A stretch of DNA of 64,000 nucleotides from Candidatus Bathyarchaeia archaeon (GCA_049513715.1 JBEKVV010000001.1:352001-416000), one strand, 5' to 3'. Numbered from the stretch's first letter, positions 1 to 64,000 are shown. Made by a program: numbers and translations. Notes: generated by a model not told the origin, from the sequence alone.

Positions 1-83
1 CTTCTGAAAGGTGAAGCTTCGCGTCGCCGCCACCAACCAACTATATAAAATCCGAATGGTTACCATGCGGAAAGGACTTTCCA

Positions 84-1346
84 ATGCCGCCTAAGTCCAG
101 TTCAGACTCTATTGCGAGGTTTAGGCTGAAACGGACATTGGAAATGTTAGCCTCGAAAGAAGGGCGCGGCACAGAGCTGATCACCCTTTACGTTCCTCCT
201 GAGCGGCGGATTCACGACGTCATGGCCAACCTCAGAGAAGAATCTGGAACAGCTACGAACATCAAATCCAGGACTACAAGGAAAAACGTTCTGGAGGCGA
301 TTGACCGCACGATGCAACGCCTGAGGCTGTTCAAAGAGCCGCCCCCGAATGGCCTTGTGATTTTCTGCGGGGCAATTCCCCACGGTGGCCCTGGAACGGA
401 AAAAATGGAAACATACGTCCTAGAACCCCCGGAACCGATCAATGTGTACTTCTACCGATGCGATGCGAAATTTCACATTGAACCGCTTCTGGCGATGGCG
501 ACGGAGCGGGACGCGTATGGGGTTATTGTGATAGACTCGGCCGATGCGGTCGTGGCAATGGTACGAGGCCAGAGGATGGAAGTCCTGCAGCAGATGAGCT
601 CAGGGATACCTGGGAAGCATCGGGCGGGGGGCCAGTCGGCTCGACGCTTCGAAAGAATCAGAGAGCAAGCGATGAACGATTACTTCCACAGGATTGGGAG
701 ACATTCCTACGAGCTGCTCAGCAAGATCTCAGGGCTGAAAGGAATCATAGTCGGCGGGCCCGGACCAACGAAGTACGACTTTACTGAAGGTGACTACCTC
801 AATTACATGTTGAAAGAGAAGATCCTCGCCACCATTGACACCTCATACGTCGGGGAACAAGGCGTTAATGAGATTATTGCTAAGAGCCAGGATGTCCTCA
901 AGGGCGTTAGGTATCTGGAGGAGAAGAAACTCGTTCAGAGATTCCTCTACGAGATAGGTCACGATACAGGTTTGGGTGTTTACGGGGAGACGCAGGTTCG
1001 CAAGTACCTCAACTTAGGCGTAGTTGACCTACTCCTTGTCTCTGAGAAGATGAACATACTCCACGTTTACACGAAATGTAAGAACTGTGGCGCTGTTGAT
1101 GACGCATTGATACCTCAGGCTGGGTTCGTGAAATTCGAGCAGGATCTCATGGCTAGTGCGTGCAAGAAATGTAATTCTGCCGCCCTCTCTGTGGACGAAA
1201 CGAAAGACTTGGTTGATGAGTTGATTGATATTGCCGAGAAGGCAAACGCGAACGTGGCGGTAATTTCGACCGAGACTGATGAAGGGGTTATGTTGAAGGA
1301 TTCTTTCGGTGGAATCGCAGCGATTTTGCGGTACAAGGCGTCTTAG
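84..1346 (+). CDS. prf1: peptide chain release factor aRF1
   Basis: NIKS, YRCD and GGQS motifs; C-terminal Zn-ribbon insertion; TATA box (tatataaaa) ~40 nt upstream. Confidence 0.97.
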   Translation: MPPKSSSDSIARFRLKRTLEMLASKEGRGTELITLYVPPERRIHDVMANLREESGTATNIKSRTTRKNVLEAIDRTMQRLRLFKEPPPNGLVIFCGAIPHGGPGTEKMETYVLEPPEPINVYFYRCDAKFHIEPLLAMATERDAYGVIVIDSADAVVAMVRGQRMEVLQQMSSGIPGKHRAGGQSARRFERIREQAMNDYFHRIGRHSYELLSKISGLKGIIVGGPGPTKYDFTEGDYLNYMLKEKILATIDTSYVGEQGVNEIIAKSQDVLKGVRYLEEKKLVQRFLYEIGHDTGLGVYGETQVRKYLNLGVVDLLLVSEKMNILHVYTKCKNCGAVDDALIPQAGFVKFEQDLMASACKKCNSAALSVDETKDLVDELIDIAEKANANVAVISTETDEGVMLKDSFGGIAAILRYKAS

Positions 1347-2542
1347 GCAAATCGAATCGACATGAACTCTCGCCTGATCCGCGACACATCCTTCCTGATT
1401 TTCTTCGGGTCCTCGTTGCCACCCCAGAGCCGTGCAATTAGCTCTGCTATTTCGCCCATCTGGGACTCTCGCATTCCCCGCCTGGTCTCTTCACTAGTCC
1501 CGATTCTGATTCCAGCGTCGGCGATTATGTTGGCTTCCTCGAGCCTCCGAGCCAACCGCGCACCTTCCTCGGGCGCCGCAATGTCTACGATCACTTGGTG
1601 GGATTCGGTGAACCCATGTTCCTTTCCGACAAGCTTGACTCCATGCTCGTCGAGCGCAATGGCCAGAGCTTTGCTGTTACGGACCACCTGCTGAGCATAC
1701 TGCCTACCAAATCGTTTCATTTCAGACAGTGCGACGTACATTGCCGCAATTCGGTTCCAGTGAGCATTGTCGACAAGTGCTGGGAGAACAACCTCACGCA
1801 GTGCGTCGGCGTGGTCGTTGGATACGATTAACCCACCTTGCGGCCCGAAGAAACTCTTGTGCGTGGAGCCGATCAATACCTCAGCACCTTCTCTGAGAGG
1901 GTCTTGGAATTGGCCTCCTGCAATCAAACCGAGAACGTGCGCGCCATCAAAGACAATGTTTGCGCCCACTTTGCGGCAGGTGTCAGCTAACTTTTCCACT
2001 GGGTGGGGGAACAGGATCAGACTCGCCCCGAAAATCACAACGCGGGGGCGTTCTTGTTCGATCGCTACTGCTGCCTTTCCGGCATCTATGTTCCAGGCTT
2101 CTTTGTTGAAGGGGAACTCGGTAACCTGGAGCCCATAGAGTCTCGGGTAGCCGTCTTGTGAGATGCCTGGGTAGCCGCCAAAGGACGGGCCCACAACCAT
2201 TACCTTGTCTCCATGGTTTGCTAGGGCTGTGAGTGCGATCATGTCGCATGAGTGGCCCGAGATTGGCCTAACGTCAGCGTACTTTGCGTGGAAAACCTCC
2301 TTCGCCAACTCCTCTGTCTCGTGTTGTAGCTCGTCTGTGTATCGGGTTCCCATGTAGAACCCTTCATGTGAAGTGTAGCGATTAGCAAAGTCGAGGCTCA
2401 GCATTGATCGAACCGTGGGGCTGGAGTAGTTTTCGGATGCAAGGAGGTTGAGACAGTTCTCCAGTCGCCATTTCTCGTGACTGCGTATGATGCGTCGCAG
2501 TGTCGGAGGAATTTTCATTCTCGGTCGCGCGCGCCGCTTCAT
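1343..2542 (-). CDS. glyA: serine hydroxymethyltransferase
   Basis: LLASEN and GSTHKSFFGPQGG PLP-lysine motifs; true start may be a few codons downstream. Confidence 0.93.
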   Translation of the reverse strand: MKRRARPRMKIPPTLRRIIRSHEKWRLENCLNLLASENYSSPTVRSMLSLDFANRYTSHEGFYMGTRYTDELQHETEELAKEVFHAKYADVRPISGHSCDMIALTALANHGDKVMVVGPSFGGYPGISQDGYPRLYGLQVTEFPFNKEAWNIDAGKAAVAIEQERPRVVIFGASLILFPHPVEKLADTCRKVGANIVFDGAHVLGLIAGGQFQDPLREGAEVLIGSTHKSFFGPQGGLIVSNDHADALREVVLPALVDNAHWNRIAAMYVALSEMKRFGRQYAQQVVRNSKALAIALDEHGVKLVGKEHGFTESHQVIVDIAAPEEGARLARRLEEANIIADAGIRIGTSEETRRGMRESQMGEIAELIARLWGGNEDPKKIRKDVSRIRREFMSIRFA

Positions 2543-2552
2543 TATGCTTCGC

Positions 2553-2884
2553 CTATCGTGAAGTAAACTCGAGCTTTCTAATGGGTTGGTTATGTTGGGA
2601 TGAGAACGGAATTCGGTGTCGGCTCAATAACTGTGCGAGAACTCCATCGTGGTTGACGGGGCGTACTAGGAGATGCTTAATTGTGGTTCTAGGGGGCTCG
2701 AGCTCTGACTCTACACTCCCTCCACAAAAGTCCTGATGTGCCATTCCAGATCATTCCGGAGGAGGCGAACATAACCGAAAATCTGCCCTTTCTTCCACAT
2801 CTGCCAAATACCAGCGCTTCTGAAGCCCTCGGCTAGTAGGGTTCGCCGGAAGCGTTCAATGGACCAAGGGGAAATGGAGAGCAC
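2553..2884 (-). pseudogene. small hypothetical protein split by a 1-nt frameshift near 2716
   Basis: GTG-start frame 2884-2711 (…WKKGQIFGYVRLLRNDLEWHIRTFVEG) continues in the adjacent frame as SVESELEPPRTTIKHLL… to 2553. Confidence 0.45.
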
Positions 2885-3013
2885 GTAAAATCACAAGCGA
2901 ATGCTTCCATTAATCCGCGCCGGGACGCCGACATGAGGCACCCTTCGAATTGGTCCAATCTTATGGAGTACGGGTGGGTGTCGGTAATTTTGGGGGGACG
3001 TGTTACTTTGCGC

Positions 3014-3415
3014 CTATACGCGACGCCCGCGCCGGCCACCTGGCCTACGGGTTCCATCGTGGGGAATCGGGGTGACATCTTCGATTCTTCCAATTCTAAA
3101 ACCCGCCCTAGCAAGCATGCGAATCGCCGCTTGCGCACCTGGGCCGGGTGTTCGGGCCTTGTGCCCACCGGGGGCTCTGACACGGATATGAAGTGAAGTT
3201 ATTCCCCTGTCCTTCGCAACCCTGGCCGCCGCCCCGGCCGCCTGCATTGCAGCATAAGGCGACCCCTGCAACCTGTCAGCCTTGACATGTTGTCCGCCCG
3301 CGCTGCGGGAAATCGTCTCTGCCCCGCTAAGGTCGGTAATGTGAACTAGGGTGTTGTTGAATGATGAGTAAATGTTGGCGATGCCCCATCTTTGGGCTAC
3401 TTTCTTCTCAGACAT
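3014..3415 (-). CDS. rps11: 30S ribosomal protein uS11
   Basis: [27 protein letters not shown]…GGRRGRRV. Confidence 0.98.
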
Positions 3416-3701
3416 CCCACATGTCCTCGCGTTTCAACTGAAGAACGCAAAACAGCAAGCTCGCCATATTTAACCTTGGGGCGAAAGATGTGGCGTCATG
3501 ATTCTTCAGTTTTGGTCTGCTAATTGTCGTATGTGCTCGTTTTCGCGTTTCTCTCTGCATGGTGGCTTGAATGAAAACTCACGGATGGAAGAACTTGTTG
3601 CGCAGTTCAGTTGCTTCTTGGCCAACATTGATGAGGAGATAGGTCATCTCATGTTCCGGACAGAACTGCACAGGTAATTAATCCTCCTCGAACAGTACGC
3701 T

Positions 3702-4190
3702 ATGTCAAAATGGAATGTTGCTTTCCCCTTGAACTACCAAATTCGCTTGGCTTCGAAGTTAGACCTACGCGAAATTTGCTCAATTGAAGACGATTCTTTT
3801 TCCACACCCTATCCGCGCTACCTGATGGCGAAACTGCTTGAGTACAACCCAAGCACGTTCCTCGTTGTCGTTGACGAGTCGGGCAGGCTGTTGGCATACT
3901 GTGTCGCTTCGATAAACGGAAAGTCAGCGCACCTGATTTCTGTCGCAGTTGTGGGGAACGCTCGTAGGAAGGGAGCCGCGACGCTTCTCTTGAGAGGGCT
4001 ATTTGGGCGGCTCGTTGGGTTCGGTGTTGGGGAGGTATGGTTAGAGGTCAACGCCCATGACATGGGCGCGGTTACGCTGTATCTGAAGTTAGGCTTTGAG
4101 AAGTTAATGACTGTTGATAACTACTATTCGGACGGTTCAGCGGCGATTAAGATGCGCCTAAGCCTCAGTTCGGGGGTCGTTCACGAGTAA
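3702..4190 (+). CDS. rimI: GNAT N-terminal acetyltransferase (RimI/Ard1-like)
   Basis: HLISVAV, RRKGAA acetyl-CoA motif, LEV, YYSDG. Confidence 0.85.
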   Translation: MSKWNVAFPLNYQIRLASKLDLREICSIEDDSFSTPYPRYLMAKLLEYNPSTFLVVVDESGRLLAYCVASINGKSAHLISVAVVGNARRKGAATLLLRGLFGRLVGFGVGEVWLEVNAHDMGAVTLYLKLGFEKLMTVDNYYSDGSAAIKMRLSLSSGVVHE

Positions 4191-6529
4191 TGAAATGCCG
4201 TTTCTTTCTCCTTGACGTGAACGAGGCTCACGATGCTGAAAAGCCAACCGTGCGGCTGTGGGGTGTGGACGACGAAGGACATCGAATTGCAATTCTCGCG
4301 ACCCAGATCAAACCTTACTTTTACATCGTTCCTGCAAAGAACGTTGAACTGAAATCGATTCGGGAGAGACTGCTAAAGAGTCATGGTGAATCGATAGAGA
4401 CTGCCCAAGTTACCGAAGAAGGCAAGAAGTTACTCGGACAAGAAAGAACCGTTCTCAAGGTAACCTGCAGTGATTACGAGGCGGTAAATCGTTACTCCAG
4501 GGAAATTCCGAGGCTTCTGGTAGGAGCGCAATGCTATGAGCAGGACATCAGACTCTCGGTTCGGTACATAATTGATTACACGCTGACTCCTTGCGGGTGG
4601 AACCAATGCGACGTAGACGAGGCCGACCTCGGTGGTCTCAGGGTCAACCGCGCATATGTTGCTAGCAGTGTCGTTGCGAGCGTCAGGAAAGAAGAAGATG
4701 AGGCCCCGAAGCTGCGGGTAATGGGGTTCAGCTTACTTACGGCCTCAGAGAGGGGCTCTGCGAAAGCTGAAAGGGACCCAGTTCGCGCAATAGCTGCAGT
4801 TACAAACTCAGGAGAATCAAGAACCTTCGTCAACGAAGGCGACAACGACTCAGCTGCTCTGAACGAGTTTGCATTCTTCGTCAACCAGTTCGACCCCGAC
4901 ATAATTGTGGGTTTCGAAAACAACAGGCTAGACTGGCCGTATTTGATTGAGAGAGCCAAGCTTCGCAATGTAAGGCTCAATGTTGGTAGGGATGGAAGTG
5001 ACCCGCATTCGAGCCTCTTCGGTCATGTTTCCGTCGCGGGCAGGGCGAATCTGGACGTGGCTGACATTGCGGGTGGATTCCCTGAGATTAAAGTCAAAAC
5101 GATCGAAAACTTCGCCAAGTACCTTCAAGTCTCTTCCGCGCGAAAAATCACAACGATCGAAGAATTCGACCGATTCAAGCTCTGGACAGAGAAGCTAGGT
5201 CGAGAAAGACTGCTTCAGGACGTCCATCTCAGGGCTCAGGTCTCTTTGGAACTAGCGGAGGCAACCATCAACTTTCCAATGCAACTATCGACGTTGACTG
5301 GTCTGACGCTGGATCAAGTGGTGGCTGCGGCCGTAGGATTCCGTGTCGACTCATACATAATGAGAGAAGCGTGGCTTCAGGGTGAGTTAATTCCGCCCAG
5401 AAACGAGCAGCCATTCTTCACATACCGGGGCGCAATAGTCCTCGAACCGAAAACAGGAGTACATGAGAATGTCGCGGTGCTGGACTTCACTTCAATGTAC
5501 CCAAGCCTGATGGAAAAATACAACCTCTCGCCGGACACTTTCGTCAAGCCCAGCGAAAAGGCTCTTGAGGACTCAGTGTTCGTTATCCCCGATGTGGGGT
5601 ACAAATTTCGGAAAAAGCCGGATGGATTCTACCGGACCGTCATTAGGGCTCTACTCACACAGCGAAAGAAAGTCAAGGTGGAGCTAGAAACCCTTGAGGA
5701 GAAATCAACCCGTCACAAGGTTTTGAGGGAACGTGAGAGGGCGCTAAAGATCATCACGAATGCGTGTTATGGCTATGCAGGTTGGGTCGGGGCGCGGTGG
5801 TATGTTAGGGAGGTCGCCGAGTCGGCCGCTGCGTTGGGACGGGACACAATCACCAAAACAATCAGCAAGGCAGATTCCCTCGAATTACCCATCATTTATG
5901 GGGATACTGATTCAATCTTCGTCCAGAACGACCCCGAGAAAATCAAGGAACTAACGGCTTGGGCAAAGCGAGAACTCGACTTGGAAATCAGAGTTGCGCA
6001 CAAGTATGTTCGCGTTTTGTTCACCGAGGCTATGAAACGTTACGCAGGACTACAGCCCGACGGCACGCTCGACATTGTGGGCCTGGAAGTTGTTCGCGGC
6101 GACTGGTCAGACATATCCCGACAAGTTCAGGAACGAGTCCTGGAGAGCATTCTTCTCGACCGGTCCACCGAGAACGCTGTCCAACACGTCCGTACGACCA
6201 TTCGAAGATTGCAGAACGGGGAAGTCCCGATCGCCGACTTGACGATTCGCAAAACTCTAACGAAGCCCATCGAGGACTATCAGGTTCGCTCCCCTCACGT
6301 TGAGGTTGCGAAAAAACTCCTGAAGCAGGGGTGGTACTTGGCGGTAGGGGACAAAATCAGTTACGTGATCACGAAAGGGAAAGGCAAACTGTTTGAGAAG
6401 GCGGAGCCTTACGCGCAAGTTAAGCAAGACCAGGTTGATGTTGAGTACTACTTGGAAAACCAGGTGAAACCGGCCGCGATGAGAATCTTGGAGCTGTTCG
6501 GGGTAAGCGAGAAGCAGTTGGCCGACTAG
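4190..6529 (+). CDS. polB: family B DNA polymerase (PolB3-like), exonuclease motifs degenerate
   Basis: DFTSMYPS, KIITNACYGY, YGDTDS and KRYAG polymerase motifs intact. Confidence 0.95.
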   Translation: MKCRFFLLDVNEAHDAEKPTVRLWGVDDEGHRIAILATQIKPYFYIVPAKNVELKSIRERLLKSHGESIETAQVTEEGKKLLGQERTVLKVTCSDYEAVNRYSREIPRLLVGAQCYEQDIRLSVRYIIDYTLTPCGWNQCDVDEADLGGLRVNRAYVASSVVASVRKEEDEAPKLRVMGFSLLTASERGSAKAERDPVRAIAAVTNSGESRTFVNEGDNDSAALNEFAFFVNQFDPDIIVGFENNRLDWPYLIERAKLRNVRLNVGRDGSDPHSSLFGHVSVAGRANLDVADIAGGFPEIKVKTIENFAKYLQVSSARKITTIEEFDRFKLWTEKLGRERLLQDVHLRAQVSLELAEATINFPMQLSTLTGLTLDQVVAAAVGFRVDSYIMREAWLQGELIPPRNEQPFFTYRGAIVLEPKTGVHENVAVLDFTSMYPSLMEKYNLSPDTFVKPSEKALEDSVFVIPDVGYKFRKKPDGFYRTVIRALLTQRKKVKVELETLEEKSTRHKVLRERERALKIITNACYGYAGWVGARWYVREVAESAAALGRDTITKTISKADSLELPIIYGDTDSIFVQNDPEKIKELTAWAKRELDLEIRVAHKYVRVLFTEAMKRYAGLQPDGTLDIVGLEVVRGDWSDISRQVQERVLESILLDRSTENAVQHVRTTIRRLQNGEVPIADLTIRKTLTKPIEDYQVRSPHVEVAKKLLKQGWYLAVGDKISYVITKGKGKLFEKAEPYAQVKQDQVDVEYYLENQVKPAAMRILELFGVSEKQLAD

Positions 6530-7704
6530 GGCGCGCCGGCCACTTCCGGCAACGTCATAATCTTAACTGCGCCCGGCCTTCTCGCAAGCTCGGCAATACG
6601 GTCACCCACCACAGTTTTCACTCCTCGCTCTTCTGCCAGGTCAAGCAGCCTCTGTGTTACAACTCCGTCGAAGATGATTGTGTCGACCCCTTGGTAGTCT
6701 ACTAGTTTGCCTGCAAGCTCGCTCACGGGTAGTTTCGCGATTTCACCCATGCTCTGGTCAAGCAACACGCCCTCAAGTGTTCCTCGCAACTCCTTCGCCT
6801 TTGCCACCATGTTTTGGGGAAGCGGCACGGGGGGCGGTCGCGTCGGCACATGAACGGGTTCCGGTCTAGCGCCCGCTGGTCTTCCGGTCTCGACTGGTAC
6901 TTTCTCGCGGAGGCATCTCATCAGTTCCTTGGGTGTAAGGTCTTCAACTTCCTTGCCCAAGGGGGCGCGGGCCACGAAATCCACTGGAGCGACCTGCATC
7001 AGCTCTTTCAGTATGAGGTCGCCGCCTCTATCACCGTCTAGGTATGCGGTCGTTTCTTTGTTCTTGCATACCTCAATGATTGTCTGCGGAATCTTAGTTC
7101 CCTCAATGGCCAATGCGTTCCTAACGCCACAGCGGAGCAGGTTCACAACATCAGCGCGGCCTTCAACCAGGATAATTGAGCTGCTCGTTGCCACATCCGG
7201 TCCGGCTGGCAAGTGTTCCGGTCCATATTCGACCACGTCGGCTGAGCGGATAACCCCTCCAACCTCTCTCACGACCTCGTCGGTGCTAGGTGAGACTTCG
7301 ATTACCCAGTTGTGCAGAATCGACTTCGCTTTATCCAGTATTTGTTTCCGTTTTTCCTCTCGAATGTCAGCTAACTTGTCGAGGGTAACCTTTGCGTTGC
7401 AAGGCCCAATCCTGTCGACGCTCTCCACTGCCGCAGCAATAATGGCCGTGGAGGTTTTGTCTAAGCTCGAAGGGATTGTTATTACGCCAAAGGTCTTATC
7501 CTGCTTCGACTCCAGAGAAATTTCTATGCGTCCGATTCGGCCGGACTTCTGAAGCTCCCGTAGGTCCAAGTCTGGACCGAACAGGCCTTCCGTTTGTCCG
7601 AAGATGGCGCCAATCACGTCAGGCTTTTCGACGACGCCCTCCACTTCGAAGCGGGCGACTATCATGTATTTCGTTGTAGCCGTAAATTGTGAATTTGTTC
7701 CCAA
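6526..7704 (-). CDS. dnaG: archaeal DnaG-like protein (exosome-associated)
   Basis: KPDVIGAIFGQTEG, VEGRADV, DGDRGG TOPRIM motifs. Confidence 0.96.
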   Translation of the reverse strand: MGTNSQFTATTKYMIVARFEVEGVVEKPDVIGAIFGQTEGLFGPDLDLRELQKSGRIGRIEISLESKQDKTFGVITIPSSLDKTSTAIIAAAVESVDRIGPCNAKVTLDKLADIREEKRKQILDKAKSILHNWVIEVSPSTDEVVREVGGVIRSADVVEYGPEHLPAGPDVATSSSIILVEGRADVVNLLRCGVRNALAIEGTKIPQTIIEVCKNKETTAYLDGDRGGDLILKELMQVAPVDFVARAPLGKEVEDLTPKELMRCLREKVPVETGRPAGARPEPVHVPTRPPPVPLPQNMVAKAKELRGTLEGVLLDQSMGEIAKLPVSELAGKLVDYQGVDTIIFDGVVTQRLLDLAEERGVKTVVGDRIAELARRPGAVKIMTLPEVAGAP

Positions 7705-7896
7705 TTACGAATAATCCTCCTAATGTGCTCACGTGTTCTAAAGTGAGAATCATGAGCAGTCGAACACACCTTCAAGAGTTCGCCATATAAACGCTATGCA
7801 CAGTAACACCCTGCATGCTTCAGTGGAAGAATTGTATTACAAAGAAAACGTATTATGCTCCGCGCCGGTTTCTGCGCTTAACGGTGCAAACACGTC

Positions 7897-8895
7897 TTGG
7901 TCAAAATTGGAATAAACGGTTTCGGCAGAATCGGCCGGTGCTTCTTCAGAGCCTCTAAAGCCAAAGGCCTTGACATCGTCGCTGTCAACGACATAATGGA
8001 CCCGAGAACCGCGGCTCATCTCCTCAAATACGACTCAGTGTTCGGCAAACTCCAGTACGCCGTCAACGTGGGCGCCGACGGTTTCAATGTTGACGGGAAG
8101 GAAGTCAAAGTACTATCCGTCAAGGATCCAGGAGAGATACCCTGGTCCGAGTACGGAGTGAGTATAGTTGTCGAGTCAACAGGCCTCTTCACCGACCGCA
8201 ACCTGGCTGCAAAGCACATGAACGGGGGGGCTAAGAAAGTGCTGATTTCGGCTCCCGCAAAGAATCCAGACATCACGATAGTCCCAGGTGTAAACTTGGA
8301 CAAATACGACCCCAAGGTGCACAATGTAGTCTCGCTAGCTTCATGCACCACCAACTGCGTAACCACGGTCGTTAAGGTGCTCCACGACGAGTGCAAGATT
8401 AGACATGGATTCATGTCGACAACGCACGCTTACACAGGGGACCAACGAATTCATGACCTACCGCACAAGGACCTGAGGCGAGCAAGAGCGGCGGCTCTCT
8501 CGATCATTCCGACATCAACAGGCGCAACCGTCGCAACCACAGAAGTGCTACCCGAATTGAAAGGTAAACTGAGTGGGATGTCACTGAGGGTTCCTGTGCC
8601 TGATGGCTCAATTGTTGACTTCGTCGCGGAAGTAGAACGTGAGGCTACTGTTGAATCCGTGAACAAGGCGTTCCATGCGGCCGCAAATGGGCCAATGAAA
8701 GGGATCCTGGAGTATTCCAACGAGCCACTCGTCTCTGTCGACATAATTGGCAACCCTCACTCATCCGTATTCGACTCACTCTTGACTATGGTTCTGGACA
8801 AAACCCTTGTCAAGGTTCTCGCATGGTACGATAATGAGTGGGGTTACTCCAACCGCCTCGTCGACATGGTGCAAACCATGTCGAAACACCTCTAA
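7897..8895 (+). CDS. gap: type I (bacterial-like) glyceraldehyde-3-phosphate dehydrogenase
   Basis: GINGFGRIGR, ASCTTNC, WYDNEWGY. Confidence 0.97.
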   Translation: MVKIGINGFGRIGRCFFRASKAKGLDIVAVNDIMDPRTAAHLLKYDSVFGKLQYAVNVGADGFNVDGKEVKVLSVKDPGEIPWSEYGVSIVVESTGLFTDRNLAAKHMNGGAKKVLISAPAKNPDITIVPGVNLDKYDPKVHNVVSLASCTTNCVTTVVKVLHDECKIRHGFMSTTHAYTGDQRIHDLPHKDLRRARAAALSIIPTSTGATVATTEVLPELKGKLSGMSLRVPVPDGSIVDFVAEVEREATVESVNKAFHAAANGPMKGILEYSNEPLVSVDIIGNPHSSVFDSLLTMVLDKTLVKVLAWYDNEWGYSNRLVDMVQTMSKHL

Positions 8896-9380
8896 CCCCT
8901 TCTTCGATAACCGGGTTCACGCTTCCTCCCCTTGGTCAGGAGAGGAAGTTCGTAACCAGTCTCGAGGTACGGGTACCCGTGCTCCTCATTTTGAAGCCGG
9001 TGGTAGTACTTCGGCAGTTCCTCGATGCTTCGAATATCTGATTTAGCGAGTCGACGTAACTCGCGCCAAAGAACCAGGTTTGCTCTTACCTTCTGGGAAA
9101 TGAGAATTCGAGCCAAACGTTTCGCTAGGTATACCCCTTGCCTATCAAAGTCTGTTAGAATGATGACTTCCTTCATGTTATCGAGTTCTTCGGCGAAACT
9201 GACGGCATTCATGCGGCTGCTCTGCACACACAATATGCTGCCTGAGATGCCCATTCTCCTGAGCGCGTCTCGATCCCTTTGCCCCTCTACGACTATGGCC
9301 CGGCCCTTTTCGGATTCCTGCTTAATTCTCTCGACGAGTTTTAGAAGTCTCTGAAGCCTCACTTCGACTGTGGCACGCAA
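8892..9380 (-). CDS. small TOPRIM-domain protein
   Basis: IVVEGQRD and LTDFDRQG motifs. Confidence 0.85.
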   Translation of the reverse strand: MRATVEVRLQRLLKLVERIKQESEKGRAIVVEGQRDRDALRRMGISGSILCVQSSRMNAVSFAEELDNMKEVIILTDFDRQGVYLAKRLARILISQKVRANLVLWRELRRLAKSDIRSIEELPKYYHRLQNEEHGYPYLETGYELPLLTKGRKREPGYRRRG

Positions 9381-9389
9381 GTTTCAGGG

Positions 9390-10478
9390 TTACCTTGTGA
9401 GCTGCATTTTTTCCATCTTGCGCAGTAATTCAGGTCTCTTTCGGAATTCTTCGCGAACGGGTTCAAGGGTTTTGATGAGGCCGTCGCCCACTGCGTGCTT
9501 CAAATCCAAAGGATGGATTTTGCCCTCTCTATAATCACGCTCAAGGTCGTCGTATTGCGTAAATGATGCGTTGCCTCCGTACTTTTCGGGCCGATTGATG
9601 TGAACTGCACCTTGCCAGGGGAGCAAGATGTAGCGGACAATTTCCAACACCGGATTATTCTCTGTCTCTTTGGGTGGGCAGTACGCCCCGCGTAGCTTGT
9701 TATGTATGACTCCTGGGTCGTCGTGGATGACGATACTGCTTTCGGATGCGCTCTTGGACATTTTGGAGGCAAATTGTGCGTCAAGTTCTGGGTTCTCATC
9801 CATCTGTGCGGTGTCCATTCTCTTTACGCCCGTTAACCCTGGAATCAAGTGGGTGTGCAGGCTCGTTGGTTTATGCCAGCCCAGCTTATCCGCGACATCG
9901 CGGGCAAGCACATGGGCTTTCCTCTGGTCCATGCCAGCACAGGCTACGTCCAGCTGCATTTCGAAGATGTCTGAAGACTGCATGCATGGGTAGAATGTCG
10001 CCGCAGCCTCCAAGTCCTTGCTATCCATGCCTCTACCCATAATCGGCAAAGCGCGCCAGACCCGGTTCACGTTTACAGATTTGGCAACTCGCACTACCCG
10101 CTCCCAGTATTCTCGTCTTGCAGCCAGGTCGGAAGCCCAAGCATAGGTGACCTTGTCAGGGCTAAGGCCAAGTGCAGTGTAACATTGTTTGAAGTATTCC
10201 CCACACGTATGTATGCTATCCATATGCCCGCCGAGCTTATTGTTAATCCACGCGTGCCAGTCTGCCAGGAACACGGTGAAATCAAAACCAGCTTCAACGA
10301 GATCCAGAATTTTCTTGCCACAAACGAGCCCCATCCCAATGTGCATGGGTCCGCTCGGTTCAAAGCCCCAGTAAGCTCGGGGGCGAGCCTTTGTCTCCAG
10401 CACATTTCGTAACTCTTCCCTGGTAATGACCTCCTCGACGTTCCGTGTCGTCAAGTCAAGTCTCGTTTCAAGGTCCAT
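9390..10478 (-). CDS. tyrS: tyrosyl-tRNA synthetase
   Basis: YWGFEPSG, HIG, GMDQRKAH, KMSKS. Confidence 0.97.
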   Translation of the reverse strand: MDLETRLDLTTRNVEEVITREELRNVLETKARPRAYWGFEPSGPMHIGMGLVCGKKILDLVEAGFDFTVFLADWHAWINNKLGGHMDSIHTCGEYFKQCYTALGLSPDKVTYAWASDLAARREYWERVVRVAKSVNVNRVWRALPIMGRGMDSKDLEAAATFYPCMQSSDIFEMQLDVACAGMDQRKAHVLARDVADKLGWHKPTSLHTHLIPGLTGVKRMDTAQMDENPELDAQFASKMSKSASESSIVIHDDPGVIHNKLRGAYCPPKETENNPVLEIVRYILLPWQGAVHINRPEKYGGNASFTQYDDLERDYREGKIHPLDLKHAVGDGLIKTLEPVREEFRKRPELLRKMEKMQLTR

Positions 10479-10631
10479 TGTTATCTTCCTCCCAGGTATC
10501 CAATCTCACGATGGTGAAGGATGCTTGCTCGTTTCTGAGCGCGTTGCTTTCTGGTGTGATGCCCTATTTCATCATATGTATCGATGTTTGGCTGAATAAG
10601 GTCAATTGTTGAGGAGAACGATTGGTATTCT

Positions 10632-10788
10632 TTCGCTGGAGGGGTTTCGCCGCGGGGTTAAGTCGCCGGCATTGCCAACGGCTTGGCCCCTGTCGCCCAC
10701 GACACTAACACGCAAACTTCACGGAAGGGCTTCGCCCCACTCAGTTGGTTCTCTCGGGGGTGGGCGGCTTTGGTGCCTCCCCAGCGAA
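10632..10788. ncRNA. candidate structured non-coding RNA or MITE-like element of unknown class
   Basis: ends pair (TTCGCTGG 10632-10639 / CCAGCGAA 10781-10788); several internal GC-rich helices; no credible ORF. Confidence 0.4.
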
Positions 10789-10789
10789 T

Positions 10790-12502
10790 TCACTGTCCCC
10801 GCAGCCCATACACCATGTCAAGGTCCAACTCCATGGCTGCAACTGGGTCTTCGAGGTTCCAGTTCTCGAGAACCTGAGGGTGCACCTCTCCTATAACCCC
10901 CACTTCCCGGTCGCCCACAAGGATCGTCCCAGCTCGACCGCTTAGGAAACTCGGGTGCTCCGTGGGTTTGACGGTGAATTCGAGCCCGAGGTTCATCATC
11001 AGCGGTTCCAAGATGGATTTGATCTCTGTAAAGTTGGCCTTGGCGTGCGCGGACGTACAGCCAAGTCTGAGATTGTCCCGAGTTCGGTTGGGAAGTGATG
11101 TGCTCCAGAGGGTGCAATAGCCGACTTCGTATACTCTCTGTGGGTATTCCACATGCGTGTTGCTCGATAGAAAATCCATCAGGCTCGGAAGCAACCACGA
11201 CCGCAGACAGTTCATTGTCGCTATTTTTGGGTTGGCAATCTCAACCATCTGCGCTGGCTCGTGATTCATCTTCTTGAAGAGCTTCTCCGGATTCGTCATG
11301 ATGAATGTCAGAACCTCTTGGAACCCTAGGCCAACCATCAGTTCTCTTACCGTGTCTGAGAATTCCTCCATGACCGATAGGGATCCGATTGTTGCGTCCG
11401 CGGGCCAGCGCGGTTTCATGTTGTTGAGGCCGTAGGCTATGGCGATATCCTCGACGATGTCCACTGGATGGAGGATGTCAAAGCGGTAGCAGGGAACTAG
11501 GACGTTGATATCCCTGCTTGTTGCGCTGGTCACATCGTAACGTGCCCGCTTGAGCAATAATGTGATCTCGGCTTTGGTCAGCTCTAATCCTATCAGCTTT
11601 CTGATGTATTCAATGGGTAGGCCGATTCGCCGCTCTTTCATTTCGGGGGTCGTGACAATGTGGGGTCTTGGATAGGGGTAGTGAATTCGTGCGGGGTGAA
11701 TTTCTGCTCCCCTGTCTGAAAGCCCAACTGTCAAAATGGTAAGAGCGTTCATAACGGTTTCTTCTGATGTTCCGGTAATTTCGACCAAGAGATTCTTAGT
11801 GTCAGGAGTGACTTTTCCCAAGTCGTTTGAGTTTATGATTGGAGGGAATGATAGAACCTGACTCTCCGAGTCAAGCAGGATGGGGTATTTGTCGAATCCA
11901 CCAACAATGGGGCCGTACTCTATGCCCTTCGGGTGCTGAGCGAGGATTTCACGTAACGATAGTGGGGTGTTTGTGTCTAACGGAACGAATCTGATTTCAT
12001 CGGGGGCGGCCACTCCGTATCTTAGGGGTGGTTTGATCAAGTCGAAGTCGTAGAATCCAATTGACGATCTCTTTCTTCTTCTCCCGTAGCTTTGGTCCAG
12101 TTTCTCTTGCAAATGAACTAGGCTGCGGATGATTGTGTCATTGATTTTGGGGCTAAGGGCAACGGCGCATGCTATGAACGGTCTGATTTCTTTGAGTTCC
12201 TTGTCAACCGAGATCTCGACTGCCGGTTTCTTGGATATTGAGTACTTCTTGAGGCCGGTTTCAATTCCCTGTATCCCACGCAAGGCGCGGGCTATTCCTT
12301 CGGGGCTCCAAATGTCGGGGCGGTTCGAGTCCTTATTTTCAAGTTGAAGCTCAGTTTCGTCACGAATTGGCTCGGTTTGACTCAACCCAGACAGTTCACA
12401 TTTGACGGAATAGAGAAGTTCGTCAAGCTGCTCATGGTCTCTGGGCATTTTTCTGCCGTACAATTGCTCGAGGTCATCCATTCGCGCTGTGATTGTGACC
12501 AA
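10790..12502 (-). CDS. pheT: phenylalanyl-tRNA synthetase beta subunit
   Basis: NRPDIWSPEGIAR, PPIINS, RFDILHPVDIVEDIAIAYG. Confidence 0.97.
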   Translation of the reverse strand: MVTITARMDDLEQLYGRKMPRDHEQLDELLYSVKCELSGLSQTEPIRDETELQLENKDSNRPDIWSPEGIARALRGIQGIETGLKKYSISKKPAVEISVDKELKEIRPFIACAVALSPKINDTIIRSLVHLQEKLDQSYGRRRKRSSIGFYDFDLIKPPLRYGVAAPDEIRFVPLDTNTPLSLREILAQHPKGIEYGPIVGGFDKYPILLDSESQVLSFPPIINSNDLGKVTPDTKNLLVEITGTSEETVMNALTILTVGLSDRGAEIHPARIHYPYPRPHIVTTPEMKERRIGLPIEYIRKLIGLELTKAEITLLLKRARYDVTSATSRDINVLVPCYRFDILHPVDIVEDIAIAYGLNNMKPRWPADATIGSLSVMEEFSDTVRELMVGLGFQEVLTFIMTNPEKLFKKMNHEPAQMVEIANPKIATMNCLRSWLLPSLMDFLSSNTHVEYPQRVYEVGYCTLWSTSLPNRTRDNLRLGCTSAHAKANFTEIKSILEPLMMNLGLEFTVKPTEHPSFLSGRAGTILVGDREVGVIGEVHPQVLENWNLEDPVAAMELDLDMVYGLRGQ

Positions 12503-12503
12503 T

Positions 12504-14021
12504 CTAGAGGACCTTCTGTTTGCGCATCCAATCTAGGTCTTGCGCGAAGAGCAAGCGTATGTCGTCTACGCCGGCGCGCATCATGTATAATCTATCCACT
12601 CCGATTCCCCAGGCGATGACTGGCACCTTGATACCTAACGGGAGGGTGAGCTCGGGCCTGAAGATACCTGAACCGCCGAATTCAAGCCAGCCGTAACCCT
12701 CCTTGTAGGCCTGGAGTTCAACACTTGGTTCGGTGAACGGGAAGTAATCCGGCCTAAACCGAACCTTGTCTGCTCCTGCGATTTCGACTGCGAAACGTTC
12801 CAAGACCCCGAGTAGATCTCTTAGGGAGAGGTCGGGTCCGATCACTATCCCTTCAACCTGGTTGAACTCGGTCAGGTGGGTCCGGTCAACTTGGTCAGGC
12901 CTGAAGCATCTCGCGATGGAGAAGTATTTGCCAGGGATCTCAAGATGCCTGCTCACCAGAGTGCGTGCGCTCATTGCTGTGCCTTGGCTTCTCAATATGA
13001 GCTTCAGTGCTTCTTCGCGGGAGTATTTGTAGCCCCACCCTGTTGACCCTGTCTTCCATCCGTTCTCATGTGTTTCCGAAACCGGTCCCATGAACCTTTC
13101 ATGTTCCGCTAGCTCGCCGTGCTTGTCAGTCTTCACGAAATAAATGTCATGAATTTCCCTGGCGGGGTGGTCTTGGGGCATGAATAGCGCGTCACAGTTG
13201 AAGAACATCAGTTCCACAATTGGGCCAGACATTTCCCTGAAACCCAGGGCGACCAATCGCCTCTTCAAAATGTCTAGGAATTGTCGGTAGGGCTGTTTCT
13301 TCCCCGGCCATTCCGGTGCGACGGGAGCTTCTATGTTGTACCTCCGGAAGTTCAAGACCTTCCAGCGCTGGGACACTATCAACTCAGGGGTCAGGTCGCT
13401 CACTTCGGTCGGCACCGTGATGCCCTGTTCAAGTGCCTTCCAACCCTGTTGAGTCAATTCTATGTCTCGCTTCTTCTGTTTCCTGCTTTCGAGCAGCTGG
13501 CGCCGTCTCAGAATTCCAACGTAATCCCTGAGGTTCGGGGGAAGCTGTTCTAACGCTAGTTCTCTCTGGGATGCGATTGTTTCAAGCGTTCTCTCCAAGT
13601 CCGTTTTGTCCGGGATTCCAGCTGCTTTCAGGACAACCTTCCGGAGCTGACTGGTGACTTCACCCCATTTTGCGCCCTTGATTTGGCCTAGTGCAACGTT
13701 CGCGAGTTGTGGAGCAATACCGGCGCGTTTGGCTGCCTGTTCTAGTGTGGCCTCTCCGCCAAACTCAAGAACAGATTGTATGAGGCGCCTCTCAGGCAGG
13801 CCTTGTTTGGCATAGTCGAGGCCCTCATCTGTGAGGCGGAGGATGACCTGCTCAAGTTCATTCACTCGCACGAGTTGCTTCTCCTGGAGGTCTGCTAGTG
13901 CGCGCGTGACAGCTGAGCTGTCCTGCTTAGAGCCGGTGACAAGCTCGTCGAAAGAGCAGTTGCCACCGTACGCCTGCAATGCTTTGATGACTGCGGCTTC
14001 GTTCTCCCGCATTTCTACCAC
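12504..14021 (-). CDS. pheS: phenylalanyl-tRNA synthetase alpha subunit
   Basis: PQDHPARE, FNQVEG, YFPFTEPS, GIFRPE. Confidence 0.97.
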   Translation of the reverse strand: MVEMRENEAAVIKALQAYGGNCSFDELVTGSKQDSSAVTRALADLQEKQLVRVNELEQVILRLTDEGLDYAKQGLPERRLIQSVLEFGGEATLEQAAKRAGIAPQLANVALGQIKGAKWGEVTSQLRKVVLKAAGIPDKTDLERTLETIASQRELALEQLPPNLRDYVGILRRRQLLESRKQKKRDIELTQQGWKALEQGITVPTEVSDLTPELIVSQRWKVLNFRRYNIEAPVAPEWPGKKQPYRQFLDILKRRLVALGFREMSGPIVELMFFNCDALFMPQDHPAREIHDIYFVKTDKHGELAEHERFMGPVSETHENGWKTGSTGWGYKYSREEALKLILRSQGTAMSARTLVSRHLEIPGKYFSIARCFRPDQVDRTHLTEFNQVEGIVIGPDLSLRDLLGVLERFAVEIAGADKVRFRPDYFPFTEPSVELQAYKEGYGWLEFGGSGIFRPELTLPLGIKVPVIAWGIGVDRLYMMRAGVDDIRLLFAQDLDWMRKQKVL

Positions 14022-14201
14022 GGTTGGATAGCCTCCATTGAGCAGTCGGGCGTTTGCCGGCTGGTTAGAGTCATCGTACTAGAAGTTGATTGAACACGTA
14101 AATCGGACTGTGAAAACGCAGCCACCTACAATCATGAGGTACCACTCAAATGCCCGGTGCTAACGAGGTATCGGATTATATTAGATTGTTGAACGATTCC
14201 G

Positions 14202-15335
14202 TTATGCGTCCTTTGGATTGAAGAGGTACTCCTCAAAATGGTCCTTAGCTTTCTCTCGTTTCTCTTGGTGCTCGATGAGGAACTTCTTGACGCGTTCAGC
14301 CAGAACTTGCTTGCACTCTCCACACATGATGTTCCCGGCTAAGCAGTTGTAACGTAGATCTTCGACTTCCTTCTGGTTCATGAATAGGAAGTAGTCATAT
14401 GAGAAAACGGAGCAAATATCAGGGTTTGCGCCTAGCTTTCTTTGCTCATCAATTGTGGCTCTTCCTCCAGTGAAGGCAGCCATGACTTTCTTCGCTGCGA
14501 CCTGTGGTGAGTCGATTGTGAAAATCGAGGTCTCCGGCATCGAGGCAGACATCTTTCCACCCCGTCCGAGTCCTGGGACGAATCTGCAGTGAATTTGCGC
14601 AGGCTTATAGTAACCCAACTTGGGGGCAACGTCCCTCGTAATCCGCCAATATGGGTCTTGATCGATGGCGGCGGGGATGAGGCATGGGACGTTGTGGCCG
14701 ACCAGGTCCGATTCGATAAAGGCTGGCGCCGCCTGAACCGCGGGGTAGAACAGCATGCCAATGTTCGTGCTCTCCTGAAAACCAAAGACTGCCTTGACCG
14801 TGGAGAAATTCATGCGTTTCGCAATACGAATCGCCAAATTGTACATCGCGCCCATGTTCTTCGTGTCAAGAATGATTCTAGTTTTCTTGGGGTCGAAGCC
14901 TAGGGCTATTATATCTAACGCGTTTTCGTATGCCCACCGCTGAGGTTCCTCCAAACTGAATTCATCGTTGTAAAGGAACTTCTCATCATCCGTCATCTGG
15001 AAGTACAGTTTCGCATCAAACTTGTCCTGAAGGTACTTTGTGAATATCCACGGGGCCAAGTGCCCTATGTGAACTGGCCCGGAAGGGCCTCTACCGGTGT
15101 AGAGGACGAATTTTTCGCCCGCTTCGTACCGTTGAAGGATCCAATCGAAGTCTCGGTGTGAGAAGAAGATGCGTCGTTCCAGCTGTGGGTGTAATTCGCC
15201 TGTGAGTTTTCGTATTCGCTCAAGAGTTTCTGGTGTAATCGGTTGGGTGCCGAATTCCCTGGCCAGTTTATCGTAATCGATCTTGCCCGAGACTTCCCAC
15301 GGCGTTACGACCATTTCCTCGTCATTTGCTGACAC
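14202..15335 (-). CDS. trpS: tryptophanyl-tRNA synthetase
   Basis: VTPW, YTGRGPS, HIGH, DQDPYWR, KMSAS. Confidence 0.97.
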   Translation of the reverse strand: MSANDEEMVVTPWEVSGKIDYDKLAREFGTQPITPETLERIRKLTGELHPQLERRIFFSHRDFDWILQRYEAGEKFVLYTGRGPSGPVHIGHLAPWIFTKYLQDKFDAKLYFQMTDDEKFLYNDEFSLEEPQRWAYENALDIIALGFDPKKTRIILDTKNMGAMYNLAIRIAKRMNFSTVKAVFGFQESTNIGMLFYPAVQAAPAFIESDLVGHNVPCLIPAAIDQDPYWRITRDVAPKLGYYKPAQIHCRFVPGLGRGGKMSASMPETSIFTIDSPQVAAKKVMAAFTGGRATIDEQRKLGANPDICSVFSYDYFLFMNQKEVEDLRYNCLAGNIMCGECKQVLAERVKKFLIEHQEKREKAKDHFEEYLFNPKDA

Positions 15336-15501
15336 GTTCTAGACTCACCTACACTACTGGAATTCCAATGCTCTCTTGCCTTTCCTACTGCTAAGGGCTT
15401 CTGTTGGGCGAAACGTTTCCCTTGGCTAGGTTAAGGGTGGGAGAGAGCAGGATTTATTATGGTAGGTCCAAGGCAGAGAGCCTATCGTCGGGGCGGCCAC
15501 A

Positions 15502-15657
15502 GTGACCAAAAAGAATGGAACAATAGCGAGCATTCTTGTCGCAATATTCCTCGTGGTTGCCGCCCTCATTGATCTCAGGATAGCAGCAGCCATCGCGGCA
15601 GTCTACTTGATCGGTTTCGCAATCAACCGTGTGTTATCGAAGAGACGTAAGCAATAA
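15502..15657 (+). CDS. 51-aa two-helix membrane protein (below ORF-track cutoff)
   Basis: GTG start; MTKKNGTIASILVAIFLVVAALIDLRIAAAIAAVYLIGFAINRVLSKRRKQ; TATA-like tttattat ~45 nt upstream. Confidence 0.6.
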   Translation: MTKKNGTIASILVAIFLVVAALIDLRIAAAIAAVYLIGFAINRVLSKRRKQ

Positions 15658-15711
15658 TCGGCAAGAGCAAGCGGGTAAACGCTTCGAAGACTTCCAAAGG
15701 GGATTAGTTAA

Positions 15712-16608
15712 GTGAATGAAGGGCATGAGAAATTCATAGAATCCGGCAAGATCCTAGCAGCCGTTCGCGAGTACGTTCGAGGGCTTTCTATCCAGGGCAG
15801 GCCGATCCTTGAGGTTTGCGAGCTGGTGGAAGGGAAGATACGTGAACTGGGTGCTGGCCCGGCATTCCCATGTAATGTGGGGATTAACGATGTGGCCGCT
15901 CACTATACAAGCCCCTGGAGAGACACCAGTGTTATCCCGTCGAGCTCGATTGTGAAGATTGATTTTGGGGTCGAACTGGATGGTTTCGTGACGGATACAG
16001 CGATTGCAATTTCGCTTAATCCCGCTTATGACTCGATGGTTGTCGCCGCCGAGAACGCGCTGAAGGAGGCCCTTGCTGCCATTGCGCCAAACCGAAAGCT
16101 CTCTGATATCGGGAGCGTGGTTGAGCGTTGTATTCAGCGCTACGGATTTAGGCCGATAAGGAATCTAACAGGACATAAGATTGACCGTTACACACTTCAC
16201 GCGGGCAAGTCTGTCCCAAACGTGGCTGGCATCGAAAGTGGGAAGTTTGAGTTAGGAGAGGTCTACGCCATTGAGCCCTTCGTTACTTTGAGGGATGCTG
16301 AAGGGGCAGTGAAAGACTCATCGATGTCCTACATCTACCGGTTTGTGAAAACTAAGGGAGCTAAGTCTAAAGAAGCCAACCTTTTGGCCGAGTACATTCG
16401 GGACACCTACAAGACTCTGCCCTTCGCAGCCAGATGGGTTTACGGAGGATGGAAAGATGGAGATGTAGGCATCGCGTTCGAGGAACTTGCGAGAAACCGG
16501 TGCGTTGTCGGTTATCCAGTTCTAGTTGAGGCAAGCGGAAACGTCGTGGCCCAAGCGGAGCACACCATTCTCGTCACCGAGAATGGTTGCAGAGTGTTGA
16601 CTGCCTAA
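15712..16608 (+). CDS. map: type II methionine aminopeptidase
   Basis: AFPCN, AAHY, KIDFG, NLTGH, AIEPF, QAEHT. Confidence 0.97.
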   Translation: MNEGHEKFIESGKILAAVREYVRGLSIQGRPILEVCELVEGKIRELGAGPAFPCNVGINDVAAHYTSPWRDTSVIPSSSIVKIDFGVELDGFVTDTAIAISLNPAYDSMVVAAENALKEALAAIAPNRKLSDIGSVVERCIQRYGFRPIRNLTGHKIDRYTLHAGKSVPNVAGIESGKFELGEVYAIEPFVTLRDAEGAVKDSSMSYIYRFVKTKGAKSKEANLLAEYIRDTYKTLPFAARWVYGGWKDGDVGIAFEELARNRCVVGYPVLVEASGNVVAQAEHTILVTENGCRVLTA

Positions 16609-16997
16609 GTTTTCTTTGTCTTTGGTTCCTCGGCGTAAATGACGTCCACGCGCATCGTGCCTTTGCATTGTTGACATTGGCCAACATCTTTAGGCACGTA
16701 ATCACCCGTGCTGAAGGTTCTGACGACCTTGAAGCCGCAATTCGCGCAGATGACTACGCTTAGGACTTTAGCAGCTATCGTTTGAAGTACCACCATCCTG
16801 TGTCGCATTTGCCTAATTGACGATACTGACAACACGATTCCGACGGACGCCATGATTCCGTACACGAAGAACTGTGGAAACTCGGCGGTCTGGTAGTAGT
16901 TGAGTGCTTGAAACATGGCCCAAAGCGAAATCGCAAATATCACTAAGCTGAACGCGATCAACATGTACGCGTAGAACATTGACGGACGATTAGCCAA
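16605..16997 (-). CDS. membrane protein with C-terminal Zn ribbon
   Basis: two hydrophobic helices then CxxC…CxxC. Confidence 0.75.
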   Translation of the reverse strand: MANRPSMFYAYMLIAFSLVIFAISLWAMFQALNYYQTAEFPQFFVYGIMASVGIVLSVSSIRQMRHRMVVLQTIAAKVLSVVICANCGFKVVRTFSTGDYVPKDVGQCQQCKGTMRVDVIYAEEPKTKKT

Positions 16998-17007
16998 CCC
17001 ATGCCAC

Positions 17008-18138
17008 CTAGACTATTCCCGCAGTGTTACCGATTCCGGCAACTATGACTAGTTCTCCTTCCTTCGTCCGTTCAAGAACGAGGTGCTTGATCCGTTCGAT
17101 CACTGGCTCCGCGGCCTCAGCGATCTCCTTCTTCATCGTTGTAACTGCTTCCTGGATGCTTTGTTTGACTACGATTGCGAAGACGGGTATCCCGAACTTC
17201 GTCGCTTCTTCTTCGATCTTGAAGCGTTCCGTGCCAATTCCTCCGATTGCAGCACCAATTCCCTCGCTGATTTCCCCCGTTTTCTCACCTTCGAGCTTTA
17301 GCGCAGCGTCAACCATTATGATCATTGCTGCTTTACCATTGTTTTCTTGGAGAACTTGGCGGATTGCGTCGCCGGGCTTCCCAACATTTCCGCCAGGGCC
17401 TTCGGCCTTCATCGCGATTAACCTTCGGCCTTCGAGAACAGTTTCTGCGGCGACCATGTCCTTCTCAACCTTCCTGGTCTCGTGGTTGCGCATGAGCTTT
17501 GACGCCACCAACGCCCCAGCTCCGTCACCAATAGGGTGGCCTTCCGCGAATGCTTTCGTTGCCCCTTGGTAGGCTTCGGCCTCCATCATAATCAGTGGAA
17601 GGAATGCCTGCAGTTGAATTATGACCATGATGCTGAACGTCTTCTTTCCTAGAAGGTAGAGGTGTCGGACTACTTTGAACATGAAGTTCAGAGCCCACGC
17701 GGCCTCAACCAAGTTTTCTAAGTTATTCACCTGCACTGAGTTAGCCTCGGGCGCAATTCTCGCTACATCCGACTTGAACCTCGACTCCCTCACATCAAGC
17801 AAATGGTCGAATTTCTGAACAACACCTGCTGGGTCCATACTCACAGGCTCTATCAGAAACTGCTCCAGTAATGAATTCAGTCCAGGGGTTGGGTCATCTT
17901 TCGACTTACCGATTTCGCGGAGCATCTTCAAAGTCAGGCCTTTGGCGTCATTTCTCATGTTCTCAAGTTTTCTGACCGCTCCGTCAATCTGCATTAGTGC
18001 GATTCGGCTCTGAATTTGCTGTCCAAAGAACATGAACGCGAAGAATGAGGCGAAAAATAGTATGTTCACTAGATTGTTGATGTTACTCGAACCCAAGAGT
18101 CCTGTTTCTAAGGCGATGCTGGCAAAGAGGTCAAGCAA
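17008..18138 (-). CDS. DUF1512-family protein
   Basis: PVSMDPAG, PIGDGAG, VDAALKLEGE, GIGNT resemble this TACK family. Confidence 0.8.
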   Translation of the reverse strand: MLDLFASIALETGLLGSSNINNLVNILFFASFFAFMFFGQQIQSRIALMQIDGAVRKLENMRNDAKGLTLKMLREIGKSKDDPTPGLNSLLEQFLIEPVSMDPAGVVQKFDHLLDVRESRFKSDVARIAPEANSVQVNNLENLVEAAWALNFMFKVVRHLYLLGKKTFSIMVIIQLQAFLPLIMMEAEAYQGATKAFAEGHPIGDGAGALVASKLMRNHETRKVEKDMVAAETVLEGRRLIAMKAEGPGGNVGKPGDAIRQVLQENNGKAAMIIMVDAALKLEGEKTGEISEGIGAAIGGIGTERFKIEEEATKFGIPVFAIVVKQSIQEAVTTMKKEIAEAAEPVIERIKHLVLERTKEGELVIVAGIGNTAGIV

Positions 18139-18238
18139 GAGATTTTCCTCTAATATTATCGAGGATAAGCAAACTCATGCACGTAATAAACCTTCATTCA
18201 ATCGCTGATGACCGGGTAAACGAAAAACTAGTCAAAAT

Positions 18239-18365
18239 GGAGTCAGCAGCGGTCCGGGGCTCGCATGGCCTTTCGGAACACACTACTACCCGAATCGCCT
18301 GAGAGATTCACTTCCGTGTTCGGAATGGGAACGGGTCCTAGCTCTCAGCTATGGCCGCCAACTCC
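18239..18365 (-). rRNA. rrf: 5S rRNA (stand-alone)
   Basis: minus strand GGAGTTGGCGGCCATAGC…CCCGTTCCCATTCCGAACACGGAAGTGAA…GGTAGTA…GCTGCTGACTCC with paired ends. Confidence 0.95.
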
Positions 18366-18433
18366 AACCCACCACCACTTCACCGAATAATTAAACGTTA
18401 GCGGTGTAACTACTGCGCAGCTGGGAATCAGGG

Positions 18434-19585
18434 TTGCATGACGTTGCGATAATTGGCGTTGGGATGGCGCCGGTCACGTCAGGGTCCGGGAAGAGCTTGA
18501 TCGAGCTTTTCGTTGATGCAGCCGAACAGGCAATTGAGGACGCAGGCGTGGATAGAATTGATTCGATGTATGTCGGAAATATGATGTCTGGGTTCCTGCA
18601 AAATCAGGAGCACTTGGGCGCGTTGATGGCCACCGCGATGGGAAGAGAGGGCATGCCGGCGTACAAGGTTGAAGGAGCTTGCGCCTCAGGGGGAGTTGCC
18701 GCGAATGCTGGCGTGAAAGCCGTTCTATCAGGCCTTGAGGATGTAGTATTAGTTGGCGCGGTTGAGAAGATGTCAGGCTACAGCACACCTCATGTAACCT
18801 CTGGGCTCATGATGGCTGAAGACAAAGCGAGAGTGGGATCCACGGGTGTGACGTTCGTGGGCCTCAATGCGATGATCGCCAGGGAATACATGCACAGATA
18901 CAAGGTTCCGCACGAAGCTCTCGCCGAGTTCCCTGTCTTGTGCCACGAGAACGGTCTCGATAATCCGAAAGCCCAATTTCACAAGAAAATCACAGTTGAG
19001 GATGTTCTCAAGTCTCCTTTAGTCGCCGATCCGCTTACGTTGTTTGATTGTTCAGGAATAGGGGACGGCGCTGCTGCCCTAATCCTCACATCAGCGGAAA
19101 ATGCCCGCAAGTTCACAGATTCACCGGTCGCGATAGCCGCTTCTGCTGTTGCTACAGATCGGATCAGCCTTTACCGGCGCCCGGACATCACAACCTTCGA
19201 GGCGTCGCGAAAAGCTGTGGCCACCGCATACCAGAGAGCTCGAATAAATGCGGATGATGTTGACGTTTTGGAAGTCCATGACGCATTTTCCGTGTTGGGT
19301 ATCATGGCGCTGGAGGACTTGGGCTTCGCAGCAAAGGGAACTGGTTCTCGAATGGTCAAAGATGGCGAGTGCGCGAGAGACGGACGGGTCCCAACTAACA
19401 CGTTCGGCGGTTTGAAGGCGAGAGGGCACCCCGTCGGAGCAAGTGGAATGTACCAGATAGCAGAACTCGCCTTACAGCTATCGAATAAGGCCGAAAAGTG
19501 CCAGGTTGCCGACGCCAACGTGGGGCTCGCCCAGAGCGTTGGCGGAATAGGAACCACAATCACAGTTCACGTATTGAAAGGGTGA
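18434..19585 (+). CDS. archaeal acetyl-CoA C-acetyltransferase (thiolase)
   Basis: EGACASGG, DGAAA, EVHDAF, GHPVGASG. Confidence 0.93.
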   Translation: MHDVAIIGVGMAPVTSGSGKSLIELFVDAAEQAIEDAGVDRIDSMYVGNMMSGFLQNQEHLGALMATAMGREGMPAYKVEGACASGGVAANAGVKAVLSGLEDVVLVGAVEKMSGYSTPHVTSGLMMAEDKARVGSTGVTFVGLNAMIAREYMHRYKVPHEALAEFPVLCHENGLDNPKAQFHKKITVEDVLKSPLVADPLTLFDCSGIGDGAAALILTSAENARKFTDSPVAIAASAVATDRISLYRRPDITTFEASRKAVATAYQRARINADDVDVLEVHDAFSVLGIMALEDLGFAAKGTGSRMVKDGECARDGRVPTNTFGGLKARGHPVGASGMYQIAELALQLSNKAEKCQVADANVGLAQSVGGIGTTITVHVLKG

Positions 19586-19594
19586 GAATAGCAG

Positions 19595-19921
19595 TTGAGT
19601 GAAGTAAAAGGCGTCCCAGGTTTCGTATGTCCAAAGTGCAAGTGGTCCGGCGTTTTCCAAACTGGACCTTGTCCAAGCTGCCACAATTCCACCGTGGAGG
19701 AAACCTTGTTTTCCAATCGGGGAAAGATAGCCACGTTTACCGTGATTAGATATCCACCGACTGGTTTCGAGGGCGAAAGCCCCTACGTGGTCGGATTGAT
19801 AGATATTGAAAACGGCCCGAGAGTGATGGCAAGAATCATCGCGAAAACCGATGACGTTCAGATAGGCAAGTCAGTGTCTTTCTTAGGAGATTCTAAGGGC
19901 AGATTGGAGTTCACACTCTGA
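19595..19921 (+). CDS. DUF35 Zn-ribbon/OB-fold thiolase partner
   Basis: CPKC…CPSC then OB fold; adjacent to thiolase. Confidence 0.9.
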   Translation: MSEVKGVPGFVCPKCKWSGVFQTGPCPSCHNSTVEETLFSNRGKIATFTVIRYPPTGFEGESPYVVGLIDIENGPRVMARIIAKTDDVQIGKSVSFLGDSKGRLEFTL

Positions 19922-20217
19922 CTTGTCTCTTCACCGCCATGTGAATGAATTGTACACTCCTCGCAGTTAGATCTCTGTGAACTGACGAACCACGGAAGGA
20001 GCCTTTCTCAAGCCCTCTGGAGCGTGTGACCGCGGAGCATTGACATTAGCCATTCCGAATTCAAAAGATGCTTTGTCTTTCCAAATTGAGAGCGCGGCCG
20101 AAGCCAAAGCCAAGGCGGCCCAGAAAAAAGATGCCTAGCATATGTTATACACGAAGAGGAGGGTGAATACACTGGCAGGCTCCAGGCATAAACATCGACT
20201 CGGTTCCGGGTGGAGAT

Positions 20218-20443
20218 TGGTGGGGCCGAAGGGACTCTCCTGGTTCAGGGTGGAACCATTTTGAACCCTCGACTTCCGCCATGCCGTCATGTCTACGGGT
20301 TTCTTCGCTCCTGAAGTTCGTCATTCCGAACTGGTCCGCAAACCCGGAGGTTTGGTCTTCTGGAGCCCTTGGCGGGATCTTTCCCTGTCGTCATCCCTGG
20401 CTAGAGACCGCCGCTCAATCCGAATCATTGCGCCTACGGCCCC
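20218..20443 (-). tRNA. trnW: tRNA-Trp(CCA) with five BHB introns and encoded CCA
   Basis: exons 20434-20443, 20387-20405, 20360-20368, 20293-20300, 20260-20273 and 20218-20234 join to a 77-nt cloverleaf GGGGCCG TA GTCT AGCCAGGGA TGAC G ACGGG CT CCA GA CCCGT AGGTC GAGGG TTCAAAT CCCTT CGGCCCC A CCA. Confidence 0.88.
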
Positions 20444-20679
20444 ACACGGGTCGCGACAGGGCGGCCCCAACCACAGAGGCGTGGGAAGTTGCTATATGGA
20501 TTTTGGCCCATAGCCGCAGTTGATTTGTCACCTAGACGCCGCCGTGAGGCCAATGTTTTCGGTATGGCCAGCAGAGAGTTGTGCAGCGAAAACGGCGGTT
20601 GGCTTGCACCCACAAAGGCGCGCCGAGCGTCGCCGCCAACTAGTAATATCCGACCAACATCAAATCTATCCGAACAACG

Positions 20680-21894
20680 TTGATCAGGATAGGCCTGATT
20701 GGGAAAACCAACGCGGGCAAAACAACGTTTTTCAATGCAGCCACCCTGCTGAGTGCCCCGGTTTCAACGTACCCGTTCACCACGAAGAAGCCCAATATCG
20801 GGCAAGCCTACGTGCGCACGGTCTGCGTCTGCAAGGAACTTGGCGTCAGGGATAACCCGAAGAATTCAACGTGCATTGGCGGTGCACGCTTCATCCCCGT
20901 TCAACTGATCGACTTACCGGGACTGATCAAAGGCTCCTGGATGGGAAAGGGGTTGGGGTCCCAATTCCTCAGCGTAGCCTCCCAAGCGGATGCCCTCATT
21001 CACATCACCGACGCCTCTGGAAGCCTCGATGCGGACGGAAAACTGACGAAGCCGGGTATGGGAAACCCCGTATCCGATGTGTACGATATTGAGGAGGAGC
21101 TTGTCAGGTGGGTCTCCAAGAACATCGAAAAGACTCTCAAGAAGATGAGGAGGCACTCCAAGAAAGGTGCCTCGACCGTGAGTCTCCTTGAACGAGACCT
21201 AGCTGGCCTGAAGGTCACACCCGACCACATTGTCAAGGCTCTTGAACTAAACGGTCTCATGGATAAGGACCCGGGGAAGTGGAATCGTGATGACCTGTGG
21301 AACTTTGCGAAGAGTGTTAGGCAGATTTCAAAGCCAACCCTCATAATTGCCAATAAGATGGACTTGTCGCCGGCCGAAAGGAACTACGCGAATCTCGCGA
21401 AGGAGTTTGGCCAAGCTTTCGTTCTTCCGGCCTCCAGCGATGCAGAACTGGCGCTAAGGCGTGCGGAGCAGAAGGGTTACATACAATACCTGCCGGGCGA
21501 GGAAGTGTTCCGTGTGAAGGACAAAGAAAAGCTAACCGCTGATCAAAGGGAAGCGCTAACCTATGTTCAACAACGCGTCTTCTCGAAATGGATTCAAACT
21601 GGCGTACAATTCGCCATCAACACGACTGTGTTCAAGCTTATGGGCATGAACACGGTCTACCCCGTTGAGGACATTGAGAAACTCGCAGACAGGAAGGGCA
21701 ACGTGCTGCCCGATGTGTTCCTGGTCCCATACGATGCCACTGTCAAAGAGTTGGCCGCACAGGTTCACTCGGATTTGGCCAAGACAATGCTCTATGCGAT
21801 TGACGCGCGCGCCAAGATCAGGCTACCTGGTGATTATAAGTTGAAAGATCGTGATGTCGTGAAGATAGTCGCGGCCACCAAGGGAAAGGGCTAG
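20680..21894 (+). CDS. ychF: Obg-family YchF/Ola1-like NTPase with TGS domain
   Basis: GKTNAGKTT, YPFTT, DLPG, NKMD, C-terminal TGS. Confidence 0.92.
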   Translation: MIRIGLIGKTNAGKTTFFNAATLLSAPVSTYPFTTKKPNIGQAYVRTVCVCKELGVRDNPKNSTCIGGARFIPVQLIDLPGLIKGSWMGKGLGSQFLSVASQADALIHITDASGSLDADGKLTKPGMGNPVSDVYDIEEELVRWVSKNIEKTLKKMRRHSKKGASTVSLLERDLAGLKVTPDHIVKALELNGLMDKDPGKWNRDDLWNFAKSVRQISKPTLIIANKMDLSPAERNYANLAKEFGQAFVLPASSDAELALRRAEQKGYIQYLPGEEVFRVKDKEKLTADQREALTYVQQRVFSKWIQTGVQFAINTTVFKLMGMNTVYPVEDIEKLADRKGNVLPDVFLVPYDATVKELAAQVHSDLAKTMLYAIDARAKIRLPGDYKLKDRDVVKIVAATKGKG

Positions 21895-22451
21895 GACCTG
21901 ATAACCTTCAGCAAATCAGCCCTTGTAATAATCCCCAATATGCGCCCTCGCTTGGCAACGAGCACTGCGGGCTCATACTGAAGAAGCGCTGAAACCGTTG
22001 ATAGGGGTGTTTCTTCGCTAACTGTAGGGAAAGCCTCATCCATGATCTTCTCCACTGACTGCTTAGAGACATCGTCCGGGTTTGGGGCGGAAACAAGTTT
22101 CTCAAGGATGATCTTCTCGGTTAGGCTACCGACGACTCGGCCGTCGCTGAAAACCGGCAACTGCGAAAAGCCTGTCTCACGCATGACGCGCACTCCCTTC
22201 GCCACTGTTTCATGTGACTGCACTCCGACGATTTTTCCGTGGCTGACCACTTTTGCCTTCACCTCATTTCGTCGTTCTAGACTCTCCAGGGTGTCGAAGA
22301 CTGCCTTGGTCTTCGTGTAAGAAGGACTAGTCCTTCCGCCCTCAATTTTCGCGATCATGGATTGGCTGACCCCTGCGAGTTTGGCGAGTTGCTTCTGGTT
22401 CAGCGTGAGGAGTCGCCTGCGCCGTCCAATCTCTTCCAGTTTGGGTAGCAT
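21891..22451 (-). CDS. XRE-HTH plus CBS-pair transcriptional regulator
   Basis: QKQLAKLAGVSQSMIAKIE HTH; FSQLPV and GIITRADLL CBS motifs. Confidence 0.92.
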   Translation of the reverse strand: MLPKLEEIGRRRRLLTLNQKQLAKLAGVSQSMIAKIEGGRTSPSYTKTKAVFDTLESLERRNEVKAKVVSHGKIVGVQSHETVAKGVRVMRETGFSQLPVFSDGRVVGSLTEKIILEKLVSAPNPDDVSKQSVEKIMDEAFPTVSEETPLSTVSALLQYEPAVLVAKRGRILGIITRADLLKVIRS

Positions 22452-22477
22452 GCCCTACGACCTGTTTCCGAAGGTTA

Positions 22478-22489
22478 TTCCTAGGAGAA
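22478..22489 (+). repeat. putative attL core TTCCTAGGAGAA
   Basis: identical to 32740-32751; adjacent 22494-22517 matches 32777-32800 at 19/24 nt. Confidence 0.7.
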
Positions 22490-22541
22490 ATGGATAGGAA
22501 CATAGCTTTTGGAATACTGAATCGTCAAGAAATGAAACAAT

Positions 22542-23027
22542 TTAGGCGCGCCAGGGGTCTACCCGGTCGTAAGTGATCTGTCTAGCTTGGTTCGTGGCTA
22601 TCTCAAACTTGAAATGGTCAACGGGTGGAACGGTGTTCTTCACTAGCATCTCGTCAACTATTTGGCACCAATCACGGAACGACTTTATTATGGCCTGCCT
22701 TGTGACGGGTTTAGCTGTCAGCATCCAATTGAAGAACTTGGCCGTTCGCCCGTTAGGGAACTTCTGCATCGCGGCTTTCATGAGTTGCTTAGAGGTGGGA
22801 ACCGTCGAACGTTTCACGAGTTCAAAGAAGCCTCCATCAGTTGATTCATACCCATGCTTTTCTCTAGTTATCATGCGCTCACGTTCCAATCGGTGAACCT
22901 GCTTCCAAACCGTTCGACTACTCCACTTCCTCCTGAGTGCATATTGGCTGCACGGGCCATGCATTGCGATGTGTTCAAGGATTTCCAGTTCTTTGCCTAT
23001 TGGTTCAAATGATCGCGTCATTCTCAA
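22542..23027 (-). CDS. winged-helix DNA-binding protein
   Basis: ILEHIAMHGPCSQYALRR…TVWKQVHRLERERMI pattern. Confidence 0.7.
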   Translation of the reverse strand: MRMTRSFEPIGKELEILEHIAMHGPCSQYALRRKWSSRTVWKQVHRLERERMITREKHGYESTDGGFFELVKRSTVPTSKQLMKAAMQKFPNGRTAKFFNWMLTAKPVTRQAIIKSFRDWCQIVDEMLVKNTVPPVDHFKFEIATNQARQITYDRVDPWRA

Positions 23028-23099
23028 GACCTGTTTACAGGGGTAAACAGGTAAGCTCCACCTTAAAACTATTAGCTCCTACTACTGAATAATAGGGAA

Positions 23100-23249
23100 A
23101 TGAGTTTGCTCACCATCAGGTCGCTATCCCTAGATGAAAAGCAACTGTCAGAACTCGAACGCGTAGCCAAAGGCGAAGACCGCAGCGTTTCCTATCTTGT
23201 TCGACAAGCCATCAATCAATATCTCAAGAGTAAGGCGGCTGCGTCTTGA
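23100..23249 (+). CDS. ribbon-helix-helix (CopG-like) regulator
   Basis: MSLLTIRSLSLDEKQLSELERVAKGEDRSVSYLVRQAINQYL; divergent from the wHTH gene. Confidence 0.8.
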   Translation: MSLLTIRSLSLDEKQLSELERVAKGEDRSVSYLVRQAINQYLKSKAAAS

Positions 23250-23413
23250 CTTCTTCATCAGCATGCACTTGGTGCTCAAAACAATTCAGGGCAGCCAGCC
23301 AGGAGGAACTTGGGAAACTCATGAACCAACATGAGCCCGCATGCCCGAGGAATCCTAACACTTTCAATGCCGCTTTGCGCCAACTCGTTGATCAGAAACA
23401 GAGGTCGTCCTAG
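23246..23413 (+). CDS. 55-aa C2HC zinc-finger micro-protein
   Basis: TTG start overlapping the previous stop; CTWC…HEPACPRNP. Confidence 0.6.
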   Translation: MTSSSACTWCSKQFRAASQEELGKLMNQHEPACPRNPNTFNAALRQLVDQKQRSS

Positions 23414-23416
23414 TCC

Positions 23417-23533
23417 TTGGCAATTTCCCTTCCCTGCGTGAAATGCAATCAACCAATCGGTGAACTTCACGATCCAACTTTGGTCGACAAAATCAGTCGG
23501 CATATGCAACTATGCCCAGGAGCCAAACAATGA
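23417..23533 (+). CDS. 38-aa C2HC zinc-finger micro-protein
   Basis: MAISLPCVKC…RHMQLCPGAKQ. Confidence 0.55.
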   Translation: MAISLPCVKCNQPIGELHDPTLVDKISRHMQLCPGAKQ

Positions 23534-23630
23534 CTCGTAAGCCTCCGCATGACTTGACGTTAAAGCGAGAACGGGTTTCTAGTGCTGGAACCTCTGCTTA
23601 TGGTTTATTCGGCTGGGGAGATCGAGCCCA

Positions 23631-24203
23631 ATGAAACGCATAAGGCTACATCACTCAAAGCGGCCTATTACACTGGAGGAGTTAGGGCGCCGAGTTAACG
23701 CAGAACAGAATCTAGCAGACAAAATCGAGGCGACAGTAAAACCTCAGATAGAAGCATACCTCACGGCTTTGAAGTATCCGAAAGGCATGATGTCCACGAC
23801 CGACAGCGCCGAAGTCCGCGACATTCTGAGGCGTATGGAGCGACAGGTTTCCCCCGGTCATAAATTAACCTTTCAAGATGAATCACGAATCGCGAGGACA
23901 GTTGAGGCTATGAGTCAAACCATCGTACCTTTCTCCGACGCGGAAATTGACGAGCAAAGAAAGCAGATTTCCAGTCTAGTATTTACGATGATTCGCTTTG
24001 CCAAGGAAAACCAACGTCTTCAGGATTTGAGAAAAGAGCAACTAGAACTCCTAGAAACTGCGAATAGGCAACTGGAACTTATCACACGCGGAAATGCTTT
24101 GCTGATTTCCCTAGGTGAACTCGAATCAAGATTACCCGCTATAGTCGATAGCTTACACACTTCTCTACCAAAATTCGGCAAACGGTTAGGGGTAGCCTCA
24201 TAG
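23631..24203 (+). CDS. coiled-coil hypothetical protein
   Basis: 190-aa ORF in the operon; heptad-rich C-terminal half. Confidence 0.7.
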   Translation: MKRIRLHHSKRPITLEELGRRVNAEQNLADKIEATVKPQIEAYLTALKYPKGMMSTTDSAEVRDILRRMERQVSPGHKLTFQDESRIARTVEAMSQTIVPFSDAEIDEQRKQISSLVFTMIRFAKENQRLQDLRKEQLELLETANRQLELITRGNALLISLGELESRLPAIVDSLHTSLPKFGKRLGVAS

Positions 24204-24451
24204 TGGCGTGGGAATTGGGGAAACATATGAACGTCCAAGTCACGGGCTGGGGCGCTAGGTTTCTTCTTTCACCTAGCACAAAAAGGGCGCAAGTTTTCAC
24301 GTCGCGGTCTAGGTTTCCCGCCTCGTGTTGTTTCCTTGCGGCCTTTTCCTGGCGCCTCAACCCGAGACATTCACAATCACAAAGAAACCGGCAGGGAGCC
24401 ACCGGTACAGCGCTTTGGCCCCCGTCTTTGCCCATGTGGAGGCAATGAATT

Positions 24452-25600
24452 TTGATTTTTGCGGATAAACAGGTCTTCAAGGAAACATATGTGCCTGACA
24501 AGATCCTTCACCGAGATGACGCTATCTCAAAGATCCAGCATATTCTAGCCGACTTTCAGAGAAATGCCAAACCTCGCAACATCCTCTGCCTAGGAGGGTT
24601 AGGCACTGGCAAGACCGCTGCCCTTCGCTCTATTTGCAGGGAGCCACCTAAAGGCGTCAAAGCCGTCTTTGTGAACTGCGCCGAAACAAACACCCAGACA
24701 AGAATATTCAGGGCCGTTCTCGAACAACTCGGCGTCACGGTGAAGACCGGATTCCCTGGCGATTATTATTTGGGCTTGTTCAAGGCAGCCCTTCCACCAC
24801 GTCTAATTTTGGTATTTGACGAGGTGGATCGGCTGATTCAGCACAGGGAAAGCGAATACGAGGAATTGTTCTACACGCTGATGCGAACCGTCGACCCAAA
24901 GGAAGTTGTTCTAATAATGCTAACGAACAAGTTCAACCTGGAAACGTTTCTACTCCATGAACTCGACCCTAAAGTTAGGGACACTCTTCCCTTTGAACGG
25001 ATTGAGTTCCCTGATTATATGGCCTCGGAATTGAACGACATCATCTCCGCACGTGCAGAAATAGGATTCAATTCTTCAGCATATGACTCCGGAACAATGG
25101 CTCAAATCGCCCGCATTGTCTACGAACGTGGATTACGGGCTAGAGGGCTAATAGACCTAGGTCGAAAGGCAGGGGAAATGGCGGAATCAAAACAACATGA
25201 GAAAATCACTGAGGAAGACATCAACACAGCAAGCATCGAACTGCTACATGGCCGGAGCCTAGAGGTCATAAATCGGCTTCCACCCAACCTCCGCGCAATC
25301 CTAGCGATCATCCTACTCAAATCACCTATCATTGAAGAGGCTTACAGCCAATTCAAGAAGACTGCGCTTGGAAAAGATGTAACCAAGAACGTGTTCTACG
25401 GCTACCTAAAGGAACTTGAGACATTTGGCTTAGTCGAGAAGAAAACAATCAGTCGAGGATACGGAAGAGGCGTAATGGTTCGCCTCAGCGTAGCCGACGA
25501 ACTCAGAAGCATGGTAGCCGACAGCCTCGCAGACACCACCACCCCACCGGACCAAATGAATTACCACCAACCACTACCACCACTACAACCTACAATATAA
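24452..25600 (+). CDS. cdc6: Orc1/Cdc6-family replication initiator (element-encoded)
   Basis: YVPDKILHRD, Walker A GGLGTGKT, VNC, Walker B VFDEVD, FPDY, C-terminal wHTH. Confidence 0.92.
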   Translation: MIFADKQVFKETYVPDKILHRDDAISKIQHILADFQRNAKPRNILCLGGLGTGKTAALRSICREPPKGVKAVFVNCAETNTQTRIFRAVLEQLGVTVKTGFPGDYYLGLFKAALPPRLILVFDEVDRLIQHRESEYEELFYTLMRTVDPKEVVLIMLTNKFNLETFLLHELDPKVRDTLPFERIEFPDYMASELNDIISARAEIGFNSSAYDSGTMAQIARIVYERGLRARGLIDLGRKAGEMAESKQHEKITEEDINTASIELLHGRSLEVINRLPPNLRAILAIILLKSPIIEEAYSQFKKTALGKDVTKNVFYGYLKELETFGLVEKKTISRGYGRGVMVRLSVADELRSMVADSLADTTTPPDQMNYHQPLPPLQPTI

Positions 25601-25772
25601 GAAATGAATGAAAATGTATCACCAGACGACGACAACAAATTCATTTAACGCGCTAGGGGTGGCGGGGGGTCTTCTTTTGAGTAGAAAGGGAATTACCCGT
25701 AGAACCGGGTCTCTCGGGTCTCATTGTGTGTGCTGTGGTACACAAAACGCCATTATTGGAGGATTCTCCTGA

Positions 25773-26042
25773 ATGAGAAAGAAGATGGGTCAAGCGCGGC
25801 CGGGGAATCAGAACGCCAAGAAGACGCTTGCTTGGGTTGACAGTTTCGATCTAAGTTCCCAGGAGGGTGTCAGGCAGTTTCTTGCGGAGGTTGTCAAAGC
25901 CACTTGGACCGGAGACTTGGGTTCTAGGGCGGCGGGTGCTTTGAACGGGAGCCTTCGCCTTTTGCTGGAACATGAAGTTCTACCGCAACTTGAGGCACGA
26001 ATCAAAGTCTTAGAGGATAACAGGGGAATGAAAGGGAATTGA
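25773..26042 (+). CDS. small protein with GNQNAKK motif (terminase small subunit-like, tentative)
   Basis: GQARPGNQNAKK N-terminus; LEARIKVLE C-terminal coil. Confidence 0.55.
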   Translation: MRKKMGQARPGNQNAKKTLAWVDSFDLSSQEGVRQFLAEVVKATWTGDLGSRAAGALNGSLRLLLEHEVLPQLEARIKVLEDNRGMKGN

Positions 26043-26227
26043 CGAGAATCAAGAAGCTGAATGAACGCCTAGACGCTCTTGAGCCGAACCTAGTTTCAAA
26101 GGTAATTCGACCAATCATCTTTCGCGGTCGACGGATTGAGACAGCTCGAGACGTTGATGAAGTCGTGGAGCAGGGAGGCCGAACCTATGCAGCAACCGCG
26201 GAAACCGAGGAGGATGTTCAGAATTGA
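26039..26227 (+). CDS. small hypothetical protein
   Basis: 4-nt overlaps with neighbours; N-terminal KKLNERLDALEP coil. Confidence 0.6.
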   Translation: MTRIKKLNERLDALEPNLVSKVIRPIIFRGRRIETARDVDEVVEQGGRTYAATAETEEDVQN

Positions 26228-26610
26228 CGAAAATCAGCAACCTTGAGGAACGCGTACATCGACTGAACCAAACAGAGGCAGTTATGCCACCGTTGCCGCC
26301 AAATTCTCAATGCCTAATCGGTAAGCTCGTTATTCGTGCTCTCCTAATCTGTGACCATGAAGACAAGTCGTCTAGTGTTGAGGCTACGAACGAAGAACTA
26401 GAGAAACTCATAGCTGAGGGCGGCGGCGAGAAATGGTGCAACAATCCGGCTGCCGTTGAGTCTCTCCGCTTAAGACGCTGGTTCATCGACCACGACAAAT
26501 TAGAGAACCTGATTCCTCGGCTATGCTACACCACCGAGATTAGCCAGGTTGACCGAGACATAGCGAACCAAGAGCAGAAACTAGAAACGAATCGGAAGGT
26601 AATTGCCTAA
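26224..26610 (+). CDS. hypothetical protein
   Basis: coupled ORF; N-terminal SNLEERVHRLN coil. Confidence 0.65.
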   Translation: MTKISNLEERVHRLNQTEAVMPPLPPNSQCLIGKLVIRALLICDHEDKSSSVEATNEELEKLIAEGGGEKWCNNPAAVESLRLRRWFIDHDKLENLIPRLCYTTEISQVDRDIANQEQKLETNRKVIA

Positions 26611-26972
26611 TGACGAAATCAGAACTCAAGAAACTAGGGACACGGATTGATTCACTAGAACCTAAACCAGTGAATGCGGCGAATACGCGTAGTGAGCTGC
26701 TTCGTGGCCTCGTAACTCTTGGCGAGGACGATCAAGTATGTCTCGCCTATCTGATTCGAGACCTAGAAAAGGAGAACGTCGAACCAGAGAACTTTGAGGC
26801 TTGGCTTTCTAAGCGGCCCGAGAACCAACAAGCGTTAGCGCGGAAGGTCCTTGCACCTCTCAAAGAAAGACTCGACGCCGGCGCCGCGGAGTTAATGCGT
26901 GATAGTGACCTTGCGAAAGCTCAAGGTCTCACCGAAGAGGCGAAAGGAGACGTGGCAAGTCACGGTGAGTGA
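26610..26972 (+). CDS. hypothetical protein
   Basis: coupled ORF; N-terminal KKLGTRIDSLEP coil. Confidence 0.65.
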   Translation: MTKSELKKLGTRIDSLEPKPVNAANTRSELLRGLVTLGEDDQVCLAYLIRDLEKENVEPENFEAWLSKRPENQQALARKVLAPLKERLDAGAAELMRDSDLAKAQGLTEEAKGDVASHGE

Positions 26973-26975
26973 ATC

Positions 26976-28826
26976 ATGACTATTTCTCGGCAAACCATCG
27001 GCCTAATTCTCCTAGAAGAATGCGACAGCCTCGGGGCTTGGACGAAACAACACACCGCCTCCGCATATCAATCCGTTGACACAACCGATAAACAGTCTGG
27101 CACTGCCTCTTTCCTCACAACATCATCCAATTCGACGAGTCCCTACTATTCATATGGCGCTTTCACTAAACAGTTGAACATGGGGACGGGTGTCGGCAGA
27201 CTCATTCGGATTTTTTACAAGGTCCACAATGCTGGCGTCGGAATAACTGTCGGCGCTTTCGCCGTTTACACAACTGATTGGAAGTCACCTGTGGTCCGTG
27301 TTGGAACCGTCGGGGGCGCGACCACTTGGTCAACTGCAACATATGAAACTCCCGCAGGTAACCCTGAAGGCATACAGAACTGTGAACTCGCCTTCGCCTA
27401 TGCTTTTTCAGGTTCCACCATTCATGCGGATCGTCTCGTAATCTGCCAAAGCAAAAACCTGATCCTAGCGGATCTTGCTGTTGGGCAGACGGTGCTACTC
27501 TACAGGGCCAGCGGCACATTTTTGGACACGCAAACCGTAGCCGCCGGTGCGTCTTCGGTTACGTTCGACGTTTCCGCCGAGAACGTCCCCGAAAACATGT
27601 ACTTCAAAATCTACGCAAGCGACGGCACCACCCTCATCGAAACCACGACCACTTGTGAGATGTGTGGGGGCGACGAATGGACCTGGACCGCTTCGCCGGG
27701 AACTTTGACTTTAGCTGCTGATGCTTTCATTATTCTCGCCTCATCCACAGGTTCTCCCACTGCTGCTCCCTACGTAGTGCGGGCAACGGCTACGCTTAGG
27801 AGACTGAACGGCGACCCCTATACTGGAGAAGCAATTAGCATCATAGTTGGACGCCCCGACGCAGTTACTTATTGTGATTCTAGCCTAACAACTGACTCAA
27901 ACGGGGAAGCATGGTACGAGTTTAATTCCACTGTGGGTGGTCTTCAAGTAGTTGCGGCAATTTGGGGAGGTGACGCCACGGTTCCCGCAGCAACCGTCCA
28001 CGTTGTGGTGCACGTGTTTGCGGCTTTGGAAAAACTGGACAAGAACAAGAACTTTCAGCTATACGTTGAGGGAACCGAGTACGAGTTCAACGGCGGCAAC
28101 TACTACCTTTGCAGCGAGAACGTTCTCGGACAGTTCGAAGTGACGGTTCCAACTTGGCCCGATGTGAAGCCCGTAGTCATGGGGCTTGTTAGCATTTACA
28201 GGAAAGGTGTGAAGGAGTTCGCTGGGGTCCTCAAAATCGTTGAACGCGGTTTACTGCCGAAAACCATTACTCTGACGGGGCCCGACATTTCATGCCTGCT
28301 CGACAGCGTAACCGTAGACTACGAATCCTATTCAGCGAAAACCCCGCAGTATATTCTGAATGATTTGATTACGAAGTTTCCTTGCGGTCTCACGGTTGGC
28401 AACTTGGAAACCTACTCGGGGGATCCGATTAGCCTCGACATATTGAATTTGAAGCTCAGGGAGGCAATCAAGAAGGTTTGTGATGTAGTTGGATGGATCT
28501 ACCGCGTGAACATGGATTACAGCTTCGACGCCGGTTCATCGTTCGGAACCTACAGCAGCGCGGCTTTCGTTGAAGGCGACACCGACAACCCTCTGTTACC
28601 TGGGTGCAGAGTGACCCCGGACTACACAGTTGCCTCCAATGACATTCACAGCCGAGGCGCAGGCGAAGCCAATTCTTCCCTTTCCAGCACAGCCCAAGAC
28701 GCAGCAAGCATCATGGAAATCGGCCCGCAGCAAGCCCCGGTCTTCCAGAAAACTCTGAGCCACCAAGGCACACTTGACACGTCAGCGCGGGCAGAACTGA
28801 AACGCAGAACTCGCCGGACCGCATAA
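26976..28826 (+). CDS. virion tail/baseplate-like protein with beta-sandwich and Ig-like domains
   Basis: Thr/Ser-rich beta protein; Big-1-like TATLR…LTTDSNGEA; C-terminal third resembles tail-hub proteins (LTGPD…LL, LREAIKKVCD…W.YRV). Confidence 0.55.
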   Translation: MTISRQTIGLILLEECDSLGAWTKQHTASAYQSVDTTDKQSGTASFLTTSSNSTSPYYSYGAFTKQLNMGTGVGRLIRIFYKVHNAGVGITVGAFAVYTTDWKSPVVRVGTVGGATTWSTATYETPAGNPEGIQNCELAFAYAFSGSTIHADRLVICQSKNLILADLAVGQTVLLYRASGTFLDTQTVAAGASSVTFDVSAENVPENMYFKIYASDGTTLIETTTTCEMCGGDEWTWTASPGTLTLAADAFIILASSTGSPTAAPYVVRATATLRRLNGDPYTGEAISIIVGRPDAVTYCDSSLTTDSNGEAWYEFNSTVGGLQVVAAIWGGDATVPAATVHVVVHVFAALEKLDKNKNFQLYVEGTEYEFNGGNYYLCSENVLGQFEVTVPTWPDVKPVVMGLVSIYRKGVKEFAGVLKIVERGLLPKTITLTGPDISCLLDSVTVDYESYSAKTPQYILNDLITKFPCGLTVGNLETYSGDPISLDILNLKLREAIKKVCDVVGWIYRVNMDYSFDAGSSFGTYSSAAFVEGDTDNPLLPGCRVTPDYTVASNDIHSRGAGEANSSLSSTAQDAASIMEIGPQQAPVFQKTLSHQGTLDTSARAELKRRTRRTA

Positions 28827-28840
28827 GGAGGCGAATCTGA

Positions 28841-28975
28841 ATGGATGAGTACATTTGCGGCGATTGCGGCGTGAAAGGCGAAGTACCGTTCCGAATTGAC
28901 AGCACTAGACCGTTTTACTGCAAATCATGCCTTGCGAAGCGTCGCCAGAAACGAGACGTAGCCTCGAAGCAGTGA
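28841..28975 (+). CDS. CxxC-x17-CxxC zinc-ribbon micro-protein
   Basis: MDEYICGDCGVKGEVPFRIDSTRPFYCKSCL; GGAGG RBS-like upstream. Confidence 0.75.
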   Translation: MDEYICGDCGVKGEVPFRIDSTRPFYCKSCLAKRRQKRDVASKQ

Positions 28976-29047
28976 GAATCCTGGACTTGTTCAAGTGCCC
29001 GCATTGCGAGGAACGGTGGCCGTCAAAGGCCTTCTTGAAAGTTCACC

Positions 29048-29260
29048 TTAGAACCAAGCATCCAAACCCTCCACCCGCCTGACAGAAAGTCCCGATGTCG
29101 GTACTTTCTCAGTGGGAGTTGTGGGTCTCACAACCTTTCCAGTTCCACCGCAATCGGCGCATTCCTCAAGATACCCGGTAGTTCCCACGATATGCCAATG
29201 CCCAAGAGCTCCTAGGCAAGATATGCAGGTTTCCAATTCTTTCTCAGTCAACCATACCAC
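29048..29260 (-). CDS. small DnaJ-type zinc-finger protein
   Basis: CISCLGALG…CADCGGTG. Confidence 0.5.
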   Translation of the reverse strand: MVWLTEKELETCISCLGALGHWHIVGTTGYLEECADCGGTGKVVRPTTPTEKVPTSGLSVRRVEGLDAWF

Positions 29261-29682
29261 CGAGTCGACCTTCGATCTCGTGGTGACTTAACCGAGGAAC
29301 CTGAGTGAAAATCAACGGTCAGAGATAGATGAAAGAAAAGAAGAACAACTGCGGACTATGCACGCTTATTAGTAGAGAGGAAAATGTTTGATTCCTACAC
29401 TAACCATGCATCCGCCCACAGCGCTCAGAGAAATCACGACCATCAAAGCTAGGCCCATTACGGTCGTTCCTCCGATCGAGCCGACATTAATCATGACGTT
29501 GTAGAGGTAATAGACCAGATCATGCATAAGAACGATCCGGAACGCTTCATCAACGACCGCTCCGTCGAATACCCTGTGTGTCTTGTGATGGTTGTTTCCT
29601 ACACGAATCACACATTTTCAATGAGGCTCTATTCTACACCTAGCACGGAAAAGAGACAAGAAAAAAGAGACGTAGAGACATT

Positions 29683-29712
29683 AGTACTAATGAGTACTAC
29701 TGAGTACTAATG
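29683..29712 (+). repeat. three tandem 10-bp units AGTACTA(A/C)TG
   Basis: agtactaatg agtactactg agtactaatg. Confidence 0.8.
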
Positions 29713-29869
29713 AAAAGGATGGGAAAAACTAATGGAAAAGATGGAACATGTTGTCGGCTAACAATTCGACCGCCTCATGTATCACATGAGCGGTTTCCTT
29801 GGCTTCTTGTAATACCTTCTTACCCGACATGATATGCGCCACGACTATTCAATGTGCGAGTCGCTTATT

Positions 29870-30310
29870 TTATGCTTTCTTCTGAGTCTTAATGGAGGCA
29901 GCATAAAAGGCAGCTCCGATTATAAAGAGTAAAACCCCTGCGACCAAGGTTTGAACCCGCAATTCAATGATTTGTTGACCGGGATAGGTCTGTCCAGTCG
30001 CGGCAAAATAGAAGGCTCGAATACTCCAAGTAATCAGAAAGCTTGCAATCAGACTGCCTATGACTGCTCCTAGCCCTCTAGTTTTCGTCAGCCCTTTTCG
30101 ACGGTCAAGTGTGATGAGCGAAGCCGCTACAAATACGCAGCTCAGAATCCAAGGGGTCTGTAATATGAGCACGGCCGTTATGATGGGCTCTCCATTTTGG
30201 AGGGCATAGGACACAACCCCCCCAGTCCGATATGAATCGGCAATCGTAACAATTATCGCAATGAGACCTAGGAATCCTATAATCACATCAAATAATGATT
30301 TCCCTTTCAA
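29870..30310 (-). CDS. four-helix membrane protein
   Basis: four hydrophobic segments. Confidence 0.7.
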   Translation of the reverse strand: MKGKSLFDVIIGFLGLIAIIVTIADSYRTGGVVSYALQNGEPIITAVLILQTPWILSCVFVAASLITLDRRKGLTKTRGLGAVIGSLIASFLITWSIRAFYFAATGQTYPGQQIIELRVQTLVAGVLLFIIGAAFYAASIKTQKKA

Positions 30311-30491
30311 CGGGCAATGCCCCGAAGCATGGATATGGGAGTTGAAGAATTACCTAAAACTGCTTCGAAAGGGCTATCCGACGGTTTTTTACAGCCCTAA
30401 CCATCCGACACCAACTTGAGACAGCCTACCTGAAAGCCCAAGAAAAGAGACGGTCAAAAAAAGAGGAAAGAAAAGACGGGAGGCTAAGTTT

Positions 30492-30851
30492 TCAGCGTTT
30501 GCTCTCAGCCTTCTCCCGGGCCTTGTACATTTCGTTGAGGAAGCGTAGGTTCTCGGCTCCCGCGGTGTCCGGTTTCTCGCCCTTCGCGTCCTTGAAAATT
30601 TCATCCATATTATTTAGGAGACGTAGCCATTTCTGGTCTTTCCGAACCAGCAGCGCGGCGTTTTCCTCTAAGACGGTTTTGATTCCCTCAAGGATCGCCA
30701 TGTCCAAACTAGGGAAGCGCCCATGATTCACCAAGTCACACATGGCCGAGTATGCTAATTCCGGTAGAAGAAAACCGTTCAAGAGCCAGTGATTGACGCC
30801 ATACCAGGCTACCGTGCTATAGTGGCTTCTCGGTTTAGATTTCTTGCTCAT
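30492..30851 (-). CDS. hypothetical protein (RHH-like core)
   Basis: ATG at 30851 overlaps the upstream stop; DLVNHGRFPSLDMAILEGI resembles RHH helices. Confidence 0.55.
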   Translation of the reverse strand: MSKKSKPRSHYSTVAWYGVNHWLLNGFLLPELAYSAMCDLVNHGRFPSLDMAILEGIKTVLEENAALLVRKDQKWLRLLNNMDEIFKDAKGEKPDTAGAENLRFLNEMYKAREKAESKR

Positions 30852-31147
30852 TCTGATTTCACCTCCGCGGGTTTCCGGTGGACCGCGAGATACGCGGCCA
30901 TCCAATGTTTACACGGCAAGCCGGTTACGCTGCCTCTGTGGGTCCAGTCGGGGCAATCGCATGACCGGCCTACTAGGTCCACTTGGTAGGTTTTCGCTGG
31001 GTTGCTTTGACTTCGCACTAGGAACATGCCTGGACCGTTTTCCTCTACGAGATCCACGAGGTTTACGGCTCGGTCTAGGCGGGTGCTTACGCGGAAGAAG
31101 TCGAGTAGTTCTTTCTCGGTTGTTTCGTTCAGAATGAAGCTAGCCAT
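30848..31147 (-). CDS. SWIM zinc-finger protein
   Basis: YQVDL…CDCPDW…PCKHWMAA. Confidence 0.88.
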   Translation of the reverse strand: MASFILNETTEKELLDFFRVSTRLDRAVNLVDLVEENGPGMFLVRSQSNPAKTYQVDLVGRSCDCPDWTHRGSVTGLPCKHWMAAYLAVHRKPAEVKSE

Positions 31148-31197
31148 AGTGTTTATCCCTGCACACTATAGGTATAAGCATAAACTATTTAACCGTT

Positions 31198-31443
31198 GTG
31201 TATGAATACACAGTACAGATGCCTATGCGATACAAGAACGGAGAAAGACCCAAACACATCACAGAGTGCCTACGCAAGTCTGCCCCTAGAGACCTATCCA
31301 TCGAGGAAATCTCCAAAGAAACCGGCATTCATAGAAACACCGTCTCGAAGTATGTCTACAGTCTGGAGAAAGAGGGCAAGATCGTTTTGACCCGCCAAGT
31401 TGGAGGCGCGAAGTTCTACACGGTCAAAGAGGGTAAGGGTTAG
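31198..31443 (+). CDS. winged-helix regulator
   Basis: SIEEISKETGIHRNTVSKYVYSLEKEGKI. Confidence 0.85.
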   Translation: MYEYTVQMPMRYKNGERPKHITECLRKSAPRDLSIEEISKETGIHRNTVSKYVYSLEKEGKIVLTRQVGGAKFYTVKEGKG

Positions 31444-31446
31444 GGT

Positions 31447-31617
31447 TTGGAGTCCATCTTGGCCTTCAAGTTAAGCGGCGAATGGATCGACGGCGCCAAG
31501 AAACGAATCGAGATCGCCCACCAAACCCGCCTCAGCAACCCACGCCTAAGCGTCGACATTCTCCTGGAAGTGGTGGGTGAGTTGCTTAAGCGGTTGCCCA
31601 CTGAGACCGAGACCTGA
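31447..31617 (+). CDS. 56-aa hypothetical protein
   Basis: TTG start 3 nt after the wHTH stop; fills the gap to the integrase. Confidence 0.45.
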   Translation: MESILAFKLSGEWIDGAKKRIEIAHQTRLSNPRLSVDILLEVVGELLKRLPTETET

Positions 31618-31623
31618 ATTTCT

Positions 31624-32715
31624 CTAGGCCTTCTTGTCTTTCGGTGTCTCTTTCCGTTCGCTTGGCACAAACGGGTGTCCCTTTTCGTCGCTCACTATGA
31701 AGCCTGAGGTGGCTTGGAGCATTCGAACCGCTAAGCGCAACTGCGCAACTTCCTCTTTGAGGGTTTTGACTTCTTCGCCGCTTGCCATTGCGGGACCGTA
31801 GACTTGCCGGAGTTCGCCCCACATCCAGGGTTCATCGTTGTAGCATTGAATGTACCCTTTCTGATCCAAGATATGGCCCAGCGCGAACTCTGAGGCCTCA
31901 AACGAAATCTTCTGCAAAGTGCATCTGGTCCTGAAACAGTCTCGTAGGTCATGCAACGTGACTCGTGCTTTAGGTGGAGGAATCGGCGCCCTTTTCAGAG
32001 CTGTGTTGAAACTTGATTCCAAGTAAACAACGGCTACATTGTACCTCTCGTGGTCTAGGGGTAAGCCTTTGATTGTGCTGATTGGCAGCGTGATTTCGGA
32101 GGCGAAGATTTCCCTTAGAACCGCCGTTGGAATCAATGAGTAGAAGGGCTGATCGTTGTTCTTTCTGCCTGCGAAGTCGAAACGGTAGTATTCAGCCGTG
32201 GGATTTCTGGCTAAGTAGTCCTTGACCTGCTTCCATGTTTCCGCCTTGTTGAACTCCAAGAACTCCGAGCATCCCCAGGCGCTGTGAAGCATCAACTCGA
32301 AAACTAAATTGTACGGTTTTCCAGCCGCGTTAGCGACCGCTTGCGCTTCCTCCCAACTCAGAAACCCCTTCCTATGCGCGGCTCTCTCCTCTCTACTCTT
32401 CTGATGGCTTAGGCGATCTTGGGGAGGATAGAATCCGTTCGCTCGTAGGAAATTCCTAAACGCTAACAGCGCCTTATGTCGACCGGCTGCCGTCATGCCG
32501 TTCGTGTTCTTGGCGTCGGTCCAAACTTGGTTAATGTCCGCTTTCGCTTTCAGAAGAACTTGTTCCGGTGTGAGATCCATGCCTTTCAGCAATCGACGCA
32601 AATACGCGCGATAGTATTTCGCGCCATGTTCGCCGAGTTCTCCCGCTTGCAGTTTGTTCTGAATCCAGGTCTCAATCAGGTCGCTCAATTTGTTCTCCGT
32701 ATTCCAAATAGGCAT
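31624..32715 (-). CDS. tyrosine recombinase/integrase (first catalytic Arg replaced)
   Basis: HDLR, SEFALGH, downstream Tyr; box I reads MLHSAWGCSEF. Confidence 0.88.
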   Translation of the reverse strand: MPIWNTENKLSDLIETWIQNKLQAGELGEHGAKYYRAYLRRLLKGMDLTPEQVLLKAKADINQVWTDAKNTNGMTAAGRHKALLAFRNFLRANGFYPPQDRLSHQKSREERAAHRKGFLSWEEAQAVANAAGKPYNLVFELMLHSAWGCSEFLEFNKAETWKQVKDYLARNPTAEYYRFDFAGRKNNDQPFYSLIPTAVLREIFASEITLPISTIKGLPLDHERYNVAVVYLESSFNTALKRAPIPPPKARVTLHDLRDCFRTRCTLQKISFEASEFALGHILDQKGYIQCYNDEPWMWGELRQVYGPAMASGEEVKTLKEEVAQLRLAVRMLQATSGFIVSDEKGHPFVPSERKETPKDKKA

Positions 32716-32739
32716 GTAGTTACATATGAACGTGCTGTT

Positions 32740-32751
32740 TTCCTAGGAGAA
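32740..32751 (+). repeat. putative attR core TTCCTAGGAGAA
   Basis: identical to 22478-22489; 25 nt upstream of the integrase start. Confidence 0.7.
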
Positions 32752-32810
32752 TACTTTCTTGTCTCAAATTTATATTATAGGAATATTGCATTTGCAGTAC
32801 AAATCTCTCA

Positions 32811-34016
32811 GTGAAGCGCGAAATGAGCAAACCTCGAAGCCAATCAGAAGGCGCCGCGGCGTTGACCCACAGGCCAAGGTCGTTCCTGTTCACATCTGAA
32901 AGCGTTACCGAAGGCCATCCGGACAAAGTGGCCGATCAGATTTCGGATGCCATCCTAGACGCCATTCTCGAAAAGGACCCGACGGCCAGGGTCGATATTG
33001 AAACGCTGATAATGAAAGGAACCGTCGTAGTCACCGGGCAAATATCAACCAAAACCTACGTAAACATGCCAGAGGTCGTCCGCAGTGTTCTACGAGACAT
33101 CGGGTTTGATGATGCGAAAGTAGGCCTCGACTGGGAAGCATGCGGTGTTCTCGTTTCCGTTGAGGAACAGTCGCCTGACATTGCAATGGGTATCGATAAG
33201 GAAGACATGGGGGCGGGCGATCAAGGCATGATGTTCGGCCATGCAACGAATGAAACCCCCCAACTAATGCCCTTGCCCATCGTGCTTGCCCACGGCCTCG
33301 TGAGGAGGTTAGCTGAGGTAAGGAAACAAAAGATTCTCCCTTACCTGCGCCCAGACGGGAAATCGCAGGTAACCGTGGAGTACGAGAACGACAAGCCGAA
33401 ACGAGTAGATGCTGTAGTGATCGCTGCTCAACACGACGAGAGCGTGTCCCGAGAACAACTGAAGAAAGACATTATCGACAAAGTCGTCAAAGAAGTTGTC
33501 CCGAAGAACATGCTCGACGACAAAACGAAATTCTTCGTCAACGAAACTGGAAGGTTCACGATAGGCGGCACTTTGGCTGACACGGGTCTGACGGGGCGAA
33601 AGATAATTGTTGATACGTATGGCGGAATTGGCAGCCATGGCGGCGGATGCTATTCCGGAAAGGACCCAACCAAAGTCGATCGGTCCGGAAGCTACATGGC
33701 ACGCTACATTGCAAAGAACATAGTTGCCGCAGGCCTAGCGGACAAATGCGACGTACAAGTAGCCTACGCCATAGGGGTCTCCAAACCCGTCTCAGTCATG
33801 GTAGATACGTACGGGACCGGAAAGGTGCCTGACGAAAGAATCACGGAGGCAGTAAAGAAAGTGTTCGACATGAGGCCAAAAGCAATTATCGAACAACTCA
33901 AACTGCGCAGGCCAATCTACAGGAAGACGGCCGTGTATGGACACTTTGGGCGGAACGATCCTGACTTTCTGTGGGAACGCACCGACAAGGCTGAAGAGTT
34001 AAGGAAGAACATCTAG
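32811..34016 (+). CDS. metK: S-adenosylmethionine synthetase, bacterial/eukaryotic type
   Basis: [40 protein letters not shown]. Confidence 0.97.
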
Positions 34017-34154
34017 ACTTTCGCCTTTGGGAGCCTCGGGGCGAGTACGTTTTGGTGCTCGCAGGATGAATGGCGGAGTCCCCTACTCCACCGTCATATT
34101 GAATTAGGGCCAGTTTGTTGTTCGCCTCTCTAACAGCAATGCGAGGCGTGAAAA

Positions 34155-35228
34155 ATGCCTGACTCAAAGTCCGCTCGGGCGAACGCTGAGGCAGTGGGAA
34201 GGGTACTGGCCATTGTAATCGTCGTCTTCTCAGCAGTCAGCTACATTGTCTCATTGGCAATAGGACCTGTCCTATTCTTTTCTACATCAGACGGTTTACA
34301 GGCAGCGGCACGTGCGATTCATGAGATTCCAGTCATTTTCTTCATGGCTTTGCCTATCGCGATCCCAGTAAGAGCCAACTTTGGTGTCCTGTTCATCGGA
34401 ATTTGGGTTGCCTTCCTCATCTGCATCGCTCTAGCATGGTTCAGTCGAGGTGGCTTTCTCAAAACGGTCAAAGGTGAGATTACGAAATCTGTCCCATTCG
34501 CGAGAACCAACTTTCTCTTCGTTATGCCGTTAGTCGGATCAGCGCTTCTGTACGCCACTATTCTGATAAGTCAATTCCAAGAGACGCAGGGAGTTCAGAC
34601 TGGCAGTTTGAATTTTCCACCCCAAACCAGTCCGTACGTGATTTTAGTGAACCTCGCCTTCGCTCCTCTACAAGAGGAATTCGCGTTCCGAATCACTTCA
34701 ATCGGTATCCCTCTTGGAGTTTACTTGCTCTATCGCTACCGTTCTGACCAGCGTGTTTCCAAAGCTCTGCCTCGATTGAAGTTGCTTATCCTCGCCATGT
34801 TCAGCCCCGAGCTTGCCAAGATGAGGTTGGGATATCGGAACGTTCACGAGAACGGATTCATTCAAGGAATAAGCCCGCTGGAATGGATACTGATTCTCAT
34901 CACATCATTCGTCTTCGGGGCCGCCCACTACTTGCTGGGCGGCGGGTGGGACGTGGGAAAGGTATCTACCGCGTTCTTGGCAGGTTTGGTCTTCGCAGTA
35001 ATGTATGTGGCCTACGGTGCCTATGCCGACATCCTGCTTCATTGGTTCTTCAACTACTTCTTCACAGTCTTGGACATGGCAAGCTCTACCTACGGCGGAG
35101 TATTCCGCGCATTCGCAACCATAACCGAACTCGTCAACCTAACAGCCGGCCCAGTCATCCTTGTAGCCTTTCTGCTTCTGTCAGCTTGGAGATTAGGACG
35201 ATACCTCACCTTCAGGGCAACAGGATAG
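34155..35228 (+). CDS. CPBP (CAAX/Abi) intramembrane metalloprotease
   Basis: EEFAFR, FGAAH, HWFFN; multiple TM helices. Confidence 0.85.
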   Translation: MPDSKSARANAEAVGRVLAIVIVVFSAVSYIVSLAIGPVLFFSTSDGLQAAARAIHEIPVIFFMALPIAIPVRANFGVLFIGIWVAFLICIALAWFSRGGFLKTVKGEITKSVPFARTNFLFVMPLVGSALLYATILISQFQETQGVQTGSLNFPPQTSPYVILVNLAFAPLQEEFAFRITSIGIPLGVYLLYRYRSDQRVSKALPRLKLLILAMFSPELAKMRLGYRNVHENGFIQGISPLEWILILITSFVFGAAHYLLGGGWDVGKVSTAFLAGLVFAVMYVAYGAYADILLHWFFNYFFTVLDMASSTYGGVFRAFATITELVNLTAGPVILVAFLLLSAWRLGRYLTFRATG

Positions 35229-35326
35229 CAACACGTCCAAGCGATTAGACATTTCGACAATTTTATACGCCAAGATTGCTTCTCAGTAGAACTGGTGCTT
35301 AGGGGCTTGTATCACCGCCAAGTTCA

Positions 35327-37756
35327 GTGACACCCAAAGACTCTAGTTCTCAAAGGAAAGACACGCAGAATAAGCCCACAACGGTGACAACTAGTTTGAG
35401 CCTAGGCAAAACTGAAACCGTGAAGAAATATCTTCCAAAGATACCTGAAAAGCGGTGGGACCATACCCTAGAGCAGAAGATTTTCGACACCTGGCAGTCG
35501 GAACGCATCTATGAACTCAGGCTCCAAAAAGGTAAGAGGCCTTTCGTGATCGACACACCACCACCATATCCTTCAGGCACATGGCACATCGGCGCGGTGG
35601 CAGAATACTCGCAAATAGACATGATCGCCAGAACTGGCCGCATGCTCGGATACCCAGTCCTATTTCCAATCGGCATCGATAGAAACGGGCTCCCCGTTGA
35701 AATCTACACGGAGAACCTGTACAAGGTCAAAATGCGTGACGTCTCCCGAGAGAAGTTCATCGAGCTCTGCGGCACCGCGCTCGATGACTTGGAGAGCAAA
35801 ATGGTTGCCACCATGAAACGCCTAGGCCTTAGTTGCGATTATGCCGCAAAGTACAGGACGGACCAAGAAGAATTCCGGCGACTGACCCAGAGCACATTCA
35901 TCGAACTTTGGAAGAAGGGTTTGATTTACGAGGCAACTAGGCCGAACAACTACTGCCACGAGTGCGGTACTACAATAGCGGACGCTGAAGTGCAATACGA
36001 AGAGCTGCCCACGCGGCTAGTGTATGTGAAGTTCAAGGTGCAAGAAACTAGCGAGCCCCTAATCATAGCGACCACGCGGCCGGAACTTATCTGTGCCTGC
36101 CAACGTGTGATTGTAAACCCGTCCGATGAGAGGTATACAGGGCTGCATGGCAAACACGCGACGCTGCCGATCTACAACCGAACCGTCGAGATAACCCCGC
36201 ACCAGAGCGCCAAGCCTGAGTTTGGAACGGGCGCAGTGATGATTTGCAGTTACGGAGACTACACGGACGTTCTCCTATTCAGAGAACTGGGGCTGGAGGA
36301 GATCATCGCTGCAGGCACGGGTGGACGCCTTACTGAGGCCGGAGGCCCTTACCAAGGCCTTAGGATAAGTGAAGCGAGAACCAAGATCGTCCAGGACCTT
36401 GGATCTCAAGGCCTCATCGTGAAAACTGAGAATATCAACCACCGAACACCCGTCTGTTCACGGAGCCAGACACCGATCGAAATCGTACCGATGAAGGAAT
36501 ACTACCTCAAACAACTAGACTTCCTTCCCAAACTCAAACAACTCGCCCAGAAAATGCGATTCCACCCCGACGCCAACAGACAGATTCTGTTGGATTGGCA
36601 AAACTCGATCGCCATCGACTGGCCAATTTCGCGCCGCCGCGTGTACGCCACCGAAATCCCCGTCTGGTACTGCAAGGAATGCGGCCAACCGTGCCTACCG
36701 CCACCTGGCCCTTACTACAAACCCTGGAGAGATCCGCCCCCGGCCAAGGAATGCGGCAACTGTGGGTCGAAGGATTTCGAGGGGGACACAAGAACTTTCG
36801 ATACTTGGATGGATTCAAGCATCTCATCCCTCTTTATTACCAAGTACAACCGTGACGAGAAATTCTTCAAACGCGCTTACCCCACAACAATTAGGCCTCA
36901 GGGCAAGGACATTGTTCGTACGTGGCTTCACTATTCCATCTTAAGATGCTACCAGCTAACCGGCAAATCCCCCTTCGAGCACGCATGGATCGGAGGATTG
37001 GGTATGGATGAGCAGGGTCAGGCGATGCACAAGAGCAAGGGAAATGTCATTGACCCCGGGCCCGCGTTGGAAAAGTTTGGATCTGACGCTTTCAGATTCT
37101 GGAACGCTTCGGAGGCCACGCACGGCTCAGACTTCCGAATCTCAGAGGCAAGAATTCAGGGCGCCCACAAGTTTCTGACGAAACTCTGGAACCTCTCCAG
37201 GTTCATCTCATACTTCCCGCAAGTGAAAACCGCCAAGCCCACTGCGAGCGACCAATGGGTCCTAGCCGAACTCGCCAAACTAATCGAGAGCAGTTTGAAG
37301 GGTTATCGAGACTTCAATTTCTTCACGCCCGCAAGCGAGATACGGGATTTCGTGTGGGAGACCTTCGCATCCCACTATGTTGAAATGGCAAAAGCGAGGG
37401 CTTATGGCGAAGGTTGCTCCAAAGCAGAGCAACGAGCAGCTTGGTACACGCTCCACACAGTGCTCAAGAATCTACTATTACTCTTGGCGCCAATAACACC
37501 CTTCATGGTAGACCACATCTGGCGCCAACTTTACTCGAAGAAGAGCGTGCACGTGCAGAAGTTTCCAGAGGCAAAATGGCCCAAGGCATTAGGGCGTAAT
37601 ACGGAGAAAATACTAACTTTCAACCGAGAAGTGTGGAAAACAAAGAAGGACAGGAACCTAACTCTTCGTGATCCCGTGGAGATGCAAGTTCCAAAAGCGC
37701 TGGCCCCGTTCAGAGAAGACCTGATCAAAATGCATTCGCTAACCACAGGATCCTAG
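35327..37756 (+). CDS. valS: valyl-tRNA synthetase
   Basis: DTPPPYPSG.WHIG, ATTRPE, DTWMDSS, MHKSKGN; start may be ~70 nt downstream. Confidence 0.95.
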   Translation: MTPKDSSSQRKDTQNKPTTVTTSLSLGKTETVKKYLPKIPEKRWDHTLEQKIFDTWQSERIYELRLQKGKRPFVIDTPPPYPSGTWHIGAVAEYSQIDMIARTGRMLGYPVLFPIGIDRNGLPVEIYTENLYKVKMRDVSREKFIELCGTALDDLESKMVATMKRLGLSCDYAAKYRTDQEEFRRLTQSTFIELWKKGLIYEATRPNNYCHECGTTIADAEVQYEELPTRLVYVKFKVQETSEPLIIATTRPELICACQRVIVNPSDERYTGLHGKHATLPIYNRTVEITPHQSAKPEFGTGAVMICSYGDYTDVLLFRELGLEEIIAAGTGGRLTEAGGPYQGLRISEARTKIVQDLGSQGLIVKTENINHRTPVCSRSQTPIEIVPMKEYYLKQLDFLPKLKQLAQKMRFHPDANRQILLDWQNSIAIDWPISRRRVYATEIPVWYCKECGQPCLPPPGPYYKPWRDPPPAKECGNCGSKDFEGDTRTFDTWMDSSISSLFITKYNRDEKFFKRAYPTTIRPQGKDIVRTWLHYSILRCYQLTGKSPFEHAWIGGLGMDEQGQAMHKSKGNVIDPGPALEKFGSDAFRFWNASEATHGSDFRISEARIQGAHKFLTKLWNLSRFISYFPQVKTAKPTASDQWVLAELAKLIESSLKGYRDFNFFTPASEIRDFVWETFASHYVEMAKARAYGEGCSKAEQRAAWYTLHTVLKNLLLLLAPITPFMVDHIWRQLYSKKSVHVQKFPEAKWPKALGRNTEKILTFNREVWKTKKDRNLTLRDPVEMQVPKALAPFREDLIKMHSLTTGS

Positions 37757-37808
37757 TCGGATTGCAACAGTTTAATACCACAAGTGCATTTCTAGCGTTG
37801 CGATTCCG

Positions 37809-38096
37809 ATGAAGATATCCGAACTAAAGCCCGGAATGAAGAAGGTAGACATTACCGCGAAGGTTCTATCAATTGCTGACGCCCGCGAAGTCACGACCCG
37901 AGCTGGGGAACAATCGAGGGTGGCAGAAGCTGTTGTAACGGATGATTCTGGCACAGTTAAGTTGACTCTCTGGAACGAGCAGATAGAACAGGTGAAGGCC
38001 GACAACACCGTCACCGTCGAGAACGGTTACGTAACCAGTTTTCGGGGCGAAACCCAGCTTAACGTGGGCCGCTACGGCAAGCTCACCGTTCAGTAA
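37809..38096 (+). CDS. ssb: single-OB-fold ssDNA-binding protein
   Basis: DDSGTVKLTLW, ENGYVTSFRG..QLNVG. Confidence 0.9.
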   Translation: MKISELKPGMKKVDITAKVLSIADAREVTTRAGEQSRVAEAVVTDDSGTVKLTLWNEQIEQVKADNTVTVENGYVTSFRGETQLNVGRYGKLTVQ

Positions 38097-38136
38097 GTAG
38101 GCACCGCATCTTCGGTGTCGCCGCTAGTGGCGAAAC

Positions 38137-39018
38137 TTGAGCGCGGACGACCGATTTGACGAAATCAAAAAGCTCCTTGACTCAACCATCAGCGAATTTC
38201 AATCACTCTTCCAATCGGCCGGCGGGTTCGAAGAATCTCGCGTCGGTAACGGCTGGACTCCGGAGAAAATCCTTCCAGATGTCTACTATCTTGAAACTAA
38301 ACCGATCGAAGAACTCACTCGGATCGCTGAAGACCGAAAACGAGCGCTCTTCAAGCATCGAGCCCTGTCGTTTCTTAAACCACAAGAGGGCGAGGTGCAT
38401 CTCTTAGGCGAGCCGCGGCTACGTTTCGTTCCGTTTTGGCGCATCAAAGGCTACCATGAATGCTTCTATTTTAGGGGAAACTCATACAAAATCGACCTCC
38501 CCGACGACGTTGTTGCCGTTGAGGTGGAAGGGAGGATACGGGACCTCATTGAGCGCGAATCAACTGATTCTCAGAAACTTACAAGCTTGACCAGGCGTCT
38601 GCTTGGGCGGCGCGAGTGGCCGGGCGCCAAATCATTCCGCTTGGGTGATGTAACTGAACTCGCCTATCAGTACAACGAAGGATCCATCTTTTCGAATGCT
38701 GAGGGGAAGGAAGACTTGGAGGCAGAGGCTTTCTTTGAGGGCAAGGTTCCGCTCCAGAAAATCATGCCCGAGATGCTTGAATCACATTTTCCCGGCGCTG
38801 AGATGCGGCCAAGTTCAATGTTGAAGGTGGATCTTGTACAAAGGCTACATTCAATAATCGTGAAGCCACCCGCAGCTTTTTCGAAGATCCTAAGCAACAG
38901 GTTCCAGATCACTGAATTGGCGCAATTCCTGATGCCGACGTACACGTTCAGCTTCGAGTGGCATAGGGAACGAAAAGGCCTTGTCATTCACGGCTATACA
39001 GGGAGTATCCTTCAATAG
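38137..39018 (+). CDS. hypothetical protein
   Basis: 293-aa ORF; no motif recognised. Confidence 0.75.
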   Translation: MSADDRFDEIKKLLDSTISEFQSLFQSAGGFEESRVGNGWTPEKILPDVYYLETKPIEELTRIAEDRKRALFKHRALSFLKPQEGEVHLLGEPRLRFVPFWRIKGYHECFYFRGNSYKIDLPDDVVAVEVEGRIRDLIERESTDSQKLTSLTRRLLGRREWPGAKSFRLGDVTELAYQYNEGSIFSNAEGKEDLEAEAFFEGKVPLQKIMPEMLESHFPGAEMRPSSMLKVDLVQRLHSIIVKPPAAFSKILSNRFQITELAQFLMPTYTFSFEWHRERKGLVIHGYTGSILQ

Positions 39019-39025
39019 GGATTCC

Positions 39026-40477
39026 CTAACGAACGGTCCCCTGTTTGAAACGTTGGGAAGCCTTCCGCAAACGGAAATAGACCTTCCGTCCAAATCTTGT
39101 CACCGTCCACCGTCCAAACAGAATTATCGCGACGAGAACTGTGATTGATACCAAGAAGAGATATGGTTGCGCCTTGACCTCATAGCTTTCTGTTGCCGAA
39201 TTCCCGAATGGGTCTGATGCCTGCACCTTCAATGTCCAGGTTCCGACTCGCCAGAGGTCTGAAAGCCCGCTTGCGTACGAGGCGCGCCATGCCCCAAGGT
39301 TCGGGTCGTAGACCGAGATCAGGTCTGAGTTGGAGGTACCAGTCGAAACAAAGACACGTACTGTTCCATTAGTCAATGGAGTTCCGTCAGGGTAGTTTAC
39401 CTTTGAGATTATGCTGACTTGGCCGAAGGGAACTTGAATCTGTGTACCATTGAGTTCACTAGAAATAACCAAAGTGGCGCTCTGCACTTCGAAGTAGCTC
39501 GAATAGGTATCCGCGCCAGCGCCCTTGTTCCCGAAACCATCATCAAATGACATCGCTGGTACGCCAAAACGATATTTCGTGTTGAGCGTAGCATTCTGGG
39601 GGATTCTGCTGTCAGCCTCCCACACTCCGTTTGTGGGGTCTGCCAAGGAGAAGGAGGGGAAGGCTGCAATTGATTGATTCAGTAGCAGCACAACGGGGCG
39701 CAAGTCAGGCTGTGATTTCAGCACTGGTGTTCCATCAGGATACTTGAATGCAAGGGAGATCTTCGCCGTATCAGTGCGCGGGTAGCTCGAAGCTGGTTGG
39801 CTAACTATGCTTAGCGAAAGCACAGCCTGGGTTGCGGTGAACCTCGACAACGAAACGAAGTCCTGCTGTGCGTCGTCATAAATCCCGGTCCCGTCTATGA
39901 AAACCGTGTAGGCGTCTGTTACCGCGTTCTCCGGAATCCGCCATGTGTGGTTGAAGTTGCCAGTTGTTGTCGAGACAAGCGAGGTTTGGTGAACAAAATT
40001 CCCCGCGGGGTCCCGAATAGTTAACCTGAAGCTTATGCCGGGGAAGAGACCGCCACCAAGTACATTGACCGATTCTGTACGTTGGTAAAGTGGTTTCTCA
40101 GTTCCCCAGATGCCATAGTGGGCACGCGCTTGAGAATTGTCGGTAGTGCTGGAGGTAGATACGCTTACAAGGTACGTGCCCAAGGCGGCGGTCGCATTTA
40201 TGGGCAGGCCTGTGCCCGGCGGTATCTGGCCGCTTGAAACCGGCGTGAAGCTTACTCCAGAGTAATGTGTGGCATTGTCTACCGGCCGCTGAAGCCAAAC
40301 AAAGTAGGGCAAGGTGCCTGAGTAACCTGAACCGATCAACGTAACCTGCTTGTCGCGAGGTGTGTGCAGTGGCTGGTCAGCGCTCAAAACCGGCGCAGCA
40401 TGGGCGGGGTATGGGGCTAGGCCACAGACGATTATGAACAATATCAGGGCAAATAGAAAACGCTGAGCACTTCTCAC
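39026..40477 (-). CDS. secreted, C-terminally anchored Ig-repeat surface protein
   Basis: signal peptide (AHA|A), repeated YPDGTP beta domains, C-terminal TM plus basic tail. Confidence 0.8.
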   Translation of the reverse strand: MRSAQRFLFALILFIIVCGLAPYPAHAAPVLSADQPLHTPRDKQVTLIGSGYSGTLPYFVWLQRPVDNATHYSGVSFTPVSSGQIPPGTGLPINATAALGTYLVSVSTSSTTDNSQARAHYGIWGTEKPLYQRTESVNVLGGGLFPGISFRLTIRDPAGNFVHQTSLVSTTTGNFNHTWRIPENAVTDAYTVFIDGTGIYDDAQQDFVSLSRFTATQAVLSLSIVSQPASSYPRTDTAKISLAFKYPDGTPVLKSQPDLRPVVLLLNQSIAAFPSFSLADPTNGVWEADSRIPQNATLNTKYRFGVPAMSFDDGFGNKGAGADTYSSYFEVQSATLVISSELNGTQIQVPFGQVSIISKVNYPDGTPLTNGTVRVFVSTGTSNSDLISVYDPNLGAWRASYASGLSDLWRVGTWTLKVQASDPFGNSATESYEVKAQPYLFLVSITVLVAIILFGRWTVTRFGRKVYFRLRKASQRFKQGTVR

Positions 40478-40515
40478 CTTTTCCTACTCCAAACCATTCA
40501 TTTTCAATGTTCGGT

Positions 40516-40642
40516 TGGCGCCGGGAGAGGGATTCGAACCCCCGAGGCCCATAAGGGCCACGGGCTTGCGTGGCATCGTACACTCAAGGCCCGCGCCTGT
40601 AGATCGAGTCTCCAGACTGCTAATCCGCTCGGCCATCCCGGC
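40516..40642 (-). tRNA. trnS: tRNA-Ser(UGA) with two BHB introns and encoded CCA
   Basis: GCCGGGA/TCCCGGC acceptor, G discriminator, long variable arm; introns 40599-40620 (D-loop) and 40567-40582 (37/38). Confidence 0.92.
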
Positions 40643-40723
40643 GCTACGGTAACCCCTGAAGCCGGTTCTTATTTATGTTCCGAGATGACTTGCCACCAGT
40701 GATAAGTCGAGAAGGCCGCCCCT

Positions 40724-41158
40724 GTGCCAGTTCCAGGTTACCAGTTCCTACCCCACACCACAGACGCGTACATTCAGGCAAGTGGTTCAACTCTGGAAAG
40801 GGCCTTTGAATACGCCGCAGTGGCGCTTGTCGACACAATGTGCAACGTCGAATCCATTTCAGCGAAAGTAACGGAAACTGTGGAGGTTGATGGTGAGGAC
40901 GAAGTGATTCTTCTTAACCGTTGGCTAGAAGCCGTCCTCCTCAAGTTTGAGCTGGAGAGAAAAGTGTTCTCACAATTTACGGTTCAACCCATACAAAGGA
41001 GACCTGCAGGTTTTCACCTGAGTGCGAGGATTTCTGGAGAAATGTATGATGGTAAGAAACATGGTGCGAAAGTTGAGGTTAAGGCGGTGACTTTTCACAA
41101 AATGGAAATCGAACGAGAGGGGCCGGTTACGACTCTTCGTTTCATTGTGGACCTCTAA
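40724..41158 (+). CDS. archease (RtcB cofactor)
   Basis: HTTD, EVKAVTFH, C-terminal VDL. Confidence 0.93.
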   Translation: MPVPGYQFLPHTTDAYIQASGSTLERAFEYAAVALVDTMCNVESISAKVTETVEVDGEDEVILLNRWLEAVLLKFELERKVFSQFTVQPIQRRPAGFHLSARISGEMYDGKKHGAKVEVKAVTFHKMEIEREGPVTTLRFIVDL

Positions 41159-41164
41159 GTGACT

Positions 41165-42220
41165 CTAAGGGGTTCCCTGCATTGCGGCTCTGAATTTCGG
41201 TATCAGCATTAGCTGGGACGGGTCCACTCCTCTGACCGCGGCCAGGTATACCGACACGTAGTCCCCGAAAAGAATCGCGGTAAGCAGCTGGCTCAACTTG
41301 TCCTCCCCCGTTCCCCAAAACTCAACGATCTCAGGAAAGCTAAGCTCATGGAGAAGAGCGGTGAGCCTTTCTCGCGTCCGTCTCTGTCCTTCAACCTCGT
41401 CATTATTTCTCAGGAGGATCGGCTGAACGCTCGTGAGTTGGACCAGACTCTTCAGTCCTTCGATGTCATCGTGGTACGCTTCTGGTACTGTGTAGTAGAA
41501 TGCTGGCATTTTGCTGTTCTCGTTGAGTTCGTTCTTGAAGCGCCGCAACACACTACCGTTCTCCTCGTTCCCTATCAGCAATGGAACCTTGTCCACAAGA
41601 GCTTGAGCCATTTTCTTGGCCGGATTTCGATCCGCTGGGACAGTTGGCTTGATTTCTAGGAATTCCTTCTTGAGGGCCTGTGCTCCCTTAGAGAGGAGCG
41701 CGCCATAATCTTCGACGATTCCGGCCGCTCCCATGACATAAACCGCGGCGGCCAATAGCTCGGGCAGTGCCACTCTCGGAAGCAGCCCAGCCGGAACCTT
41801 CAGGTGCGGCAAGCCATCTTCCTCTGCTTCAGCTAGAAGCTTGCCGCCTGAGCTTATCACCGCACACGCCGCTCCCCGATGCTTAGCTTCGTCCAGCAAG
41901 CCCAAAGTTTCTTGAGTTTCCCCGGAGTAGCTGATGGCTACGAACAACGTTCGTTTCCCCACGAAATTCGGAAGTTTGATTGCCCTGCAAATTGAAACAG
42001 GAACCTGGACTGTGTCTCTTGAAAAGTCAGTTAGTATGTCACCGGCGATTCCGGATCCTCCTACGCCTCCGAAGACCACGTTGCGCGGGGGTTCGAGTTT
42101 CATAGGAAATGTAGAAGCCGCGTCAGGCGGGATGGAGAATCGTTCCGCTGTCCTCTCCATGATCGCAAGCATACCTGAGCGGTCAATGGTCCGCAGGGCC
42201 CCAGCGTCATCAAGTATCAT
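41165..42220 (-). CDS. bifunctional phosphoglucose/phosphomannose isomerase
   Basis: GVGGSG, SYSGETQET, ENSK; start placed at MILDD (42220). Confidence 0.9.
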   Translation of the reverse strand: MILDDAGALRTIDRSGMLAIMERTAERFSIPPDAASTFPMKLEPPRNVVFGGVGGSGIAGDILTDFSRDTVQVPVSICRAIKLPNFVGKRTLFVAISYSGETQETLGLLDEAKHRGAACAVISSGGKLLAEAEEDGLPHLKVPAGLLPRVALPELLAAAVYVMGAAGIVEDYGALLSKGAQALKKEFLEIKPTVPADRNPAKKMAQALVDKVPLLIGNEENGSVLRRFKNELNENSKMPAFYYTVPEAYHDDIEGLKSLVQLTSVQPILLRNNDEVEGQRRTRERLTALLHELSFPEIVEFWGTGEDKLSQLLTAILFGDYVSVYLAAVRGVDPSQLMLIPKFRAAMQGTP

Positions 42221-42297
42221 GGTAACAAGAGAATGCGGATTAGCGCAATAAGATTCATCTTCCGGCCTGTAATTGGACGATTTGTGGCTCTGACACT

Positions 42298-43161
42298 TTG
42301 ATCCCAAGGACGGCTGGGCTGAGGGTTGCGGTTCCCGCCTCCCTCGTCTCAGATACGCCGCATTTGAGAGAGAAGACTGCAAAGCTGGGAGCCATCGCAC
42401 GAACCTGCGCCATTTTCGGTGTCTCAGAAATAATACTGTACCCAGATGATCCCCAGCGCAATCAAAGACAAGAATTGGATTTCTGTCAGCGAATATTGGA
42501 TTTCGTTGAAACCCCGCAATACTTACGGAAGAGGCTGTTCGGATTGCATCCCTCACTCAAGTTCACTGGCATATTGCCTCCCCTTCAATCGTCAAACCAC
42601 AACGTGACATCAGACATTGGGAAATGCAACGTTGGGGACCTGAGAGACGGAGTCGTGGTGGGCGAGCGCAAGAGCGGGCTTGAAGTGGATGTTGGGCTCG
42701 GGCGCACGCTCAACTGCTCCGGAACGCTTCCCATCGGCTCCAGAGCAACAGTCCGAATCACCAACCTTGGGAAAACACTCATCGGAGAAATTGTGCCAGA
42801 ATCTGAGAAACCCAACAATTGGGGCTATAGAGTCAAGGGCTCTCGACTAGGCTTGGGGCGGCTGGTCAAGGAAAGCCAGGTTGACCTCAGGATTGGTACA
42901 TCGCGGTACGGGGTGTCGATTACAGACCTCTGGACCAGCCTCGCACATTCGCTGAGTACTGCGAGTTCTGTCATCGTGGCGTTCGGGTCTCCAAAGAGGG
43001 GGCTCCTAGACATTCTGAAGGATGAAGGTACAACACCGAAGGACGTTTTCGACTACTTCATCAATACCGTCCCAGGCCAGAATGTTAACACCCTCCGCAC
43101 CGAGGAAGCGATGCTGGCCTCCCTGAGTTTGCTCAACCTCGCCAGACATCATCCAGGCTGA
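42298..43161 (+). CDS. SPOUT RNA methyltransferase (DUF171 family)
   Basis: IARTCAIF, ETPQYLRK, FGSP, QNVNTLRTEEA. Confidence 0.9.
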   Translation: MIPRTAGLRVAVPASLVSDTPHLREKTAKLGAIARTCAIFGVSEIILYPDDPQRNQRQELDFCQRILDFVETPQYLRKRLFGLHPSLKFTGILPPLQSSNHNVTSDIGKCNVGDLRDGVVVGERKSGLEVDVGLGRTLNCSGTLPIGSRATVRITNLGKTLIGEIVPESEKPNNWGYRVKGSRLGLGRLVKESQVDLRIGTSRYGVSITDLWTSLAHSLSTASSVIVAFGSPKRGLLDILKDEGTTPKDVFDYFINTVPGQNVNTLRTEEAMLASLSLLNLARHHPG

Positions 43162-43308
43162 ACGGCAACTGACACAGACCCGGCAGGCATTCGATAGTGC
43201 CTGGATTTCAACCAGAAACCGGCTCAGCTCGCTAAGCATATATTAGGGGCGTCGAGTTAGATGCCGAAAATTCAGAGAACGATCACTGTCTCAAGACTGG
43301 TGTGAAGA

Positions 43309-44103
43309 TTGGTTAAGACCGTTGAAGTCTACGACGCTGAAGGAAAAGCTGTTGGCAAAGTCGCTGTTCCCCCGTTCTTCGAGACACCAGTTCGGCCTGA
43401 TCTAATCAAGCGGGCAGTTTTGGCCATTCAAAGCCACATGTTCCAGCCGCAGGGCCGTGATCCAATGGCGGGCAAACGAACAACTGCTCAATCAATAGGC
43501 GTGGGTCATGGCATGTCCCGTATTCCGAGGGTCAAGGGTGAGAGGTATCCTCGTGGTAACATGGCTGGTTTCGCGGGGGGCACCGTGAAGGGAAGGCAAA
43601 CTTGGCCACCTGTCTCGAGTAAGGACCCGCGCAAGAAGATTAACCGCAAAGAACTGAAACGGGCGCTGATTTCGGCACTGGCCGCAACTTCATCTAAGGA
43701 ACTTGTCAAAGCCCGTGGTCACCGGTTAAGTGGGGATCGTGAATTGCCGTTAGTGGTTGCTGACGACCTTGAACGGATCACAACAAGTTCTGACGCGGAG
43801 AAGCTACTAAGGAACTTAGGAGTCTGGGAAGACGTGGAGCGCGCCGGCGATAGAAAGGTACGTGCAGGAAGGGGTAGTGTTCGAGGCCGCACATACAAGC
43901 ATCGTGTTAGCGCGCTGTTCGTGGTTCAGAAGAAGCAGGGTGCTGAGAGAGCGTTCAGAAACTTCTCCGGCATCAATGTTGCCGATGTCGCCAGCCTAAA
44001 TGTGAATGATTTGGCGCCGGGCACGCATCCGGGGCGCTTGACCATATGGAGCGAGTCAGCCCTCAAAGGAATTAGTGGTCGCCTAGAGGGTAGTGCAGCA
44101 TGA
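43309..44103 (+). CDS. rpl4: 50S ribosomal protein uL4
   Basis: QPQGRDPMAG, LAPGTHPGRLTIW. Confidence 0.97.
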   Translation: MVKTVEVYDAEGKAVGKVAVPPFFETPVRPDLIKRAVLAIQSHMFQPQGRDPMAGKRTTAQSIGVGHGMSRIPRVKGERYPRGNMAGFAGGTVKGRQTWPPVSSKDPRKKINRKELKRALISALAATSSKELVKARGHRLSGDRELPLVVADDLERITTSSDAEKLLRNLGVWEDVERAGDRKVRAGRGSVRGRTYKHRVSALFVVQKKQGAERAFRNFSGINVADVASLNVNDLAPGTHPGRLTIWSESALKGISGRLEGSAA

Positions 44104-44369
44104 CCAAACTCACCCCGATGGAAGTAGTGAAGTATCCGTTGCTTTCAGAAGACGCCGTCACTCTACTAGAAACGGAGAACAAGATCACATTCATCGTCGA
44201 TCTTCGGTCAGATAAGCACGATATCAAACGTGCGATTCAGGAGCTTTACGAGGTCAGGGTGGAGGCGGTAAGAACTCTGATAACCGCCGAAGGCGACAAG
44301 AAAGCCTTCGTTAAACTCACACCCGACTTCAAAGCCTCAGACCTTGCTGTAAGACTCGGTCTCCTGTAA
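44100..44369 (+). CDS. rpl23: 50S ribosomal protein uL23
   Basis: ENKITFIV, KKAFVKL. Confidence 0.96.
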   Translation: MTKLTPMEVVKYPLLSEDAVTLLETENKITFIVDLRSDKHDIKRAIQELYEVRVEAVRTLITAEGDKKAFVKLTPDFKASDLAVRLGLL

Positions 44370-44445
44370 GCCCGAGGCCTGCAGGCGGATGGAATCGGCA
44401 ACATTAATTATAGCAAGACCAAACCAAAGCTTCGAGTGTTAGCCC

Positions 44446-44847
44446 ATGCCTCGCGTATTCTCATACAGGGGACACACGATGGAAGAACTGCAACAGATGT
44501 CCATGGACGAGTTCATCAAGATCCTCCCGGCGAGGCAGAGAAGGTCATTGACCAGGGGCCTGACGACAGATGAAAGAGTCTTGATGGAGCTTATCCGGAA
44601 CTCCCGTCGTAGTAAGTTGAAAGACGCGAAACCCATCAAGACCCACTGCAGAGACATGGTCATCATACCGGAAATGGTTGGCCTATCGCTGATGATTCAC
44701 AGCGGCAAAGAGTTTACATCGGTTGATATCCAACCAGCAATGGTCGGCCACTACCTCGGAGAATTCGTTATCACCAACAAGAAGGTACTTCACGGAACAC
44801 CTGGTATCGGTGCGTCTAGAAGCTCAATGTACGTTCCCTTGAAGTAG
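44446..44847 (+). CDS. rps19: 30S ribosomal protein uS19
   Basis: KTHCRDM, GHYLGEF, GASRSSMYVPLK. Confidence 0.97.
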   Translation: MPRVFSYRGHTMEELQQMSMDEFIKILPARQRRSLTRGLTTDERVLMELIRNSRRSKLKDAKPIKTHCRDMVIIPEMVGLSLMIHSGKEFTSVDIQPAMVGHYLGEFVITNKKVLHGTPGIGASRSSMYVPLK

Positions 44848-44855
44848 GTTCGCTG

Positions 44856-45116
44856 CTACTTCTCGCGGCGCCGGGCCATTACGTATAATGGCGCAGCCAC
44901 GACTATCCCGACTAGTAATGCGAGAACAATTGCGTCTAGGTCGGTTGAACTCGCTGGCCTTGGAGGGGGCTGATTGCCATTTTGTCTCAGCATTTGGAGC
45001 TGAGGTTGAGTCCTAGACGGTGCCGTGAGCTGGGCTACGGGTACCATGCCCGCCCCCAATCCTACAATGGCACCCAGTAGAACCGCTAACCATACCTTAT
45101 TCATAATCAGTGCCAA
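44856..45116 (-). CDS. small two-helix membrane protein
   Basis: N- and C-terminal hydrophobic helices. Confidence 0.65.
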   Translation of the reverse strand: MALIMNKVWLAVLLGAIVGLGAGMVPVAQLTAPSRTQPQLQMLRQNGNQPPPRPASSTDLDAIVLALLVGIVVAAPLYVMARRREK

Positions 45117-45171
45117 CGAGCATCACTCTTTCAGATGTGTTAAGTCTACATTTTGGAACGCACAAGCCGAC

Positions 45172-45624
45172 TCACACAACTCGTTCTTTCCACATTCTCA
45201 CACACTCGTACCAAGATACGGCAGCACCGAGGGTTCCGAATATCACTCCAGCTGGCTCCAGGCGGCCAGCCTCAAGAACCCCTTGCGCGGCGTACACGAC
45301 GACGGCAGTTGTGAAGAGGGCCGCATAGAAGAGGTAACGTGGAAGCATAAGGTGACCTATCTTGAAGAACATCTTCAATGTGCCCACCTGCACCTGTTCC
45401 TTCAAGAGATATTGCCCAAGCGTGTCTTTGTCGGTGACGCCGAGTTCTCGCAGTTTCTCGAGGTGGTAGAGTGCGGTGCTGGGACTGGACATTGAAAGTG
45501 CCCGCTGGGTTTCACGTACCCCAACGGGTCTCGCGGCTTTGAGAATGAACCAGTAAACCCTCAGCGTCGTTCCATGAATCTGACTTTCTCTCGTCGGCCC
45601 TGCGCCAGGTTCCAATTCAATCAA
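45172..45624 (-). CDS. membrane-anchored winged-helix regulator
   Basis: GVRETQRALSMSSPSTALYHLEKL followed by two TM helices. Confidence 0.85.
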   Translation of the reverse strand: MIELEPGAGPTRESQIHGTTLRVYWFILKAARPVGVRETQRALSMSSPSTALYHLEKLRELGVTDKDTLGQYLLKEQVQVGTLKMFFKIGHLMLPRYLFYAALFTTAVVVYAAQGVLEAGRLEPAGVIFGTLGAAVSWYECVRMWKERVV

Positions 45625-45738
45625 AATCAGGAAAATGACAGATGGCTAAATAGAACTTGCTCGAGCAGGTGACTTTGCGGGCTAAACAACGTTTTTTAGG
45701 GTTACCGCGCAGATGCACGGCCCTACGGTGGAAAAGCA

Positions 45739-46206
45739 ATGCCTGTTTGGGGATACTCAGTCCGGGAATACGACCCAGACCGGGCTGTGAAGTGTTCTGG
45801 TAGAGAGTTGAAGATCTCCCCAAAGTCGGCTACTGAAATATGCCGTAAGCTCAGAGGGATGCGACTGGATTCGGCCAAGGAACTTTTGGAAGCGGTTGCA
45901 AAGAAGAAGCGAGCGATCGCCTTCAGGCGGTACAAGAAGAAGGTCGGACACAAAAGCCTCGACGAGGGTTGGTACGCAGGCCGATACCCAGTCAAAGCGG
46001 CCAAACACTTCCTGTTTCTTCTAGAAGAGCTGGAGGCTAATGCCGAGTACAAGGGTTTGGATGTTGATCGCCTGAGAATTGTTCATGCTGCTATGCAAAG
46101 AGGGATGAAGACGCAGCGTATTGTTTCAAGAGCCTTCGGAAAAGCGACCCCGGCTCATAATACGCTCGTCCACGTAGAGCTCATGGGTTACGAGGTCGCA
46201 GATTAA
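45739..46206 (+). CDS. rpl22: 50S ribosomal protein uL22
   Basis: GRYPVKAA, NAEYKGLD, RAFG. Confidence 0.97.
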   Translation: MPVWGYSVREYDPDRAVKCSGRELKISPKSATEICRKLRGMRLDSAKELLEAVAKKKRAIAFRRYKKKVGHKSLDEGWYAGRYPVKAAKHFLFLLEELEANAEYKGLDVDRLRIVHAAMQRGMKTQRIVSRAFGKATPAHNTLVHVELMGYEVAD

Positions 46207-46207
46207 G

Positions 46208-46903
46208 TTGCCAATCCACAAATACTTCGTTAAGGAAAACGCCCGTAAGGCTGAGATCGACGAATACCTCTCCATCGAGCTCAAGCGCGCTGGATACAGC
46301 AAAGTTGAGATGACGAAGACACCGCTCGGAACGCGCGTCGTCATATACGCGGCCAAGCCTGGACTTGTCATTGGCCGACGCGGGCAAAGCATCCGGGACC
46401 TGACGAAGATCTTGGAAGAACAGTTTGTAGTCGAGAACCCTCAGATTTCTGTTGCCACGATCGAAGTTCCTGAGCTGGACCCGAAGGTTGTTGCTTCACA
46501 GATCGCTATGGCCCTCCAGAGAGGGATTCATTTCAGGCGCGCGGCTTACTGGGCGCTTCAACGGACAGTAGAAGCTGGCGCCTTGGGCGTAGAGATCGTG
46601 ATTCGAGGAAAACTTACAACCGACCGGGCAAGGTACGAGAAGTACAAGGCCGGATACCTTCCAGCGGTGGGAGAGTGTATTGAGAAGATAGTGCGGACTG
46701 CCGTTGTGGACACTCAGCTGAAGCAAGGGCTCTTCGGAATCAGCGTCAAACTGCTGCCCCCAAACGTCAAATTACCGGACAGACCCGTCATCAGAGAATT
46801 GAGCGAAGTGCCCGCAATACCAAAACCGGTCATCGAGGAAATCGTTGCTGAAACAGGCGTAGTTCAGGAGGTTGCTGAAGTTGCCGATATTAAGAAAGCG
46901 TGA
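46208..46903 (+). CDS. rps3: 30S ribosomal protein uS3
   Basis: KTPLGTRV…PGLVIGRRG KH domain. Confidence 0.97.
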   Translation: MPIHKYFVKENARKAEIDEYLSIELKRAGYSKVEMTKTPLGTRVVIYAAKPGLVIGRRGQSIRDLTKILEEQFVVENPQISVATIEVPELDPKVVASQIAMALQRGIHFRRAAYWALQRTVEAGALGVEIVIRGKLTTDRARYEKYKAGYLPAVGECIEKIVRTAVVDTQLKQGLFGISVKLLPPNVKLPDRPVIRELSEVPAIPKPVIEEIVAETGVVQEVAEVADIKKA

Positions 46904-47099
46904 GATTAGACAACAACTACCCGAAGAAAGGGACAAGAAGGTAGCTGAGATGCGAACCGAGCTGAGAAAGCTCAGGACGAATGTGAAAGCTGGGGGTAAT
47001 GTTGAAAATGTCGGCCGAATCCGCGAACTCAGGAGAACAATCGCTCGCATAAACACAATAATGCATGAGAAACCCCGGGCCGAGGTAGCCAAAGCTTGA
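46872..47099 (+). CDS. rpl29: 50S ribosomal protein uL29
   Basis: RELRRTIARINT; start likely 46881. Confidence 0.93.
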   Translation: MLKLPILRKREIRQQLPEERDKKVAEMRTELRKLRTNVKAGGNVENVGRIRELRRTIARINTIMHEKPRAEVAKA

Positions 47100-47380
47100 T
47101 CGCTATTACGCCACACAACATACTCAGGCACGAGCTGATTGGCCTGAACGTTATTGTTGCTGGTTCAAAAGATCCATTCATGAAGGGTGTACGCGGCACG
47201 GTCGTTGATGAAACCAAAAACATGCTCACGATAGCCAGCGGAGACAAACAGATGATGGTCCCGAAGGGCATCTCCACTTTCAGGTTCAGGCTTCCAGACA
47301 GGACGATCGTGGAGGTAGACGGCGCACGTCTTGTGGCGCGTCCCGAAAACAGGTTGAAAATCAGAGTGAAGCGTTGGTAA
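47096..47380 (+). CDS. rnp1: RNase P protein subunit p29
   Basis: HELIGL, G.VVDETKN, RPENR. Confidence 0.93.
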
Positions 47381-47381
47381 C

Positions 47382-47711
47382 ATGTCAGACCTAGGATTAG
47401 GAGCAAAGGCGCCTAAGAAGTCGTGCGACGACCGCAACTGCCCCTTCCACGGAAGGTTGTCAGTGCGAAGGAAGTTCCTCGACGGAAAGGTCGTAAGCGC
47501 CAAAATGACGAAGACTGTTACGGTTGAACGAGACTACCTGCATTATGTCAGAAAGTACACTCGATACGAAAAGAGACGCAGCAGAATCATGGCACACAGC
47601 CCACCCTGCTTGGAAGTGCGCGAAGGAGATCGGGTCAAAGTCGCAGAATGCAGGCCAATAAGCAAAGAAGTCGCGTTCGTAGTGGTCGAAAAATTATCCG
47701 GGCAGACCTAG
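47382..47711 (+). CDS. rps17: 30S ribosomal protein uS17
   Basis: [13 protein letters not shown]. Confidence 0.97.
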
Positions 47712-47783
47712 ACAGCCGATTAGTGCGCCCAGCAACCTTAATTTATTGCCGCCCCATTCAGCAGCGCCTTACGTGAGAGTAAA

Positions 47784-48221
47784 ATGCCAGCCCCGAAAAG
47801 TCGTGCGGTCAGCGCCAAAGGAATGATAGAATACAGGCCGCGCATTGCACGCGGACTTCCGAATGGAAGCCGTATTAAATGTGCAGACAATACTGGGGCC
47901 AAGGAACTGAAGGTTATACAGGTATTCGGTTACCACTCCAGGCTAAGGCGTGTCCCATCCGCCTGCGTAGGCGACATGATAATGATTTCGGTTTCTAAGG
48001 GAACTCCGGAACTGCGCCGCCAGATGTTCCCCGCTGTGGTGGTTCGCCAGGTTAGACTGTTCAGGCGTCCGGACGGGACACGTCTGTCGTTTCACGACAA
48101 CGCGGCAGTCATAATGACGCCTGAGGGTGAGCTGAAGGGCACCGAGATTCGCGGCCCCGTGGCCAAAGAGGCTGCTGAACGCTGGCCGAGGGTCGCAAAC
48201 TTAGCGAGCATAATTATTTGA
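47784..48221 (+). CDS. rpl14: 50S ribosomal protein uL14
   Basis: [19 protein letters not shown]. Confidence 0.97.
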
Positions 48222-48619
48222 AGTGGAAATTGATGTCCCTAAACCCGAGCAAGCCCTCGAAGCAACGGAAACTCTTCTACCAGGCCCCGGCGCATAAAGT
48301 GCATAGGCTCATGAGTGCGCCTCTCTCTGAAGCCCTGAGTACAAGTCAAGGAAGACGCGCATACCCAGTCCGAAAAGGCGATACTGTGAAAATTGTGCGC
48401 GGAGACTTTGCTGGCATCGAGGGCAAGGTAACTGAAGTGGATACTGGTAGTCGGCGCCTATTCGTCGAGGGCGTTCAGAGGGAAAAGGTCGCTGGCACTT
48501 CGACCAACGTATCAGTCCACTCATCGAAGGTCATGATAACAAAACTGAACTTGGAAGACAAGTGGCGCGCTGAGTCAATAAGACTCGCCGGCAGTAAGCG
48601 CGAGGCCAAGGAGGCATAA
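48218..48619 (+). CDS. rpl24: 50S ribosomal protein uL24
   Basis: [13 protein letters not shown] motif; start likely 48233. Confidence 0.96.
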
Positions 48620-48621
48620 GG

Positions 48622-49365
48622 TTGGCGAATAAAGGTGGGCAAGGCCACCTCAAACGTTTGGCTTCCCCATGGTATTGGCCAATTCACCGTAAGGAATACA
48701 CATGGGCTCCAAAGCCCACTCCTGGCGGCCACAAATCATCGCTGTGCCTACCACTCGAACTGATTGTCCGAGACAACTTGAAACTTGCAAAGACAAGAAG
48801 AGAGGTTACTAGCATACTCTCGAAGGGCAAAGTCAAGGTCGACGGCCGACCTAGGATTGAGCGAAATCTTCCCGTTGGCCTCATGGACGTGGTGGAATTT
48901 GTGGACGCCAACGTCGCATACCGAGTTTTGCCAGTTGAACGACAAGGTCTGTCTCTGATCAAGATTCCAAAGGACGAGGCCAAGTTCAAACTCTGCAAGG
49001 TCCTTCGAAAAACTACTTCGCGCGGTGGACATACGCAATTTGGGACACATGACGGCCGAAACATCAGTGCCGAAGCCAAAGAAGGAGACCCCGCCGATTA
49101 CTCCACAAACGACACCCTCAGAGTCAGCGTACCAACACAACGTGTGTTAGGCCAAATGAAGTTCGAGAAAGGGAATTTTGCACTAGTCATTGCGGGGCGA
49201 AACTTGGGAAAGAGCGGCAAGATTGTGGACATGCAGCGAGGAACTGCCACAAGACCCGCCATGGTCACAATAGAGGATACATCCGGCACCAAGTTCGACA
49301 CGGTGGTGGACTACACCTTTGTTGTGGGAACCGACAAACCCGCCATCAAATTGGAGGCTGCATAG
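48622..49365 (+). CDS. rps4e: 30S ribosomal protein eS4
   Basis: HLKRL, PVGLMDVV, HDGRN. Confidence 0.97.
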   Translation: MANKGGQGHLKRLASPWYWPIHRKEYTWAPKPTPGGHKSSLCLPLELIVRDNLKLAKTRREVTSILSKGKVKVDGRPRIERNLPVGLMDVVEFVDANVAYRVLPVERQGLSLIKIPKDEAKFKLCKVLRKTTSRGGHTQFGTHDGRNISAEAKEGDPADYSTNDTLRVSVPTQRVLGQMKFEKGNFALVIAGRNLGKSGKIVDMQRGTATRPAMVTIEDTSGTKFDTVVDYTFVVGTDKPAIKLEAA

Positions 49366-49371
49366 TGAGCA

Positions 49372-49911
49372 ATGGAAACCGTCATTGAAACTAAACCTGA
49401 GCACCCTATGCGGGTGATCAAACTGGCAAAGGTCACGGTTCACATAGGTGTCGGAAAATCCGGCGACCAGCTCGAAAAAGCGATAAAGGTAGTTGGCGAA
49501 ATCACTGGGCAAAAGCCCTGCACTCGACAGGCAAAGCAGACCGTGAAAGACTTCGGGATCACAGAGGGCGAACCCATAGCGTGTTTGACAACGCTCAGGG
49601 GCGAGAAAGCATCAGCATTCCTGAAAAGAAGCCTAGAAGCAGTCAGCAACACCCTCAAAGCCTCAAGCTTTGACGACAACGGTAACTTCGCATTTGGCAT
49701 CAAGGAACACATCGAAATCCCCGGCGCAAAGTACATCCCTGAACTCGGAATTTTCGGAATGGACGTCATCGGGACCCTAGAACGGCCCGGCTACAGAATC
49801 AAAAGAAGAAGGATAAGACCGGCCTCAATCGGAAAGTCACACCGAATATCCCGAGAAGACGCAGTAAAATTCATCGCAAAGAAATTCGGAGTCCAGATCA
49901 GAGAGGCATAA
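49372..49911 (+). CDS. rpl5: 50S ribosomal protein uL5
   Basis: [17 protein letters not shown]. Confidence 0.97.
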
Positions 49912-49915
49912 TCAC

Positions 49916-50080
49916 TTGGCCAAACTGAAACCGAAAAAAGTGAGAAAATACGGCAAGGGCAGCAGGCCTTGCAGACGATGCGGCCAATATGGGCCAGTGA
50001 TCCGCAAGTACGACTTGTACCTATGCCGCCAATGTTTCCGTGAACTCGCCCCCGCCTTGGGATTCAAGAAATACATGTAG
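49916..50080 (+). CDS. rps14: 30S ribosomal protein uS14 (below ORF-track cutoff)
   Basis: TTG start; [12 protein letters not shown]…[15 protein letters not shown]…GFKKY. Confidence 0.96.
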
Positions 50081-50090
50081 AGTGCAAGAA

Positions 50091-50642
50091 ATGGTTCTCG
50101 TTGAATTAGCCCAAAGAAGCCTCACTGTCCCAGAGGGTGTGCAGCTGACCATTGACGGTAGAAAAATCAAAGCAACCGGCCCCAAAGGTACTCTGGAAGA
50201 GGATTTCTCGCATCTTCCCGTACAATTCACTTTGGAAAGTGGTTCGCTGCGCGTCTACTCACCTTGGGCTCGAAAACGAGAGGTCGCACTAGTTGGCACA
50301 GCCCTAGCTCACGTCCGCAACATGATACGAGGAGTAGCGAAAGGGTATACCTACAAGCTCAAGATCGTTTACGCCCATTTCCCTGTGACCGTCAAGGTTC
50401 AGGAAAAAGAGAAGAAACTCACAATAGAGAATTTCACCGGCGAGAAAACACCCCGCACTGTTAGAATCGTTGGCTCTGCAAAGGTCAAAGTAGTCAGCGA
50501 CGAATTACACGTCCAAGGAAACAGCCTAGGCGACGTAAGCCAAACCGCCGCGAACATTCAAACTGCTACAAGGATCAAAGACAAGGACCAGCGGGTCTTC
50601 TTAGACGGAATTTACATCTTCGAGAAATCTGAGGGAATGTAG
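50091..50642 (+). CDS. rpl6: 50S ribosomal protein uL6
   Basis: YAHFP, D.RVFLDGIY; start placed at ATG 50091. Confidence 0.96.
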   Translation: MVLVELAQRSLTVPEGVQLTIDGRKIKATGPKGTLEEDFSHLPVQFTLESGSLRVYSPWARKREVALVGTALAHVRNMIRGVAKGYTYKLKIVYAHFPVTVKVQEKEKKLTIENFTGEKTPRTVRIVGSAKVKVVSDELHVQGNSLGDVSQTAANIQTATRIKDKDQRVFLDGIYIFEKSEGM

Positions 50643-50643
50643 A

Positions 50644-51156
50644 ATGTCACAAGACTATCCTCGACCAAAATTCCGTCGCGAGGAGAGCTGGCGGTACAAG
50701 CGGGTAAAGGAATCCTGGCGCGCGCCGCATGGAAAGACAAGCCGGGTCAGAAGAAGCAAAAAAGGTTGGCCAGCGGTTGTAAAGATAGGGTACTCACACC
50801 CCAGGGCGACAAGGGGAATGCACCCCTCAGGCCTGAGGGAAGTGATGGTTTGGCGCGTTCAAGATTTGGAAGGAATCGACCCCAAAACCCACGTTGCAAG
50901 AATCGCGCATACCGTAGGAGAGAACAAGCGAGTCCAAATCATCAACGAGGCAAAGAAGAAGAAAATCAGAATCTTGAATCCCGGACTCAAGAGGCAGCCA
51001 GCCGCCGTTCCCGAGGTGGCAGCGGAACCATCCGAGGCCGAACCTGCTGAAACAAAAGAAGAGCCTTCAACCGAACCGGCCACACGACCCAAAGAGAAGC
51101 CAAAGAAGAAAAGGACGACGAAGAAGAAGAGCAATAGTAGGAAGAGTAAGAAATGA
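50644..51156 (+). CDS. rpl32e: 50S ribosomal protein eL32 with acidic/Lys-rich C-terminal extension
   Basis: F.REESWRYKR…WRAPHG, HPSG. Confidence 0.95.
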   Translation: MSQDYPRPKFRREESWRYKRVKESWRAPHGKTSRVRRSKKGWPAVVKIGYSHPRATRGMHPSGLREVMVWRVQDLEGIDPKTHVARIAHTVGENKRVQIINEAKKKKIRILNPGLKRQPAAVPEVAAEPSEAEPAETKEEPSTEPATRPKEKPKKKRTTKKKSNSRKSKK

Positions 51157-51596
51157 GCACTGTGAGCCAAAAGCGACTTGCCGCCGACCTGCTCAAGGTC
51201 GGACTCACCAGAGTCTGGGTTGACCCCGAAGACACTGATAGGGTTTCATCCGCGATAACACGTGAAGAGATCCGCAAACTCATCCATGAGGGCAGCATCA
51301 GAAAGATTCCAAAGCAAGGAATCAGCCGGGGCCGCAAACGAACTAGGCATCAGGAGCTTCTGGCTGGGCGACATAAAGGCCCGGGCAGCATAAAGGGAGC
51401 CGCTAAACACCGGAAAAAGAGATGGGTGATACGCATCCGTTCCATACGTAGAAGGCTGAGGGCGTTGCGCGATAAGCGGTTCATCGATACGCAGAATTAC
51501 CGCAAGCTGACCATGATGGCGAAAGGCGGTTCCTTCAGGAGCGCCGCACACCTAGACGAATACATAGAAGCCCGCAAACTCGCAAGGAGACGTTGA
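51153..51596 (+). CDS. rpl19e: 50S ribosomal protein eL19
   Basis: QKRLAA, RVWVDP, AKGG.F. Confidence 0.97.
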   Translation: MSTVSQKRLAADLLKVGLTRVWVDPEDTDRVSSAITREEIRKLIHEGSIRKIPKQGISRGRKRTRHQELLAGRHKGPGSIKGAAKHRKKRWVIRIRSIRRRLRALRDKRFIDTQNYRKLTMMAKGGSFRSAAHLDEYIEARKLARRR

Positions 51597-51597
51597 A

Positions 51598-52236
51598 ATG
51601 CAAACAGCTCAAACTCAAAGACAGGAAGCAGGCTGGATTCCCAAAACCAAAGTCGGCCGAATGGTCCAGAGCGGACAAATCGTCTCGCTTGAAGACATTT
51701 TCACACAAGGATTGAAAATCAAGGAACCGGAAATAATCGACGTACTTCTCCCCGGCTTGAAGCAGGAAGTTCTCGGAATCGGTTTCGTTCAGAAACAAAC
51801 TGATGCTGGAGAAAAATCACGGTTCAAGGCGACTGTGGCTGTCGGAAACGGGACAGGTTTCCTCGGTGTTGGAGGCGGCAAAGCAAAGCAGGTAAGGAGC
51901 GCAATAGACAAAGCCACCATTGCAGCCAAACTGAACGTCGTACCGATTCGCCGCGGTTGCGGAAGTTGGGAATGCGGCTGCGGCCAACCCCACTCACTAC
52001 CATTCAAGGTGAGAGGAAAGACTGGCAGCGTTGCAATCGAGATAATCCCAGGCCCCAGAGGCTTAGGGCTAGTTGGCGGCGAAACACCCAAAACGATTCT
52101 GACACTTGCTGGTGTGAAGGACTGCTGGACCAGAAGCTTCGGGTCAACCAGCACACTTGGCTCGATGGCTCTCGCGGTCTATGAAGCGCTGCGCAACACC
52201 TACCGTGTCGTCACGCCAAAAGACTGGGTCGCGTAG
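51598..52236 (+). CDS. rps5: 30S ribosomal protein uS5
   Basis: WIPKTKVG, RRGCGSWECGC. Confidence 0.97.
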   Translation: MQTAQTQRQEAGWIPKTKVGRMVQSGQIVSLEDIFTQGLKIKEPEIIDVLLPGLKQEVLGIGFVQKQTDAGEKSRFKATVAVGNGTGFLGVGGGKAKQVRSAIDKATIAAKLNVVPIRRGCGSWECGCGQPHSLPFKVRGKTGSVAIEIIPGPRGLGLVGGETPKTILTLAGVKDCWTRSFGSTSTLGSMALAVYEALRNTYRVVTPKDWVA

Positions 52237-52287
52237 CACTAAGTTTCCCTTTTCATCCGAGCCTAGGCCGACCCCCCAGGGGGGGCC

Positions 52288-53490
52288 CTAGATTGCTTTG
52301 AGGGACTTTCCAACTTTCTCAAACGCTTTCAAGGCGAAGTCCAGGTCCTTCTTTGTGTGACCAGCGTTCATTATGGTTCTGATTCTGGCCTTATCACGTG
52401 CGACCATTGGGAAAACTATGGGCAGCGCAAAAACATTCTCGCCGAAGAGCATCTCACTCATCTTCCGCGCCGTCGAGCTCTCACCCACAATTACAGGTGT
52501 TATTGGTGTCTCACTGTTCCCGATGTTAAAGCCCAAGCCCCTGAGTCCCTCTTTGAAGTATCGAGTGTTTTCCCAAAGCTTTTGAAGATGAATTGGCTCA
52601 TCTTGAATGACGTCGAGGCTTGCCTTGCAAGATGCAACAACACTGGCAGGGTGAGATCCGCTCAGAAGCCAAGTTCTCGATTTGTTGAGTGCAAAATTCA
52701 CCAGGTCTCGGCTCCCCGCGATGTACCCGCCCACAACTCCAAACGCCTTCGAAAATGTCCCCATCTCAACATCAACTCTGCCATCGATGTGGTGGTGTGA
52801 TGTTATTCCTCGGCCCGCCTCGCCCAGTACGCCATCTCCGTGGGCATCGTCAATGTACGTCATAGCTCCGTGCTGCTCGGCAAGTTCAACGATCCTGTCT
52901 GCTGGGGCGATATCTCCGTCCATGCTGAAGACGCCGTCTGTGACGATGAGAATGTGTTTGTAGCTCTTCTGCTCTGCCTCGTCGAGCACGTGCTTGAGGT
53001 CATCAGGGTTACAATGTTTGTAGACCGCGCGCTCTGCCCTGCTGAGGCGGACTCCGTCAATGATGCTGCCGTGGTTGAGTTCGTCACTAATGATTAGGTC
53101 ACCTTCACTAGCGAGTTGCGGGATGAGGCCTGCGTTGGTCGCGAACCCGGTTGAGTAGGCCAATGCAGCTTCAGTACGCTTGTACCTAGCCAAGGCCTCC
53201 TCTAGCTCAACGTGTGCGCTCATTGTTCCCGCTATTGGGCGAACTGAACCTGACCCTGCGCCATACTTCTCAATGGCTTCTAAGGCGGCCTTCTTCACCT
53301 TAGGATGATTCGTAAGGTTCAGGTAATTGTTCGAGCATAGCATCATGACCTTCTTTTCAGAAACCACAGTCCAAGGGCCACTGTTGCTGGCCAGAACACG
53401 GATACGCCAATCAAGGTCCTGGGCTGCCAACCGGTCGTATTCTTCGCGGAGAAATGAACGCGGGTCTCTCTTGGTAGTATGAGCGGTCAA
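52288..53490 (-). CDS. kbl: glycine C-acetyltransferase (2-amino-3-ketobutyrate CoA ligase)
   Basis: SNNYL, NHGSIIDG, DDAHG, GTFSKA; start placed at TTG 53490. Confidence 0.9.
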   Translation of the reverse strand: MTAHTTKRDPRSFLREEYDRLAAQDLDWRIRVLASNSGPWTVVSEKKVMMLCSNNYLNLTNHPKVKKAALEAIEKYGAGSGSVRPIAGTMSAHVELEEALARYKRTEAALAYSTGFATNAGLIPQLASEGDLIISDELNHGSIIDGVRLSRAERAVYKHCNPDDLKHVLDEAEQKSYKHILIVTDGVFSMDGDIAPADRIVELAEQHGAMTYIDDAHGDGVLGEAGRGITSHHHIDGRVDVEMGTFSKAFGVVGGYIAGSRDLVNFALNKSRTWLLSGSHPASVVASCKASLDVIQDEPIHLQKLWENTRYFKEGLRGLGFNIGNSETPITPVIVGESSTARKMSEMLFGENVFALPIVFPMVARDKARIRTIMNAGHTKKDLDFALKAFEKVGKSLKAI

Positions 53491-53599
53491 TAATCCAGAC
53501 CAAGCGGTGACTCCAAGACGGTGTGCATAATAGTTTTGCTTCTGGGTACCTCTCGCAAAACATAAAGGCGTCACGCTTGATACTCGCGCCGAGCCGATT

Positions 53600-54628
53600 G
53601 TGAAAGCATTTGCAAAGTTGCGCCCCGAACCGGGGCTGCAATTGATCGACGCGGAACGACCCAAAATCAGCGGGCACGATGTTCTCGTAAAAGTGAAGGT
53701 GACTTCTGTCTGCGGGACCGATTATCACATTTACAAATGGGATGAATGGGCACAAGCGCGCATCAAACCTCCTAGAATAATAGGTCACGAGTTTGCGGGA
53801 GAAGTGGTGGAAGTCGCGCCGGCAGTCGGCTCCTGCAAAGTGGGGGACATCGTTGTGGCAGAGAGCCATATCGGATGCGGAACTTGCTACCAATGCCGAA
53901 CCGGAAATTCTCACATTTGTGAGAAAGTCGCCATTCTCGGCGTCGATGTGGATGGTTGTTTCGCGGACTATGTGAAAGTACCCGCCAACAATGTATGGCC
54001 AGTTCCAAAAGAGGTCCCGCTGGAAACCGCCTCAGCTCTTGAGCCGCTCGGCAATGCAGTTCACGCCGCATTCGCAGCGGACATCGCGGGCAACGATGTC
54101 GTAATCTTTGGATGCGGCCCAGTCGGCCTTTCCGCTGTGGCCCTAGCGAGCATCTCAGGAGCGCTTTCGGTGACCGCGGTTGACATCAATGACTATCGCC
54201 TAAACCTAGCAGCGAAAATGGGCGCGTCGAAGACGATAAACTCGAAGAATACTGATCCGGTAGCCGAGATTCACAAAAATACTGAGGGCCGTGGGTCTGG
54301 TGTGGTGTTGGAGATGTCTGGAAACGAGACCGCCATTAGGGAAGCCTTTCGTGCGGTCAGGAATGGTGGGACAGTAATTCTATTCGGGATTCCATCTAGA
54401 GATGTTCAATTGAACATCGCGGACGACTTCATCTTCAAAGAAGCCCATGTCCAAGGCATTGTTGGACGTGAGATGTTCAAGACTTGGTACAGGCTTGAGG
54501 CTATATTGAAATCTGGAAAGTTGAACCTCAAACCTCTCATAACACATCGAATGCCCCTGAACCAACTTGAAGAAGCGATGAAACTAGTCGGTTCAGGAAA
54601 TTGCGGCAAAGTCGTGCTAACACCGTAG
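53600..54628 (+). CDS. tdh: L-threonine 3-dehydrogenase
   Basis: CGTDYHIYKWDEW, GHEF, EPLGNAVH; divergent from kbl. Confidence 0.93.
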   Translation: MKAFAKLRPEPGLQLIDAERPKISGHDVLVKVKVTSVCGTDYHIYKWDEWAQARIKPPRIIGHEFAGEVVEVAPAVGSCKVGDIVVAESHIGCGTCYQCRTGNSHICEKVAILGVDVDGCFADYVKVPANNVWPVPKEVPLETASALEPLGNAVHAAFAADIAGNDVVIFGCGPVGLSAVALASISGALSVTAVDINDYRLNLAAKMGASKTINSKNTDPVAEIHKNTEGRGSGVVLEMSGNETAIREAFRAVRNGGTVILFGIPSRDVQLNIADDFIFKEAHVQGIVGREMFKTWYRLEAILKSGKLNLKPLITHRMPLNQLEEAMKLVGSGNCGKVVLTP

Positions 54629-54945
54629 ACCGCGGATGCTGGAAACGTTTATTTTAAGTTTACTTGTGTGCCCTAAACCGTTCCAATCAGCTCATTTTGA
54701 GCCGACCCAAGGCGATTTTCGACAGACATCACAGGCGCATTACATGCGGAAACTGGCTGACCAACAAACGGGCTCCAGACAAGTCTAACGCCGCGGTACT
54801 CCATCGTATATTTGCACAACAGCCGGCTACCCGCCGGCAACCTAGAAATCAACCCTTTTCCAGACGTGCACGCCTCTAGCGCCATAAATTCACACCAAAT
54901 GCTTAACAGCAACGCCTTTCCCATCTCGCCTACAAGTCAGATCCC

Positions 54946-55761
54946 TTGGCCACGACCGACCAGACCTCCCGCATCCTTGCCATAATCCAACGGGAAATCG
55001 CATGCCATTACCCCGAATTGTTCAATCGAGCCTATCACGAATTGGGCATCCCCTCACGTGTCGTGAAATTTGCATCCTACGCGCTACAGGCCGAGGGAAG
55101 AGTCGAATCACGGACATTGCGGGCGAACGATGCCAAGCAAACAAGGGTCTCCTTCATCTATAGCCCGGACCATCCCAAAGACACAATTGATCAAATCATC
55201 GAGGAGAAAACACTACTTCTTGAACAACATTACAACCTCTCCGACATCATCGGCCAACATGGCGAACAACTAGTTGCCACGGCATGCTCGAACCTCGGAT
55301 ACACAGAAATCGAGATCCGCAAGGAAAAACACGGAAATGAAGACCTCGGCATAGCTAAACATGACATAGATGTTTTCTGCAAACATCCGAGTGGGAAGTA
55401 TTACCAATACATCGAAGTCAAGAACAGGCGCTATCCATTAGGCGAACCAGACGTAAACTCAGTACTGCAGACTACCCGTAGGGCAACTGCCCGGTGGAAG
55501 CTAGATTTACGACCGGCTGTCGTTACGAGGTTCACAACCGAAACAGCCGGCCAACTCGCCCAGCGGTTTGACTTGCCAATCGCACTATCACCAGGGGAGT
55601 TTGTACCTACCAGCCACAGGGTATTATATGAGACACTCAACTCTCGCCTCGATCTAGACATCGCCATCGCCGACACCCCGCCAACCCTTCTTACTCCTAG
55701 AATCCGGCAATACACTACAGACTACAAATACAGACAATCCGAGCAAAGTCCCACTAGCTGA
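54946..55761 (+). CDS. PD-(D/E)XK restriction-endonuclease-like protein
   Basis: GEQLV…HDIDVF…YIEVKN. Confidence 0.75.
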   Translation: MATTDQTSRILAIIQREIACHYPELFNRAYHELGIPSRVVKFASYALQAEGRVESRTLRANDAKQTRVSFIYSPDHPKDTIDQIIEEKTLLLEQHYNLSDIIGQHGEQLVATACSNLGYTEIEIRKEKHGNEDLGIAKHDIDVFCKHPSGKYYQYIEVKNRRYPLGEPDVNSVLQTTRRATARWKLDLRPAVVTRFTTETAGQLAQRFDLPIALSPGEFVPTSHRVLYETLNSRLDLDIAIADTPPTLLTPRIRQYTTDYKYRQSEQSPTS

Positions 55762-55922
55762 CATGCTTGATACAACTTTTAGTCACAATCAGACGCCAGC
55801 ATCAGCCGCCGACCCCGTACTCTTCTCTTTCTCATCGGTTCTCCACGACACGAAGTTGCCCGTAACTAAGGAAGTCTCTGGAGACACACATCGAATAGTC
55901 GAGACCATGTCTCCCGTGTTCT

Positions 55923-56339
55923 CTAAGTCACTGTGAGCACAATTGAATTTGCTTGGAGCTTTGTGGTATCTTGAGTGTATTGTGGGCTCTCCCCCGAACA
56001 GAAGAATCCTCGACAAGACCAACCATCCAGTCTAATGTTTAACCATGGAGCGTCGCTGTAGCCTTGAATAAGCAGGTCGAGCTTGTAACTCGTCCCTGGT
56101 ACCGCGGCATCAGGAATCTTCACATGAAATGTGTATGGCTGTGGCAGAACAGGTGCAATTTCGTTGAATCTCAATACATTGTCAGTGACCAAGTTGACGG
56201 GATTGGAGAGCACCTCAAGTTTCAGATCATAGATCATAACTTTTGCGGTGAAGGTGATGTCGAGATTGATGGTCTGTCCCGGCTTCACGTGGACATATGA
56301 GATTCTGTATTCAACCTTCCAGTAGTTAGAGCTCAACAC
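55923..56339 (-). CDS. Ig-like beta-sandwich hypothetical protein
   Basis: VKPGQTINL…IPDAAVPG.SY. Confidence 0.6.
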   Translation of the reverse strand: MLSSNYWKVEYRISYVHVKPGQTINLDITFTAKVMIYDLKLEVLSNPVNLVTDNVLRFNEIAPVLPQPYTFHVKIPDAAVPGTSYKLDLLIQGYSDAPWLNIRLDGWSCRGFFCSGESPQYTQDTTKLQANSIVLTVT

Positions 56340-56779
56340 GTATGATTGGCCTTCGTCAGCTGTTGCCGAACCGCTTCTTCGAGGCCCAGGAGCTTTTCGC
56401 GTGTGTCACGTTTCCGGGGTGCCTCACCGAACATGGTCATGGCAGGTCGCCGAGCTGGAAGTGGAATCGCAGGTCACAATGCTCGCACATGAGGACTAAC
56501 CAATACGGCTGGTCTGGTGAAGTCCAACCGGCTTTACGAGAGGTGGCCTTGAAGCCCGGCTGTGGTATGCCCGTCTCCAGCTTGACCCCGCTAGTTTCCT
56601 TTTCCATTTTTCTTTCTCACTTTTTCACTGCCGGAACATCGTGGGCCGCCTTCGTACCGGCTGCGAAGGCAACCGTCGTGACTCGTTAGAGTCCTATGAC
56701 CTGGAAGATTCTGGGTTCTCCGACCATTGTAAGACGAGCTGAGCCCAACGCGGTAAACGAGACACAACGTCTTGACTAC

Positions 56780-56896
56780 TCAACCGTTGACAAGTCTCCG
56801 GAGAATGGTTTCGAACGTGTCATCTTTCGATCCGAGTTTTGCTAGGTCGTCTCGGAGATGCTTTGACACTTGAATCGTCGTGGTGGTCTTCGACAT
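56780..56896 (-). CDS. 38-aa ribbon-helix-helix protein
   Basis: MSKTTTTIQVSKHLRDDLAKLGSKDDTFETILRRLVNG; divergent from the wHTH gene. Confidence 0.7.
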   Translation of the reverse strand: MSKTTTTIQVSKHLRDDLAKLGSKDDTFETILRRLVNG

Positions 56897-56963
56897 GATT
56901 GATGTGGGCGTCGTAACCCCTATATTAGCCAGAGGCCTTTCAATATGACTAGGTCAGATACTT

Positions 56964-57533
56964 ATGGGGAGACGAGGGAAAGACTTTGAGCGAAACATTG
57001 ACTCCGTGATATGGGGGATTATTCGATCTCACATAACAGGAATCACCTTCGAGGACTCACTGAAGGAAGCCGAACACAAGATTGGAATCAGCAGGGACAC
57101 GTTCTCGCGACACCTCAATGGCCTCCGTGCCATAGGAGCAGTCAATCAGCAAGGGAACCTCTACTCTGTGTCAAAGGTGTGGGCGCTACAGGACGACTCA
57201 AGGCAACTACGCCAGCGGAATCTCTACCCCTACTTACTCGTCGCCGTTACATCGCTGACCCACCGTTATCTGGCATTGCTGCAAGCGATGATTGAGGCAC
57301 CTGACATCTCCAAGGCTCATGGTGAGGCTGATCGCTTTCTCAGGAATGTCGACGACTCCTACATTATGGAGTTTGCCCGTGGCGTCTGGAAATCTAGGGG
57401 TAACGTGCGACTGGAACCGCTGAGTGAAGATAACAGAAGTTTGACGCTAGAGTTTGTGAAAGCTCAACGTCCCAACAGAGGCGTGCGTGTTAGGGGCATC
57501 TCCGACCGACAAGCCAAGCGTAAGTCACCATAA
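56964..57533 (+). CDS. winged-helix regulator
   Basis: GISRDTFSRHLNGLRAIGAV…NLYSV. Confidence 0.75.
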   Translation: MGRRGKDFERNIDSVIWGIIRSHITGITFEDSLKEAEHKIGISRDTFSRHLNGLRAIGAVNQQGNLYSVSKVWALQDDSRQLRQRNLYPYLLVAVTSLTHRYLALLQAMIEAPDISKAHGEADRFLRNVDDSYIMEFARGVWKSRGNVRLEPLSEDNRSLTLEFVKAQRPNRGVRVRGISDRQAKRKSP

Positions 57534-57575
57534 CGCCTAGGCAAACAATATTGACTTGATGTGGGGTACACCCTG

Positions 57576-58646
57576 CTAGGTCTTCTGGAGCTGCTTCATC
57601 TTCCGCTTGATTACAGCGAGAACCTCCGGATCCTCAAACAGCCTGTCCATGTAGCTGTCCGGTTTCTTCCGGGCCTCTTCCTTCTCCTCAAGGCGGGTTA
57701 GTTTATCTCGGAGTTCCTCGACCTCTTCCTTTGTGGGGATTGTTGGCTTCCACAGTTTCCCAAGTTCCCTGGCCATGTATCGCTCGTCCAGGGTTTCTCT
57801 GCTGTAACCGTACCGGTCGGTGCCGTGGCCCATGCAGAACTCGCTGACCGCATAGGCCACTTCGGATTTGCCGCATTGACTTTTGAAGCTGGACCTCAGT
57901 TGATGTGGCCCTAGGCCGACCTGCCACAGTTTCACTTTCTTCGCTGCTCTCCTCCAAACATTCTGTAAGTCGTGGGCATCGATCAGTGTGCCTCCCCGGT
58001 CCTTGGAGAGCTTGGTCTTCATCGGAAACTCGGGCACGTGCTGCTTAGGTACCAAGGTGAAGAAGTCGTTCAACGTCGACTTCCTAGGCGAGAGAGCGAT
58101 TTTGATGTACGGTTTCTCGTTGTTTCGCTGCGTCTCGATCTTGCGTTGGATCTCAAGGGAGTTCTGGATCTCCGAGACCTCGTCCTCACCGAGACCGGAC
58201 CAGAGCATGAATTTGAAGAGGCTTCGGTAGGGTTCGTCGGTTTCCTGGATTATGGTGCTCGCGTTCTCCCAGGTTAGTTCAGGTTTGCTTCGGACACGTC
58301 GAACTCTGATCTTCCCGTTCACGTGCATGTCGACTTCATGAAACTCCAGGAAGCTGCGCAGCGCGTATTTCGTCAAGTGGGCGGCGTTCATGGAATGCTT
58401 GTAGATCTCTCCGAGTCTTCCTTTGACTTCTATCGCGGTTTCCCGGGGGTTCTGTTGGGCTCTCTTTAGGAAGCTGGCGGGATCCTCGTTCCCGAAGAAT
58501 CGCGTGAGGAAGATGACGTATTGGTTGCGGGTGCTTTCCTTGAGTTCTGTTCCTACGCCGTTCAGCCATGATTTGACCTCTGGGGTTGCAGAGAGCTTCG
58601 CGAGAGCCTCAGTCAACTTGCTGCGCCTCGCTTTGGATTTCGTCAA
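57576..58646 (-). CDS. tyrosine recombinase/integrase (first catalytic Arg replaced)
   Basis: HQLR, SEFCMGH, RYGY; box I reads MLWSGLGEDEV; homologous to 31624-32715. Confidence 0.88.
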   Translation of the reverse strand: MTKSKARRSKLTEALAKLSATPEVKSWLNGVGTELKESTRNQYVIFLTRFFGNEDPASFLKRAQQNPRETAIEVKGRLGEIYKHSMNAAHLTKYALRSFLEFHEVDMHVNGKIRVRRVRSKPELTWENASTIIQETDEPYRSLFKFMLWSGLGEDEVSEIQNSLEIQRKIETQRNNEKPYIKIALSPRKSTLNDFFTLVPKQHVPEFPMKTKLSKDRGGTLIDAHDLQNVWRRAAKKVKLWQVGLGPHQLRSSFKSQCGKSEVAYAVSEFCMGHGTDRYGYSRETLDERYMARELGKLWKPTIPTKEEVEELRDKLTRLEEKEEARKKPDSYMDRLFEDPEVLAVIKRKMKQLQKT

Positions 58647-58836
58647 GTCGCGCTAGGCCGTCCTTGAATTTGCTTCCGTGGTTCTTGTGGCCGCATCTGC
58701 AGGTACAGCGAAACTTTTTAGCTGCGGCGCAGTTCCCGCTGCCGCAGTGGCAAGCAATGGGTAGAAGGTTGAGGTTAGGTTCAAGGTTCTCGACGGCGAA
58801 CAGTTCTCGCCAATCACGTTCGGTTACTCTCTCCAA
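58609..58836 (-). CDS. small Cys/His-rich protein
   Basis: CHCGSGNC…CTCRCGHKNHG; directly upstream of the integrase. Confidence 0.55.
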   Translation of the reverse strand: MERVTERDWRELFAVENLEPNLNLLPIACHCGSGNCAAAKKFRCTCRCGHKNHGSKFKDGLARLDEIQSEAQQVD

Positions 58837-58943
58837 GTCATATTACCAGCACACCAGTAATACAAAAACGTTTATTTTGAGCACTTCTGAACCTCACCCG
58901 TTCGCGTGCTTGATCAGGGCAAACGATTGAGGGCTTAATCCAA

Positions 58944-59414
58944 ATGGCTACTAGACTCAGGAAAGGTCGGCATCTTAGAGGGTCCCGAACGCATGGTTGG
59001 GGGACCTCAGGCCAGCACAGGGCAAGTGGAATGCGCGGAGGGTTCGGCAACACGGGCCGTTACCGGCACAAACGGTCTCGACTAATCAGGAACAAGGAAT
59101 TTGTCCACATGCACTATGTTGGCAAGAAGGGCTTCCGGTCTGTCGCTGAGAAGAGACATGTGGGTACGGCACTGAAGACGTTGAACCTTTGGCAGCTCTC
59201 TGACATCGTCAACAAGTTGGTTGATGCAAAGAAGGCGCAAATGGAGAATCAGAAAGTCATAGTGGACTTGAGCCAGATGGGTTACAAGAAGCTTCTTGGG
59301 CCTGGCTCAATTTCCCGAGCAGTACAAGTGAAAGTAGATCATTGTTCTGAAAGTGCGGTTAAGAAAATCAAAGAAGCCGGCGGCGACGCCGTTCTCCCTA
59401 AACCTGTCAAGTGA
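58944..59414 (+). CDS. rpl15: 50S ribosomal protein uL15
   Basis: RGSRTHGWG, GMRGG.G, KLLG. Confidence 0.96.
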   Translation: MATRLRKGRHLRGSRTHGWGTSGQHRASGMRGGFGNTGRYRHKRSRLIRNKEFVHMHYVGKKGFRSVAEKRHVGTALKTLNLWQLSDIVNKLVDAKKAQMENQKVIVDLSQMGYKKLLGPGSISRAVQVKVDHCSESAVKKIKEAGGDAVLPKPVK

Positions 59415-59420
59415 AGTTGA

Positions 59421-60842
59421 ATGGTCCGTTTCATAGAGCTCTTCAAACCCATAGCCAGGTTTTTCCCCGACATTAAATCGCCGGAACGGAAAGTAGGCTT
59501 CAACGAGAAAATCTTCTGGACCGCGATGGCGCTCATAATTTACTTCGTAATGTCCCAAGTGCCCCTCTATGGGATTGGGAATGCAGGCCTGAATGACCCC
59601 CTGGGGTCGTTGAGGGTGATTTTCGCTTCAAACCGTGGGACACTGATGGAGCTTGGTATAGGCCCCATCGTCACGGCCGGGTTGATTCTGCAGGTTTTGG
59701 CAGGGTCCAAGATGGTTAACATTGATATGACTAATCCCGAGGACCGTTCGCTCTTCACGAGCGCAAGCAAGATACTCTCAGTGGTTATGACGATCTTCGA
59801 AGCCTCAGCATACATAATCGGCGGCACTTACGGCACACTTGCGGTTACAACGGAAATGATCATCATGCTCCAACTTGTGGGAGCGGGAATTGTGGTTCTT
59901 TTACTCGACGAACTCTTGCAAAAGGGCTGGGGACTTGGCAGCGGTATCAGCCTCTTCATTGCCGCTGGTGTCGCCGCCTCTATCTGGTGGGATTCAGTCG
60001 CACCGATGGGCCCAATGTCAGACGGAAAATACCTCGGCGCATTGGTGGCCTTCGGGCAGGGCTTGGCGAACAGGAGTGGCTCCATTACGAGCATCTTCTA
60101 CAGAACGGGAGGGCTTCCTGACATGGTTGCCTTCACAACCACCCTCGGTGTATTCGCAATCATCATCTACTTCAACGGAATGCGTGTCGAGATTCCTGTT
60201 TCGTATGCAAGGTACCGTGGCTTTCGCGGAAAGTTCCCCCTGAAGCTCTTCTACGTTTCGAACATACCCGTAATCTTCGCGGCCGCCCTTTTCGGAAACA
60301 TCTACTTCATCTCGCAAATCCTATGGCAGCGCTACAACAGTAGCAACTCAAACTTCTGGTTCAACCTGTTAGGCCAGTTCACAACCCAAGGGAACCAATA
60401 CCAACCATCCGGCGGGCTAGTGTACTATGTGGTCCCACCTAGGAGCCTTTCCTTAGCCATGGCGGACCCGCTCAGAGACATAATCTACCTGGTACTGCTC
60501 GTGATGGGTTGTGTCTTCTTCGCAGTCACATGGGTTGAGGTCGGCGGCATGGATTCAAGGACAGTCGCCAAGCAATTGCTCGACTCGGGAATGCAGATTG
60601 AAGGCTTCAGGCGCTCAGAAGTCCCCATAAGGCAAATGCTTCAGCGATACATTCCAACCGTCACGATCCTCGGTGGGATACTAATCGGACTGATTGCGGG
60701 CACCGCAGATTTTCTTGGAGCCTTTGGCTCCGGAACAGGAATACTGCTCACAGTCGGCATAATCGAACAGTACTACCAAATTTTCGTGCAAGAGCGAATA
60801 ACCGAACTCTACCCTGCTGCCAAGGGCTTCTTGGGTGGGTAA
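59421..60842 (+). CDS. secY: preprotein translocase SecY
   Basis: GTLMELGIGPIVTAG, GSGISLFI, GSGTGILL. Confidence 0.98.
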   Translation: MVRFIELFKPIARFFPDIKSPERKVGFNEKIFWTAMALIIYFVMSQVPLYGIGNAGLNDPLGSLRVIFASNRGTLMELGIGPIVTAGLILQVLAGSKMVNIDMTNPEDRSLFTSASKILSVVMTIFEASAYIIGGTYGTLAVTTEMIIMLQLVGAGIVVLLLDELLQKGWGLGSGISLFIAAGVAASIWWDSVAPMGPMSDGKYLGALVAFGQGLANRSGSITSIFYRTGGLPDMVAFTTTLGVFAIIIYFNGMRVEIPVSYARYRGFRGKFPLKLFYVSNIPVIFAAALFGNIYFISQILWQRYNSSNSNFWFNLLGQFTTQGNQYQPSGGLVYYVVPPRSLSLAMADPLRDIIYLVLLVMGCVFFAVTWVEVGGMDSRTVAKQLLDSGMQIEGFRRSEVPIRQMLQRYIPTVTILGGILIGLIAGTADFLGAFGSGTGILLTVGIIEQYYQIFVQERITELYPAAKGFLGG

Positions 60843-60857
60843 GCTCTGGTAAAGACG

Positions 60858-61442
60858 GTGGTCGTAACCGGAATCCCCGGCGTCGGGAAAACCACCGTCC
60901 TCAACGAACTGCAAGAACTTGCGCGACAGAACAACTTCGACTTGGCGGTTTTGAACTTCGGAACCGTCATGACTGAAATAATGCGTGAGCTTGGGAAGAA
61001 TATGCACAGGGACGAAATGCGCCAACAAACCATCGAAGCCCAGAAGAAAACTCAAGACCTTGCGGCGCACGAGATCATGAACCGGGGAGGAGCGAGCCCA
61101 ATATTGATTGATACCCATATGTTCGTTCGGACGTCGTCGGGAATGTGGGCCGGACTGCCGCAGAACGTCCTCGACATAATCAAACCGCAATTGTTTGTAC
61201 TTATCGAGGCAAATCCCGAACACATCGCCGCGCGGCGCCGGGGTGATTTGGGCAGAAAGAGAGAACAGTCGTTGGCGGAGGAAATAGCGTTCGATTTGGA
61301 GTGGTCGAGGGCAACGGCTGCCGTCTCAGCAGTCGAAACGGGGGCACCTGTTAAGGTTATAAGAAATGATACAGGTAGGCAGAAGCAAGCGGCGCTGGAA
61401 CTGTTACAGGCGGTACGCAACTTAATGGAGATTCAAAAATGA
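60858..61442 (+). CDS. adkA: archaeal adenylate kinase
   Basis: TGIPGVGKTT, NFG, RDEMR, IDTH. Confidence 0.95.
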   Translation: MVVTGIPGVGKTTVLNELQELARQNNFDLAVLNFGTVMTEIMRELGKNMHRDEMRQQTIEAQKKTQDLAAHEIMNRGGASPILIDTHMFVRTSSGMWAGLPQNVLDIIKPQLFVLIEANPEHIAARRRGDLGRKREQSLAEEIAFDLEWSRATAAVSAVETGAPVKVIRNDTGRQKQAALELLQAVRNLMEIQK

Positions 61443-61978
61443 GCCTATGGGACGACCTCGTTAACTGGGTAAAGATTGCATTAACCCCCTACATAGGACA
61501 ACCACCTCATACGCCTGAGGCAACCCTCTTTACGATTGGACTCGCCGCGCTACTCGCATTGACCTCATCCACGGCCGCAAAGCTGCTAGTGGACTATGAC
61601 ATGGTGAAGACTTCCATGCGTGAGTTTCAGGCTTGGCGAAAACAACTAGATGCCGCCAAGAAAGCCAACGACAACCAGACAGTCTCAAAACTCATGAAGA
61701 AGCAGCAAGCCATGACGAAAGCCCAGGCCAAGGCAAGCATGGAGCAATTCAAAGTCACCGCAGTGACTTTTGTTCCATTCCTTCTTCTCTGGTACATCAT
61801 GCAGGCAGTGATGAGTGTGCCTGGAGGAGTAGTCTACGTAGCCTATTCGCCCTTCCCGCTGCCGCTGATCGGAGGCGACGGCATGAAAATGGTCTTTTGG
61901 CAATGGTATTTCCTATCCTCATTCGGGATCAATTTCCCAATGATGAGGCTTTTCGGCATAGGAATGGGTGAAAATTAG
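61439..61978 (+). CDS. EMC3/TMCO1 (DUF106, Oxa1 superfamily) membrane protein
   Basis: TM-coiled coil-TM, WYFLSS; conserved position after adk. Confidence 0.88.
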   Translation: MSLWDDLVNWVKIALTPYIGQPPHTPEATLFTIGLAALLALTSSTAAKLLVDYDMVKTSMREFQAWRKQLDAAKKANDNQTVSKLMKKQQAMTKAQAKASMEQFKVTAVTFVPFLLLWYIMQAVMSVPGGVVYVAYSPFPLPLIGGDGMKMVFWQWYFLSSFGINFPMMRLFGIGMGEN

Positions 61979-62239
61979 GTGCCAAAGCGTTCTCTACGAA
62001 GCCGGACCATGAAACGGAAAACCATCCGTTTTCCAGGAGGAAGGTCGTCAACGCACTACTGGAGGAGTAGGCATGGTGGCGGCAATTGCACGTCTTGCGG
62101 AGTACCACTACGTGGCGTGCCTTCGGGTTCAAAACACGGTGTTGCAAAATCGTCGAGGCGACCGTCAAGAGCGTTCGGCGGTTTCCTGTGCGCCAATTGC
62201 CTTAAGGAAAGAGTCCGGCACCAGGCCAGAGTCGGATAG
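61979..62239 (+). CDS. rpl34e: 50S ribosomal protein eL34
   Basis: PGGR, CTSCG.PLRGV, RPSRAFGG.LC. Confidence 0.93.
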   Translation: MPKRSLRSRTMKRKTIRFPGGRSSTHYWRSRHGGGNCTSCGVPLRGVPSGSKHGVAKSSRRPSRAFGGFLCANCLKERVRHQARVG

Positions 62240-62247
62240 GGTTCTCC

Positions 62248-62820
62248 TTGCCGGGGCCCGTGATCACCGTCGGTGGCCCCCATGGAACAGGCAAATCCAC
62301 TTACGCCCGGGCACTGGCTGAAGCACTAGAACTACGGTACGTGTGCGCCGGAGAACTCTTCCGAGAGCTAGCGAAAGAAAAAAAGATGAGCCTCGAAGAC
62401 TTCAACGCCTTAGCAGCCGAAGACCCAACCATTGACAGAATAATCGATGAAAGGACCAAGACAGAGGCTAAGCAGGGAGGGGTAGTCGTTGACGCCCAAC
62501 TCGCCGCATGGATGGTGAAAGACCTCGCAACACTGAAACTTCTTCTGACCGCGCCGGACAATGTGAGGTTCAAGCGAATCGCGGACCGAGATCGAACAAC
62601 ATTGGCTGTGGCCCGTAAGGAAACCTTGACCCGTGAGTCGATTCAGAGACACCGATACAACGAGTACTATGGGATAAACACTGATGACCTGACCATATAC
62701 GACCTCAAGATTGACACAAGCCTTTACCCCAAAGAAAAGACAAAACACGTCGTCATTGACTCGGTCCGGAAGGCTCTGGACGGAATTAACGAAGGAAAGC
62801 CTGGGCATCAAATCGGTTAG
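62248..62820 (+). CDS. cmk: cytidylate kinase
   Basis: GPHGTGKST, AGELFR, RY.EYYGI. Confidence 0.93.
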   Translation: MPGPVITVGGPHGTGKSTYARALAEALELRYVCAGELFRELAKEKKMSLEDFNALAAEDPTIDRIIDERTKTEAKQGGVVVDAQLAAWMVKDLATLKLLLTAPDNVRFKRIADRDRTTLAVARKETLTRESIQRHRYNEYYGINTDDLTIYDLKIDTSLYPKEKTKHVVIDSVRKALDGINEGKPGHQIG

Positions 62821-62872
62821 ACTTAATTAGTGCGCGGAATTCTAAGGCGGCAGACTACCCGCGTGATAAAAG

Positions 62873-63169
62873 ATGCCAAGCATAGAAGTTGGAAGAATCT
62901 GCGTCAAGCTATTGGGCCGGGAAACCGGAAAGAAATGCGTAGTTGTAGATATGGTCGACAAGAACTTCGCCCTAGTCACAGGGCCGAAGGGCGTGACGGG
63001 AGTTAGGCGAAGAAGAACCAATGTGGACCACTTGGAACCGACACCTGAGATGGTGGAATTGAAGAAAGGCGCGCCAGACGACGAAGTCGAAAAGGCCTTA
63101 ACCAAAGCGAAGAAAACGAAATTCATGAAAGAAGACGCACTGCCCGCACAACAAGCCATCGCAAGCTGA
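62873..63169 (+). CDS. rpl14e: 50S ribosomal protein eL14
   Basis: IEVGRICVK..GRE, VTGP. Confidence 0.96.
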   Translation: MPSIEVGRICVKLLGRETGKKCVVVDMVDKNFALVTGPKGVTGVRRRRTNVDHLEPTPEMVELKKGAPDDEVEKALTKAKKTKFMKEDALPAQQAIAS

Positions 63170-63297
63170 TTACAAGAAGCCCCCTCTGAATTTGCGGGGC
63201 CTCGCCGCTCCCGACGAATTTACCCTTTTCAAGAAAGTCGACTTCTTCTACTTAATAGCCGGAAAACCCCTTCAAGCCAGTGCGAGGTGAGCAGAGA

Positions 63298-64000
63298 TTG
63301 CAGACTGCGTTGCCGTGGACGATTACAAGGGAACTCGTCACGAAGGTAGATGATGATTCTACTGACGCGAGGTATGGTTGTCGACCTGAGAGCAGAACGA
63401 TCTCACAGCAAATCAAATACGGAATCATAAATCTCGACAAACCTGGAGGGCCCTCAAGCCACGAAGTAGTTGCGTGGATCAAGCGCATGATGAAGCTGTC
63501 GCACGCCGGTCACGGTGGAACCCTAGAGACAGTAATGTCGGGGTAATCCGAAAGTCACCGGCGTACTTCCAGTGGCGCTCGAAGACGCAACAAAAGTCGT
63601 GCAAGGCTTTCTCTACTCGGGAAAGCAGTACGTTTGCGTTATGCAAGTGCATGCGGACGTGCCCGAGCAGACCCTCCGCAAAGTCCTAAGCGAATTCGAA
63701 GGCGAGATCTACCAAAAGCCACCTCTCAGGGCCTCGGTGAAAAGAGAACCAAGAAAACGCTACATCTACCGACTAGAAGTGCATGAAATCGACGGCCGTC
63801 AAGTCCTCTTCACGTGCTCATGCCAAGCGGGGACTTACATCAGAAAACTCTGTTCAGACATTGGCGAAGTACTTGCGTGTGGAGCCCACATGCGCGAACT
63901 CAGAAGAACACGCGCAGGCCCGCTTTCGGAAAATGATGGAATAGTGACTATGCACGAGCTCAGCGCAGCCCAATCTGAATTCGAGGCCGGCAACGACGCA
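63298..64000 (+). CDS. cbf5: H/ACA pseudouridine synthase Cbf5, intron-containing, runs off the window end
   Basis: DKPGGPSSHEV…GHGGTL; removing 63527-63545 restores GTLDPKVTGVLP and an open frame. Confidence 0.95.
63527..63545 (+). other. 19-nt BHB intron in cbf5 pre-mRNA
   Basis: CCCT-AG|A-GACA GTAA TGTC-GGGG-TA|A; interrupts the catalytic Asp codon. Confidence 0.9.

Follow-up and report, generated by a model that had tools for sequence, protein, structure and literature searches.

The element analysed here lies in the genome of a Candidatus Bathyarchaeia archaeon from peat soil, at positions 22478–32751 (10,274 bp) of the 64,000-nucleotide stretch of DNA under study (hereafter the window). 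It sits in the promoter region of metK, between a gene for a CBS-HTH regulator and metK. The direct-repeat ends of the original prediction were found to be an exact 12-bp repeat (TTCCTAGGAGAA), with the attL core at 22478–22489, inside a conserved palindrome located between the CBS-HTH gene and metK, and the attR core at 32740–32751, about 60 bp upstream of metK. This sequence is the sole word of at least 10 bases common to both 400-bp boundary zones, for which an arithmetic estimate gives a chance expectation of about 0.01; a repeat search with a minimum length of 14 did not report it. The target palindrome (TATTC-6 bp-GAATA) is conserved and belongs to the promoter region that the CBS-HTH gene and metK share.

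In eight congeneric genomes (G018, G013, G017, G012, G015, G011, G001 and G010), the two genes are direct neighbours with a gap of about 100–155 bp, and joining the left flank of the host genome, one repeat copy and the right flank recreates the intergenic sequence of these congeners. The empty site that the original prediction had called for is present in these congeners, and the opposite outcome, with relatives carrying the genes stably at a site that is never empty, did not hold. The 10,274-bp element was thus inserted by site-specific recombination at the CBS-HTH/metK palindrome; since the 12-bp core was duplicated on insertion, both neighbouring genes keep their upstream sequence. Two further genomes carry remnants of about 640 bp (G016) and about 170 bp (G009) at the same att site, between duplicated palindromes, showing that such elements decay while both ends are kept. 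In the contigs of 4 of the 24 element-bearing sequencing runs, the element was always integrated, with the same depth as its flanks and without a joint; neither an excised circle, nor an empty site in the same population, nor packaging was seen in them. As contigs hide rare forms, this lack of an excised form is weak evidence.

At the right end, adjacent to attR, a tyrosine integrase of 363 aa is encoded at 31624–32715 (−), matching phrog_1 (7.6e-8), as predicted, but no Pfam family even at an E-value of 10 and no PDB sequence. Of the catalytic R-K-H-R-H/W-Y set, K185, H255, R258, H281 and Y288 are invariant across eight aligned integrases, and the box-I position is occupied by Gly, not Arg. 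Two paralogs are found in the host genome (57% and 36% identity). The two divergent regulator switches that had been proposed were both recovered. The left one consists of a ribbon-helix-helix (CopG/Arc-like) regulator of 49 aa (23100–23249, +; RHH_1 2.1e-8, phrog_3180 Arc-like repressor 1.2e-7) facing a putative winged-helix regulator of 161 aa (22542–23027, −), whose matches to HVO_A0114 (0.005) and Penicillinase_R (0.009) are both below the Pfam cut-off. The right one, which adjoins the integrase gene at 30848–31443 and may act as a repressor pair, combines a SWIM zinc-finger protein of 99 aa (30848–31147, −; SWIM 9.3e-8) with a winged HTH regulator of 81 aa (31198–31443, +; HTH_11 3.4e-8); homologs of the latter are present in G017, G008 and G010.

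The predicted Cdc6 is an Orc1/Cdc6-type replication initiator of 382 aa at 24452–25600 (+; Cdc6_lid 1.9e-10, AAA_22 8.6e-10, Cdc6_C 7.9e-5), sharing about 30% identity with the cellular Orc1. Homologs of the element type were found in just two genomes, G330 (55% identity) and G304 (38%), where the integrase-wHTH-Cdc6 backbone recurs in small elements that carry neither virion genes nor a GNQNA gene. We infer that this backbone is plasmid-like and that two virion-related genes, described below, were derived from head-tailed viruses.

Numerous small ORFs fill the space between these modules, and about half of all ORFs have no recognisable family. Of the zinc-finger micro-ORFs named in the original prediction, the C2H2 protein of 51 aa (28927–29082, +) reaches only a sub-cut-off match (zf-C2H2_4, 1e-4), while the others, a Cys/His-rich ORF of 55 aa (23246–23413, +) without a family match and a CxxC zinc-ribbon ORF of 70 aa (29048–29260, −), are recognised by their cysteine patterns alone; two homologs of the zinc-ribbon ORF (77% and 40% identity) occur in a third element on contig C2. 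A coiled-coil protein of 190 aa upstream of Cdc6 (23631–24203, +) belongs to no family, and its Atlas model resembles long helical hairpins only. The same holds, with regard to families, for a small hydrophobic ORF (29369–29611), a membrane protein of 146 aa with about four hydrophobic helices predicted from sequence (29870–30310, −) and a 137-aa ORF without any homolog (30492–30905, −). Three ORFs of 62, 128 and 120 aa (26039–26972, +) had been described as coil paralogs, which held only in part. They share a weakly similar N-terminal heptad-like motif (E-value about 1e-3 for the 62- and 120-aa proteins; 38% identity over 26 aa for the 62- and 128-aa proteins) and a 36-nt DNA repeat at 78%, and their likeness ends after about 25–35 N-terminal residues. 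No homologs were found in any locus examined or elsewhere in the host genome.

Between Cdc6 and these three ORFs lies the gene of the GNQNA-motif protein (89 aa; 25773–26042, +). This protein is real; it has 16 homologs at 57–75% identity, and its family comprises 105 clusters in a representative library. In three independent places, family members occupy the position of a small terminase subunit (TerS), immediately upstream of or fused to a large terminase (TerL). In a sister element of the same genome (L027), the GNQNA stop codon overlaps the TerL start (phrog_2, 4e-20); in G317 (L153), one ORF of 538 aa contains both a GNQNA domain (HMM 1.4e-14) and TerL (phrog_2, 8.9e-38); and in G117 (L155), GNQNA is the first gene of a complete-looking head module (TerL followed by proteins of 591, 586 and 356 aa). 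No TerL accompanies the copy in the element, and phrog_2 TerL is absent from six other GNQNA-bearing genomes, in line with what TerS-only elements would show. In four of nine further loci, GNQNA has an integrase of the element's family at a distance of no more than about 6 kb; since GNQNA was used to retrieve these loci, its presence in them is not independent evidence. None of 91 family members matched a PHROG terminase family, Foldseek returned no known TerS from PDB or BFVD, and tblastn found no match in records of cultured phages. Judging from gene position and the one fusion, the GNQNA protein is probably a TerS-like helper of DNA packaging.

The gene predicted as tail-like (26976–28826, +) encodes a protein of 616 aa, and its AF2 model (pLDDT 74.9) matches Mu gp44, the MuSo2 43-kDa tail protein, phage baseplate hubs and VgrG in Foldseek (3cdd, 1wru, 3gs9, 6v8i and 8fqc; E-values 3e-8 to 1e-6, probability 1.0, about 275–300 aligned columns, with a TM-score by target of only about 0.4). 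Homologs directly follow the tape-measure gene in 10/10 examined contexts of head-tailed proviruses and are also found on viral contigs of 22–34 kb; in the element, the 120-aa ORF precedes the gene and there is no tape-measure gene. By its predicted fold and its relatives, the protein is a genuine tail-tip/baseplate-hub (Tal-like) homolog of head-tailed Bathyarchaeia proviruses. The likely source is represented by proviruses in G292 (contig C29), G013 and G004 and in the metagenome loci L067–L085 (cf. PMC10848311), whose proteins share 30–43% identity with it; among such proviruses, G117 would likewise stand for the origin of a GNQNA-type gene, placed there as the first of a packaging module. 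These proviruses encode portal, scaffold, HK97 capsid, connector, tape-measure and fibre proteins over more than 20 kb, and none of the element's other genes were found in them. A Tal-like gene was present in none of the nine other GNQNA loci.

Searches of all 21 ORFs against Pfam and PHROGs gave no match to capsid, portal, TerL, conjugation or lysis families, in agreement with the predicted lack of major capsid, portal, large terminase and conjugation genes. As a positive example, the G292 provirus does contain the HK97-fold capsid, portal and large terminase that are absent here. With half of the ORFs lacking a family, very divergent virion genes may be hidden among them. Overall, the element is a discrete, site-specifically integrated and capsid-less unit.

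A helper virus was sought in the host genome (99.4% complete), where neither the tape-measure family (phrog_58) nor the HK97 capsid family (PF05065) had a match, and a search with structural genes from 11 provirus loci found just the Tal-like gene of the element itself and a connector-like patch of 33 residues. IMG/VR contained no match for the integrase, Cdc6 or the GNQNA alignment. A non-coding motif of 52 bp (30375–30427), present as a single copy in the host genome, is common to terminase-bearing loci of congeners: it recurs at 85–90% identity in G004 (two places), G013 and G014, and in G014 and G004 it is located 0.6–4.6 kb from split TerL genes.

We tentatively favour the reading that the element is a satellite of a head-tailed virus, to which we assign slightly less than an even chance. 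The TerS position of the GNQNA family and the viral descent of the Tal-like gene lend support to the order integrase-regulators-replication-TerS, as in phage-inducible islands. The original prediction had offered an archaeal satellite, a cryptic integrative plasmid or a decayed provirus; the discrete, capsid-less island has stood, its PICI-like layout has gained support, and a helper, a circle or packaging was not seen. A combination of a plasmid-type replication module with an incomplete morphogenetic module is the published criterion by which archaeal satellites are deduced (10.1101/2025.02.15.638363). In the proposed mechanism, the element would parasitise a siphovirus-like Bathyarchaeia virus and be built as a phage-inducible chromosomal island. 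The two divergent regulator pairs would keep it silent until infection by the helper leads to excision via its own integrase, and its Orc1/Cdc6 would then recruit the host replisome for replication. Acting as a small terminase subunit, the GNQNA protein would bind element DNA and pass it to the large terminase of the helper, so that this DNA would enter helper capsids. The Tal-like gene may have been left behind by recombination with such a virus, or its product may be built into helper tails.

The element could instead be a deletion derivative of a temperate head-tailed provirus, now a defective and immobile remnant, which we consider unlikely, at roughly one chance in four. Everything from TerL through the tape measure would have been lost, together with the 3′ end of the Tal gene and all genes behind it, while the early genes, the integrase and both att sites stayed in place. 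A large internal deletion would leave just the collinear order of TerS-like and Tal genes observed here, and the Tal-like protein is indeed truncated at its C-terminus and has an incomplete C-terminal hub domain: 20 of 21 homologs run at least 76 aa longer, and no remainder of the missing part (about 76 residues) was found downstream. The remnants in G016 and G009, the split integrases of decayed relatives in G330 and G017, and the observation of the integrated form alone in contigs also fit this scenario. However, the element's early and lysogeny genes stand next to none of the 40-odd Tal homologs examined, so that there is no known parent virus with its backbone, and virion genes are never seen in the other elements with this backbone. 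The original prediction had noted that homologs occurring only as fragments of complete proviruses would speak against a satellite; this is the case for the Tal gene and not for the Cdc6/integrase backbone. Furthermore, the three ORFs between GNQNA and Tal show no similarity to fragments of TerL or tape-measure proteins, and the operon is tight and stop-free. From Cdc6 to Tal, the ORFs are closely packed, and in the last five the stop codon of one gene overlaps or touches the start codon of the next. The integrase is intact, as are both copies of the 12-bp core.

A similarly doubtful standing is given to an integrative plasmid or cryptic integrated element that captured two genes of head-tailed viruses by illegitimate recombination and spreads by a non-virion route (e.g. 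vesicles) or not at all; GNQNA would then have a role outside packaging, such as DNA binding for replication or partition. The integrase and Cdc6 backbone without virion genes in G330 and G304 agrees with this, as do the cryptic integrated elements with Cdc6/Orc1 described in Thaumarchaeota (PMC6563490), the location of most GNQNA genes in genomes without any TerL and the lack of a profile or fold link between GNQNA and known TerS. Against it, a role outside packaging would hardly account for the GNQNA-TerL fusion in G317 or for the place of GNQNA at the start of the head module in G117; conservation among the 16 GNQNA homologs is high, and the sister element has TerL, too. Finally, it is very improbable that the element is a complete virus of an unrecognised non-tailed morphotype (e.g. 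spindle-shaped or pleomorphic), with a small hydrophobic or family-less ORF as capsid protein and the 616-aa protein for adsorption: its size fits small archaeal viruses and half of its ORFs, including the four-helix membrane protein and the hydrophobic ORF, have no family, but the hub fold is specific to tailed phages and contractile systems, relatives of the 616-aa protein were found only in tailed proviruses, the integrase, Cdc6 and GNQNA alignment have no counterpart in IMG/VR, and no spindle-virus ATPase or capsid family was detected among the ORFs (Pfam, PHROGs).

Under the satellite reading, pSSVi, which is integrative as well, and pSSVx are relevant archaeal comparisons. Together with the haloarchaeal SRCE, they share with the element a plasmid-like replication and an incomplete, helper-derived morphogenetic module; they parasitise spindle-shaped viruses and are described as carrying their ATPase and/or capsid protein (10.1101/2025.02.15.638363), whereas the borrowed genes here (TerS-like and Tal) appear to be derived from head-tailed viruses. 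Closer with regard to the helper is NMV2S, a proposed satellite of a head-tailed archaeal virus (the siphovirus-like NMV2 of Asgard archaea), which also has an Arc/RHH-like regulator; the annotated ORFs mentioned for it include no integrase, TerS-like or tail gene, and its case, unlike that of our element, is based on coverage and concatemers (10.64898/2026.08.12.739948).

With the cryptic integrated elements (CIEs) of Thaumarchaeota, such as NitAQ6f-E1 with its Cdc6/Orc1, the element has in common short att repeats, a tyrosine integrase, a Cdc6/Orc1 initiator, mostly family-less genes and the lack of a full module for virions or conjugation (PMC6563490). It differs by two genes traceable to head-tailed viruses and by its promoter-palindrome target. 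It qualifies as a CIE in the sense of Krupovic et al. (2019), but a CIE is a holding category and not a mechanism.

Like PICIs/SaPIs and the related bacterial phage satellites PICMI and VEIMEs (PMC9618062), the element is about 10 kb in size, integrates precisely at an att site and lacks capsid and portal genes. It further resembles them in its terminal integrase next to two divergent regulators, in having a replication initiator of its own and, with the GNQNA gene as the candidate, in a small terminase-like gene without a large one. Unlike PICIs, it resides in an archaeal host and encodes Orc1/Cdc6 instead of a primase/helicase (Pri-Rep in bacterial PICIs), its TerS-like family has no detectable similarity to known TerS, it carries a truncated tail-tip gene, and neither a helper nor induction nor packaging was observed for it. 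With its integrase, replication initiator, probable packaging helper and one tail gene but no capsid, the element is a good candidate for a parasite of head-tailed viruses, a kind that is barely known in archaea.

The element (22478-32751, 10,274 bp) is bounded by an exact 12-bp repeat at 22478-22489 and 32740-32751, in agreement with the direct-repeat ends of the original prediction. This repeat is the sole common word of at least 10 bases between the two 400-bp boundary zones, where by our own estimate about 0.01 would be expected by chance. Within the 2.79 Mb genome (G000, 11 contigs; the window corresponds to C1:352001-416000), the element is flanked on the left by a gene for a CBS-domain HTH regulator (CBS-HTH, 21891-22451, minus strand) and on the right by metK (32811-34016), which encodes a bacterial-type S-adenosylmethionine synthetase with S-AdoMet_synt N, M and C domains. 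A MetK search of 31 related genomes matched 16, all belonging to the window's genus. In eight congeners (G001, G010, G011, G012, G013, G015, G017 and G018), the CBS-HTH start lies about 100-155 bp from metK, and the DNA in between contains a conserved palindrome (TATTC-6 bp-GAATA) with an A/T-rich box after it. The left flank of G000, one repeat copy and the right flank together match this empty site exactly; the possibility that relatives lack an empty site can thus be set aside. Between two palindrome copies at the same site, G016 (L005) contains about 640 bp and G009 (L013) about 170 bp of unrelated DNA, which are probably remnants of earlier integrations. Larger metK/CBS-HTH gaps in G014, G002 and G003 were considered as other elements and rejected, as the genes in them are ordinary ones for transporters, hydrolases and reductases, without an integrase. 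Three metagenome contigs carry the element, 100% identical and in the identical integration place, and a DNA-level search of 22 congeners revealed no further copy.

The CBS-HTH gene is divergent from metK across the conserved palindrome in all congeners examined (loci L002-L015), and judging from this arrangement the palindrome appears to be an S-adenosylmethionine-sensing operator of metK. Insertion of the element has divided it, and a near-palindrome remains at either end. Bacterial-type metK is present in 15/18 congeners and in 0/12 genomes representing ten further genera of the order, which suggests that the gene was acquired by the genus. A second GTPase/CBS-HTH/metK block, interrupted by stop codons, is found in G012 on contig C19 (L017/L019), and contig C21 of the same genome carries an intact-looking block with one in-frame TAG in metK.

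Annotation of the 21 element ORFs with Pfam and PHROGs confirmed the predicted integrase, two divergent regulator pairs and Orc1/Cdc6 initiator (24452-25600). At the left end, a ribbon-helix-helix protein stands opposite a weakly matched winged-helix protein, and at the right end the opposing pair is SWIM and HTH_11; a C2H2 finger was also identified. As anticipated, none of the 21 ORFs matched a capsid, portal, large terminase (TerL) or conjugation protein, and the same was true for proteases. The integrase (31624-32715, minus strand) gave phrog_1 as its sole match (7.6e-8); aligned with seven relatives, it retains K185, H255, R258, H281 and Y288, with a glycine at the expected box-I arginine. 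A further integrase in the window (57576-58646) is 24% identical to it, and the box-I arginine is absent from both. No tRNA gene was found in the window, Rfam returned a single sub-threshold snoRNA-like match on the element, and the promoter/terminator scan used bacterial models, which are not meaningful for an archaeon. An attempt to identify the 190-aa protein by Atlas search returned generic helical hairpins only.

The 89-aa GNQNA protein (25773-26042) has 16 homologs with 57-75% identity, and a profile built from GNQNA homologs retrieved 105 clusters at 50% identity from a representative library. Its basic N-terminal arm, which contains PGNxNAKK, is followed by two helices and then a long C-terminal one, and the AF2 model (pLDDT 71) contains three helices. 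The family is present in 14/401 genomes of the class, all within the window's order. In G317, a single 538-aa ORF on contig C1 (L153 9908-11524) joins a GNQNA domain to TerL and is thereby a natural fusion of both proposed terminase subunits. In G117, the GNQNA gene precedes a TerL-like gene and ORFs of 591, 586 and 356 aa; the 586-aa ORF has a homolog among the head-module ORFs of the head-tailed provirus in G292, and the block forms a complete-looking head module. Six other GNQNA-bearing genomes lack a phrog_2 TerL altogether. A same-family integrase lies within ~6 kb of GNQNA in 4/9 further loci; GNQNA itself was the query by which these loci were found, and its presence there is not independent evidence.

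An HMM search of all G000 ORFs detected two additional GNQNA members, both on contig C2. A sister element is located there at ~20.3-27.9 kb (L027 6326-13869), between two ubiE-like methyltransferase genes, with the order wHTH (minus strand), zinc finger, 407-aa protein, GNQNA, TerL, four small ORFs and integrase. Its TerL (phrog_2, 4e-20; phrog_7579, 1.8e-15) starts in overlap with the GNQNA stop, and its integrase is 57% identical to that of the element; no capsid or portal match and no att sites were found in it. Alongside a distant integrase, a third element on C2 (~114.9-127 kb; L025 6872-19400) encodes a 125-aa member of the GNQNA family, two proteins homologous to the 70-aa zinc-ribbon ORF of the element under study and many zinc-ribbon proteins, with no recognisable virion gene. 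G000 accordingly holds at least three related “dark” elements. Orphan TerL genes were located at C4:146839-148203, with no portal-sized ORF directly downstream, and at C11:1368-2177, and a Terminase_6C fragment at C3:520762-521064.

Given the position of family members beside TerL and the G317 fusion, and on the basis of these two features only, we read GNQNA as a putative small-terminase-like (TerS-like) protein. With its model as query, Foldseek found no match in BFVD or PDB at an E value under 1, and PHROGs applied to 91 family members returned no TerS link and one spurious sigma-factor match. A tblastn search against 50,697 phage records yielded one match only (E 0.2, under “membrane protein”), and an IMG/VR scan with the GNQNA alignment yielded none. 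An Atlas feature search, which we treat as a lead only, returned small proteins without names, some of them from tailed phages.

The tail-like protein of the original prediction was substantiated by its fold and by the gene neighbourhood of its homologs. This 616-aa Tal-like protein (26976-28826) has 21 homologs with 30-43% identity in a 5.8-billion-protein collection. An AlphaFold model from the homolog alignment (pLDDT 74.9) shows Ig-like and jelly-roll domains followed by ~280 residues that match the baseplate-hub and tail-tip proteins Mu gp44, MuSo2 43-kDa tail protein, Listeria gp18, 80alpha baseplate and VgrG in Foldseek, with E values of 3e-8 to 1e-6 and probability 1.0, but a TM by target of only ~0.4. 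A tape-measure gene lies directly upstream of the Tal homolog in 10/10 contexts (three congeners and seven metagenome loci), and further upstream, where annotated, are portal, scaffold, HK97 capsid, Neck1 and tail-terminator genes. The family occurs on six IMG/VR contigs of 22-34 kb; an IMG/VR single-protein scan with the Tal-like protein and an initial profile scan of genome contigs with its alignment returned no match. None of the element's other genes was found near any Tal homolog examined. The element's copy ends ~76 residues short of the C-terminus common to 20/21 homologs, with no frameshifted remainder downstream, and three small ORFs take the place of the tape measure upstream. We rejected these as tape-measure fragments, as blastp and phmmer showed no similarity.

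Fibre-like proteins of tailed proviruses (1430-1561 aa) share their C-terminal 130-190 residues, at 37-54% identity, with domains at six G000 loci (C1:26.4-27.1 kb, C1:799.8-800.4 kb, C2:412.7-413.5 kb, C3:110.0-110.6 kb, C3:456.0-456.9 kb and C6:16.8-17.5 kb), which may reflect a surface-protein domain common to virus fibres and host.

A 52-bp non-coding stretch of the element (30375-30427), containing two TCCGAC words and a T-run, recurs with 85-90% identity at one site each in G013 and G014 and at two in G004, with unrelated flanks (L163, L164, L165, L166). In G014 and G004, split TerL genes and a conserved pair of ORFs (115/119 aa) are found 0.6-4.6 kb away from the motif. One possibility is that the motif serves as a packaging or regulatory site.

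The element resembles the phage-inducible chromosomal islands (PICIs) in that it combines integrase, regulators, replication initiator and a putative TerS-like gene within 10 kb, without TerL or capsid and with clean att sites. That it is a PICI-like satellite of a head-tailed virus is a serious possibility, if one that falls somewhat short of an even chance. The predicted satellite layout is supported by gene content, but neither helper nor mobilisation was seen. In G000, neither a tape-measure (phrog_58) nor an HK97 capsid (PF05065) match was obtained. When the ORFs of 11 provirus loci were searched against G000 with tblastn, the only structural matches were the Tal of the element itself and a connector-like patch of 33 residues; the remaining matches were cell-surface domains and loci syntenic with the flanks. 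The element is present in 24 peat and wetland sequencing runs, none of which is an RNA run. Contigs of four runs contain the integrated form only, at a depth equal to the flanks, and no excision joint, although contigs cannot reveal rare circles. A k-mer scan found no CRISPR array in G000.

Also against a satellite, the tail gene is broken and is unique to the element, none of nine other GNQNA loci having one. The order TerS...Tal is what a large deletion would leave, and the remnants at the same att site show decay with ends retained. Both of the latter observations would fit a deletion derivative of a provirus, which we nevertheless consider unlikely. The idea that homologs occur only as fragments of complete proviruses does not hold for the backbone: among 400 other genomes of the class, element-type Cdc6 homologs occur in only two, G330 (55% identity; with a split integrase, wHTH gene and zinc ribbon) and G304 (38% identity; with an integrase, wHTH gene and cargo of unassigned genes), and the GNQNA and Tal-like genes are absent from both elements. 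We therefore read the element as a mosaic of a plasmid-like integrase/regulator/Cdc6 backbone and two head-tailed-virus genes. IMG/VR single-protein scans with Cdc6 and integrase gave no match. An integrative plasmid or cryptic integrated element (CIE) with captured virus genes would likewise be an improbable, if reasonable, description; the available text of PMC6563490 describes the CIE class and reports Cdc6/Orc1 in NitAQ6f-E1. That the 21 ORFs, about half of them orphans even within G000, make up a complete virus of an unrecognised kind is highly improbable.

Regarding the PICI-like satellite reading, the available text of 10.1101/2025.02.15.638363 names pSSVi and pSSVx, both with spindle-shaped viruses, as the only archaeal satellites described before it, and infers archaeal satellites from a plasmid-type replication module with an incomplete morphogenetic module. 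A putative satellite (NMV2S) of a tailed Asgard virus appears in the accessible part of a 2026 preprint (10.64898/2026.08.12.739948), and TerS homologs in VEIMEs in that of PMC9618062. In the available text of PMC10848311, on Bathyarchaeia viruses, the words “satellite”, “Cdc6” and “Orc1” are absent, and we found no PICI-like element in Bathyarchaeia in the open-access literature.

Taken together, we tentatively propose, as a reading that remains doubtful in its entirety, that the element represents the first PICI-style satellite to be found for a head-tailed archaeal virus and that GNQNA-bearing small integrative elements form a family in one Bathyarchaeia order. These elements would take the helper's packaging motor through a small-terminase family not recognised before, with Tal possibly re-aiming helper virions and the 52-bp site possibly acting as packaging signal.

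Virus satellites influence gene flow and phage defence in bacteria, and Bathyarchaeia are an abundant uncultured group of soils and sediments. Whether or not the element is a satellite, the GNQNA family gains its first functional hypothesis and the metK promoter palindrome is recognised as a recurrent integration target. The precise borders and the empty-site control make the satellite question testable in Bathyarchaeia, in a system where the tail gene can be traced, a candidate small-terminase family is at hand and a sister element brings a large terminase of its own.
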